Below are positions 1 through 64,000 of a DNA stretch of 64,000 nt, in pieces (positions within the stretch are counted from its first letter, which is position 1; every line of letters starts with the position of its first letter). The position numbers were made by a program, and so were the translations under genes. The stretch comes from Narcine bancroftii (taxonomy: Eukaryota). The notes under the pieces are model-generated. The model searched no databases. It was not told where the DNA came from and was given only the letters and a program-made list of their open reading frames with translations. The stretch is taken from positions 51,088,001-51,152,000 of the forward strand of contig NC_091475.1 of NCBI RefSeq assembly GCF_036971445.1, written 5' to 3'.

Positions 1-51
1 ATGATTGCAGTTTGACATTAACTCCTCAACAGATTCACCAAATATTGATTG
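1..51 (+). CDS. CFAP47: CFAP47 internal exon, 5' end outside window (..DCSLTLTPQQIHQILIG)
   Basis: Frame from nt 3 reads DCSLTLTPQQIHQILI, ends G|gtatga (phase 1) and joins the phase-1 exon at 869 to give GPSAIDF; resembles the CFAP47 segment LTPxQIHQVIVGPS as I recall it. Confidence 0.85.
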
Positions 52-184
52 GTATGATAAATATAAATTTATAATTTTCATCTGCATAATTATGTGTAAT
101 TGCTGTTGGGTATGATTGTCAAATCCTCTGGAATTGCTTAATGTAGAATTTGGGTGTTCAATAACAAAGTGCCTGTGCTAATAT

Positions 185-601
185 TGTATCCTCCAGTGAG
201 TGGAGGCAAGGCAGAACATTTGTCTTGGTACACAACCTTATGTTTAAAAAAAACACAAAATATTAGATGAGTGGATGAAATTCAACTGATTATAGGAACT
301 CCAAAATCTGCAAATAATAGCAAAATAATTAAGAACAAAATGTGGTGATTGAGGATGGTTACATGCAAATTACTTGCATTAAATCAATCTCAGCCCTTTC
401 AATGTGGTATTCAGGCATAATCAACACTTATTTGAACCATTCATCCCATCTCTATGAAGTAGTGTTATCACCAAATGCAGCCTAGAATTAAAGATGGGGA
501 ATTTGTGTGAAGTAACAGTTCACTCTCTTCAATGAGCTCTGAATGTTCTGTATTCCCTATTGAAATTATGAGACAATCAATGATTATCTACTTTCAAAAT
601 G
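185..601 (+). repeat. Source copy of a ~420 bp direct duplication (other copy 1900-2319)
   Basis: Direct sequence match with about 8 differences by eye. Confidence 0.95.
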
Positions 602-868
602 CTATGCGATTCCTCAATTTATCCAGCGTTTTTTGTTTTTGTATAATCTGCACAAAAGATAGCATTGGAGCAAAGGTCAATATTGTATGAAATTTTTTCT
701 TCATTGATGGTAGTACTTGTATCCACAAATTAGTGGTGTATTTTATTTTTATCTTACGATGTTCACAAAGACCACTTATACTTTACATTTTATCCAGTGG
801 TAATTGCCAATCTTCATACTATTTTTCAGCAGTTTTTAACCAAAATTGTACTTACTTTTTCAAACTAG

Positions 869-1085
869 GCCCATCTGCAATTGACTTTGGAGAAGTCTGT
901 GCATATTCAACATCAACCCAAAATTTGAATATTGTAAACAATTTACCTAGACATATTTTAATTGAAGTGGATACTGATTGTGCAGAACTACGAGATTCTT
1001 GTCCATTATCTCAGGTGATCCCACCAATGTCTACAGCTTATCTACCATTGATATTTGAAAGTACAAAAACTGGAGCTTTTCAAAA
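869..1085 (+). CDS. CFAP47: CFAP47 exon (GPSAIDFGEVC..ESTKTGAFQK)
   Basis: ctag| acceptor at 868, aa|gtaagt donor at 1086; 217 nt, phase 1 to 2; Ig-like ASH/Hydin-type signature (DFGEV..NLNIVNNL). Confidence 0.92.
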
Positions 1086-1204
1086 GTAAGTGTTAAATGA
1101 TTTTTCTTTCCAACAGAAAGATAATACAAGTGAAAAATAAGTAACAAAGCCTATGATATTGCTCATTATATGACATGTTCAATTATCAGTTTGAAGAGTT
1201 GAAT

Positions 1205-2662
1205 ATCAAATTGGTTTGCCCAGAGAAGGCAGAGAATGGTGTAAATGGTTCACATTCTTTATCAAGGTTGATGACCAGTGGTGTTCTGCAAGGATCTTTT
1301 CTGGACACATTCTCTTAGTGATTTTTATAAATGACCTGGAGGATGGAGTGGAAGGGTAGGTTAGTAAGTTTGCAGATGATGCAAAAGTTGATGGAGTTGT
1401 GGATAGTCTGGACGGTTGCCAGAGGTTATACAGGGACATGAATAGGATTCAGAGCTGGGCTGAGAAGTGGCAGTTGGAGTGTAACCTGTAAAAATGTGTT
1501 GGTTTATTTTGGAAGGTCAAGTTTAAAGACAGAATACAATGTTAATGGGAGGTCTCTGAGCCCTGTGGAAGAACCGAGAGATTTTGGAGTCTGTGTCCAT
1601 GGGATGCTCAAAGCTGCTGTTTAGGAAGCCATATGGTCAGTTGGTCTCCATTAACCATGGGATCGAGTTCGAAAGCTGTATTGCGGATGCATAAGACCTT
1701 TGTTGGACCCCACTTGGAATATTGTGTTCATTTCTAGTCACCTCACTATGGGAAGGATGTGGATGGTTCAGAGAGAGTGCAGAGGAGATTTATAAGGTTG
1801 TTGCCTGGATTGGAGAGCATGCATTGTGAAGATAGGCTCAAGTCTTTTCTCCTTGAAGTGATGGTCAATGAGTGTCTGTTGTTAATATTAGATTGTTAAT
1901 GTATCATCCAATGAGTGGAGGCAAGTCAGAACATTTGTCTTGGTACACAACCTTATGTTTTAAAAAAAACCCACAAAATATTAGATGAGTGGATGAAATT
2001 CAACTGATTATAGGAACTCCAAAATCTGCAAATAATAGCAAAATAATTAAGAACAAAATGTGGTGATTGAGGATGGTTACATACAAATTACTTGCATTAA
2101 ATCAATCTCAGCCCTTTCAATGTGGTATTCAGGCATAATCAACACTTATTTGAACCATTCATCCCATCTCTATGAAGTAGTGTTATCACCAAATGCAGCC
2201 TACAATTAAAGATGGGGAATTTGTGTGAAGTAACAGTTCACTCTCTTCAATGAGCTCTGAATGTTCTGCATTCCCTATTGAAATTATGAGACAATCAATG
2301 ATTATCTACTTTCAAAATGACCTGATCAAGGTACATAAGGTGCACCTGTGTGAATGGCCAAATACTTTTTCACAGGGCTGTAATAGCTAAAATAAGGGGT
2401 CATAGTTTGAAGGTGCTGGGAGTAAATGCAGGGGTGATGTAAGTGTTAAGTTTTTCAGACAGATAGGTAGGGTGCATGGAATGCACTGCCTTCAGTGGTT
2501 GAGGAGAAGGATACAATTGGATCTTTTAAGATACTATTTGAGAGGCACAGTGAAATGAGAAAAATGAAGGATCATACAGTAGGGAAATTCTAGGCAGTTG
2601 TTGTAGTATTTTTATTAGGTTGGCACAGCTGAAGAGCCTACACTGTACTATAGATTTCTATG
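1205..2662 (+). mobile_element. 5'-truncated, decayed CR1 LINE interrupted by the duplicated segment
   Basis: RT remnant FINDLEDGVEG.VSKFADDAK, RPHLEYCV.FWSP-like motif, CR1-type 3' tail ending tctatg. Confidence 0.85.
1900..2319 (+). repeat. Duplicate of 185-601 inserted in CR1
   Basis: Direct match; CR1 sequence resumes at (t)gacctgatcaaggt immediately after. Confidence 0.95.
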
Positions 2663-2789
2663 TTTAATATATACAGAAATTGATGCATATCATTGCATCT
2701 AATTTGATCTTCTGATTGGTTGTAAAGTTCAAACTTTCTTTTGAGATTTCCATGTTAAAAGAAGCCATTAATCTATCATATCTGAAATT

Positions 2790-3075
2790 TTTTTCACAAA
2801 TGGAGGAGGATGAAGAGAGCATGGCCAGGATGGGATGACTTTTTCAAGGTGATGGCTGCTTCTCCATAGAAGTGGGAAGTTTTGTTGGAATTGATGGATA
2901 GGAGGGTGATTTTTGAGATGGTCTCAGCTGTGATCACAATTCTATATAGTTTCTTGTGGTCCAGGCAGAGCAGTTCCCGTACCACACAGTTTTGCATCCT
3001 GGCTGGATATTTGTGATGCTGCATCTGTAGAAGTCACTGAGGGATGCAGATGACATGTCGAATATCCTCTGGCCT
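2790..3075 (-). mobile_element. Rex1/Babar-type LINE 3' fragment (continues at 6018-6380)
   Basis: SSHPGHALF motif typical of the Rex1/Babar ORF C-terminus; split by the L1 insertion. Confidence 0.7.
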
Positions 3076-6017
3076 TTTTTTTTAATACTTTATTTTAATT
3101 TTGTGGTATAACATGTATTGAGAAATAACTATTACTTAAATACATAAATTGAAATTTTAAAAAATCAATGGTACAAGTTGTCCATATTTCCAAACAGCCC
3201 CAACCCCCCTCCCCCAAACAAAACCTGAAATAGAAAAGAAAGAAGGAGAAAATGGATAAGAGAGAAAAATAGAAAAGCAGGAAAAATAAGAAAGAAAGAA
3301 GAACTGTCAGGATCTGGGATCCACTTCAGAGGATCTAATTCCTTTTCTTGCCTAGATCTCAAATAGGGCAAATGACAAGCATATAGAACCAGGTACAGAA
3401 TAAGTATCCCTAAATATCCCCATCTTCTGCAAGTGTGGCTGCCATAACTGCAACAACATGTTATACTACTTCCTTAGATTAGAAGTAATTTTTTCAAGAA
3501 GCAAGTATGGACTTCCGCATTCCATCGGGCTATATCCAGAAGAGAATCAGGCTTCCAAATAACAGCAATACATTTTCTGGCCACTGCCAATGCAATTTTA
3601 AGAAATTCTAATTGGTCATTAGACAGCCTCATTTTAGGTCTTATGTCCACAATATTTCCGAAGAGAAACAATTCAATACTTTGTGGCAATTGTTTCCCAA
3701 TAATCTAGTTAATAAAATTCTTAAATTTTCCCAAACATTTTTCACTTTAGACCATGGCCAGGTGGAATCTAAAATGTTCCTGTTTCTTCCCCACATCTAA
3801 AATATATATCCGATATATTAGAATTTAATTTATGTAATTTCTGCGGAGCAAGAAGTTGTATTGGTCATGCTATCCTGACATAAATTGGACCATTGTTTAT
3901 CACCAATGCTAATACTCAGGTCTGATTCCTGCCTTTGTTTTGATTTGTATAACTCTTGCTTGGGAGTTCCCGTCTGAAGTAAAGAATATATTGCAGATGT
4001 AAACTTCCTCGTGATCCCCTTTCGAATCAGGATCTCAATTTCACTGCACTCTGGTTACATCATCTGGTCCAAATTTGTAGCAGAAGATTGATATTAGGAA
4101 TATTATATCTATTTGTTTCAAACTGCTCAAAAGACACAAGTTGCCCTTGCAGGTAACAAAATCTTCTACATACCTGATGTGATAGTACAGGATACTATCA
4201 CCAATGTATATTTGTTTATATTTTCTTATAGTTGTGATTGGCTGAGAGCCGTAGCCACGCCTACTGGCAGGTCATAAAGGGCTGCTCCTAACCAGACCCA
4301 GATCAGTCTGGACTGGTCGATCGTGTTGTAATACACTCCAGTCTTTTGTTGATTAAAGCCTTGGTTTGAGTTAACAAATCTTTGAGTCATTCGACGCGCT
4401 GCAATTTAATCAACAAAAGTTTCAAAGGATGGAGCGAATGCTCCGACCAGAACGCCTCAGCATTGATGTGCAGTCGGCTACTGCCCAGAGTGACTTTAGG
4501 CACTGGATGTGATGCTTTGAGGCATACCTGCAGCGATCAGACCCCATCATGGAGGAAGACGCAGACAAACTAATAGTGCTAAAGTCCTCAGTATCCTCGA
4601 GGGTCTACGAGATCATCCAGGACGCACCCTCCTACAAGGAAGCCATGGATGTGCTGAAGGGACTCTACGAACAACCTGTGAACAAGGTCTGCCAGGCACA
4701 TGCTGGCAACCAGGAGGCAGCAGCCCGGTGAGTCCTGCAGAGCCTATCTCCAGGCACATCCTTTCCAGTTACTGGGGAAAGCATGTGCATGCACCGAAAA
4801 AACTGCGGCTGGGATCATTGATAACCTCATCAGAGATGCTTATGTGACTGGGGTCCGATCTAACGAGGTGAGGCAACAATTGATGGAGAATTGGGGAGAC
4901 AGCCTGGTTAAGACAGTGAAAATCGCTGAAACAATGGAGGCTGCAGCCCTAACCATGGATGCTTATACTCAGGGCTGGGACCCTCGTTATGATGAAAGTA
5001 GAAATCCTGTACTTAAACCAGCCTCCCCATGCCACATCAATGGCCTCAATGCCCCCGCACTGCCCAACGCGGCCCTGAAGTGCTACTTCTGTGGGAAGGA
5101 GAAGTACAGCAGATCCCTGTGCCTGGTGAGGAAGGCCCGATGCCAGAAGTGTGGGAAGAATGCCATTTCGCCGCTGTCTGCCGGTCTAAAATGTCCATCG
5201 CCAAACACAGTGCCTCATGTGAGGCCCAACTGTGTTCCCCAAATTCAAATCTCCCGTCCTCAGACCTCTCATCCAATGAGAGCAAGGGATCGACCGTGCG
5301 GCAATGCTTGACGTCACGATGCAAGCACCACTTGCGGAAGACTCTGCCCACATAACTCCCCACCCTCGCCGCAGTGATGCTGATATCCAACGCAGCCCAC
5401 CCACCCAACGGAACCTGCGAGCCCGCAGGCCCCGAGAAATTACCTGCCGCTGTGCTTACCGCCAACTGCGGCCGACCCCTACCTGCTACTGCCGCCGACT
5501 GTAGCCTTGGTTTGAGTTAACAAGTCTTTGAATCATTCGACGTGCTGCACCTGATCCCTTTCTGAGACCAGGCATGTCAAATCTTATTATCCATTGTTAA
5601 AGAAATTAATCTATTTTGAGTCGAGGGTATTTTGAAAATCTTTTTGTTCCAATTAAATTATTTAATTTATTCCAAATATTCAAAATGTTTTATTAGAGGT
5701 GTTTCTTTTCCACCAGAAGTAGATTTTAGTGTCTCATTTATATACAAGATCTTCTGCTACTCTCTCTTCGATTTTGTGCAGTTCAATTTGCACCCATGAA
5801 GGTTTGTCTTTTCTGTCAAAGAGGGAAGTAAACAATTCCATCTGGGCCACTCAATAGTAATATTTAAAATTTGGAAGTTGCAAAGCCCCAGTATGGTATT
5901 TCCAAGTTAATTTTTCCATGGAGACTCTGGCTAATTTACTTTTCCAAAGAAACTTCCTAACCAATTTATTCAAATTTTGAAAAAAAACTTCTGTTGTAAT
6001 GGCACAAGAACAGTCTG
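3076..6017 (-). mobile_element. 5'-truncated L1-clade LINE, interrupted by a Gypsy element
   Basis: Poly-T (poly-A tail on minus) at ~3076, ORF2 C-terminal motifs LKIALAVARKCIAVIWK and KFLWKSK..RVSMEKLTW..GALQLPNF; degenerate TSD tatcctctggcct / tatccttagtctt. Confidence 0.8.
4178..5549 (+). mobile_element. Internally deleted Gypsy LTR retrotransposon: 5' LTR 4178-4403, gag remnant, partial 3' LTR 5503-5549
   Basis: TG..CA ends, perfect 5-bp TSD CCTGA (4173-4177, 5550-5554), gag start MERMLRPERL at 4429, zinc knuckles CYFCG..CQKCGK, last 47 nt of LTR repeated. Confidence 0.92.
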
Positions 6018-6380
6018 TATCCTTAGTCTTCTATTGACAGTGGCTTTCTTGGCCATTGCATCAAAGTAGCGGGACCAGGTATAGTTGTTGGAGATATTTT
6101 TTCCAAAGAACTTAAAACTAAAAACTATTTCCATCATTGATGTGGATGAGGAGGAAGGGGCATGAACTCCATCCCTCTTCCAGAAGTCTATGAATAGCTG
6201 CTTGGCTTTGCTGACAGCTGAGGAGAGTTGCTATTCTGGCACCAAACCACGAGATGCTCTATTTCTCTTGTATATTTTGATCCTTTTTTTTTTTGGAGAT
6301 CCAACCTATGACACAGTGCTTTCATTTTTTAAATTTATAGATGGAGCTGGGATGATGTGCTGCTGGGATCGGTGCTGGGT
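6018..6380 (-). mobile_element. Rex1/Babar-type LINE fragment
   Basis: Minus strand FKFFGKNISNNYTWSR and LSLSCQQSQAAIHRL-like remnant; colinear with 2790-3075. Confidence 0.65.
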
Positions 6381-6429
6381 CAACTGCTGTTTTTTGTCTA
6401 TATTAATTACTTTTCTGACAATGTAGTAA

Positions 6430-7185
6430 CGTGTTCAGTAACTTTGAGGCTGACATTAAAATTGATGGTATAGTGAGGAAGGTGATATGAGATTACAGAT
6501 GAACTGAGAAAGTGAGCCAAGAAATTTAACTCTGACAAGAGGAAGGTTTTGTACTTTGGTTGCTAGACCAGGGCAAGAGGTTCACAATAATGATAATGCC
6601 CTTGAGAGTATTGAGGAACAAAGGGACTTTGGGATTCAGATACATAATTCCTTGAAATCAGCAACATGAGTAGGCAAGATGGTTAAGAAGGCATTTGCAA
6701 TGCTTGTCTTCATCTGTCAGGAGAATGAGTACAGAAGCAGGGGTGTGATATCTCTGCATGATGTTGGTGAGAATGACACTTAAAGCATTGTGTGCAGTCT
6801 TGTTGAGCTGGAAAGGATGTGGTAAAAATTCACAAGAATGTTACCAGGACAGGTAGGTTTAAATTAGGAGGGACAGCATAGACTTGGATCATTTTCACAA
6901 GAGTATAGGAAGCTAAGGATTAATAAATCATGAGGGTAAATAGTCATATCTTTTCCTTAGAATAAATACAAAACTAGAGGTTATAAAAGGGATATAAAAT
7001 AGATTTAAAAGGGAGCTGTGTACATGGAACAAGCTACCAGAGAAAGTGGTAGAACTAGAATAATTAAAATGCTTGAAAGGCATTTAAACAGGCATGTGAT
7101 TGGAAAAGTACAGAGAGATATAAACCGATCTAGTTTGGTCGCCATGGACACGTTGTGTCAAAGGGCTGGTTTACTTGGTGTAGAA
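6430..7185 (+). mobile_element. Old CR1 LINE 3' fragment
   Basis: Decayed FN.DKC.VL.FG, EEQRDFG, WNKLPEKVVE motifs and CR1 tail. Confidence 0.75.
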
Positions 7186-8800
7186 TTTTATTAATCCAGG
7201 CACTGTATGTTCTGGTAATGGATAACTTTCAATCAATCAATTTTTTTATCAATGTAAATAAACATTAATACTTTTAACTATTTCCACCCAAAAATGTCAC
7301 GTACAAAATTTAATAACCTTGTAATTTTAAAGTAGCAACAAGGATATTTTATCTGAATATTTTGTGAACATAATTGATGTTTGGAAATTGAAAATCTTGT
7401 TGTATAATTTAAAAGGCTCCAGTAGTTCACCAAAATAATGATTCCTCTGAAAGATTTGAACTGATTTCAGCAGACTGTTCTGATGATGTTTTTTTCTGAA
7501 CTGCACAATTGAAAATTTATGTTCTGCAGGTTACTGAATAAGAATTAGGGGTTGGAACTGAGTGCAACAAGCTTAATTATTTTTGAATCACCATTCCATG
7601 TTGATTAAAAACCATATTTTGCAATTAATGTCCCAATGAAACAGTTTGGTTTATCACACTTTCACTCTAGAAGTGAACTGATAATTTGAAATATTGACAG
7701 AGCTTCTAAAAGGACATTTCTGATTTGCCTGTTTTAAGTATTGAAAGCTTTGATTTCAAGGAAACATTGAATAACTTGAGTGTACACAAAATTAATATGA
7801 ACTGAATGACCAATTTCTGAAGTTTGATCAACAATGATTTGAATACCATTACAGAAATGAACTATACTTATTTCACTCATTTTTAATTTTAACATGAAGT
7901 CATAAAAAGCAGAATAATACAGTGCAGTGAAGATAATTCAGCTTTCCATGTACGTAATGATCAAAAATTAAATCTTCATTAATTCTTCCCAATCTAAACA
8001 TTCACCTTGCATAAATTTAATAATTACAACCCTGTCAACCTACTTGCAAATCTACTCTCTACTTTTTCCATTTCCTGCCTGAGGTGGATTGACTACAATT
8101 ATGTGCAATACTTGCACTGTTGTGCAACTCTGTTCTCAGTGATCTTTTGCTCCTAAGCTCTGTCCCCGGACAGAGTATCTGAATTGCCTTCTTAGCCATC
8201 TGTATGTTGTCCTGTCATTTTGGGATTTGTGATCATTCCTCTTCTCATCTGCAAACTTTATCATTTTTCTGTATCAACATCCTCATCATCAACTACACCC
8301 TCAAATTTAATTATAATCCACAAATTTTTAACTGTGGCTTCTGTGAAAACACAAACAAATTAATGATATACATATCAAAAAGCAGGGAATGCTGCTGAAC
8401 CAAATGGAACCTCCGAGATTGCAACCTCCAGTATTTTGTGGAATCTTGGAAGTTTGTTTTGATACTTTAAATGGATTTGGAATGATTCATTATCCAGGTG
8501 TGGAACAGAAATCAACATTTGTTGCAATTCATGAGCAATTGAATAGTTAATTACAAATCTTCTTGTGAATGGTTCCCCCCCAACCCCTTCCCATGTCACA
8601 ATAATATATTTGCTGAACTTTAATTTCCATTGTAGTTTGTGGTTAAACCAGGCAATGGACTAATAAGAAGTCAAAGATTATATTGCAAAATAATTAGATT
8701 ATAAATAGTATAGTTCATAGTAACTAAAAATGCAATGTCAATAACATTACTTTTAAATTGGTAGCACAGAAACTTAAGCCAATTTTCTTTTATTTTGCAG

Positions 8801-9045
8801 ATCAATTACCTACACAATAAATAAGACCCACACTGGTCTTGTGGTAGTAAGTGCAAAAGTGGTTTGTGTTGCTCTTGAGCTGTCAACCAAGGAGTTGGTT
8901 TTGACCCCAAGCTATGGACTCCTGCATGAATCAGGCTTAAAGGCAACAGTGCGGCTCTATAACAGAAGAAACTACCCTGCCCAGTTCAGCTGGAATCCAA
9001 TCCTCACAGAAGCAGGAATGGCATTCTTCATCCGACCTGATGGAG
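8801..9045 (+). CDS. CFAP47: CFAP47 exon (SITYTINKTH..VRLYNRRNYPAQFSW..FFIRPDG)
   Basis: Polypyrimidine tract plus gcag| at 8800, g|gtagct donor; 245 nt, phase 2 to 1, open frame. Confidence 0.92.
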
Positions 9046-9133
9046 GTAGCTTATTTAAAAATGAACTGAACTTGGTGGGAAAGAGGAGCTTCAAAGGGAA
9101 ATCAATCAGAACCCTGTGTGAATGTGTTTGAGA

Positions 9134-9627
9134 CTTCTTCTTTGGCTTGGCTTCGCGGACAAAAATTTATGGAGGGGGTAAATGTCCACGTCAGCTGCAG
9201 GCTCGTTTGTGGCTGACAAGTCCGATGCGGGACAGGCAGACACGGTTGCAGTGGTTGCAGGGGAAAATTGGTTGGTTGGGGTTGGGTGTTGGGTTTTTCC
9301 TCCTTTGCCTTTTGTCAGTGAGGTGGGCTCTGCAGTCTTCTTCAAAGGAGGTTGCTGCCCGCCAAACTGTGAGGCGCCAAGATGCACGGTTTGAGGCGAT
9401 ATCAGCCAACTGGCGGTGGTCAATGTGGCAGGCACCAAGAGATTTCTTTAGGCAATCCTTGTACCTTTTCTTTGGTGCACCTCTGTCATGGTGGCCAGTG
9501 GAGAGCTCGCCATATAACACGATCTTGGGAAGGCGATGTTCCTCCATTCTGGAGACGTGACCCACCCAGCGCAGCTGGATCTTCAGCAGCGTGGACTCGA
9601 TGCTGTCGACCTCTGCCATCTCGAGTA
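9134..9627 (-). mobile_element. Young 5'-truncated RTE (BovB-like) LINE, copy 1
   Basis: Open ORF C-terminus QLRWVGHVSRMEEHRLPKIVLYGEL..C2H2-like finger..SHKRACS*, (GAA)n tail. Confidence 0.92.
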
Positions 9628-9765
9628 ACATTGACAAAAAGTCCCTGGAATGTGGTTTGGAGAAATGCAAAGAATAGATAATAAAAAATAATGAGATTGT
9701 TTTCTAAAATGCAAGTTAAGCAAATATTATTTTGTCCTATTAACCAGATACTTTTCCAAATAATA

Positions 9766-10431
9766 TGTTTCGAGCCCAAAGGACCTTAAAACCCAGCAGC
9801 AACAGTCATTCATCAAGACAAGTGGTTTTTAAAACAAAAGTTGTCTTTAATCAACTTTAAACATGAAAACAGAATCAAACTTTAACTTATTTCTATACTT
9901 AATTAACCTCCTTCTAAATCTAAGCGCATGTTTATGTAATGTTTGTGTGTAAATTTAAGAAATGTTCTTTGGTTCACAGTTCAATCTCACTTCTCCTTCT
10001 TCCAAGTTCTCTGGATGTATGCAATTCTTATACTGTGCACAGAATTCAACATGTATAAAGTTCACCAGGCTTTGGTGAGTGAAAGGAAGGTTCTTGTAGG
10101 GTTTGCAGTGAGAAATTTGTTGTTCCAGGATTTCCACAAATGAGATACCACCATTAGTCACCTCAATATCTTGCTGATGAAACTTGACCTATTAGGGTAA
10201 CCTCTTGCTTCAGGCTATCACAGAGTTCCTTTCTGCTCTGCTTATTCCAAGAGAAACATCAGACAGATAGCACTTCCAGCCATCCACTGCTCTGGAACTT
10301 TCTGTTTCCAACCAGCTCTTCCTGGCTTGTTTCAGCCGTGACTGTTCAGTCTCTTTTCAGTGTCACTTTTCTTAAATTTACACACACATTACATACACAT
10401 GAGTTTGTCTAGGAGGGCTTGTCTTCTCTTC

Positions 10432-10468
<37 letters not shown>

Positions 10469-10851
10469 GCTCTCTCTCGCTCTCTCTCTCTCCAACGGAG
10501 ACTGCCAGAAAGCCCATGTGACTCTCTCACTTGTAAAACCCCACCTTCTTCAGCAAACCACAGGAGTTCTTCTCCTTGTCTTAGATAAAAAATCCCAGGA
10601 GTGACCTTTCTGTGAGCATACTGTAAGTACTTTTTAACAGCCAGTTTGTCTCCTCTAAACAATGGTCTTTCATGCCATCATTTCAATTAGCACTTACTTG
10701 TGAAATGTGCAGAAAAGTCTCCAAAGATCCTGCAATGTTACTGAATATGAATTCTTCAGTATTTCAAATAAGATCTGTTTTAAAATGTGTGTATGTATGT
10801 AACCTACTCTAAATCTTACCAAATTCTCCCAAATATTTATCCTCCATTACA
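9766..10851 (-). mobile_element. Solo LTR, 1086 bp, with internal (CT)n microsatellite at ~10430-10491
   Basis: TG..CA ends with perfect 4-bp TSD AATA (9762-9765, 10852-10855); ATTAAA on minus near 9850. Confidence 0.75.
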
Positions 10852-12154
10852 AATACTATAATCTCTTTTCTTCAATCTATGGAGTCCCATCTTCTTTTTA
10901 AATTTTCTACTAATTCATCTCCTAAGAAAATAGAGTCAGATTACTGGCAGTTTATTTCAGGTGAAGAAGTTTCATGGAAGGAATGAGCTTGATTTGCTGA
11001 AGGGCATTTTTCTATGTTGAGCACAAGTTATTTCATGTAGTGCAATTTAGTTGTGCATATCATGGCATTCTTAAATTGGGTTGAATCAGCCATCTTGATT
11101 GAAAAGGATTTTTTAAGTGTTAAACAGCTGGATCCTTGAAACAGCACACGAAACCATTCAATTTAACTCTGGCAAGATGCCAACTTTGTGCTGGCTGCTA
11201 TTTATTGTGAACGGATTATCCAATTAATGTTGACTGCACTGTTGGCTATGGATTTTTCAGAATGATTCAGTATCGTGCATTGCTATTGGAAGTTATCTTG
11301 AGTCTAGAGGATGAAGGGAAACTAATCTAGGAAATTATGAAGAATGGTACAACATGAGAAACAAACCATCTGGCTTTTGGACTCTGCATTGGAAGCCATC
11401 CAGCCACATACTCTGAAAGCATTTGGCTAAAAGTTCTGAAATCCAATGAAAGGAATCATAGGAAATGGCTTCATTTCTGCATGATATTCGATGGCTTCAT
11501 GTAACCAATTAAAATGTGAATGCACCATCAAACCTCTTATCCAATGAGATGCAGCAGAAAGATCTCATATGGCTCATTTCATCAGATGTACACTATTTAC
11601 TAAATGACCACCTCTGTCAGTTTGGGCTTCAATTATTTTTCCATTGTCTTATACATCCAGTACTGCTGTGCACATCTCACAGAGTCATTGAGTTCCAAAG
11701 ATGAAGATTTTTTTTTCGAGACAATTCTAGTGTTATCTCTCCATTGCTTTGAGATTCCTGCTGTCAGCTGATCTCATCTAAGTGCCAAGGACAGCAGGGA
11801 AGACATTTTTTTTTCTCAGCCATAAGTTTTGTGTCTTGGAAGTAAATGATATCCTTGACAGGGAGGAGCTTTAGTCACAAATCCACAATCTCATCTTTCA
11901 CATCCAGGAAAAGGAAGATATGCCAGGAGTTCTAATTGTAAACATGTTCACGAAAAGAGACTGAGCATTTTAGTGTGGCCAACTGTTCTTGTTTTTATCA
12001 TTGATGTCCAAATCCTGAAAATCAAGCAAACAAATAACTGAAATTAGCAGAGAAATGTGATCAATGTGATCAATTCTGAGAGGCCAGACATTTGCAATTT
12101 ATATCAATGATCGTGTATCATCAGGCAAACTTGAATATATTATACGATGTCAGA

Positions 12155-12795
12155 TGGCAATTCAGACAGTTCATGTTTATTATCATCTGATTATACTTCT
12201 ACAGCCCAATGAAAGCATCATGGTGCACACAAAAAACACATAATATACAGTACATAATGATCACATAAATAATCAAAATAAATAACTATAAACATTTGGG
12301 ATGGTTTACATGGTTACAGGATTCAGTTATTTAAATCTCACAGCCTGTGAGAAGAAACTATTCCCCAGCATGGCAGTCCTGATTTGAATGCCCCTGTAGT
12401 TCCTTCTTGATGATAGTAGATTAAAGATACTGTGTGCTAGATGTAAAGGATGGACTATAATTTCTCGAGCCTTATTTAAGTAATATTCCCAATAAATGTT
12501 GCCTTCATGGGAAAGGAAGACCCCAGTAATCCTCTTGCAGTTTTAGTTATCCTCTGAATGGACTTCTAGACTGATACTTTGGAGCTATCATATTTCATAA
12601 TGGCAGGCAAACAGGAATGGGTCCAATATCACTGGAAGGTGTGCTTTCATGCATTCCATCACCTGCCCGCTCATAGCACTTAATGTTTGTAGATGTCACT
12701 GCCACTGGGTGGTAGTCGTTTAGTCCAGTTACTGTCACTTTCTTGGGCATATGTGCAAAAGTGATAACGCACCCTTTTGTAGACAGTGGAACAGG
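12155..12795 (-). mobile_element. Rex1/Babar-type LINE fragments
   Basis: Minus strand VTVTGLNDYHPVAVT motif and typical 3' tail (gataataaac..tgaa). Confidence 0.65.
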
Positions 12796-13685
12796 TTAAT
12801 TTCAGGCAAAATCTAGAGGGTTATCGATTTTTATAGATCTCACAATTCCATTTGTTTAACATCATATTGCCTCAGATACAAATGGTCATTTATATAGGTT
12901 TGTTAAACACTGATTAAATGTATCATTGATTTCTGTTGGGTTATGTGAAACTGAGCTCATTTCATTCTGGATTGAATTTATTGTTCTTGAACTCTCCTCT
13001 GCTCTCAATTGCCAGAACAAGACTTCATGTGCTTTTTCTTCTGGTTCATAATGTCATTGTTTAGTTCTTAGAATGTTTTTTTTCCCAATTTTGTAAGTGT
13101 GCAGTGGACTGTACTTGAGTTTTTTGTTTACACGCACTTTATATGATTCTTTGGAGCTGGACTGTTGAAACTTCCTTTCCAATTGCAGAATTTCTGTTTC
13201 CAGTTCTTATATGTCTGCAGTATATTTCTTATTAATATCTTATTTGTGTGAGATTATCTATCTCCTAGAGTAGGCTTTTAATGTGTCCCATTGAATAAAA
13301 CTATACAGAGCAGAGGGACAGTTTATCACACAGAACAACTTCGTCTGATTGGTAATGAATTGGCAAAATTCTGCTTTTTGGAGAGAATTCAGATGCTCTC
13401 TGTATGAATTAGTTGATTTTTCCATCATCAGAATAGAGAGAGTCAGAGGCAAATGATCCGACAAGGTTCTATATGGGTATTCAGATTCTAATGTTCTGTA
13501 AATTAATTGTGTTGATAACAAAAAGAGATCAATCCTAGTATGGAAGTAGTGAGGTGTGGAATAAAAGGAAAAGTCCCAAGTTCGAGGGTGTGTTTGCTTC
13601 CATATATGTCAAATTAAGATCTTTCATAAAACCAAAGTGGTTTAGCCTATTATGAGCTCCTGTTTTAGTAAAATAGGACCATCAC

Positions 13686-14487
13686 TGTAAGGGATAGTGT
13701 AGACAGGAGGAACTGAATGATCATAGTTAACGTTTAACATTTCACACAAGCACCATCACAATGCAATTCACAGCCCAGTGACAATTTGATACATTGGAAG
13801 AACTGAAGGAAGGCTTGTCACAGATTCAATGCATTTGCAAAGACATTGTAATTTTGCTTGGGGAGAACCATTCTGACTGCTGAAAGGAAAACAGCTTTTT
13901 AAAGAAGGCTCTTGTTGCCAGCTGTTTTGTGGAATTCAGAGCAAAGCATATTCTATGAACGACTGAGCCTTTTTGGTGGATTTACCTGTCCCAGAATAGT
14001 CTTTTGGGAAGCAAAGTGCTTAATTTTGAGTGTGACTAACAGTGAGGGTCACTTGGAGAGACTGGTGCCATGATCTTGGAAGCTTCATTGAGGCTGCCCA
14101 GTTTGAGCCTCACCTACAAAAGGACCAGGAGTGTTGTAACCACAGCTTATGCGGATGGATGTTTCTTCAAAGGCAACGCAAGGAGAATTGTGAGCCTGTA
14201 GCAGCCAGAACTCCAGTCTTTTCATCAGTTCAACATTAATTCTGGGCATCAAATTTCAAAGGCCCATGCTTTAAAAGTCTGAACTTTAAAGTAGCTTTCT
14301 AAATTTTGGCCTGAACTGTGTAATGGTTTGGGTATAACTAAGATGCATAGTTGGGGATAGATTTAGTGTTAAGGATAGTTTAAAAGTTAAGACTGTAGTT
14401 CAAGAGTTAGAAATAAAATTATTGTTTTAAAATTAAACACTGTCTGGTTCATTGACTATTGCTGCTTGTTACGTGTGGTTCATTACA
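13686..14487 (+). mobile_element. Probable solo LTR
   Basis: TGTAA..TTACA inverted ends, AATAAA/ATTAAA 55-75 nt before the end; no TSD found. Confidence 0.5.
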
Positions 14488-14519
14488 GGTCATTTTTATT
14501 TTGGATACTGTTTGCATTG

Positions 14520-16643
14520 ATTTGTCCAGAATAGGGTCCAAACAAAAATTGAAGTCACTCTCTGCAAGTATATTTTGTCGTCCCCTGAAACCTTGAGGAA
14601 CATATCTTTAATAAAGGATTCATCATCATAATTAGGTGTGTATAGGTTCAAAAAATACCCCATGACATCTGTAAAGCTGACAATTAACTAATTCATATCA
14701 GCCTGAAAGATCAATTATAGCTTCTCCAATTGTTGCTGTTATGTTTTGTTTATCAGGATGGCTACCCCTCTGGCTTTGGAATTGTAAGATGATATTACAT
14801 GTCCACTCTCTCCTGAGTTTCTTACATTCCTGTGTAGTAAGGTGGGTTTCTTGTTCAAAGGGAATATCGGTTTTCTTTTTTTTTCAGGTGAGCTAAGACT
14901 TGTTTCCTCTTAACTTTTCCATTCCCCCTCACACCCACCCACCCACCACATACACATGACCTCCTGTAGAATCTCCATGCTGGTTAACAACAGCACTGAC
15001 ATGGTTAACAAATTTAAAAATAAGACTAAAAATAAAAATAAAAAGCCCTCCCTAACCCCCCCCCCCCCCACTTCCAATGTCGACCTGTGAACATTCAACA
15101 TTACCTCCCCCATTAGACTGGGATGTGCATATTTGCACTCACTAAGTATAGCATATCTGAGTAACATTTTACCCTGCCCAGGGCTCCTATCTCAAAAATA
15201 TAAACTATTACATAAAATTTTTCAATGTTGAATGTAACATTGCTTTTTTTTTAAAAACAAAATGCTCAACTAAGAAACAATTACTGTGAAAATCAGTCGC
15301 CATAAAAAAAACTAGTCACTTTAAATTGGTTTATATTGGAACTCTCCTATCTATTGTAGGTGGGAAAACTGACTACAGTTTAAGGCACAAATTCTCGGCA
15401 ATTCGTGAGGACCACGATTGCCTATCCAATTTTCCTCCACCTGCTTTTGCTCGCCATTTTATTTTCCTCCTGGCCAATTATGCAAGAGTGTCATTGCTTC
15501 CCTGGGCACCTTGAAGAATTTTTTCCTTCCATCAGGGTTTACAACCCTCAGTGTTGCTGGATGAAACAAGGCAAATGGGTATTCTTAGACCAAGTTTCTT
15601 CTTTACCTGGTCGAACTCCCTTCTCTGCTTCATTAGACCTGCACTTAGATCAGGAAAACATAACTCTGGCCCGTTGTCATACGTAATGGGGCCCTTGTCT
15701 TCTCTCGCATTAGATTTTTATCTTGGTCCTGATACCTCAACAGACCTATCAGTATGTGTCTTGGTCTCTGGCCCACAGATGTGCCAAGTGCAGAGACTCG
15801 ATGGGCTCTTTCAAACACTATTTGTTCATTAAAGTCTTCTCGTCCCAGATTATCTGGGATCTATCTTTTAAAAAATTTTGCAACATCCTTTCCCTCAGAC
15901 CCTTCCTTGAGGTTAACAATACAGACATTGTTTTACCTGCTGTAATTTTCTAGCTGGTCCACTTTTACCAGCAGGAAGTCATTGTTCTTTAGCATCTCAA
16001 GGGAGGAGCCCATCTCTGTTATTTGGTCCTCTGCCATCCCAATGTGCTCCTCCATGACAGCCATTTGGGTGGCCAACTGTTTAAACATGACTTTAAGTCC
16101 TGAGATGGACAGGGTAAACTCCTCCATTTGGGCATCTAATTTATTAGAGAGAACTTCATTACCACTGAATCTCTCTCCTTCAGAGAGCTCCTGAGCTGGA
16201 CATGCCAGGGATGGATCTCTCTGCAGACCTTGAGGCTTTTGTGGCAGCCATCTTACTGTTTTGCTGACATCCCTTTGCTGAGATGGATTCCACTATCAAA
16301 GCTGGATTCTGGTCAGTTACTGTATTTCTTTGTTTAAGTCCGTGTTTCTTTCTCATGTTCTAGGCATGTAACTAGTTTAAAGATGATTTTGTGTTTTTAC
16401 AGTTTTAAATGGCCACCATCTTGCTGTTTTGCCAATCTCCCATTGCTGGGATGAACTTGACTATTAAGGTTGAATTATAGTCAGTACCTGTTTTTTTTCC
16501 TTTCGCTTGAATCTTCATTTCTTGCTTTAGTTGTTCAGCTAATTTAAAGGCAATTTTGAGCATTTTTAACAGTGTTTAACTGAATTTTTCTGAGGAGCCC
16601 TGGGATTTGTGCCCTCTTATCTCCATTACATCATGTGACTCCC
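14520..16643 (-). mobile_element. L1-clade LINE 5' part (5'UTR, ORF1, start of ORF2 endonuclease)
   Basis: ORF1 motifs VDQLENYSR.NNV.IVNLKEG.EG and FERAHR; 5' end gggagtcacatgatg; endonuclease remnant (QETHL, Y.PNYDD). Confidence 0.85.
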
Positions 16644-16878
16644 AGCATATTAATTTTTGAAGGAAAAAAAAACTAACAGTGCTGTGGGAGAGTCATTTTA
16701 ACCCTTTTGTACATAGTTAATTGTCTCCTTCTCAGTAATATTTTTCGATCATTCTTGTAATCATTTGAGGTACACTGAAAAAATATACATCATCTCACTT
16801 GAAATGTAAAGTTAATTCCTCATTTATACCATTGCTATGTGCTTTCAGAAACTAATTGTGTTCTATTATATTCTGTAG

Positions 16879-17009
16879 GCACTGTGGATGCATTCAGTGA
16901 TTTGGAATGTGAAGTAGTCTGGCATCCATCGTTCTTCTCCCCTGGGAAAGGTGAATTTGATCTTATTGTGCATGACGGGGCAAAGACCAGATTGAAGTGT
17001 GTTGTTGAG
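16879..17009 (+). CDS. CFAP47: CFAP47 exon (GTVDAFSDLECEVVW..RLKCVVE)
   Basis: tgtag| acceptor, gag|gtacaa donor; 131 nt, phase 1 to 0. Confidence 0.92.
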
Positions 17010-17503
17010 GTACAAGATTACATCTAATTGTGCAGATCATTTTTAAGTTCTTTTATATGAATGGAATTGAAATATATCCTTTGTTTATATAATTTATCAC
17101 TGAATGCAGATTCCCTTTGTTTGATAAAAGGTGGCTTATCTACTTGATGCACTTGGCTAGATCATACTCTGATGTAGGATATGATTTTGCAGAGGCACCT
17201 GCCATTTATTGTCTGCTATTGAGCGTGTCATTGACTTGTATGGGATGCACGCAGTCAGATGCCAATGCATCTTATTTCTAGTTTGGTGGCTAGAGATGAG
17301 GTTGAGTTCAGAGTTGTAGATTGGTTGTCCAGATGCACTTCATATCAGGGCACTTGGAGAGTGGTCTCATACAGTCACCAAGCTGGAATGAAAATGGAAC
17401 AAGTGGAAGTAGTTTGTTTTTATTTTTCCATTATTTATATTTTTGATTAATTTACATCACATAGCTGTGACTTGAAATGTATTTGCTTTATTTTTTAATA
17501 TTA

Positions 17504-17821
17504 TTACCAGCAGGAAGTCATTGTTCTTTAGCATCTCAAGGGAGGAGCCCATCTCTGTTATTTGGTCCTCTACCATCCCAATATGCTCCTCCGTGGCAGC
17601 CATTTGAGTGGCCAACTGTTTGAACATGATTTTAAGTCCTGAGATGACAGGGTAAACTCCTCCATTTGGGCATCTAATTTATTAGAGAGAGCTTCATTAC
17701 CACTGAATCTCTCTCCTTCAGTGGTTGCTCCTGAGCTGGACTTGTGCCAGGGATGGATCTCTCTGCAGACCTTGAGGTTTTTGTGGCAGCCATCTTTGCT
17801 ATTTTGCTGACATCCCTTTGC
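17504..17821 (+). repeat. Direct duplicate of 15965-16278 (internal L1 ORF1 piece)
   Basis: Colinear match, roughly 94% identity by eye. Confidence 0.9.
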
Positions 17822-18319
17822 CGTTTTTAAAAAATTAAATGTTTTGACATTTTAAATGCTCTGATTATCTGCAATCTGCTAGCCCTCCAAGTTTCAGTGC
17901 TGTCCACTGTTGCTCAAAACATAGCACAAAGAAACATAATGGAACTCCTGGATGGAGCATTCTTAAGTGTGCCTCCATTTCTGATTAAATAGAACCACAT
18001 ATGTATCAGTTGGATTCCTTGCTGAATAATACTTCAGTTATCATATGCCAAAAACACTCACCTGAACTGCACTGCTCGGATTCCTAACGTGCCTGGTTTT
18101 TTAAGGAGTATCACTGGTTTCCGAACTATCAGATCAGTTACATCATGGGGAGTGAACTGCCCAATGCAAATATTTTAACAGTTGTGTTAGAATTTTTTCT
18201 AAGATTACATAAGCATCCTTTTGTACTATAACCAGATTGATGAAATGGAAACTGTTCAAGCTGACAATCTTGTTGGATGATCTGGGGATGTCAAAATTGA
18301 TACTTGTGTAAACTTGAGT

Positions 18320-19520
18320 AAAAACACACTAAAATGCTGGAGGAACTCGGTTGGTCTTTCACTGTCCATAGGAGGCAAAGATATATTGCCAACATTTCTG
18401 GCCTGAGCCCTTCTTCAAGGAATAAGTAAAGAATAAGTGGAATAAGCAAAATACAAGTTCTCTCAGAATAGAGACTGTGTTGGCTGGGGGAGGAGTCTAG
18501 AACAAAAAAAAGTGTTAATTGTCTATGATAAGGGGAGAGGTGAGAATTGATTTTGTCTGTGTGAAAGGATACAGGGAAAAGGGAGAGAGAGAGATTAGAA
18601 AAGGCGATGGGGTGGGGGGGTGGGAGGAGTGGTTTGGTTTAACGAAAGCTAGAGAAGCAACATTAATGCCATCTGGTTGGAGGTGCCCAGTTGGAAAATG
18701 AGGTGTTCCTCTAATTTGCAGGTGGTCTCAATCTGGTAGTGCATGAGACCATGGATAGACATGTCAGCACGGGAATGGGATGGGGAATTGAAATGGGTGG
18801 CCACTGCCATCCACACTATTGTGGTGGACAGAGCTGAGGTGCTTAACAATGTGATCTCCCAGTCTGCACCCAGTCTCTCCAATATAGAGGAGACCACAAC
18901 AGGAGCTCCAGATGCAATAAATGACCCTTGGAAGCTTCACTTGGAAACACTGTTTGGGGCCCCAAAATGGTGGTGAGGGAGAAGGTGTGGGTGCAAGAGG
19001 AGTCTATCCTGCGATCACAGAGGTAGGTACCAAGGGGATGATTGGTAGGGAGGAGTGGACAAGGGAGTCATGGAGGGAGCGGTCCCTGCAGAAGGCAGAG
19101 AGGAGGCATGAGGGGAATGCGTGTCTAGTGGTGGAATCACTTAGTAGGTGGCAGAAATGGTGGAGGAGGATGTGTTGTATGTGGAGGCTGGTGGGGTGGT
19201 AGGTTAGGACAAAAGGAATCCTGTCCTTGTTGCACATGGGCCAGGAAAGATGTGCGAGTAATGGAGAATATGCGAGTGAGTGCTGAGTTGATAGTGGGAG
19301 AGGGAAAGGAGAAGGAAGTCTCTGATGATCTGGCATGGAAGTCCTTGTCCTGGGTGCAGGTGCAATGGAGATGGAGGAATTGAGAGAATGAAATGGGATC
19401 CTAATGGGACAGGTGTGAAGAGATGTAGTTGAGGTAGATGTGGGTGTGGTGGGTTTGTAGAAGATGTCTGTTGAGAGTTTGTCTCCAGAGATAGAGACAG
19501 AGAGATCGAGGAAAGGGAGA
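18320..19520 (-). mobile_element. Penelope-like element, 3' part (RT thumb plus GIY-YIG endonuclease end)
   Basis: KDRIPFVLTYHP, VATHFNSPSHS..KLEEHLIF.LG motifs; terminal repeat with hammerhead-like core. Confidence 0.85.
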
Positions 19521-19524
19521 CTGT

Positions 19525-19810
19525 TGCTCGGATGGGTGGGCGGATGGGGCCTTGGTGAGAGTCCGTGGTCAGGATATCAGGAGCTCTGATGGGTGTGACT
19601 GGGGCATTGGGAGCTTCAATGGGAGGGCAGTTGGATGTTTGGTGAGAGTCCATGGTCGGGACTGGGATCTCGCATTGGTGAGTGGCCAGGACATCAGGAA
19701 CTTGGTTGGGCAGGGGGTCTGGGTTTAAACAAGAGTCCACATCTGGGGTGTTGGGGGCTCAGGTGGGTGGACGGCTGGGGCATCAGGAGCTCTGAAGGAT
19801 GAGTGACCTG
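19525..19810. repeat. G-rich degenerate mosaic repeat
   Basis: Recurring blocks ttggtgagagtccRtggtcRgga (2x, ~87 bp apart) and atcaggaRct (3x). Confidence 0.6.
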
Positions 19811-19999
19811 GATCACACTAACACTGTGCTGATTATGATTACACAGCTCACAACATGCCACAATCACAAGGCACACCCACTAACACTACCATTGTGAGCA
19901 CCGGCTTGTATGATTCCTGTCTCAACCAACATATTTCCTCGAGTCACGCATTATATGTCAAAGAGCCATATGTGGCTCACGATTATGGGGTTTGGCCAC

Positions 20000-20860
20000 T
20001 CTTGCTCCATAGCAACCATACAGCACTGTGATGCAACCTGCCAGGATGCTATCAATGGGGATCCTGTAGAAAATGGACTTCAGGATGCCCACCTCAATCT
20101 TCTCAGGAAATACAGTCACTGTTGTCCTTTCCTAACAAGTGAAGAGATGTTGTATATCCAGAATAGGTCATTTCTTAAGTGGATTTCGGGAACTTGATGC
20201 TCTTCTCTCTCTCCACTACTGAGCTATGAATGTATAGTGGAGGCTGATTGTCCCTATTCCTCCTGATGTCCACAATCATCTCCTTTGCCTTGTCCATGTT
20301 GAGACTCGGGTTGTTATTCTTGCACCATTTCACAAACAAGTCATTGTTGTGCTGATGAGGCGAACTACTGAAATGCCTTCTGCAAACATGATGACTCTGT
20401 TGGATCTGGTGTTGCAGTAGCATGAACAAGAGCAGGCTGAGTACACAGAACTGAGGTATGTCAGTGCGCAGTATGATCATGTTCGTCATCATGTCTGCCA
20501 ACTTGGACATACTATGGTGTTTCCATTAGTAAGTACAGAATCCAGTTACAGTTACAGAGAGGGGTGTGAGTCCCAGTGATGACAGCTTCTCCACATTCTT
20601 CTGGGGAATGATTGTATTAAACTCCGAGCTGAAGTCTGGTGTATGAGGTGTTGTTTTCCTCATCTGACAGAATAGTGTGGAGCAACAAGGTTAGAGCATC
20701 ATCAGTGGAATGGTTCCATCTGTAGGGGAATTGAAATGGGTCCAGTGTCTCTGGGAGGTGCGCTTTGAAGTGTTTCATCACCAGACGCTCAAAGCATTTC
20801 ACAATGGTGGAGGTCAGTGCCACTGGGTGGTAGTCATGGAGAACTGTTATTGCCTCAAGG
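20000..20860 (-). mobile_element. Rex1/Babar-type LINE RT fragment
   Basis: ALTSTIVKCFERLV, LDPFQFPYRWNHSTDDA, WCKNNNPSLNMDKAKEMIVD. Confidence 0.85.
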
Positions 20861-21331
20861 ATGCCATTTCACTGCAGAGATAATCGGAGTGATGCCTACG
20901 TGTTGTGGGCATGGCTGGCGCCACAAAGAAGGTCCAAGGTCACTCTTTGCATTTAAAATGATCTAACTTCAAAATGTGCATTGCATGCTATTGGATGACA
21001 CTGCGTATGCCCTGTGCACTTCATATGTGAAGGCAATCAAATATGTCGGGCACCCAGAATGTACATCTAACTTTATATATGTAACTCACAAGACTTCAAT
21101 CTTGTTTCAATAATGTACAAAAAAATGGGGCTCCATTTCCCTGCATTGAGCCTTTATATTTTCTGATTTGGTCCAAAGTCCAGTGTTGAACTTTTCAACA
21201 ACTGTGCAACCACCTGTTACATCTGTCAGATTTCAGATTTGTCCGAGTACCTATAGGACATGGTATATAAATTTGCATGTCTTGAACTATTATTAATCAA
21301 AACCACTTTGTTATTTTTTTTTCATTTAAAG

Positions 21332-21454
21332 CTTGGTCACATTAATGTTCGCTTTGTTGAGAATCGTGTGGTTTTTAATTCTGCTGCCTTAAACTTAAGT
21401 GCAATGAAGACAGCTCTTCTCAAAAATTATGGGCAAAACCATGCATACTTTAAG
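21332..21454 (+). CDS. CFAP47: CFAP47 exon (LGHINVRF..LKNYGQNHAYFK)
   Basis: T-rich tract plus aaag|, aag|gtatgt donor; 123 nt, phase 0 to 0; GQNHAYFK motif. Confidence 0.92.
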
Positions 21455-22159
21455 GTATGTCATTAAATTAGTTTTCAATTGAGTCTATTGTGAAATTTAG
21501 ATAAGTATTTGCAAAACTATTGCTGAATTTTGTATGATAACGAAAAATTTTAAATTTTAGTTTAAATTACAAAGAGTTTAACAGAATTAAATTCCAGTGT
21601 TTCACAAAAATAACATTGGATCAAATGAATTGGAGGGAAGCAATTCAATAAAAAACAAATTTTACGCATGATATAGAACATTAAAGTGCAGCACAGGACC
21701 TTCAGCCCACAATGTAGTGCAGACCTATTTTGATATTTTTGAAATAGTGAAAGGGGAATTGCTGCCAACATTAAAAAGAGTAGGTATGGTGTTGCTCGGG
21801 GTTGGGGCATAAGCAAATACAAGGTAATTGGAAATTGGAGTCCTGAGCAGAGACATTGATCTTGCAATTTATTCTTTGTAAAATGAACATTTCAATGATA
21901 ATTATCAACTGAGCTTGAAGAGACTGACAAAAGCTACATGAAGAATTCATCACTAAACAGTGTAAACTGGTCTGTATAATTTCCTAATGTGGGAATTAAA
22001 AGTTGAAATTTAAATCTGCAAAGCATATAATTAAAATAATTTCAGGAATAATATTGTGGTTTAACCCACATCAGAAAATGTAATTCATTTTCCAATAAAC
22101 CTTTGAGCAAGAAACATTAAATTCTTTGAAGAATTCTGATTTTTTTTTTTGACCCCACC

Positions 22160-22470
22160 ATCTTGAATGTGCAAAACCTGTACACATCCATTCCCCATGA
22201 GGAAGACCTCAGAGCTTTATGCTTGAACACAGATCTATCCAGTCCTTCAAACCACCTTCTTCACTTCGTGGAACTTGCCTCAATCTTAACAACTTCTCCT
22301 TTGACTCCTCCCACTTCCCCCAGATCATGGGCACACATGTAGACCTCAGTGACATCTTTTTTATTTTTGTCAGATATAAGGAACAGCCACAATTCCAATC
22401 CTTCTTGGATACCACACCTTAACACTTCCTCTACGACATTAATGACTGCATTGGTGCAAATGTGTCTCCT
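22160..22470 (+). mobile_element. Penelope-like RT fragment
   Basis: LNLNNFSFDSSHFPQIMGT resembles the Penelope-like RT motif (NNFSF.SSHFLQ..G.AMG). Confidence 0.6.
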
Positions 22471-22924
22471 TGATTTTATCAAAACCCTCAGCATTGTATT
22501 CCTTTCAGTCCAATGTTCTTTCACTGAGTGGATAGAATTTTATCCTGAATTCCTGAATGGATTTATGATTATTAAGATTTCAAATTTGGCTTTCCCAGAA
22601 GTAGAGTCATTCAAATCCCTTCATCTATTTAAGATCTTTCTTGTGTCTCAGTTCAACTTCTTCAAAGGTTCTGATAAGTTTCTCTTAAGTTCTGGTTTTA
22701 TTTTTGTAATATTTTTGCATTCTTTCCTGTGCCCCTATTATCAACTTTACAATATGGAGACCAAATTATACACAATACATTAAATATGGTCTCATCAAAG
22801 CTATACTGTACATGTCCAATGTAACTTCTCAACTTTTCAATTCTGTTCATTCATAAAGTAACCCAATGCATAGTTGCAATTTTAACAGTGAGTATGATTT
22901 TAAATTCAATCTTTTTCATCAAAG

Positions 22925-23056
22925 ATCAACAATGTTCATCCTGTGCCTGGAATGATGGTAATTCCTACTCATGGCGTAGTACCTGTTGGAGGTTCCACAT
23001 GTTTAAAAATTTTCTTTCACCCAACTACAAAGTTCAAATTTGATACCAGACTAAAG
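22925..23056 (+). CDS. CFAP47: CFAP47 exon (INNVHPVPGMMVIPTHGVVPVGG..KFDTRLK)
   Basis: aaag| acceptor, aag|gtaaac donor; 132 nt, phase 0 to 0. Confidence 0.9.
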
Positions 23057-23163
23057 GTAAACTTAGATGAAAAACAAATCAGCAATATTATTTTTACAGT
23101 TAAGATTGTTTATAATGCTGAAATTCAGTGTTTTCCATTTAAATATTTATGATATTTTGTCAG

Positions 23164-23241
23164 GTGGACATTCGCAATTCAAATGCATTGAAACTACGGG
23201 TTGGGGGATCAGTGGTACAACCAATGGCTGAAATTGATCTG
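23164..23241 (+). CDS. CFAP47: CFAP47 exon (VDIRNSNALKLRVGGSVVQPMAEIDL)
   Basis: tcag| acceptor after a 107-nt intron, ctg|gttagt donor; 78 nt, phase 0 to 0. Confidence 0.9.
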
Positions 23242-23721
23242 GTTAGTATGTAACTGGTTTCTCCTTCATTTGAATCATGTATCATTGAGTTCAGATCCTG
23301 TACCTTGACTCTAGAAAAAGTGGTTTTCAAAAGAAAAAAATTGAAAACAACTGCTTTAGAAGAACAAAAAAAAATCAATGGATCCTTTACTTTCGAAGCT
23401 AATTGTCCTTTGAAATACTGTGGTTAAAATAATCAAAATTAACAGAGTCCATTCCACTTGTTCATGGACTTAATTTGAAGTTGTACAGTTATTTGATGCT
23501 TACATTTGCATATTTAAACAGCTGTACGTGCATGGCAGATGAGAACATTGCCCATATATGGCTATATCTGAAAATTGCAGATCTTGGGATTTCATGGGGT
23601 TATAATTCTCTCATTTTCAGCTGCTAGCTGGCAACTTTTAGTTGGCTGGCTGGAAGTTGGAAATTAGAAAAGAAAATGACACTGCTGCATGTTTAATTCA
23701 TCAGGCAAACAAGAATGACTT

Positions 23722-23935
23722 CAGATGCTGTAAAATTGGAGCAATACGCGAAATGTTAGAGAAACTCTGTGGGTCAAGCAACATCTGAGGAAGGCAATAG
23801 ATGGTCAATGTTTGAACTGAAACCCTCCAACAGGGCCAAAAATAAAGAGTTTTTTGTGAGTCTTGTTGAAGAGTTTCAGCCCAAAATTTTGACTGTCTAT
23901 CGCCTGCTAAGTTCCTCCAGCATTTTGTGTGTTTT
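23722..23935. mobile_element. Small inverted-repeat derivative of Penelope-like termini
   Basis: Left arm atagatggtcaatgtttgaactgaaaccctccaacag is the imperfect reverse complement of right arm cttgttgaagagtttcagcccaaaattttgactgtctat; arms resemble 18320-18420. Confidence 0.7.
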
Positions 23936-24004
23936 TCCTGATTAAACTCTCAGTTTTGTGTTTGTGGAGCCAATGAATAAAGACAGAAATGATGTCATGT
24001 GAAC

Positions 24005-26040
24005 AGCATAGAAACAGGCTCTTTGATGCAATATCCATCTCTAACAAGCTAGTCTCATTTGCATGTGTTTGATTCAAATCCTTTTAAATCTTTCCCATCT
24101 TCATACTTGTCAAAATGTCTTGAATATGACAATTGTCCTGCTTGTACCACTTCCTGTGGGAGCTTGTTCCATGCATCTTTGTGAAGAAGATGCCTTGTGT
24201 CCCTTTTAAATTTTCCCTTAATCAACTTAAATCTGTGCCTTCCAGGTTTAGATTCACCTTTTCTAGGAAAATGACAGCTATTTCCCTTATCTATGCCCTT
24301 CATGATTTTATAAAACTCCATAAGATCCTCCCTTAACCTCCTATATACTCCAAGGAGAATTGTCCCAGCCAATCCAGCCTTCCTTGAGAATTCAAGTCTA
24401 CTTATCCCAGTAGCATTCTCCTCAATCTTTGCTGCACGCTTATAAGCTGAATGATGTACTGTGTAGTTGACCAAATTTGCAGTCTCACCAATGTCTCAAA
24501 TGAGATCTCTATTCCATTGCTCAGTCCCTTGAATATGAAGGCAAATATACCAAATGCTGCCTTCATCACCTTGTCTATCTGCATCACCCGTTTCATAAAA
24601 CTATGCACCTGTGCCCTTAACACTTTGTTTAACAGCACTTCCTGGAAACCCACCATTCACTGTGCACACCCTGCACAGGATTAGCCTACCTCAGTGCAGC
24701 ACCTCACAGTTCTCCATATTAAATTCCATCTGTCTTTCCCTTGGCCCATTTCCCAGTTAATCTAGATCCAGTTGTCATCTCAGGTAACCTTCTTCATTCT
24801 CCACAGCATCTCTAATTTTGGTGTCATCTGCAAATGTACAAGCCATGTGTACTACATTATCATCCATGCCATTAATATTAGATGACAAACAATCATGGAT
24901 CCAGCACTAATTGCTATGACACACCACTCAGAATAGGCCTCCAATCTAAGTAACAACCCTCCACCATCACCTTTTGTCTTCTTCCATCAAGCCAATTCTG
25001 TATACAATTGCCAGCCCACAATGAATCCTATGCAGTCTGACCTTCCAGACTAGCCTTTCTTGTAGAACCTTGTCAAAAGCTTTGCTAAAATCCATGCAGA
25101 CAACATTTACCGCCCACACCTCATCAATTTTCTTGGTCACCTCTTCAAAAACTCATTTGAGTTCATGCGACACTATTTCTCCACGCACAAAACCACTCTG
25201 ACTAATCAGTCCCTGCCTTTCCAAATGCAAATTGTTCCTGTCTCAGAATTACGCCCATTTGTTTAATCATGACCAATATTAAGATCATGGCCTGTTGTTC
25301 CTTGGATTATCCTTACAGCCATTTTATAAAATAAAGACTTAATGTTAATCACCCTCCAGTTTTCTGGCACCTTACCCATGCTTAATGATGATGCAAATAT
25401 CTCTGCCAGAGCTCCTGAAATTTCTTTCCAAGTTTCCCATAACATCTGAGAGTATGAGGCCCTGGGGATTTATTTATCCATCTTTATGCATTTTAAGATC
25501 TGTAGCATCTACGTTTGCATAACGTAAACTTTCTTCGGTTTATTGGTATTTACTTTTCTCAGTTTCCAAGCTTCCATCTCTTTCTTCACAGTAAATACAG
25601 ATAAGAAATACTCATTCAGGACCTTATCCATCTCCTGTGGCTCCACACATTTGTGACCTTGATCTTTAAAGGGTCTTATTCTTTCCCTAATTACTCTTTT
25701 GTCTTTAATATACTTGTAGAATCTCTTTATATTTTCTGCTGGAGTCATCTCATACCCTATCCTTGATCTCCTTAATTCCTTCTTCAGTGATCTCCTGCAT
25801 GGCTGAAAAGATTTGCTTGATTTTGACAGTCTTTAACTTGTGTATTAGTTTTATCTTTTTCTATCACTATTTTACAGCTAACTGAGTTATGGTCACTGGT
25901 CCCAACATTTCCTCTTCTCCAGTTGGGCCATCTTCATATTGTTTGAGAAAATTCTCATTGCATTTCATAAATTCCACCCCACCTAACTCCTTTGGACTGT
26001 GAGAATCCAAGAGAAGTTAAAATCACCTTCTGTTATAAGT
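24005..26040 (-). mobile_element. Decayed CR1 LINE
   Basis: KRFYKYIKDKR, EISGALAEIFASSL..VPENWR, FADDTKI, WNKLPQEVV motifs on minus. Confidence 0.88.
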
Positions 26041-26498
26041 GTTTTATTCCAAGTGTCCGCCTTGCTCTTCAGCCGAACAGGAACATGCTGTTTTGAAAAA
26101 GTGGCTGCAATGTAAATGCGACAGAAGTATTTTGATTGTCATTAAACAAAGCAAGAAATCTTAGTATACACCGATGAAGTCAACTTTTTGAGAATTTAGT
26201 ATTACAATTTATTTGGTAAAGTACTCCAGATTGGTTTTACAAACATTATACAGTTTTATAAAGGTAATTATGCAACCAAAGCATGAGTAAATCTTGGCAA
26301 AACATTAATGTTTCAATGCAACTCTGCTCTGATGTTGGACAACAATCTGATGGAACTCTTGCTGAGTAAATATTATACTATATTTCCATGCCTAATTTAA
26401 AAAAAAAATTGATTTCAGCAAATAACTCCATAAAACTATGACTGACTTATTTGTGAGGATTTATGACCTGTATTTCATTAAATTTTCTTCCTCTGCAG

Positions 26499-26643
26499 AA
26501 ATATTTTGTGTTCTATGGCATCTACTGGGGTTCGACTTCAATGATTCCATTCACTTTATCGAATTTGACAGAATCACCTATCAAGCTTGAATTTGATTTT
26601 TCGAAATACAAAGATTTTTCGCTGAAGTTTGAAGAATCTGCTG
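26499..26643 (+). CDS. CFAP47: CFAP47 exon (KYFVFYGIYWGSTSMIPFTL..FSLKFEESA)
   Basis: ctgcag| acceptor, g|gtacat donor; 145 nt, phase 0 to 1. Confidence 0.9.
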
Positions 26644-28614
26644 GTACATTTATAAATATGATGAAGTTACTAATTTCCATGTTAATAACAGTTACATTAA
26701 ATTATTAGAAACTGAATATTTTTCTTGGATTTCTGAGGAAGATCTGAAGGAAAGAACAGGAAAGTGTCATGTCCGCAGTCCAATGATTATTGGTTGGCTG
26801 ATTTAGTACTTTGAGTCTTTGAGTCTGTGTCCTGCTTATGCTAATCAGCATGCTGAATACCTCCTATGTCAATTGTCTTCTCCTCTACCATAACAATTCG
26901 ATGATCTAATGGTTCTTGTATTCATTTCTTTGATGCTACGATTCATAAATTCTAGAGCGTCTCATGTGGGCAAGTGGGCAAAAAGATCAAAGGGCCTTTC
27001 TGGGTTTTTATTGAAATTTTTTGATGATTTTAATTGTTTTGTCCATAGATTGCATGATTTGCTGTGAGTGGATTAGTGCCATGTTGATCTTATTGCCAAA
27101 TAGTACAATTATCACCCAAAATTAACCTGTATGCACATCTAATCAAAAATTCCATGTGATAAGATTATACTGAATGATGCAATATTTTGTCTTATTCTTT
27201 TAATACTTTTTGCATAAGTGGGACTTCGGGAATAAAATGCGCTCTAAATGATTTTGTGCGATTTGAGTTAAAACTTTTCTGTTCTGCCTTGTAATATAGA
27301 ACAATATAGTCTCGAAACAATTAACATTTACACATTTCATTACATTGCCAAGGAGATTTGTGGTTATTACTGAAAATACTTCCCTAATATTTTCTTCACT
27401 GTTTTTATAATACTTTCTGAGAAAGACAAGAGAATTAGAATGTTATTGTTTCATTGAATTCTTTACATTCAATTTAATTCCAGTCTATGCAAGAAGTTTG
27501 CATGAGGTTTGACTGGAACAAGATTGTGGGAATAATTGCATAAAGTTAAGGACGCATGCTATCCATTTTAGATCCCAGTACTCTTGTTCAGGTCCTGACC
27601 CATTTTGATAAGTACCAATGCCAAGAATGTAGAGATCTTGTTGATGGTGCAGCATTTATGCTATAACTGGCTTTGGGGGAATAAAATTGACCCAATTGGA
27701 ATTTTCTCCAGCAATCTATTTCAGGAAGGCTGGTGGATCAGCAGCACAGAGCTTGAGCATGTGAACTGCAGTCTGTCCATTTGCTGATATATTTCAGTCA
27801 ATATCTGGTGCTTGGCATTATATCGAGCAATTGTCCCAGCGTTTGCCATGCATTCCAAGAAGTCATCAGTTTCCTACGTGCCAACCACTGTACTTCATGG
27901 GAGATCTAAAGCAAGGCCAAATATTCTTGTCCATTACATTGATATTTTGTTGAATGAAACTGTTAATGGTCAACTTGGTCATGTAATTCAAAACAATCAT
28001 GCATCTATTGTTCCTTGACTAATTATTTACTCTTTTTGAGCACCTATCTAATCAATATCAAAACTGCAAAACTATTGACAAATTAGCCTTGTGCAAACAA
28101 TCAGTGTCTATTTACTGTGTGGCATTGCATAACTTTTCCCTTCTTTGCAGGCAAACTCTTCGAAATCTGCTCCATAATGAAAGGTGTAATGAAGTTTGCT
28201 TTGATCAAATTGGGCCAAGATGTCTGAATTTTAATTATAGTGTTTCACCATTAAATAGATTAATCAGGGTGAACCATCCCTCCGTTAGTGGTGGTATGCT
28301 ATTCTGCGAAAGTTTAGGCAATTTGCATTCCCAGGATGATGCGTTGATGCGTTGCTGGAATGCAATGATCCTGAGACAATAGCTGGAAAACCTATTTAAA
28401 TAGGGCCACTAAATAAAATGAGGAGATTACAAAACTGCCTTTCATTCCACAGTTATGATGGAGAAAAAGGAAATAGTGATCAATTTGGCCTGTATTGAGG
28501 AAACAAAATCCCACATTCAGATCCAGTTGGAAGACACCAAGGAAACTGAGTTGGGGGATATAAATAAGTAGATACACATGAGTTAAACATCAAATGTAAT
28601 TCCTACCTTTAAAA

Positions 28615-28852
28615 TTTAAAGCTACAGCACGTTAACAGACTGTTCCAGCCCAAAGCCCATGCTGCCCCAAGACAACAATTAACCCATAAACTCTGTCCAT
28701 TTTTGGAAGGTGGGAGGAAACAGGAACACCTGGAAGAAACCCACGCAGCTCATGGGGAAAACGTACAAATTCCTTACTGAGAGTGTTGGATTCAAACCCA
28801 AGGTGGCTGGCACTGTAATCACGTTTTGTTAACCTCTGTGCAAACCATGCCA
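28615..28852 (-). mobile_element. tRNA-derived V-SINE (HE1-like)
   Basis: B-box-like ggtttgaatcc, V-domain gaatttgtacgttttccccatg..gtgggtttc..gtttcctcccac, CR1-like tail. Confidence 0.8.
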
Positions 28853-29479
28853 TGTAAATAATTAATTGAGGAAAGTATGGACCATTGACTTGATGTCAAT
28901 GGTAATAAAGACAATATTGAACAAAGCATCAAAGGTCAAAATGTTAATAAAAATAATTTCTTGAAGGTAGATTGTATTGCATTAATTTTATTGAACCCTT
29001 TGAAATGCAAAAACCATGAAGCATGAAGCAAGTTACATTATTTCTAACTGCCTCCAGGGCAGGGAGTGGGTTTTAACCCCTGCTGAGAAGGTAGTAATAT
29101 CTGCACAACTTGAAGGTGCAGGTGATTTCTCTGCTGATTTACTGTCTGACTTTTTTTGTATGACCTTCTGCCCAATATTTTCGAGTCAACTCCAATAATT
29201 CCTCTAATTTCTAATTGCTGGTTTTCAATATTCATTAGTTGGGGCTTTTTACCACTAACGTGAATGCCCAGCAGCTACCTCGGAGGTCAGTCTGGTTGAT
29301 TGGCTGGTTGTAGGGCTTAAAATTGATTAAAATGCTGATGAGGTCTTATTAAATTTGGAAAGACTTTTGTGTATCCAGAAGTTTCATGCTTTACCCCGAT
29401 TGACCATTCAATCCCAGTACTTCATTTTAGAACTTCATTTTGTTTTACTTCAACCTTGTACTTGTGTTTTATATACACA

Positions 29480-30330
29480 ACAATAAAAATAGCTTTAATC
29501 ACGAAGTGCAAGGAAAAGCAAGACAACATTGCATGCAACAGTACCATACTACCCAATGAATTCAATGTGTTCTACCTCATTTTGCATTTGGAGCCAGTGA
29601 CCGAACAACATCTCCAAATATGTCTACATGTGCTGCTGCACCCATGGTCCCTGTTGTTGATTTCTGATTTGCCTTCTGGAAAGTCCCTGGATGGCATCTG
29701 GCCCAGATGGAGCCTTTCGACATGTCCTGAGAGCATACACAGATCAGCTGCATCCACAAATATCTTTAATCCCTCCCTGCAACAGGCTGGAGTTTCCATG
29801 ATAGCATCACACCAGTGCTGAAGAAAAGCACAAAAATGGGCCTAAATGACAATTAACTTTAGCATCTGACTTCCACCATTGTGAAATATTTTGAGACACT
29901 GGACATGGCTCTTATCATCTCCAGTCTTGCAACCAGTCTTGTCCCATTTCAATTTGCCTTCCTTTCAAACAGCTCCACAGAAATGCCATTCCCTTGGCTC
30001 TCCATTCAGCCCTGGAACAAATGGACCCCAATGACACCCACCGCTCTGCATTCAATGTCATAGTCCCTCGTGGACTCACTCCTCTCGCAATTGGATCCTT
30101 GACTTTCTTTCAAACAGACTGCAACCAGTGAAGACAGGAAGCAACAACTCTTCTACAAATGTATTCAACACCAGCACTCTTCAAGGATACATACTGAGCC
30201 CCCTACTCCCTCCACACTCATGATTGCGTCGTCAACTATTGCCCCAATTCCATATTTAAGTTCACTGACAACAATACAATTGTGTGACAAATATCAAATT
30301 ATGATGAGATGGAATACAGGAACCAGAATG
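29480..30330 (+). mobile_element. Rex1/Babar-type LINE fragment
   Basis: LPNEFNVFY, STIVKYFETL, LVPFQFAF.SNSST, FKFTDNNT motifs. Confidence 0.75.
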
Positions 30331-30944
30331 AGTTGGCCAAGTTGGCCAGTTGGCAGGATGTAAGCCATGTTCAGCCAATCAATGAATTTCTTAATGATGG
30401 CTCAGAGCCACCAACTAATAGTCATTTAGGCCCCTTTATTATGAGTGATATTGGCCTTCATGCAAGTGGGATCTATGGCCTGATGTAGTGAGATACTATA
30501 GATATCTGTGAATGCACCCTCCCGTTGATGTCCAAGCTCTCAGGACTACATAGGACTGTCGTCTCCCATGATTTCACCTGCTGGAAGGTCAACCTGACCT
30601 CAGATGCAATGACCTAGGCTACAGCGGCATTTGTAGCAGTTGATATGAATGTAACCTCTCAGCTGCCTCCCTGTCTGAAGTGAGCATGGAAAATAATATG
30701 CTCATCGCAGAGTGTTGGACTATTGCATGCTTGCTGCTCTTGCACTTGTACTTTGTACTGCAGCATGCATAGCAGAGCTGACTTGCTGGTCTGCACATGG
30801 GATGAACCCTTCTCATTATTAATTGGTACAATGTGAGAATAAACATGGGCTTGACTTGAAGTGGAAATACAAGTTTTCTTTCACTTTAGATGCGCAAGCA
30901 AATATGTAAAGGGCTCTGATTTTTCTTATTATCTTTACTTTCAG

Positions 30945-31039
30945 ATGCAATTCAAGATCCATTGAATCCTCTGTTGCATGTTGTAAATCTAATTGGAAAG
31001 GAAAGCGTAAAATGTGTATTATTCTTCAGCCCTACAGAA
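30945..31039 (+). CDS. CFAP47: CFAP47 exon (DAIQDPLNPLLH..CVLFFSPTE)
   Basis: tttcag| acceptor, gaa|gtaagt donor; 95 nt, phase 1 to 0; too short for the ORF track. Confidence 0.88.
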
Positions 31040-31119
31040 GTAAGTAACCATCAACACTAAATCTATACCCATATTGAGTGTTAATGATAAGCCTTTTTGC
31101 AGGCAGTCCCCAGGTTATG

Positions 31120-31777
31120 CAGTAAATTTCCTGCTATCTGGAATTCAAGCAACTGGCAAAAAATAAAATGAGGAAAATAAATAATAAGAGGTTATCTATA
31201 AAAATTTAAATAAAAGTTTAAAATTGGGAATGTTCTCTGGAATGACACACAAACCTTTGGTTAAGACGAGCAAATTTTCAGCCAGTGGACTGCCTTGATC
31301 ACGCTTTGCTCGCAGCAGGTGTTTGAATAAAGTTGTGTAAAATAGCAATGGCATCACCCAGGATGGAGCTGATTGATGCTGCTCGCAGTTGGGGTGTCTC
31401 TCTTAAAGATTTTCCTTATCTCTGTTTTGTAAGAGTCTCCTCAGTCGGAGGGATTATCTTTAAACTTGGCTGGGGTGGTTAATTGTTTATAATGTTATTG
31501 TTCGTCTACTGGGCGGCTCTGTGGATGGGGAGAAACCTGCAGATGCAGCAGTGGTTAAATGGTTTCAAATAAAATGACTGAAAATAAAGTAAAATGATTT
31601 AATGTTTATATATTCATGCAAGTAAAGTTTGCTCAGCATAAGTATTTTTTCTTTTAAACCGTTTATTCTTAATGCAGGTGTATTTGGAATTGTAAGAGTG
31701 AGTCTCAAGCCACCGGAAAACTCACTTATCCAGCATCTACCAATCCCCATAGATGCCAGACACCAGGGGTTTTACTG
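31120..31777. mobile_element. Tc1/mariner (Tigger-like) MITE, apparently nested in another Tigger-like MITE starting at 31100
   Basis: Imperfect TIRs cagtaaatttcctgctatctgg / ccagacaccaggggttttactg; outer end caggcagtccccaggttatg. Confidence 0.6.
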
Positions 31778-32835
31778 TGTATGGGTTCAATTCCTGAAAA
31801 CTATGCATAAGCCAATTCCATAAGTCAGAAATGTCTGTCTTTTGTAGTAGCTCATATTGCTCTGCGCAAACTTTTACACTTTTTAAATTTAATTAAATAA
31901 TCACACTTACCCTACTCATAATTAAACTATGCATTACAGTGGATCGAGTCATTAATGATTAACCTGAAACATTTCAGCATTATTAGCTATTATTGTTATT
32001 TTGAAAAATGCTTTAAAAGGTTTGGGAGAATTTGCATCAGGTCAGATTTCCATAAATCAGGTCATTTGCCTCTGTATTTTTTAAATTTGTTTGTATGTAT
32101 CCACTGAAGCCACTTGAGGGCAGCAATTGTTCATTCAATTTTGCAATGATTTGCAGAAGATGTGAAAAAATTTGTAACTTTTAGAAAAACACTGAATGAA
32201 AATTGCAGGTCTGGTATAATAAACATAATGAATTCATCATATTTTTTCAGCCATAATTGTAAAGCCGGTTCATAAATTTGGCAAAATGATTCGACGATGG
32301 AAGATTTCAGTTCAAATCTTGGTTTATCTTTTGAAAAATTACTGACGTATCAATGAATATTTATGATTGTTATAATTACATTTAAGGTTTTCAATAATTT
32401 TCAAAAACTTTTCGGGGTTGGAACTGAGAATATCACTGGATAGGGAGTCTCTGAGAGATGATACATTGGTTTAGATTTTTTTTTCAATTCAAATAATGGT
32501 GTTGGAAGCCTCCTTAACTTTTAGTGAGATAATTGTAATGAATTGTCCAAGACTAATGCACCTCCACAAGCAGAGATCAAAAGAGAGGTGAATTTAGGAG
32601 TGCCTGCTTCATCTCAATTCACCAGGTCCAGAAAGAGAGTTGTAAGGAACTCTGCAAAAAGAGTCAATTGAATGTTAAATTTGACTCAGGATAGGGCCAA
32701 AAACACCTATTAGCGTCGTCAGTTATTTAGCCAAAAGCATTTCCCAATTGTCTGCAAATATACCTGTAAAAAGGCACATTAATATGTAATTGGTAATTTT
32801 ATGCGGCTTCTGCATCAATTTCAGGATATAGTTGT

Positions 32836-33201
32836 TCTTCTTTGGCTTGGCTTCGCGGACGAAGATTTATGGAGGGGTAAAATGTCCACGTCAGCTGCAG
32901 GCTCGTTTGTGGCTGACAAGTCCGATGCGGGACAGGCAGACACAGTTGCAGTGGTTGCAAGGGAAAATTGGTTGGTTGGGGTTAGGTGTTGGGTTTTTCC
33001 TCCTTTGTCTTTTGTCAGTGAGGTGGGCTCTGCGGTCTTCTTCAAAGGAGGTTGCTGCCCGCCGAACTGTGAGGCGCCAAGATGCACGGTTTGAGGCGAT
33101 ATCAGCCCACTGGCGGTGGTCAATGTGGCAGGCACCAAGAGATTTCTTTAGGCAGTCCTTGTACCTTTTCTTTGGTGCACCTCTGTCACGGTGGCCAGTG
33201 G
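32836..33201 (-). mobile_element. Young RTE (BovB-like) LINE, copy 2
   Basis: About 13 differences from copy 1 over ~365 bp. Confidence 0.92.
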
Positions 33202-33389
33202 TATACTGACAATAACCACACCAGCAGTGCGAGTATAAGACAGCTTTAATAAATTAATATGTGTACTAAGATGTCTTGTCTCTCTGCAAGACGAACCTGG
33301 AAGGCGAGACTGTAGCTCTGGACTGCTTTATATACAAGGTCACTGGGATGACCCCTGCTGACCTAGTGGTGTAATTACATATCACCACA
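33198..33389 (-). mobile_element. Short solo LTR
   Basis: Minus strand TGTGGT start, TATATAAA, ATTAAA, ..TACCAC(A) end; 5-bp TSD AGTTG (32830-32834, 33390-33394) flanks LTR plus RTE. Confidence 0.75.
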
Positions 33390-33409
33390 AGTTGCATTTA
33401 AAAGAATGT

Positions 33410-34960
33410 GATATGGTTGTAGGCTACTAGCATCAAACCACACAAGGCAGAGTGCAGGTAAAACACTAGTTTTAACAGACTGGTGTACAGCTAGGCTTTG
33501 AGGCCTTGGTCTTGGTGAAGAAAAGGAGTAAAAGCAATCCAAACTAAAAGAGATTAATTGGAGGAAAACAAGTTACAGTGAAACAAGACCGAATCTGCCT
33601 CTTTTGGTAAATTGGAATCAAAAGTGGACAGGCAAAATTGTAAATGAAAAATGGACTGTCTTTAAGGAAGAGACCATTGCAATTGAAGCACACTCCCATG
33701 TGGGATTAAAGGATGAGCAAACAAATTCAGAACTTTCTGAATGTTGAAAAGGATACAGAGAAAGAAAAACCAAGAAAAGTGTTCTTCCAAATTTTTAGTT
33801 GTAAATACCAACAAGAACCAGGTTTTTTTTTAAAGAAGAGAGGAAATGTAAAAAAAAGGAAACCATAAAAACAAATGAAAAAAAGATGAACTGTGCACAT
33901 GAATGGGGATACAAAAGTTGTTCATCGTAAATGGTGGTACATGGAGGAGTGGGGTCTACGAAGGAGAATAATAGTAGTCTTTCCATGAATGCTGAGTAAA
34001 GTATTGAATGAGTATTTGACATCAATCTTCGCCAGATTAAAAAAATGTTTCAGAATCAAAACATCAACAATTTTGTAGTGGAGAATTCACTTAACTAGTG
34101 ACCTATTGTGGACACACAACATCTCCTCACTTGTTAGGAAGGTACAATAGTGAAGGTACTTCCTGAGAAGAGTGAACCAGGCAAGACTACTGATCACTGA
34201 TATGTCATCCTTCTGCAGGAGCTCTATCAAGAGCACTCTGGCTGGCTGCATCACAGAGTTGTGTGGTTGTTGCACAGAAATAGAATGGAGGTCAATCCAC
34301 AGGAACATAAGAGCGGCAGAGAAGATCACTGGAGTCTTCCTTCCCCCCCCCCCCCCCCAACCCAAACAACGTGATCTACTCGGATCATTGTCTGAAGAGA
34401 GCATGCAAAACCATTGAGGACCCCTTCCACCTTGCACACATCTTTCAGCTTCTCTGTAGGGGAAGAGATGCAGGAGAATCAGAGCCAGTATGACCAGGCT
34501 GAGGGGCAGCTTCTTCCCACAGGCAGTGAGAATGCTGAATGACCTAGAGATCTATTCACGTTAACCATCCGAGACTTTCATAAGAATAAAACTATTTATT
34601 TATATGAATATTTGTTCTGCAGATCTATTGTTTGTCTGTAGGTGCGTTATGTCTAGTTGTGTGGACCAGAGAATGCTGTTTCATACTTGTGAATCAGATG
34701 ACAATAAACTTGACTTGAAAAAGTGAAGATATATTAAAAGTTAATAACATGGAGATATTTAAAAAGTTGGTCGAATTTCAAGCAGTTAAGTCATCAGGAC
34801 TACGTGGAGTGAACTATTGGAATTTGAAGGCAGTACAGGAGGAAATATTTGGCACTGATGCTCTTGCAATCTTCTTTTGAATATGGTAGTGATGCCAGAA
34901 AATTGGAGTGCAGCCAATGTGAAAAAATGTTAAATGTTACTTGTTCAAAAAAAGAGTAAG
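33410..34960 (+). mobile_element. Old CR1 fragments with an inserted Rex1/Babar 3' end (~34075-34718)
   Basis: Rex motifs FCRSSIKSTLAGCIT, AAEKITG and tail aataaacttgacttga; CR1 remnant (LNEYLTS, MPENWSAANV) on both sides. Confidence 0.65.
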
Positions 34961-35053
34961 GTTAAGTCTAAATTCAAATCTTTTTGATCCTGATCATTTA
35001 AACAAGGTAAACTTATTTGGGATAAAAACCTATAACTCTTATTTTCATCATGC

Positions 35054-35370
35054 TGTAGCAGCAATTGGGCTGGCGCTCCAGGCAGCGAGCGCAACCAGGG
35101 GCCAGCAGACTGCATAGTGAACTGGCAGTCAGGAGGCTAAGGCAGTATAGGGGCCAGCATCCCCGACATGGCGCTGGCCCCGCTGCACAGCTAACAGAGA
35201 GGGACAAGCACGCAGGGAAGAAGGTATTGTTATGTATGAATGTACCCGTGTATGGGAGATCACCTATTGTTGTGCGAGCGATGATGTTAAGAAAACAGCG
35301 GGAATACGAACAATATAAAAGTCGGGCTTTCAGCCCCAATAAAGCAGAACTATACCTGACTACAATCTGT

Positions 35371-35402
<32 letters not shown>

Positions 35403-38400
35403 CTTTGCTTCGAGTAGCGTGCGGATACAATTGGTGACCCGACGGTTTAGACGGCATCTAAACTACAATAATAAGCGAACCGGCAGTCCATGCAGTCGCC
35501 TTGAAACTGCCAGCTTTCTGGACAAATTGGCCATGTGTGTGGTTTGATCAGGCTGAAGCGCAGTTTCATATCTGCCAGATCCCAGTAGAATCCACCCGGT
35601 ACAAGCACGTGGTGAGCCCCCTGGACCAGGACACGGTGAGCTGGGTGGCCAATTTCATCCAAGAGCCCTCGTTGAAAGGTGCCTACACCGCTTTCAAGGC
35701 CATTCTCATCGAAACCTTCTGGCTCTCAAGGCGCAAGACAGGAGCACTTGGATGGGCTGGGGGACAGGCCCCCATTGGCCCTGATGAATGACATACTTTC
35801 CCTCATTGGGAAGCATGAACCCTGCATAATGTTTGAGCAGGTGTTCTTAGAGCAACTACCTGGAGACATCCAACTGCTTCTGGCGGACACCGACTTCAGT
35901 GAGCCCCCATAAGGATGCAGCACGAGCGAACATCCTCTGGAAACAGAAAAGAGAGTGCTTGGCATCCATGGGGCTCATCGGCAAACACTGTGGCCAGAAC
36001 CAGATCGACCCACCGAGAGAACAGCAATCCAACAAGGGAGGTGAGCCCAATGACCAGTGGTGCTTTTACCACCAGCAATAGGTCTCAGGAGCCCGCCAAT
36101 GCCAACGCACATTCCAGGGAAACGCTGGAGCCAGCCACCACTCATGATCATAACGGCTGGCGAACAAGACAGCTTCCTGTATGTGAGGGACCATCAATTC
36201 GGACAGCAATTCCTCATGGGCAGGACACCAGAAACAGACAAGTGGGCCCCACGCTGAGGGCTGCCAACAGCAGCACAATCAGGACACATTGCACACACAA
36301 GGTCCAGCTACAGCTGGGGACTAGCCTCTTTTCATGGGTGTTCACGTTGGCAGCAGTGGAGCAGCCACTCCTTGGGGCAGATTTCTTCTGCGCCAACAGC
36401 CTGCTGGTGGATCTGAAAGGTCAGAGACTGGTCTACACACAGACTTTCCAAACTATACCCGTCAAGAACGCCAGGCTCCCGGCTCCCCACCTCGGCTCAG
36501 TGCAGCGATCCATGGATGAATACGCCAAGATCCTCGCAGATTACTCCCCCCCCCCCCACCAGTTCACCATTGTGATGCCCTGACACGTCGTAAGGCACCA
36601 CATCTTTTCCCAAGGCCCAACGCTCTGTGCATGAGCGAGATGAGAAGCTCCAACTAGCAAAGGAGAAGTTCAAGAAGATGGAAGAGCTCGGCATAGTATG
36701 GCAATCAGACAGCCTGTGGGCTTCTCCCCTGCACATGGTGTCAAAGGCCACTGGAGGTCGGAGACCGTGCGGTGACTACCGCTGTCTCAATGAGGCCACC
36801 ATGCCAGATATTTACCCTGTGCCACACATCCAAGACTCTGTAGCCAACCTGCCTGGGGCAACAATCTTCTCAAAAGTGGACCTCATGTAGAGATACCATC
36901 AGATCGCAGTTCACCCTGACAACATCCCCAAGACCACCATCATCACCCTGTTCAGCCTGTTTGAATTTTTAAGTATGCTATTTAGGCTGAAGAATGCTGC
37001 GCAAACCTTCCAGTGGCTGATGGACGTAGTGGGCTGAGACCTGGATGGCACCTTCATCTATCTGGATAACATCCTCATGGCAAGCAAAGACCGGCAAGGA
37101 TATTTGGTGCACCTCCGTAACCTTTACACCTGGCTGAGTGGATTTGGACTGACTATCAATCCAGCCAAATGCCAGTTCAGGTTGGAGACCATCGACATCC
37201 TGGGCCAAAGGATAACCAAGGAAGGGTCCACACCACTGCCCAACAAGGTGGAGGCCATCCAAAGGTTTCCTAGGCCCAGCACAACCAGGGGACTGCAAAG
37301 TTCATTGGAATGGTCAACTTTTATCGCATGTTCATCCCCTCGGCTACTGGAATCATGCGACCCAAGGATGTAACATGGGATAAAGAGCGGAATCCTTTGA
37401 GAAGGCCATGGGCAGACCTCAGGCACGGGGATTGGCGGTGTTCTGGAGCAGCAGATCGAAGGGAACTGGCGACTGCTGGCTTTCTTCAGCAAGAATCTGC
37501 TGCCTCCGGAATTGAAGTACAGTGCTTTCGACAGAGAGCTACTGGCACTGTACTTAGCCTTCTGCCACTTTTGATACTTTCTTGAAGGCAGGACATTTAC
37601 AGCCTTCACCAACCACAAACCCTTAACCTTTGCCCTGGCCAAAATCTCAGACCCCTGGTCTGCTCGCCAATAGCATCATCTATCATACATCTCTGAGTAT
37701 ACTACAGATGTGCGACATGTCTCGGGCAAGGAGAACGTGGTGGCGAATGCCTTATCCAGACACAATATCCACGTGCTATTGAAGGGGGTGGACTTCGTAG
37801 AGCTGGTGAAGGTGCAGCAAGACAACATGGAGATACCCCAGTGCAGGATGGCCATCTCAGGTCTGCAACTACAGGATATCCTGGTTGGGGCAGATAACAC
37901 CACCACCTGTGCGACATGGCCACTAGACAGGTCAGACCTCTTGTTCCAGTGGTTGGAGATGACAGGTTTTCGATTCCATCCATGGGCTGACTCACCCATC
38001 CATCTGGACCACGGTCCGACTGGTGGCCAGAAAATATGTGTGACATGGTCTCCAGAAAGAGGTCAGCGGGTGGGTGAAGGTGTGCACACAGTGCCAAACA
38101 GCCAAGGTACAATGGCATACCAATGCACTGCCACATCACTTTGTGCCCATGGAGCAAAGATTTGACCTTGTACATGTAGACAACATGAGACCTCTACCAG
38201 TATCCCATGGGTTCCGCTACCTGTTCACAATGGTCGATCGTTTCACCAGGTGGCCAGAAGCAGTCCCGATGGTGGACATCTCCATGACTTCATGCGCCAG
38301 AGCCCTCATCTTCTTCTGGGCAGCATGGTTTGGCGTATCCTCCCACATTACATTGGACAGAGGGGCTGAATTCACCTCTAGCTTATGGTCTGACCTCGCC

Positions 38401-39053
38401 AGCCTGTGGGGTGCTCAGCTACACCACACCTCAGCCTTGTCACCTGCAATCAAATGGGCTGGTGAGGCGTTTCCACAGGCACTTCAAGTCTGCACTCATG
38501 TCTAGACTACAAGGACCCAACTGGGTGATGAGCTACCATGGGCACTGCTATGAATCTGCAAGGCACCCAAAGAGGACCTCAATATCTTCTCTGCTGAGCT
38601 CATCTACGGAACCCCATTGTTGTTCCTGGGGAATTCGCACCACCCCCAGACAAACGACCAGACAACACAGCAGCAATCCTCTGCAAACTATAGGAATGAG
38701 TTGGCAACCTGGCCCCAACCAGGCACTGACAAGTGAGGACCAACATACCCAAAGACCTGTTGGCACTTGCCCCAGCAAGCAGGAGGCTAAGGTAGCATAG
38801 GGACCAGCATCCCTAATGTAGCGCTGGCTCTGCTGCAAAGCCAGCAGAGAGGGACAAGCATGCAGGGAAGAAGATATTGTCAAGTAAGAGTGTACCCGCG
38901 TGCAGGAGACCTGCTATTGTTATGTGAGTGGTGACTTTAGCAAACTGCGGGAAAACGAACAATATAAAAGTTGGGCTTTCAGCCCCAATAAAGCAGAGCT
39001 ATACCTGACTATACTCATGTGTGTGTCTTTACTTTGGGTAGCATGCAGTTACA
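35054..39053 (+). mobile_element. Decayed near-full-length Gypsy provirus (CsRn1/Kabuki-like): 5' LTR 35054-35429, partial 3' LTR ~38776-39053
   Basis: PBS tggtgacccgacg (tRNA-Trp-like) at 35432; gag KLPAFW..WF.QAEAQF and CFYH finger; RT WASPLHMV..RPCGDYR, YLDN; RNase H; integrase VDRFTRWPEAVP; TSD ATGC/ATGT; many stops and frameshifts. Confidence 0.92.
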
Positions 39054-39122
39054 ATGTAATGATTCCGATTGATATTATTCAGAATAAAATACCTTAAATA
39101 CTTCATTTATTTCTTGTTTATA

Positions 39123-39313
39123 CTCACTGACAAAAGGCAAAGGAGGAAAAACCCAACACCCAACCCCAACCAACCAATTTTCCCCTGCAACCGCTGCAAC
39201 CGTATCTGCCTGTCCCGCATCGGACTTGTCAGCCACAAACGAGCCTGCAGCTGACGTGGACATTTACCCCCTCCATAAATCTTCGTACGCGAAGCCAAGC
39301 CAAAGAAGAAAGA
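39123..39313 (+). mobile_element. Young RTE (BovB-like) LINE, copy 3
   Basis: LTDKRQRRKNPTPNPNQPIFPCNRCNRICLSRIGLVSHKRACS*, GAA tail. Confidence 0.9.
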
Positions 39314-42300
39314 ATACATAATAAGCCCCAAACCTCTTTTAACTGCATTAATTGCTCTAGATGTCTGTTCTGCTTTCAGTTGCCATGCTAAAACTTTGAG
39401 CCCTTTCATCTAACTCATAATATCTCTTTTGTTCTTTGAATTAATTTTTCAGTTCTATATATCTGAATAGTATATTGGAGTTTTAATTAAATTAATTAAT
39501 TGTTTTTTCTTTACTTCAGAAGGATTATTTTGTATATCCTTTTCTAATTTACCTATATCATTCTAATTGATTTGTCTCTTTTAGATATTCCTTTTTAATT
39601 TTAGCCATTTAATTTATTAGTTGACCTCTTAAATACACTTTTAATGTATCCCAAATAATACCTTTATTGTCTACAGAATTCATTTTTAAAGTAATTGAAT
39701 TTGTTTTCTTATAAAATCACAAAAATCCACTCTTTTTAATAATGCAGTGTTAAACCTCCATCTTTGCGGCTTTTCCCCCTTAAGAATTGAATATGCCATT
39801 AAAAGTGGAGAATGATCTGATAATATTCTAGCTTTATATTCAACATTAGTAATTCTTCCTTGTAACTGTGCTGATATTAAAAACATATCTATTCTTGAAT
39901 AAAAATCATGTCTATGAGAATAAAAAGAAATTATCTCTCTCTTTACGATTCAACTTCTGCCAAATATTGGCAAAATTTAATTCCTTCATTAAACTTAAAA
40001 TAGCCTTTGCTAATTTAGCTTTCCTTACTCTTTTAACTGATTTATCCAATAATGGGTCAAGACAACAATTAAAATCACCTCCTATTAAAATATTTTCCTG
40101 TGCTTTAGCCAAAAAAACTCATAAAAATCTTCATCATCCATATTTGCTGCATAAATACACATAAATGTCCACATTTCAGAATAAATTTAACAATTAATCA
40201 AAACATATCTTTCTCCAGGATCCATTATAGTATCTACAAGTTTTACTGATAATGTTTTAAAAATTAATATTGCTATTCCTCTTGCTTTAGAATTAAAAGA
40301 TGAAGTTACCACTGGTCCCAATCTCTTTTTAATTTCAGATTCTCTGTCAAATGGGTTTCTTGTAAAAATGTAATATTTACTTCCATCTTTTTCATATGAC
40401 TAAATATTCTTTTCCTTTTAATCCTACTATTTAGCCCATTAACATTAAAACTAATAAAATTTAATATATTCTTTTCACCCATCATCTTAGATCCAAGTCT
40501 CTTCCAATCCCATTCTTCCAGGTATCCCTCATCAATACTAACTGATTCCTGCATATGTCTCTGTCCTATAGAAAAAAAGATAATGAAAGAATCAAAAAGG
40601 AAAAAAAAATTCATCAACAAACAAATTATGTAAAGTAAACCCCCAAAAGAGTGCTGAGTAAAGATACCACAGGACTACTTCCCTCCACCGTATGGGTTGT
40701 AGCTCCTGCCATAATATGGCACATAACAGCTCAGGCAAGTAAGGAAAAACATTTATCCCTGCCCTTAAGGGGAAAAAAAAAATTAATTACGCATTTGGAA
40801 ATAATAAATTGCCTACTGCTTCAAGATCAGCATGAACTTAATCATCATCAATTACAGCTATTTCAGTCTGAGTTTCTGGATCCAGTTGCAACTCTAGTTG
40901 ACAGCTAACAATCTGTTTTGGCATAACCCTCTTCAGTGTGATTTGTATCTTCAACACTTCACTTTGTATTTCTTGTTGAGAGCTTAAACTCAACAATTCC
41001 TGCTGCTCTTCCTTAACTGTAGGAAGAGATTCTGCAAATCTTCACGCTTTCCCTTGTCTACAAAAAACCTGGGTCATTTATTAACCAAAAACACCTTTAA
41101 TATAGCTGGATATCTGAAAAAAAATTTATAATCGTTCTTCCAAAGAATTGCCTTGATTGGATTAAATTCTTTTCTTCTATCCACCACAGCTTTACTTAAA
41201 TTTGGATAAAAGAAAAATTTATTTCCATCAATAACCATAGGACCATTATTTTGTCTTGCTTTTTGAACTGCGAGTCTTAAGATGTTTTCTTTGTCCTGGT
41301 ATTGCAGATATTTAATCAATATAGCCCTAGGTGATTGATTTGGCTGTGGCTTCCTCTGTAAAGCTCGATGAGCTCTTTCCAATTCGATTCCATTTGAAAA
41401 ATTCTCTTCTCCCAGAATGCTCGGAATACACTTTTGAAAAAAATTCCAGAGGATCTCCAGTTTCTTAAAATTCTTTTTTTTTAAGACCAACAATCTTAAC
41501 ATTATTTCATCTACTTTGATTTTCCATCATATCCATTTTTTTTCCATCATTTCTTTCCTCTGCTTTTCCCAGAGAGTATCTGAATTTTTAACCCTGTCAT
41601 TTTTAGCCATGCAGATATCCATATCATTTTTAACATCTGTACATCCAGGCCAACTCTTTGAACCATTGCTTTAACTTCATTAACTTCTGAAATGTATTTC
41701 AACATTTCACCCTGAAGTTCTTTCATGTCAAATATAACATTCCTAATGTCAGCTCCTATAATGATATTGTCCCATTATTAGTGAGTAAAGATCTTTTATA
41801 TTTGGATCTTTAACTCCATATTCTGAATCCTCCAGCACTTCCTCTTCATCTTCATCCGACTCTTCTTGATCTCCCTTTTCCATTGATCGCCAGCTGTAAA
41901 AGCTACAGGTGTTTCTGACAGCTCTTGTATGTCAGATTGCAGTTCCTTAATTCCAACATGATTGGGAATGTGCTGTTGAGTGAGCACTCTCAGGCACATT
42001 CGTCTTCTTCATGTGTATGTGGTGGTAAATCTTTGCGTATTAAGTTAGACTATTCTTCAGGGAAGATCTGAATAGATCCACCCCTATCTTCCCCCATTTC
42101 CTCAAGAGATGGCACTGGCTTTGGCTGAAAGAAAGCTGTCATCGCGTGTGTTACTCACAGGGGCTTCAGAACCTGAGGCCCAGGCACCATTTTCAAGGTA
42201 GCCCACTTTTCTTCGATTTTTCTTTGAATCTTTACTCACGATTTTCTTGTCTCTTGCCGTTTTCCTTCCTCTAGCTGTCATATTGAACAGTATGCAGCTA

Positions 42301-43255
42301 AGTTCCGGAGGTTTTTAATATAGTTTAGTTTAAAACATATTAATTTAATTTGGGCTTTATACATTAATCCCCAGGGAGAGTCATGAGTCCACCTCCTTCC
42401 CCTACGCCATTTACGCTCTGCCTCCTCCCCACCCCTCCTCACCCCACCCGAGTAAGGATAAGTGTGGTAACATCAGGCAAATCCATTTAACTTCAGTGAC
42501 TAATAAAGACAAATGCAAGAATAATAAATGCCTTCCATTAATTTCTCACACTAGTCAACCAACATGCAGTGCTTGTATTTTTGACTCTGGATTAGATGGC
42601 TATTTCTTTCAGGTGCACTCCAGAGACATGAGCACATAGTCAGGGCTGTCATATCAATGCATTTCTTTAAATATGCTGGAGTTTTACAGCTGCTGTGTTT
42701 TGGATATGAGAGTTGTTTATCATTTCATACCAATGTCAAACTCAAAGAGCAACCAAGAACTTCTGCCATTCTTGTGGACATGTGCAGACATTTCAATACC
42801 ACATGTAGAGCCTGGACAATTATTTTTGTCTCACAATATGGTGGATGTACATTTCTATTTCATAATTACTGTTGCCCATCACATTTGCAGTTTAATTTGG
42901 TGAAAGGTTGATATTGATATTTAAATCAAATTATTTTAAAGCTTGTTGGTGATTCCTATGGCCTATTTCTGTGCCATATCTCTTTACAACGGGAATCCCA
43001 CAAGTACCTTGAGGCCCACTGGCAGCATTTGATTTCCCTGCTTGACTGTTGATTTTATATATTATAACAGCTTTTTTATTCAGTACGTCTGACCAGAAAC
43101 CTGCTTGGAAAATTTATTGAAAGTGCTCAGCACACTTTCAATGTATTTTGCCAATTGTATCTCTCACACTCATGCACATCAACTTTTTTAGAGCAAGGTA
43201 TAACAGTTACGTTTTTAAAAAAGCTGTTAAACAATGATTCTTTTTTTTTCTTCAG

Positions 43256-43409
43256 GTAGCATCCTATGATTTTAAACTACCAGTCAATATTAATGGCAAT
43301 ACATCACCATCTCCTCCTCCAAGTTCGATACCACCTGATCCTTATGATGATGCTGCTTCAGTACAATTACAGAATCCCCCCACACAATCACGCAGAGTGA
43401 AAGCTACAG
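43256..43409 (+). CDS. CFAP47: CFAP47 exon (VASYDFKLPVNINGNTSPSPPP..RRVKAT)
   Basis: Long T tract plus ttcag|, g|gtaggt donor; 154 nt, phase 0 to 1, open frame. Confidence 0.88.
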
Positions 43410-43809
43410 GTAGGTTCAAAAAAAGGAGAAAAGTCCATTGAAGGCTTATTTGAAATCAAACTGTCAGCAACCTCTTGAATGTCATCAAAAATCTAAAGAT
43501 GCTGGAAATTTGAAACTCTATCAGAAATTAAATTAACAAATATTAAATTGGGGGAAAATATGGAGCTATAGTACTGGTCCTGCACCATGAACATCATGTA
43601 AATCTATCCCGCCTGATATTTTGCCATAGCACATTGATCTGTACTTAAGTCTTCCTTTTATGTTTGTTCATTTTCAATTTTTAAAACTTATAGTTCATGA
43701 ATTATAGAACATCCTGCCTAATTAAATTAAATTTAATAAGATACAACATGGATCTGCATACATGCTTATTATAATGTAAACAAGCATGTTCCATTCTGAG
43801 TATTGATAT

Positions 43810-44280
43810 TTTTCACTTCAATCCATTTCAAATTGAATAAAATTATTTACTGTTGCATGGATTGAGATACCATGAGAAATGCTATTCCAGGCAAGTGGAC
43901 TCATGCTTGGGCATAGCAAGTAGTTCAGTAATAAAAAGATATGCAGGGTATAGTGTTACTATACATCAATTAATGTAGGCCATCATGTTCCAAAGACAAA
44001 GAGCAGGGCAAAGAGAAAAATATAGTTAAAACAGTACAAGAACATATCTTTACCACTGAGATGTCCATTTTAAGGGTCTGACAGAAATTGTCCTCGAATT
44101 AGGCAGTTCATGCTCATGTGCCACAATGGAAGAGGGAAGAAGAGAGTATTACTGGGATGGGATGGATCGTTTAATATGTTGGCAGCATTCCGAGGCAGCG
44201 GGAGATATTGACAGAGTTTATGGAGAGCGTGTTCAATTGCATGATGGTCTGAATTGTGTTCACAACTCTCTGCAGTGAGA
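43810..44280 (-). mobile_element. Rex1/Babar-type 3' fragment
   Basis: AANILNDPSHPSNTLFFPLP. Confidence 0.65.
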
Positions 44281-44316
44281 ACTTTAAAAGTTGATACATT
44301 AAAAAAATATTGATCT

Positions 44317-44606
44317 TGTAATGTTTGCACTACAACGAGTGTAGAAGGAAGAAACACACGCACGAGTCGAAATGGAAGAGTGTTTTATTGAACTGGCAGC
44401 TTTGCTTTTATAGGACCTTTGTGCTGACATCAGGGCCCTGCGTTATCAGAGTGCCGACCTCAGGTTTGTTGGCATTCCTGCCAGAATTCCCCATCTTGCA
44501 GCTGTGCAGGGATCACCTGGGACAACGGCTAGTGTCACCCCCAGGTCTGCGCAATCGCCGCATTCGTTGGCCATTTTGCAGACCAGTTCATGTGTGGGCC
44601 ACCACA
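44317..44606 (-). mobile_element. Solo LTR
   Basis: TG..CA ends, TATAAAA and AATAAA on minus, near-TSD ATCT/ATGT. Confidence 0.7.
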
Positions 44607-44851
44607 ATGTATTATTTCTTCTAATTATCTAAATTATGCATATGCAATTATGTGATCTAGCAGAGACTGAAAATCAAAATTGGATCTGCAAATTGCTTTA
44701 TATTTTAGTGATTTAAAATATGCTGCTTATTAACTGAGATTTTGAGCCATTTTTTATATTATTTACAGTATTTTATCATTTGTAATATTTTAAATTACAT
44801 TTCTTGACAAGCAACAAAATGAAAGATCAACAGTTAAATTTTATCTTTCAG

Positions 44852-44952
44852 TACTTTATCCACCAATAAAACTATCAACCACTAAGGTGGAATTCTCCCT
44901 CACACCAGGATACAATGATTTGGGTGTTATTGAAGCAGATTCATTTGTAAAG
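44852..44952 (+). CDS. CFAP47: CFAP47 exon (VLYPPIKLSTTKVEF..DSFVK)
   Basis: tttcag| acceptor, aag|gtactg donor; 101 nt, phase 1 to 0. Confidence 0.88.
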
Positions 44953-45085
44953 GTACTGTAAACCCTGTCTATAATTAGGTCCTTTCTTTATTTCATTATT
45001 TCATCTGGTAGTGGTATGATCTTTATTTCATTGATGAAAAGTCACATTGACTTTTTGTTCTTTTCATTTTTAAATGCTCCAATAG

Positions 45086-45248
45086 AAAATTGAAATAGAG
45101 AATATCTCAAATAGAGAGACAAAGTGGATGTTGGAGTTCAATAGGCAAGAAAACAAAGCTCTTGAAGAAGGTATTTTCAGAATTTATAACCTTAATGGGA
45201 GTCTTCAACCAGGCCAAAGACACTGCATTACGATTGGCTTTTGCCCAG
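45086..45248 (+). CDS. CFAP47: CFAP47 exon (KIEIENISNRETKW..GSLQPGQRHCITIGFCP)
   Basis: aatag| acceptor after a 133-nt intron, g|gtaggt donor; 163 nt, phase 0 to 1; GxLxPG..F.P Ig-like repeat signature. Confidence 0.88.
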
Positions 45249-46176
45249 GTAGGTATTTAATGTAAAAATGCACTTTTGAAACAATTTTCTGTGGTAGCTG
45301 TTTGAAAAAAGGCACAATATGAATTTAGATTTTTTACCAGTGTGAGTGACTCATTCCTTAGTCTCAAAAATAGTTGGAGGCAGATTTAATTGTAAATTCG
45401 TCATGTTATCATTTTGATGTTTTTAAAGTGTATTATTGTCATGACCAAGTGAAATGAAGTTTTCTATTCAGAATTTGTTGTAAACTATTGTAAAAATCAA
45501 TCAGATGAAATAAATAGACAATGCAATAATTTGTCAGAGAGAAATTTCTAAAGCATACTTTCATCAGAAACTCAATTATATTGAAAATAGTAGTTAGAAG
45601 GCAATTTGAAGATGAGGAATTAATTGAATGGTTTCAATGTGGTTGAAAATTCTGCTGAATTCAGTCCAAAACATAACCCATGGCTTTAAAAAATGTCATA
45701 GATTGTGACATCAGGTGTTAAATAGCTTTTGGCTTTTGTCAGAATTTAATGTGCTGCATCTTTTAAGATGATCACAACCTTATTATTCAAACATGTGGCT
45801 TTTGCTGTGACATCCACCACCTAACCACTTTGCAGTTTATCCATAAAATTAACTTTATTTCCAAGTCCCTGAATTCTCTGTGTAGTTATCCAAGACCAAT
45901 CCCTTTACCCAAATACTGTGATGTTTTAGCTGGAAAACTATTGTGTGCAAGATGTTTTATCTGGTAAGGATCCCACATCATTCTTGCTGCTTGAAAAAAA
46001 TCACTTTCACTCTTTTTTAATTTCTACCACAATATCAGCCACATAATCTGCCACATGAGGGCATTTTACAAAATCATAAATAGCACTCAGTTTTATCTTA
46101 TTAGTGAATGAGATTCAGATTTTATTCTGGCAAAACTCTTTGCATGTTAGGCAGGTTTTTAGTCTTTATATTGACC

Positions 46177-46443
46177 TGTAGCGGTGCACATCCTCATGGT
46201 GAACTGGTGCCGCTTGTATCGCCACGTGGCAGGGCAGCCATGGGGAAATGGCGTCGTCAGAGGTTTCTCTCGGACTCCAGCATCCCTTCCAGCGCGCACC
46301 CTGGGCAGCGATTATGACGTCACAATGCACCAGGTGACTGAGCTCGTGTTGCCCTTAAAGGGGCGTGCTGAATTTGAACAAAAACAGTCGTTAACGACCC
46401 TCAGCGTGGTGGCCGTGTTTCTTCCACTGCTCACACCGCCGCA
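46177..46443 (+). mobile_element. CpG-rich solo LTR
   Basis: TGTAGCGG..CCGCCGCA ends, TTAAAG TATA-like box, near-TSD GACC/GGCC, sharp GC/CpG contrast with flanks. Confidence 0.75.
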
Positions 46444-46847
46444 GGCCAATATTTTAATTTTCTCTTGTTAATTTCAAGAATCTTGTCCTAGTTCCGAAGC
46501 CTCTTGTATGGATCTTTACAAAAGAGCAGTTTGAAAATCTTAAGTACTGAAGACAATTGCTAGATTATCATAAGTTAGCAGTTCTCTTTATCCCACTTCA
46601 CCAACACCTCAAAAATATGATGGATTTGTATATGGACTCGTTTTCCCTGTTAATACAGTTCAGTTAAATGGTATGTAACTTTTGATCTGTGATTCCTTGG
46701 TGGTTTAAGATTATTTTCATGTTTACAAGTCTTTTTGTGAGGTTAGAATGGAGGGAGTTGGTGGTGAATGAGGACTCGGTAATTTTCAGAGAACTTGAAT
46801 TACCAGCAAAACTGATTATTCTTTTTCTCTGCTTCCATAATTTTCAG

Positions 46848-47046
46848 GTTATCCAGGCAATTATATGGTTGAAATTCCCATGTTTATTAATGAGGACAGA
46901 ACTATCCCTTATCGAATTATATCCATCAGTGGTATTGTACATACCCCTACATTGATTATTGATCCCCCTTTTGTGAACCTGCATGCAGTTCCTCTCAATA
47001 CAGAAACAACAGCAACACTCCAACTTACTTGTTTAAACTATCTAAG
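46848..47046 (+). CDS. CFAP47: CFAP47 exon (GYPGNYMVEIPMFIN..VPLNTETTATLQLTCLNYL)
   Basis: tttcag| acceptor, ag|gtttga donor; 199 nt, phase 1 to 2. Confidence 0.9.
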
Positions 47047-47379
47047 GTTTGATCATTTGACTTCTTTTGCTTATTCCAATTTTAGCACTCAAGTTAATAA
47101 TCATTATTGTTGATTTCTTTTTATTGAGTTTATAACAGAAAATATTTTTTAATAAAAACATGCTTCTCTTTTGAAAAAAGAAATATGAGAATTATTAGAA
47201 TTTGAGGGTTAAACAGAAGATGTATTAAGTAATTAACATGATAAACAAACTGAAGGAGATACAAAATACTTCAGGTGCTGATGTTTCTTTGAAGTTTTAT
47301 TTGTGACAGTCTTCCATATACTGTTTTAAAGTATTAAGTATTTGCTTTGTACTTCTGTTTTTCTTGGTAAGTAAGTCAA

Positions 47380-50312
47380 TATTTGAGTATGAGTAGAGGG
47401 TTGTGATTTAATTTGGAAGGTAATTCATAAGATATTTGTAAACATGCCACGAGGGCTGGTATCCAAACCAGACTGAAGAGCGGGGGACTGAGGAACCCAC
47501 CCCCCCCCCCCACCGCCTCCCCCAACCATCTACTGCTGAATCTCCCAACATTGGAAAATAAAATCAATGACCTCAGGGCAAGGCTACTTTATCAGAGACA
47601 GGTGAGACAAATCTCAGACGTTTGCTTTACTGAGACCTGGCTAATAGTGAACACACTGCGATCCAACCAGACGGTTTCACCATACACAGACTGAACCGGA
47701 ACTCTGATTCTGGCAAAGGGAGAGAGGGTGGTGTGTGCTTTTTAGTTCATACCGGATGATGGACAGATGTTGGTGTTATGTCAATCTCCTGCTCCATTGC
47801 CTTAGAGCAAATAACAATCGAATGCAGGCCCTTCTATCTACCCCAAGCATTCTCATCAATGATTCTCACCTGAGTTTAATTACAAACTGAAACTTGGAGA
47901 GCTGCATTATGTGTTCAGTAAACAAAAGAAGGCCCACCCTGACACTCACATATCATAGTTGGTGACTTTAACTAGGCCTGACTCAAGAAAACTCTGCCCA
48001 TTTATCACTAGCACATGACCTGCTGTACCAGAGATCCCAACACACTTGCTTATCTTAGTGTAGCAGTGATAAAGGCCTATCAATCTTTTCTGAGACCACA
48101 TTTTAGCAAGTTGGATCACCTGGCAATGTTCATACTGCCTGCATACAAACAGAGCCTACAGAGAAAAGCTCCAGAGATTAAGACAGCTAGAAGATGGCTG
48201 AAGAACAGTTACAGGACTGCCTCGAGTCACTGGATTGGACAGTGTTCAAGAACTCAACTGAACACCAGGGTTGTTATCGACTTTATCAAAACAGCTGAGA
48301 ATGAGAATCTCCCCACGAAATTGTTCAGGGTTTTTCCCAACCAGAAGCCCTGGATGAACAATGAAATCCGGAACCCGTTGAAAACCAGATCACTGGCAAT
48401 TAAGTCAAGAGATCCAGAACACTAAACAAGAAGCAGATACAACATGTTGAATGTCAGCTTCTGGGCAAAGTGGAGATTCTGGACAAAAATGGAAATAACG
48501 AAGGATACTTGACTGCTACGGCCAGGCCTAAATGACAACCTGCTATAAAACTAAATCTGGTGCAATAAGAGACACCAGAGCTTCATTCCAAGATGAGTTC
48601 AATGCCTTCTATGCCCAATTTTACCACTAGAATAAGTATGTGCGCAGCCCCACATCCCCTGATGATCCTCTACTGTCAGTATCCAAAGATAACGTATTGT
48701 ACAGGCCACATTCAGGAGAATGAATTCAAGGAAAGCATTCGTTTCAGGTAGAGTACCCGGCTGAATACTGAAAACCTATGCTGACCGACTGGCCAATGTT
48801 TTCATGAATATCTTCCAACATCTCACTCCTACAGGGCATGGTACCCACCTGTTTCAAACAGGCCTCGATTGTACCAGTGCCAAAGAACTGTGTGGTAACT
48901 TGCTTAAATGACAACTAACTAGAAGCATTCACATTGAGAGCGATGAAGTATTTTGATAGATTGGTGATGAAGCATATCAACTTCTGGCTGAGCAGCGAGA
49001 TGGATTCATTCCATTTAGCTACTGCAGCAACAGGTCCATGACAGATGCCATCTCACTCGCTCTACACAAAGCCCTGGAACACCTGGACAGTAAAGATGCA
49101 TGGATCAGGATGTTCTTTATCATTAAAAGTTTGACATTCAACTCCATAATTCCCTCAAAACTGATCAGCAAACTTCAAGACCTGGGCCTCAATAATTCAA
49201 TCCTGGAAATAATGTGTAATTCATTTCTGGATTTCGTCACCTCCAGATCACAATCAGTGAAGAATGGAAAGAACATCTCCTCCATAGTCTCCATTAGTAC
49301 TGGAGCACTACTGGGCGATGTTCTTATCTCCCTGCTCTACTTGTTTTACACTTATGACTGTGTGACTTGGTATGACAATGATACCATGGCAGTGAGTTGA
49401 ATGAAAAGAGGCGATGAGTCAGCATGCAGCAGGAAGATTGAAAACTTGGCTGAATGGTGCACTAACAATAACTTTGCACTCAATGTCACCAAAACCAAGG
49501 AGTTAATTGTTAGCTNNNNNNNNNNNNNNNNNNNNNNNNNNNNNNNNNNNNNNNNNNNNNNNNNNNNNNNNNNNNNNNNNNNNNNNNNNNNNNNNNNNNN
49601 NNNNNNNNNNNNNNNNNNNNNNNNNNNNNNNNNNNNNNNNNNNNNNNNNNNNNNNNNNNNNNNNNNNNNNNNNNNNNNNNNNNNNNNAGAGGTGTACGAT
49701 CACTGACCATTGGGGGAATCAGATATGGAGAGGATGAGCATATTAAATTCCTGGGAGTCACTGTGTCAGAGGATGTTTCCTGGATCCAAAACATCAATGT
49801 TATCATGAAGAAAGCACATCAGTGCCTCTGCTTTCTCAGGACTTTGATGAGGTTTGGGGAAAGTCCGGCAAAATAAAGTTGGCACAGTCCAGCACATCAC
49901 AGGCAAAACTCTCTCCACCATTGAGATTGAACACTGCTGTCAGAAAGCTGCAGCAAAGATTGAGGATCCACACCACACAGGATGTGCTCTGTTCTCGCTA
50001 CTGCCATCAGGAAAGAGTATAGGTGCCACAAGACTCATACCCCTCCACCATCAGACTTGATCAGAGACTCATTTAAGGACTCTTACTTTGCCCATTATTT
50101 ATTACTGAATATTTATCTTTTCTGTATTTGTGCAGTTAGTTTGCTTACATTTCTTTTTTTGTTTTCATTTCTCTTTTTGGTACATTTCTCTTTCTTGAGT
50201 ACAGCTGACATTTATGCTACCAATAAGTAGAAATTCTGCCTGCCCTGCATGACAAATAATCTTAGGGTTGTATGTGATGTCGTGTAGGTCGTCTGACAAT
50301 AAATTTGAACTT
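47380..50312 (+). mobile_element. Near-full-length decayed Rex1/Babar LINE
   Basis: Endonuclease (FTETWL, GGGVCF, VGDFN), VFPNQKPWMN, RT (TDAISLALHKALEHLD, STGA..G.VL), DPHHTG.ALFSLLPSG, tail aataaatttgaacttt. Confidence 0.9.
49516..49687. other. Assembly gap (172 N)
   Basis: Run of N inside the Rex element. Confidence 0.99.
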
Positions 50313-53300
50313 TATCTTGACTCTCATTGCTGGTTGTCTCACTGTTTGCTCGTATCCTTTTGTACAGGTTGGGGCTTCTTATACACAAATGATCTTTGTT
50401 CTGTTATGATTTCATGATGCACTGTTTGCATCGGTGTTTAACTATGAAATTCTTTATGCAAACATGTGATAGATTGTTCCTGTGGCTTTTTTTTTTGCCT
50501 TTTGATGATCATCTGAATTCCTCAAAAGATTTAATTGAATTAATGTTGGAATTAATTTATTCCAGAAAAATACTTTGCATTATCAGGCAGTTACTTCACA
50601 AAAAGCATTGATTGTTTTGGTTTTGTGAAATATTTTTGTTATTATTAAATTAGTGACACAAAAAGCTTAGCTTGTCCTAAAAATTCAAATTTGGCATATC
50701 AGTAGGTTGAAGGTCAATCCAATCATCTGGATGTATTCAGTGTGCAGAATTTTTGACAAAACGCAAGATAAAATTATTTGAAGATAAGTGAGAAAAAAAA
50801 ATTAATTCAACTAAAATCTACATTGACATATTTTAAAAGGGATCCTGTGCTTCTGTGAAATAGTACTTGTTGCACCAATTTTAATTCTATTGTCTTCAAG
50901 CATTCACATTTATTCTAACTTTTGTTCTCTAATTCTCTAATTGATCCAGAAACCCTCCAATCCCCAATGAAATCAATTTGCTTGTGAATTCTGTGTCAGC
51001 TCCAATTTGCCATAGAATCCAAAAAAAAAAGATTTCCAAAATGAAGTTGGGGCAAATTGAGGCAGCAAGCCCAGGCTTGTCAGTGATTTAGTCCAATGAA
51101 AATGGAGTCCCAAGATTTATACTTTTTGCAGCACATGTATGGAAGGCCAGATTAACTCCTGCTTAAATGGCTAAATATTGATGGTTTAATTCAGTTTTGT
51201 AACCATCAGCGTGAAAGATCTGATCCATTGTTTTTGTTTTGAAATTGTTGAGAAGAATTGGTTCACTTGGTCATAAGATGCGAATAGGGATGAGGCTTCA
51301 TTCTGAAGAAGGAATGTTAGTGTGTGATTAATGACTATCTCCAGCTCTTTGCCATGAAACTCAGATGCACATGAGGTTTGCAATTAAGTTGCACTATTCT
51401 CTTTCCAGGTCCTTTTGAGGCCTCACTTTTCACTACTGCTGCCAACTCCTCTGATACATGACCCTCCACTAAGTCACTTCTATCCCCCACCAATGCAGGG
51501 CATGTTGGTTTGCTTGTTGTGATCAGCAATAGAAAGAGTGGTTATAACTTGTGTTGTTTCCCAAAAGGTGCATGTGTTCCTCTAGTTTCAAGTGATATAG
51601 TGGTGGATGTTGAAGAAAATCCATGAAGGGCTAATGGCCTGAAGTCTATTGTGGTTGTCAAGAGCAGCAATCCAGACTAATTGGTTGATGGATAAAAGTG
51701 ACGGTGCCATTGGCATGGCAACTATCCAAGTTTGCTCCCAGAAATTGACACCCTCAAGCTCCTTCAGAAGTAGGTCGGATTGTTGTGATGCTAGCCTGAG
51801 CCTGTGTGAGAGAAGTCAGATCCTTCAATGGTGCATCATGGGCTTATCTCTGCTTGCAGTGGAAGCTAAGATGTTTACAATAATTATTTGAACCATAATT
51901 AAATCCATGAATCTTGTCATGGAGCTGGATATGCCATTCATTTGAAAAAGAAGTGGGGTCAATGCACTTTGCAAAGGGATACACGTGACTGGAGCAAGAC
52001 TTTCCCAGACTCTCTTTTAGGCTATCAGGAGAATGCAAAAATGCTGCTAACGTGTATGCATATCGATGTGAACCCATAGTCTGCTCCATTGCAATCCTCG
52101 TCTGGGTTCTCTGGAGTACCACAGATGGACAATCTTGCTTTATAATCATTCAAACTGATTTTTTGTTCTCCATATTCCTGAAATGGTTGTATAATTTATG
52201 GTGTGAAATGTTCAGGAGAAATTCTTTGTGTAAGTATGTTGCCTTGTATGAATGTTAGGAAAGTTGGATCACTGTAGGTATGGGTAAAATTCAAGAGAAG
52301 TGTATAAGAATGTTGGACAAAATGAAATTTTGGAGGAGATTGTTGTCGTCATGGTAGGGGATAGTTTGGGAGGCTGAGGAGGGATAATAGATAAGATCTA
52401 TAGGGACACAATCACATTGAGGAAAATAGCTGGGTGTCAGTCAGGAGAGGAAAAGGGAATAGGGTACACCTGTAGCCATTCCCCCCCCAATAACACATAC
52501 ACCACTTTGGATTAGGGGATGACCCATCAAGGACAAATCACGGCAGTCATATCTCTGGCATAGAGTCTGGTTTTGTGTCTAAGGAAGGGAGAGAGAAGAG
52601 GAGGGCTGTAGTGATAGGGGATTCAATAATGAGGGGAACATGTAAGAGGTTCTATTGAAGAGAGCGACAATCCCAGATGGTATGTTGCTTTCCAGATGTC
52701 AGGGGTATCTCAGATTAAGTCCACGGCATTTTCAAGAGGAAGGGTGAAGAGCCAGATGCTGTGAAATATGCAGGGACTATTTACATGGATAGGAAGGGTG
52801 AAGAGGTCCTGCAAAGAGAGTTCAGGGAGTTAGGGGTGATGTTGAACAACATGATTGTGATCTCAGAATTATTGCCTGTGCCACGTGCTAGTGAGGTTAG
52901 AAATAGAATGATAATGCATCTTAACATGTGGCTAAAGAGATGGTACAGGAGGGAACCCTCAGATTTCTGGATCATTAGACTCTCTTCCAGGGAAGGTAGG
53001 ACTTGTGATGGTGGGACAGTTTCCATCTGAAATGTAAGGGGACAAATATCCTTGTGGGAAGGTTTACTGGTGCCTCTCCTGGGTGTTTAAGCTAGATTTG
53101 TTGGGAGAGCATATAATGGTGGAGGAGGAAAATGATGTTAAGACTGCATGTAAAGACAGAAATCAAAGGGTTGTGGATGGCTAAAATAATGTTCTTTCCA
53201 TCTATTTAAATACAATGAGTATTGTACAAAAGGCAGATGAGCTTAGAGACTGGATTGGCACATAATGGCAGGAGGGATAGGAATGGCAGCTTAATGATCC

Positions 53301-54682
53301 AGGACTCCATTGTTTCTAATGCAATAGAGCAGGGAGAAGTAGCACTGCTAATCAGTGAAAATATCACAGCTGTGCTCTGACAGGACATATTAGAGGGATT
53401 GTTTACTGAGGCCATATGGGTGGAACTGAGGAATGGGAAAGGTATGACCACATTTAAGGGGTTACATTATAGACCGTCCAAGAGTTAGTGAGAATCGGAG
53501 GAGCAGATTTGCAGGGAGATGGCAGACAGCTGCAGGAAACGTAACGTTGTGATGACAGGTGATTTTAACTTTTGGCATACTGTATTGATGGGACTCTCAC
53601 AGAGTAAAAGGGCTGGATGGCTTCGAGTTTATCAAATGTATTCCAGAAAGTTTTCTAGATCAACATATTGAGGCACCAATGAGAGAGAGTGCAATACTGG
53701 ATCTCTTATTAGGAAATGAGATGGCAGGTGACAGAAGTATGTGTAGGGGAGCACTTTGTGTCCAGCGATCATAATGCCATTAGTTTCAAGATAATTATGG
53801 ATAAGGAAAGGTCTTGTCCTTGGATTGAAATTCTAAATTGGTTAATAGCCAATTTTGAGGAAATGAGAAAGGATCTTGAAAGCATGGATGGACGAGGTTG
53901 TTTTCTGGCAAGGATGTGCTTGGTAAGTGCAAGACTTTCAAAGGTGAAATTTTGAGAGTATAGAGTTTGCATGTTCTTGGAAGGATTAAAGGCAAAGTTA
54001 ACAGGCTTGAGTAACCATTGTTTTCAAGGGATATTGTGGATCTAGTTAAGAAGAAGAGAGATGAAAAGCAAATATAGGCAGCAAGGAGCAAATGAAGTAC
54101 TTGAGATTAGAAAATGCAGCAAAAAACAAGGATATCAGGAGGGTTCAATAAAGACATGAGGTTGTTTTGGCAGACAAGATTAAGGAAAATCTGAAGGTCT
54201 TCTACAGATCTATTAAGAGCAAAAAGATAGTTGGGACAAAATGGTTCTCTTGAAAATCAGAGTGGTTGGCTATGTTCAAAGTAGAGACTTCTTGTCAGAG
54301 ACAAGATATCACAGACAACCCTGGGATTCTTTTTCCTGTCGGCCAGGCAGAATTTCTACTTATCGATAGTGCAAAAAAAAACTGTGCTCAAGGAAAGATA
54401 CGTATACAAAGAGAGAAATGTAAACAAGAAGAAATTGGAAGCAAACTGAGCAACACAGAAAATAAATAATTAATAATAATTATGTGCAAAGAGTCCCTAA
54501 ATGAGTCTTTGAGTTTGTTGTTTAGGGCTCTGGTGGAGGGGTAGCAACTGTTCCTGACCTAGTGGTGTGCATCTTGTGGCACCAATACTTCTTTCCTGAT
54601 GGCTGCAGCAGCGAGAACAGAGCATGTCCTAGGTGGTGTGTATCCTTAATAATTATTGCTACTCTGCAATAACAGCATACTA

Positions 54683-54861
54683 TGTAAAGGCAGGAATGCC
54701 ACCAGTCGAAGGCCAGCACTGAGATGACATCACTCCTGTCATCAAAGGCAGGGAGTAAATGTAAGCAGAGCTGGCAGTACAATAAATCATTCTTTGACCT
54801 TGCCTCGACTGTGTGAATGAGTCACTCTTGCTCCACACTTTTGCATAGCGCACATGCTACA
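54683..54861 (+). mobile_element. Short LTR inside the Rex element
   Basis: TGTA..TACA ends, AATAAA at 54781; adjoining Rex sequence deleted, no TSD. Confidence 0.6.
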
Positions 54862-55014
54862 ACATTTTTTTTCCCCCTCCTGAAGACTACAATCAACTCC
54901 TTTGTTTTGGTGACATTGAGTACAAGATTTTTGTTAATCCACCAGGTTTTTAATTTCCCTCCTGTATGGTGACTCTTCGCTTCCTTTCATACAACCCACT
55001 TCTGTGGTATCGTC

Positions 55015-57182
55015 TTTTTTTTGAAGACTTTATTTAAAATTTTATAACATGAATACAATAAAGAATTACATTTAAAGAAAAATAGAAAAAAAAATTTAAA
55101 ATAGAAAAAAAAATTTAAAAAGGTATGATTACAATATTACATCAGAAAACTACACAAAATAACCCCCCCCGTTAATTGTAACACAATATTAATAGTCTAA
55201 CTTAAAATTAGTCCAATCCTCCCCCCAAAATAAAGAGTGAAGAGTTAATAAAATTGACAATATTATATATGAAAAAAAAAATACCCACTTACAAAAAAGA
55301 GATAAAACTTAACCTAAAAAATTCTAACAACAACAAAAAAATTGTCAATACTAAAATATCACACTTAAACATATATTTAAATCAAACTTAAATGCATATA
55401 ATTAGCAAATGGAGTCCACTTTAACTTATAAAAAGACACCTTATCCTGAATTGAAAAAGATATCCTTTCCATAGTCAAACAAAATTTCATTTCCAAATAC
55501 CACTTATCTAAAGTTAGTATATTTCTATCTTTCCAAGTAAGTGCTATACATTTCTTAGCCACAACTAAAGCTAAATAAATAAATGAAATCTGATAATCCT
55601 CTAAACCTAAATCGATTAATGATTGCATGTTCCCTCATAAAAATATATCGGGATCTAATACAAGATGGATATTATATAAACTGTTAAAAACAGATTGAAT
55701 ACCTTTCCAAAACTGTTGCAACTGATCACAAAACCAAACAGTATGCAAAAAAGTATTGGCCGTCTGATCACATCAAAAACAAGAATCCAACTTACTAAAA
55801 CCAAATTTTTTAAATTTCTCCGGCGTTAAATATAGCTGATGAATTAAATTATAATTAATCATCGCTAGTCTAGCATTAATTAATTTCCGAATACTATTCT
55901 GACAAATTTCCATCCAAGCTTCTTCAGCTATTTTATGTCCTAAATCTTTTTCCCATTTCAACTTATCTTTATCCCAGTCTTTTTTACTATCAATTTCTTG
56001 TAAAATACAATACAAATCAGATATATATCCCTTTTTTTGGTATTGAAAGTACATATTCTTCAAAATTAGATTCAGGCAATAAAATCATATGTCGACCACA
56101 TAACTGTTTTACAAAAGATCTTAATTAATAATATACAAATATAGAATTTGCACTAATACCATATTTCCTTTGTAATTCGTCAAAGGAACAAAAACAACCC
56201 TCAGAAAAACAATCAGATAAATTTTTTATTCCCTTCTTTTCCCATTGTTTCAAAGTGGCATTGGAGACCGTAAAAGGAACAAGTTGATTATTATATAATG
56301 GCAATCTTCCAGAATATATATTTTTAAGTCCCAATTTTTTAAGTTTACTTGTCCATAAATTCAATAAATGTTTCAATATTGGCACATCATAAGTTCATAA
56401 TAAATTTTTATTCCATCGAAACAAAAACTCATGAGGAAATTTTTCTAAAATAACTGCCATTTCTATCTTTACCCAACTAGGTGGGTCGTCCATATTCATT
56501 AATGCACTAAGAAATTTGAATTGAGCTGCTTCATAATAATGCTGAAAATTCGGTAATCTTAAACCTCCAAATTGAAAATCCCACATCAATTTTCTGATTG
56601 CTACTCTTGGAAATTTTCCCTTCCATAAGAATTCTCTAATCACTTTATATAGTTCCTTAAAAAAACTTTTTTTTTAAATAAGGAATTGATTGAAAAAAAT
56701 ATTGTATTCTAGGAAAAATATTCATTTTTATGGTATTAATCCCCCTAGTAAACCCAAAGGTAGATCCCTCCACCTAATCAAATCTAATTTAATCCTTTTT
56801 ATTAAAGGAAAATAATTAATTGAATACAATTCTTGAAATTCCGTATTAACATTAATTCCTAAATATTTAATTTGTGTAGTCCACTTCAAATTTGTAATAT
56901 TTTTATATACTGAATAATCACCTTTACAAATTGGTAAAATTTCACTTTTAGCTCAATTTACTTTGTAACCAGATAATTGGCCATAAATTTCTAAACATTC
57001 TTGAATTGCAGGTAAAGAAATATCTGGATCCACCAAATATAATAAAACATCATCAGCAAATAAATTAATCTTATATTCCTCATTCAGAACTCTCATACCT
57101 TTAACATTTTCATTTTGACGTATTAATTGTGCTAAAGGTTCAATAACTATAGCAAATAAAGCAGGTGACAATGGACGTCCTT
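55015..57182 (-). mobile_element. 5'-truncated L1-clade LINE inside Rex
   Basis: Perfect 15-bp TSD TTCTGTGGTATCGTC (55000-55014, 57183-57197), poly-A tail, LSPALFAIVIEPLA, LFADDVLLY, GGLRLPNF. Confidence 0.95.
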
Positions 57183-60017
57183 TTCTGTGGTATCGTCAGC
57201 AAATTTGTAGATGGTGTTATTGTCGTACTGAGCCACAGAGTCAGAGGAGTAAAGTGAATACACCAGGGGGCTATGAATGCAATTCTGTGGTGCTCCTGTA
57301 CTGATGGAGATTGTGAAGGATATCCTCACCAATTCTGGTCTTGTAGTGAGGAAATGCAGGATCCAACACACATTGGGGTATTGAGGCCCATGTCGGAGTT
57401 TGCTAATCAGTTTTAAGGGCATTCTGATGTATGCATCTTTGCTGTCCAGGTTTCCAGGGCTTTGTGTAGAGCCAGTGAGATGGCATCTACTGTAGACCTG
57501 TTGCTGCTGCAGGCAAATTGGAATTAGATGATGTTGCTGCTCAGTCAGGAGCTGATGTGCTTCAACAACAGCATCTCTCAACACTTCATCACTGTGGGTG
57601 TTGTGCCACTGGTCGGTAGTCATTTAGACAAGTTATCACCCTCTTCTTGGGCACAGGTTCAATTGAAGCTTATTTGAAATAGTGGGGTACTACTCCCTGC
57701 CGGAGTGAGATGTTGAAGATATCTGTGACTATATTGGCAAGTTGGTCAGCACAGATTTCTGTCTGGACTGGATACTTTATTTGATTCACTCTCCTGATCA
57801 TTCTCAGATACTGACAGTGGCAGATCATCTGGGAACATGTGGGTGAACAGTGGCTCTTCCTTGTTTTGGTGGCCAAATCAAGCATCGAAACCACTGAGTT
57901 CATTTTGGAGTGAAGCTTTTCTGTCTCCTACTGCACATGCTTTGGTTTTGTAGCAGGTATGTCTGGAACCAGATGAGGGAGATCTTAAGTGGGGTTTTTC
58001 CATCTGTATTTACCCAGGAAACTGGCTCAGATTCTAGGAAAGGGAGGAAAAACCACCAATGAAGTCATAGAACCTATATAGATTAAAGATGAGGAGGTTC
58101 TCACTGTCTTAAAACGAATAAAGGTGGATTAATCCCCAGGACCTCACAAGGTTTTCCTTGGACTTTGAATGAAGCTAGTGCAGAAATTTCAGGGACCCTG
58201 GCAGACATATTTAAAATGTCCTTAGCTACAGGTGAGGTAGTGGAAGATTGGAAGGGAGGTCATACTGTAGCGTTGTTTCAAAAAGTCTCCAAAAATAACC
58301 CAGGAAATTGTAGGCCAGTGAGTCTTACATCAGTAGTTCTAACAGATTGAATATTCATGTATTTGGATAGTCAGGGAATGATTATGGATAGTCAGCATGG
58401 TTTTTTGCATGGTAGGTCATGTTTAACCAATCTTGTGGAGTCTTTTTTAAGGCAGTTACTAGAAAATTTGATGAAGACTTTAATAAGCACTTTACAAGGT
58501 CCCACATCAGAATTAGTCAGGAAGGTTTAGTTGCATGGTATTCATGGCGAGGTAGTAAACTGGAATTGACATTGGCTTTATGGGAGAAACCAGAGAGTAA
58601 TAATGAATAATTGCTTCTCTGACTGGAGCCATATGACTAGTGGTGTGTCTCAAGGATCAATGCTGTGTCCTTTATTGTTTGTCATCTATACCAATGATCT
58701 GGATAATAATATGGTAAATTGGTTCAGCGAGTTTGCAGATGACACAAAGTTTGGAGGTGTAGTGATAGTGAGAAAGGGCTTCAAAACGTAGATGGATCTG
58801 ATCTGGACCAGCTAGAAAAATGTGTTGCAAAATGTCCGATGGAATTTAATGCAGACAAGTTGCATTTTGGAAGGACAACACAAGGTAGGATGTACACGGT
58901 GAATGATTGGGCACTGAGGAATGCGGTAGAACAGAGGGACCTGGGAATACCGATATATAGCTCCATGAAAGTGGTGAAACAGGAAGATAAGTAGACCTTT
59001 TAGCACATTGGCTTTCATAAATTAAAGTATTGAATATAAATTTTGGATGTTATGTTATAGATATACAAGACATTGGTGAGACAAAATTTGGAGTATTGTG
59101 TGCAGTTTTGGTCACCTCACTGAAGGAAAGATATCAATAAAATTGAAAGAGTGCAGAGAAGATTTACTAGGATGTTGCCCAGACTTCAGGAACTGAGTTA
59201 CAGGGAAGGGTTAAACAAGACTTTATTCCCTGGAGTCTAGAAGAATGAGGGGAGATTTGATGGAGGGGTAAAGATGGAATAAATGCAAGTAGGGTTTTCC
59301 CTCTGAGATTAGGAGAGATACAAACCAGAGGACATGGGTTAAGGGTGAAAGGGGAGAAATTTAGTGGGATAATTTGGGGGAATTTATTCACACAAAGAGT
59401 GGTGGGAGTGTGAAACGAGCTGCCAGCTGAAGTAGTGAATGTGGGCTCAATTTTAACATTGAAGAAAAGTTTGAACAGTTACATGGATGGAAGGTGTATG
59501 GAGGAATATAGACTAGGCAGAATAGTTTGGCACAGACTAGAAGGGTTGAACGGCTGGTTTTCTGTGCTGTATGGTTCTATGGAGTATTGATGTATATAAT
59601 GAAATTACTGTGTGAGTGACCTGTGTTCATTTCCTCAACAAATTTGTATCACTGCAGATTCAGTTTGGACTGGAAGGGTATCCACTGAGTGTCAAAAACT
59701 ACTTCCCTACTCTATTGCAAAGAACATGGGGACAAACATTCAAGGGTTCCTCATACATCAGGAGTTTAGTACTCTATTTCCAACACAATCAAATTTCCAC
59801 ATCTATTCAGATAAACATATTTAACATTGCAGCTGTTGATTAGTCTGTTCCAAGATTGTTGTAAAGCTAAATTTCAAATTATTTTTTAACATATCAACTG
59901 AAATCATTTTCTTAAAATTTTTTGAACATTATAATTTATGTTGAAAATGGAAAAAGGAAATTTCTTGACTGTAACCTTTTTGCATGTTGGCAAATTAAAC
60001 TCTTAATTTGCTTTCAG

Positions 60018-60224
60018 TGACTGTAAGCTCCAAGTTGAAATTCCAGAGGTGGAAACTGAAGAGGGGAACTGGTTTAAGCCCATATCTTGTGAGTTTCCTG
60101 AAGGCTCAACCTTGTTCTATGAAAGTGGAATAAAAATGAGCATTACATGTTCCATCACCTTCTGTTCATTCGTCCCAATTTCAATATCTGTGGATGTCAT
60201 TTTCATGGATCATGAAAAGAAAAG
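60018..60224 (+). CDS. CFAP47: CFAP47 exon (DCKLQVEIPEVETEEG..VIFMDHEKK)
   Basis: tttcag| acceptor, ag|gtaaaa donor; 207 nt, phase 2 to 2, open frame. Confidence 0.9.
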
Positions 60225-60249
60225 GTAAAATAAACATGTCGTGGATGTC

Positions 60250-60580
60250 AGTAGTGCTCCAAGAAGAGATGCTGTCTTACAGCTCTAGTGATCTGGATTG
60301 AATTTTAAATTCTGGTGTCTGTATGAAGAGTTTGCATGTTCTTCCTGTGAGCATGTGGGTTTCCTCCAGATGCTATGCTTTCCTTTCATGACCCACATAC
60401 ATATGTGTAGGTGGTTAATGTGCTGCTATAAATTACCCTTAGTATTTGGTGAATGTAGAACCTCGGGAAGTTCAGGGCATTACGACTTGAATAAAATGAT
60501 ATCAGTGCAAGTGTGGTGTAAAATGAATACTCGATGGTTGGCTCGGATGTGGGAGGCGAATGACCTATTTTGTAAGAGAG
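60250..60580 (+). mobile_element. V-SINE (HE1-like), old
   Basis: V-domain gagtttgcatgttcttcctgtg..gtgggtttcctccagatgct, taaattacccttagt. Confidence 0.75.
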
Positions 60581-60856
60581 CAATTATAAATAAAGAGCAG
60601 AATTTAAGTTGACTTTTGAATAGTCACAAAATCTGTTGTTTGTAGCACAATATATATATGGGAGGTCACAACAAGGACTATTTTGGGATGAAGTCTAGCA
60701 CATGTGACAAGAGCCATATAGCTATGCTGAGGGGACAAATTGTGAGGTCGGCAAATACACAATGCTAAATTGATGGCTGTGTTGCTAAAATTAACTTCAG
60801 TGCTACTGTAAATGCTCTGCATTTAAATTGAATGGAAGATGGTTCCTGAATAGTGT

Positions 60857-61360
60857 TAAACAAGAAAATCTGCAGATGCTGGGGCTGAGTACAATACATA
60901 CGCAAAAGTGCTGGAGAAACTCAGCAGGGTACACAGCATCCATTGGAAGCAAAAGACAATCAATGTTTTGGGACTGAGCCCTTCTCTGTGAATGGGGGGG
61001 GGATAAAGGTGGGAGAAAGGAGGAGAGGAGGCAGGAAGGGGAAGGGGAGGTGCACAGGTAAGAGGTAATAAGTGGATATAGGTAGGAGCGTAGAAGAAAA
61101 GGAAGCTGAGAAATGTTCAGGGGACAGGGCGGATCCCCCAGAAAGGGTAGCTTTTTGGTATGAGAAAGAAGAGGAGAGGGTGGGGAGCTGGAAGGAACAA
61201 GAGAGAGGGGTAGGAAAAGAGATGGACCAGCCATCGGGAAGTGTTGCCAGAGAAGAACCAAATGAATTTGAGGTAGAAGTGAAAGTTGTCAGCAAAGCAG
61301 ATAAAGTTGACAAGCTTATTATGGGTGCACCTCTGCAACCATCGATGTAATAGAGGAAGA
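60857..61360 (-). mobile_element. Penelope-like terminal fragment
   Basis: tctgcagatgctgg..gctggagaaactcagcagg, purine-rich tract, RT piece (YIDGCRGA); same architecture as 18320-18640. Confidence 0.75.
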
Positions 61361-61886
61361 GTTCAGGAGCCTAATAATGTAAACTAAAGAATAGACATTA
61401 GGAAGATGTTCTGATGTGTTCATCACAGGGAATTTATAAAGTAGTCATTTTGCACAAGCTCTATTTTTAAGTCACCATGCCAAAAGAAATGGCGGTAACT
61501 AAATGACAAAGTGGGTTCTTTGTTGCAGTGTAAACAAGTTCAATTAAAATATTATGCAGATCATATCATTCTGTTAACCGGATCAATCCAAATAACATAA
61601 TAAGCCTCAGGACCTGTTATGGTTCGCTCTGCACTTCGTAAATTTGCAATACCATTGGCTCAGCTTCTACCACCTCATGGAATAAATATTACACTGCTCA
61701 GTTCTGTTGAGGGGAGACTGACCAAAAACTTTAATTTTTCCAAACTGACGCAGGTAATATCTTCAGTGTTTTCCCAAAGTACTTTAACCTATGTTTGGGA
61801 AATGAGAACCTAAATATGAGAAATTTTCCATTTTAAATTCCATTTATTGTGCAATGGTGTAATAGACTATCTTCATCTCAAAACAG

Positions 61887-61987
61887 GTTCAAGCTTCCGG
61901 TCTCTGCATCTGCAGATAATTGTCTGTTGACTTTGTATAGATACCTCGCTCTTCACCAAGCACACCAACAAATTGTCCTCAAAACTG
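61887..61987 (+). CDS. CFAP47: CFAP47 exon (RFKLPVSASADNCLLTLYRYLALH..VLKT); gene continues beyond window
   Basis: aacag| acceptor, g|gtaaat donor; 101 nt, phase 2 to 1; LPV.A.A.NC.LT.Y motif of CFAP47. Confidence 0.9.
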
Positions 61988-63107
61988 GTAAATATATAGT
62001 TATATATTGTAAGAATCGAGTAAACATGACATTATTGAACAGTGATTTTTTTCTTTAATTCACATAAACCTGAAGCAATAAAAAAGATCCAATGGTGATA
62101 TTGAATAAGTCTGTCACCAAAAACTTTGCAAAATATTTTCTTGCATTTTTTGCTCAACTGGCTGTCTGATGAAATCAAGCACATAACATATTTCTATTCT
62201 AATTATGTAATAAAATGAATTTTCATAAAACTCCATTATCCACTTCAAATGCTGGAAGCGTGTTTTTTTGAAAATTCATTCCAGGTTCTTCATGTGTATG
62301 CTTATGCATGAAGTCACATGCAATTCATACAATTGCATCAAGTAGCAAAATTCTTTTGCTCAGGTGAGATTTGTGTGTGAATCTCAAACTGTGAGGCAGG
62401 GCTTCACTGTTAATGGAAGAAAGCTTGACTTTTCCAGTCTACTGCCATAAGTCAGGACCAATCATTTTTTTCACATTGGGTTTCTCTTGTATAGTTTTCT
62501 AAATGTGCTCCTTGCTGCTGATGTGCTTTGACCACCAAACACAGCTCCTTCTTTCTTCATCTGCCTGTTCATTGGTTATCTCGTGTCTGAACTCATCCAG
62601 ACCCAATCTGTTGCATGTATTTGGGGAGGAGAGGGCAGGCAGGATGGATAGTGGTGCAGCAGGAAATGCTGCCATCATCTCAAGCAACCCTTAGTCATTC
62701 CTCATTTGCTGTCTGAGTAGTTTCCTCATTCCCCCTGTGTTCACATGGGTTTAACTTGAGATCTCTGGTTTCCTTCTTCACCCCAAGCAAGTTGCCTACT
62801 GTAAATTTTGCCGAGATTAGGAAAAGGGTAAGAAGAGAAAAAGAGATCGGTTGATGGGTATTTTTTTAAAGAAACGAAGTTGCAGGCAAATGGGAATATA
62901 ACAGTCAAGTGGAACAGAAACAGTTGTTTTGCTTGTGATGACATCAATCTGAGAGCCATGTGGCCTCCTGCTTTGTCAAAATGAACAGGAGTCCCAGTCA
63001 ATGCTTTTTCTAATGACCTATGTGACTTACAACCATCTGCACATACAACCAGATTTTTAAAAATTACATGAAATTTACGTGGTTTATATTATTTTTCACA
63101 AACGAGA

Positions 63108-63569
63108 ACAGGGCATATAAGAGCCAAAATGTGCATACTTACCTTGTTAGTGTTCCAGGGTCCCAGGGCTGGGCATGGCAACCTTGATTCCTGTGCAAAT
63201 ATGCGAGTCTTCAGAAGGTGCATGTGTGGTGGGTTCATGTAGAGGAGTTCAGTTGGCACATGCACGAGAATTAAGGATGCAAATTCAATACTGTCAGTGC
63301 GCTTAACTCTCATGCATGTATCAACTGAACTCCAATATGTGTACCTACAGCGCTTGCACAGTGGCTTCGCATGTTGTAGTTCAGTTGGCGCATACGTGAG
63401 CGTTAAGGATACAATTTCTATATTGTCAGTGCAGTATGCGCCAACTGAACTCCAATACGTGAATCCACTGAAGGCTCGCCCGTGTGCCAACTGAAAACTT
63501 GCACATGCGCACAGGCATCAAGATGGCCATGCCCAGCCCCGAGACCCTGGAATGCCGATGAACAAGGTA
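63108..63569. mobile_element. Palindromic MITE with two internal hairpin units
   Basis: Arms 63140-63212 and ~63490-63569 are imperfect reverse complements; the internal gagttcagttggc..ccaactgaactcc unit occurs twice. Confidence 0.8.
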
Positions 63570-64000
63570 GAATGTGGAAAGATTCGCCAAGGTTGATCGA
63601 CAAATTCAGGAAGCTTTAAGTTGTTAGATTCAAATGTACGATGATAAAAATATTTAATTAAAAAATTGTCCCCATGCATATGGGGACAATTCCATCTTGC
63701 ATCCATTCCAAGATATGACCGATTCTTTGGTCTCCATGACAGTCGTAAGTCAGGGAGTACCTGTATACATTTTCCAGGCCTGTGTATTTTGATCAGATTG
63801 TTTCTGCATTGGGTGTTGAATTGACAGTGATTCCATTGGAGTAAAATTTGATTGTTTTTTTTAAATTTTATCAACCATTGATGAAAACTGCAACAAAAAG
63901 CACTTGGTTCTCATTGATTAAAACAGATTAATTAAGTAAAGACAATCATAGAAATATAAGTGTAAAAGAGAATCACTCAATTTAAAAAAAAAATGTAAAA

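Follow-up and report, generated by a model that had tools for sequence, protein, structure and literature searches.

How does a Ty3/Gypsy retrotransposon begin minus-strand synthesis when no tRNA-type primer binding site (PBS) follows its 5' LTR? The question is raised by a copy located near the beginning of the window, which is the whole stretch of 64,000 nt analysed here (Narcine bancroftii, contig NC_091475.1, positions 51,088,001 to 51,152,000 of the forward strand). To our knowledge, self-priming among Gypsy elements is treated as a mark of the Tf1/sushi chromoviruses, with the primer at the RNA 5' end. The original prediction for this locus, made from its letters, was that the element primes with a part of its own LTR transcript, possibly as a self-priming lineage of its own.

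The window copy and its family

The window copy is a dead, internally deleted Ty3/Gypsy copy (Table 1). It corresponds to positions 1-1200 of the reference copy, beyond which only an LTR remnant is found; this deletion of pol and the 47-bp remnant were missed at first reading. The TATA-like box is located 85 nt ahead of the end of the LTR segment that pairs with the PBS (the arm), both in the window copy and in a young sister family, Y. The CATAAA motif had been placed at ~4274; the motif itself stands, while its start is at 4273. A single spacer base (A 4404) separates the 5' LTR from the PBS. The 3' LTR remnant begins at the 3' end of the arm and has the length of the predicted strong-stop DNA. 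It fits a strong-stop DNA that jumped wrongly, which is suggestive only, this being a single case for which a later deletion is possible. A search for further remnants of this kind in the own family returned only the window copy and one internally deleted LTR; single-site counts gave 37 matches vs 16 and 19, and 18 of 30 inspected were LTR variants or internal deletions, none being clearly remnant-like.

Table 1. Parts of the retroelement copy, in window coordinates.
Feature	Position	Strand	Basis or remark
Left target site duplication (TSD), 5 bp (CCTGA)	4173..4177	+	Identical bases at 5550-5554
5' LTR, TG...CA, 226 bp	4178..4403	+	30-copy alignment; TSD-flanked LTR pairs of longer copies
TATA-like box, putative function	4273..4279	+	Sequence
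Initiator-like motif	4303..4307	+	Predicted transcription start at A 4305, 32 nt past the TATA-like box
Predicted self-primer, ~52-53 nt, RNA start to arm end	4305..4357	+	Two clusters of fold-back breakpoints
LTR arm pairing with the PBS	4343..4357	+	Its last six bases (4352-4357) are the poly(A)-like hexamer
Predicted cut	at or near 4357/4358	+	Boundary at which left fold-back breakpoints accumulate
47-nt loop: remaining R, U5, 1-nt spacer	4358..4404	+	Would be copied into minus-strand strong-stop DNA
PBS, complementary to the element's LTR instead of a tRNA 3' end	4405..4419	+	
Broken gag	4429..5311	+	Stop at 4510-4512, frame changes further on; corresponds to the beginning of longer copies
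Remains of two CCHC knuckles in gag	~5081-5183	+	Translation
Start of repetitive gag-protease linker	5312..5502	+	Remainder of pol, PPT and U3 absent
3' LTR remnant, 47 bp, equivalent to 4357-4403	5503..5549	+	44/47 identical
Right TSD, 5 bp (CCTGA)	5550..5554	+	Match to 4173-4177

The longest uninterrupted copy of the family has ~4.9 kb and encodes gag-PR-RT-RH-IN, with a polypurine tract (PPT) ahead of the 3' LTR and 5-bp TSDs. Pfam searches with pieces of two longer copies and with 12 intact relatives gave the pol order protease-RT-RNase H-integrase, and the best PDB match was the Ty3 Gag-Pol. The family is a compact Ty3/Gypsy without chromodomain, on which pol order, TG...CA LTRs, PPT and short TSD agree.

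Other features were observed in the window. A direct repeat of ~360 bp (182-545 and 1897-2263, 93-99% identical) has its units 1.7 kb apart, and another of ~290 bp (15965-16254 and 17504-17796, 95-99% identical, ~1.54 kb apart) overlaps a coiled-coil-like ORF (15933-16292, minus strand). A plus-strand host exon is likely at 8801-9007, and next to it there is a minus-strand piece (9191-9703), which we take to resemble the C-terminus of an RTE-type LINE.

Pairing of the LTR arm with the PBS

As originally described, positions 4343-4357 and 4405-4419 are exact reverse complements over 15 nt, separated by 47 nt, and no TGG follows the LTR; the duplex cannot be extended outward. The longest match obtained from 20,000 LTR shuffles was 12 nt, and a nearby inverted match of at least 15 nt is found at 34 of ~12,700 window positions. 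The own 3.3-Gb genome was searched, giving 1,833 candidates, and 40 copies (that of the window plus 39 others) were scored. Watson-Crick pairs occupy 528 of 560 arm:PBS cells, while shuffling the partners leaves 483.7 +/- 6.7 (maximum 511 in 20,000). Changes on both sides were found in three columns (4349:4413, 4351:4411 and 4354:4408); these follow subfamilies and thus represent few independent events. The 15-bp stem of the original prediction is exact in the window, but its outermost pair (4343:4419) is kept in 9/40 copies, so that the conserved duplex has 14 bp. The arm ends in a poly(A)-like hexamer, in this copy the ATTAAA whose overlap with the putative primer had been noticed: AATAAA in 24 and ATTAAA in 12 of the 40 copies. 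For comparison with the three-duplex "pretzel" of Tf1/sushi RNA, the fold was predicted; it has one hairpin on the 5' side of the arm:PBS duplex and another in the loop, and z for the whole region is only -1.4.

Distant families

A metagenome scan with a single protein as query gave no match. The metagenome loci finally gathered were 68, of which 32 have a gag start and 24 of these an LTR end that could be placed, grouping into 13 families; the remaining eight of the 32 (L193, L206, L207, L209, L224, L225, L227 and L228) were dropped because their LTR end was not placeable. The geometry is kept in 13/13 families, with a 1-nt spacer and a loop of 35-55 nt, while the arm sequence differs in each of them; covariation of the stem, proposed as a check at the outset, is seen within the family (three columns) and also across these 13, which are the stronger test of the two. 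In 12/13 the last bases of the arm are AAA and the next ones GCC or ACC. Compared with 200 shuffles, the pairing of seven families was beaten by at most one and that of three by 5-18, whereas L242 pairs no better than shuffles (82/200). The two other families, L195 (14 pairs) and L216, were read by eye. A canonical poly(A) hexamer lies inside the arm in 5/13, and in L194 and L192 it is located, unpaired, in the loop. For these distant families the position of the transcription start could not be assigned. A short hairpin beginning at GCC/ACC just 3' of the arm was also observed in L192, L194, L195, L197, L198, L205 and L242; its role may be to indicate the position of the cut, in the manner of the side duplexes in the "pretzel" of Tf1.

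Fold-back insertions

The own genome was also searched for an LTR end with the PBS behind it and then, inverted, the LTR portion that lies upstream of the arm. This pattern was found 274 times and the reversed pattern 0 times. From 90 inspected matches, 75 belong to family Y and 15 to other families (the window's own and a close one), and most fossil statistics come from family Y, whose LTR is ~70% identical to that of the window family. In the 240-bp LTR of family Y the arm ends at 192, and the initiator-like A, the predicted start, is at 141. Among its 1,448 exact LTR-PBS junctions, fold-backs amount to about 1 in 6 (5 among the first 30).

The left side is truncated in 46/75 family Y fold-backs. 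Unique left breakpoints fall at LTR positions 181-202 in 27/41 cases, with the mode at 192, that is, at the arm end (p 3e-18 vs uniform; 8e-13 under a stricter null); the peak is ~20 nt wide, so it does not place the cut to the base. As a control, the whole LTR was present at 24/25 normal junctions. On the right, the inverted copy stops short in 15/75, with 6/13 unique stops at 134-150 (p 0.001), and stops at 134-165 accompany only a whole or near-whole left LTR (10/30 vs 0/45, p 4e-5). Similar limits appear in the 15 fold-backs of other families, seven of which start on the left at 179-193 (the arm of the window family ends at 180). Their right stops at 130, 131 and 144 (n=3; window family and the close one) are found near LTR position 128, which is the initiator-like A 4305. 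We read the two breakpoint clusters as the two ends of minus-strand strong-stop DNA plus its primer, which would make the primer span from the RNA start to the arm. The original prediction had questioned whether the RNA begins at the arm, and rightly so, since fold-back copies stop near a predicted start ~38 nt upstream of it.

Among left-truncated fold-backs with a whole right end (n=32), integrase-type att ends together with a 5-bp TSD were seen in the retrieved flank of 21, and minus-sense pol is joined in 21/32; these ends, TSDs and pol joints indicate that the template was switched before integration. In six copies (five insertions) the sequence fits a minus strand with its end at 190-193 that folded back and was extended along its own U5, PBS and upstream R. 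Not all fold-backs need the same route. The inverted copy reaches the U3 start in 61/75, which requires another jump or a plus-strand snap-back, and the whole palindromes (16/75, with TSD in 13/16) are explicable without any RNA primer. An assembly artefact was considered and ruled out for most fold-backs by the TSDs and by joints in independent contigs. A single study provided four public runs with contigs that contain such joints; that these contigs are RNA is a guess, and library reverse transcription could be the source of the joints. No RNA start or end was found in the contigs of these runs; two contigs have an A-rich loose end ~15 nt past the hexamer, too weak for use.

Some unusual insertions were also observed. 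In L131 the palindrome extends into the flanks without a TSD, and it is possibly an assembly artefact. L043 (oriented 246-1730) consists of a 5' LTR, the PBS and ~1 kb of gag, to which an inverted LTR with 3 further nt is joined; with two U3 ends and a 5-bp TSD, it represents a different reverse transcription error (plus-strand strong-stop mis-primed). Three insertions (L088, L110 and L141) have in common a junction from the predicted transcription start to gag, either a microhomology hot spot or a small derivative that replicated. In a related family, an inverted LTR joined to a piece from the arm boundary, a nested fold-back, was found three times (L300, L301 and L303).

Proposed mechanism and alternative explanations

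We consider it likely that the family self-primes with the first ~52 nt of its transcript, released by a cut, and that the pairing part of this primer is inside R. The missing tRNA site, the covariation of the stem and the fold-back breakpoints support the self-priming originally proposed. In the mechanism, bases 1-14 past the 1-nt spacer pair with the LTR arm, and this pairing is observed to be kept through matching changes. Transcription would start ~38 nt upstream of the arm, as motifs and fossil copies suggest, leaving the arm inside R. The RNA would then be severed at the 3' end of the arm or close to it, presumably by the RNase H domain if Tf1 is a guide, giving a 3'-OH beside U5 from which RT would copy ~48 nt to the cut end, the primer presumably staying attached to the strong-stop DNA. 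A long unpaired 5' tail of the primer, together with the arm and PBS repeated in one strand, may lead to read-through of the primer or to snap-back; the LTR-PBS-inverted-LTR insertions are observed as products, and this would be their route. The arm:PBS duplex may have a second use in the 5' LTR, where it would mask the poly(A) hexamer. Capped ends, cut and strong-stop cDNA are all predictions of this scheme, in which start, cut and primer retention are deduced from motifs and fossil copies.

A host tRNA, a tRNA fragment or another small RNA could prime instead, self-complementarity being secondary. tRNA priming is the default in Gypsy, and other Gypsy families of this genome carry TGG-type sites. 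A tRNA primer would give strong-stop DNA up to the cap site, without LTR sequence in front. The TGG-type PBS was found in 0/40 copies, the region 4150-4500 has no match in Rfam, and the comparison of the PBS with host tRNAs, which the original prediction had recommended, gave matches of 5-7 nt at best, against a set of 30 genes of 11 anticodon types, none mitochondrial. A control Gypsy family of the same genome matches the tRNA-Ser 3' end over 14 nt. Moreover, PBS and LTR vary together from family to family, a change with which a fixed host RNA cannot keep pace, and we regard such a primer as highly improbable.

Two other explanations keep the duplex and change its role, and we hold both to be improbable, the second by a little more. 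The duplex might merely keep the 5' LTR poly(A) signal hidden, priming taking another route and the fold-backs being DNA-level snap-backs at an inverted repeat. In this sense, the partner arm exists only at the RNA 5' end, the arm contains AATAAA or ATTAAA in 36/40 copies and in 5/13 distant families, and plus-strand snap-back alone explains the whole palindromes with TSD (13/16). However, the arm has no canonical hexamer in 8/13 distant families, L194 and L192 having theirs outside the duplex, and the element would be left without any other PBS; also, snap-back explains neither minus strands ending at the arm boundary nor inverted copies ending at the predicted start. Alternatively, the 3' LTR arm at the RNA 3' end, trimmed to the hexamer, might pair with the PBS and prime. 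The arm ends at the poly(A) hexamer, near the RNA 3' end, all of U3 is present in 61/75 inverted copies, and in L118 the inverted copy continues into inverted PPT and pol, as priming from the tail would give; L118 is the only one of the 75 seen to pass beyond the PPT. With a template whole to the cap, though, the strong-stop DNA should end at ~141 and not at the 181-202 seen, and inverted copies stopping near 141 indicate a primer that begins there. Cleavage of the primer from the RNA front is thus the reading that we prefer.

Phylogenetic position

Among named proteins, those of rays and sharks come closest, and further named homologues occur in a crayfish, a sea anemone, a spider, flukes, tapeworms, molluscs, moths, leafhoppers and a rotifer relative. 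Neither a Chromo nor an SH3_Tf2-1 domain was found in the 12 intact relatives scanned or among the 120 homologues listed, whereas fish sushi-type proteins, to which RT-RH is 32-35% identical, carry both. A quick RT-RH tree was built with 33 rows, including 12 sushi-type proteins and no fungal or plant chromoviruses (4/11 outgroup loci were too broken). The clade and the sushi-type proteins separate, with SH-aLRT of 100 each, and their join is weak, at 73. In this tree the clade, the fish sushi, the Gmr1-order elements and the tRNA-Ser-primed control family, which we take to be Mag-type, form one branch each. The clade thus appears as a branch of its own, and its weak join with sushi is consistent with a shared as well as with an independent origin. 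The independent lineage of the original prediction, for which an RT phylogeny had been advised, is consistent with the separate branch and the lack of a chromodomain, but the same join still allows a sister relation to chromoviruses. A decayed sushi-type chromovirus with an SH3_Tf2-1 domain is also present in the same genome (L270, G000 C5); its only part here was that of a query for reference sequences.

Comparison with known systems

The self-primer of Tf1 has 11 nt. Like Tf1/sushi, the elements described here have a PBS complementary to their own LTR and no tRNA, and according to the model the primer would also be freed by a cut, kept and copied into the plus strand. Differently, the Tf1/sushi primer is the 5'-terminal RNA segment, while here the pairing part is predicted ~38 nt inside R, in a primer of ~52 nt. 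Also unlike Tf1, the predicted primer ends at the poly(A) hexamer and the loop has 35-55 nt. The Tf1/sushi integrase has a chromodomain, absent from the window's clade. The mechanism would work like that of Tf1, and the family is set apart from Tf1/sushi by the chromodomain and, indirectly, by primer position. The HIV-1 poly(A) hairpin masks AATAAA with a duplex in the 5' R copy; it lies within R and is not a primer site. The partner in HIV-1 is located in R, while in the window's element it is the PBS itself.

In Tf1, Tf2, Tj1 and the Tf1/sushi chromoviruses the PBS is complementary to the own LTR transcript and no tRNA is used, according to the parts of the reports available to us (PMC10085805, PMC4600332), and a single-stranded PBS copy is described as retained on ~50% of Tf1 cDNA (PMC11042837, consulted in part). 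Self-priming was also predicted from LTR-PBS complementarity for plant Tcn1 (Gypsy) and TAR/Houba/Osr-1 (Copia), which, in the sections consulted, takes the trait outside fission yeast and into a second superfamily, in other hosts and lineages; in those sections we found no fossil mapping of primer ends (PMC6317226). Reports of self-priming, as far as consulted, concern Tf1/sushi, Tcn1 and some Copia lineages. Our literature search, with few subscription journals in its scope and with PMC6934838 and PMC3670739 among the papers covered, found in the portions consulted no self-primer in a non-chromoviral animal Gypsy and no internal primer.

Membership in several described clades was considered. 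The flatworm Saci2/lennie clade, as far as its description was available (PMC12471100), has 4-bp TSDs, ORFs mostly of ~1,400 aa and a PBS assigned to tRNAs. In the part consulted it resembles the present elements in being compact, with a single gag-pol ORF in ~4.9-5.2 kb, and both are found in Spirometra and Sparganum; membership was rejected, since TSDs here have 5 bp and the seven Spirometra accessions of the matching cluster are absent from Table S1 as consulted (PMC12471100). In the Gmr1 clade, according to the consulted part of PMC3601003, integrase lies ahead of RT; here RT precedes integrase and the Gmr1-order elements are another branch, so this clade was also discarded. The tRNA-primed Gypsy clades in general (Mag, CsRN1, Gmr1) are rejected by the lack of a TGG PBS in all 40 copies. 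For comparison with Cigr-1, MolGy1-16 or a Repbase-named clade, a motif search in the supplements of PMC6238403, as available, gave no match, no PBS terms were found in the accessible part of PMC12440569, and the clade name "Ouroboros" was tried and led to no relevant literature. The clade may already be listed in Repbase or GyDB.

Implications

Our broadest reading is tentative, and we think it somewhat less probable than its failure in one part or another. It would be that of an animal-wide Gypsy clade (rays, sharks, cnidarians, flatworms, molluscs and arthropods) in which self-priming evolved apart from Tf1/sushi, with a capped primer of ~50 nt ending inside R at the poly(A) signal. One duplex would both prime and silence the 5' poly(A) site, and fold-back errors, at ~1 in 6 junctions, would record the primer ends.

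If true, the mechanism would be widened to a chromodomain-less animal clade with a longer, internal primer, which bears on whether tRNA-free priming had a single or a repeated origin. Annotation tools and models of silencing by tRNA fragments would miss or mis-assign PBSs of this kind. Furthermore, fold-back insertions would allow reverse transcription intermediates to be charted with nothing but genome sequence, and the RNA ends that they predict are exact and testable.
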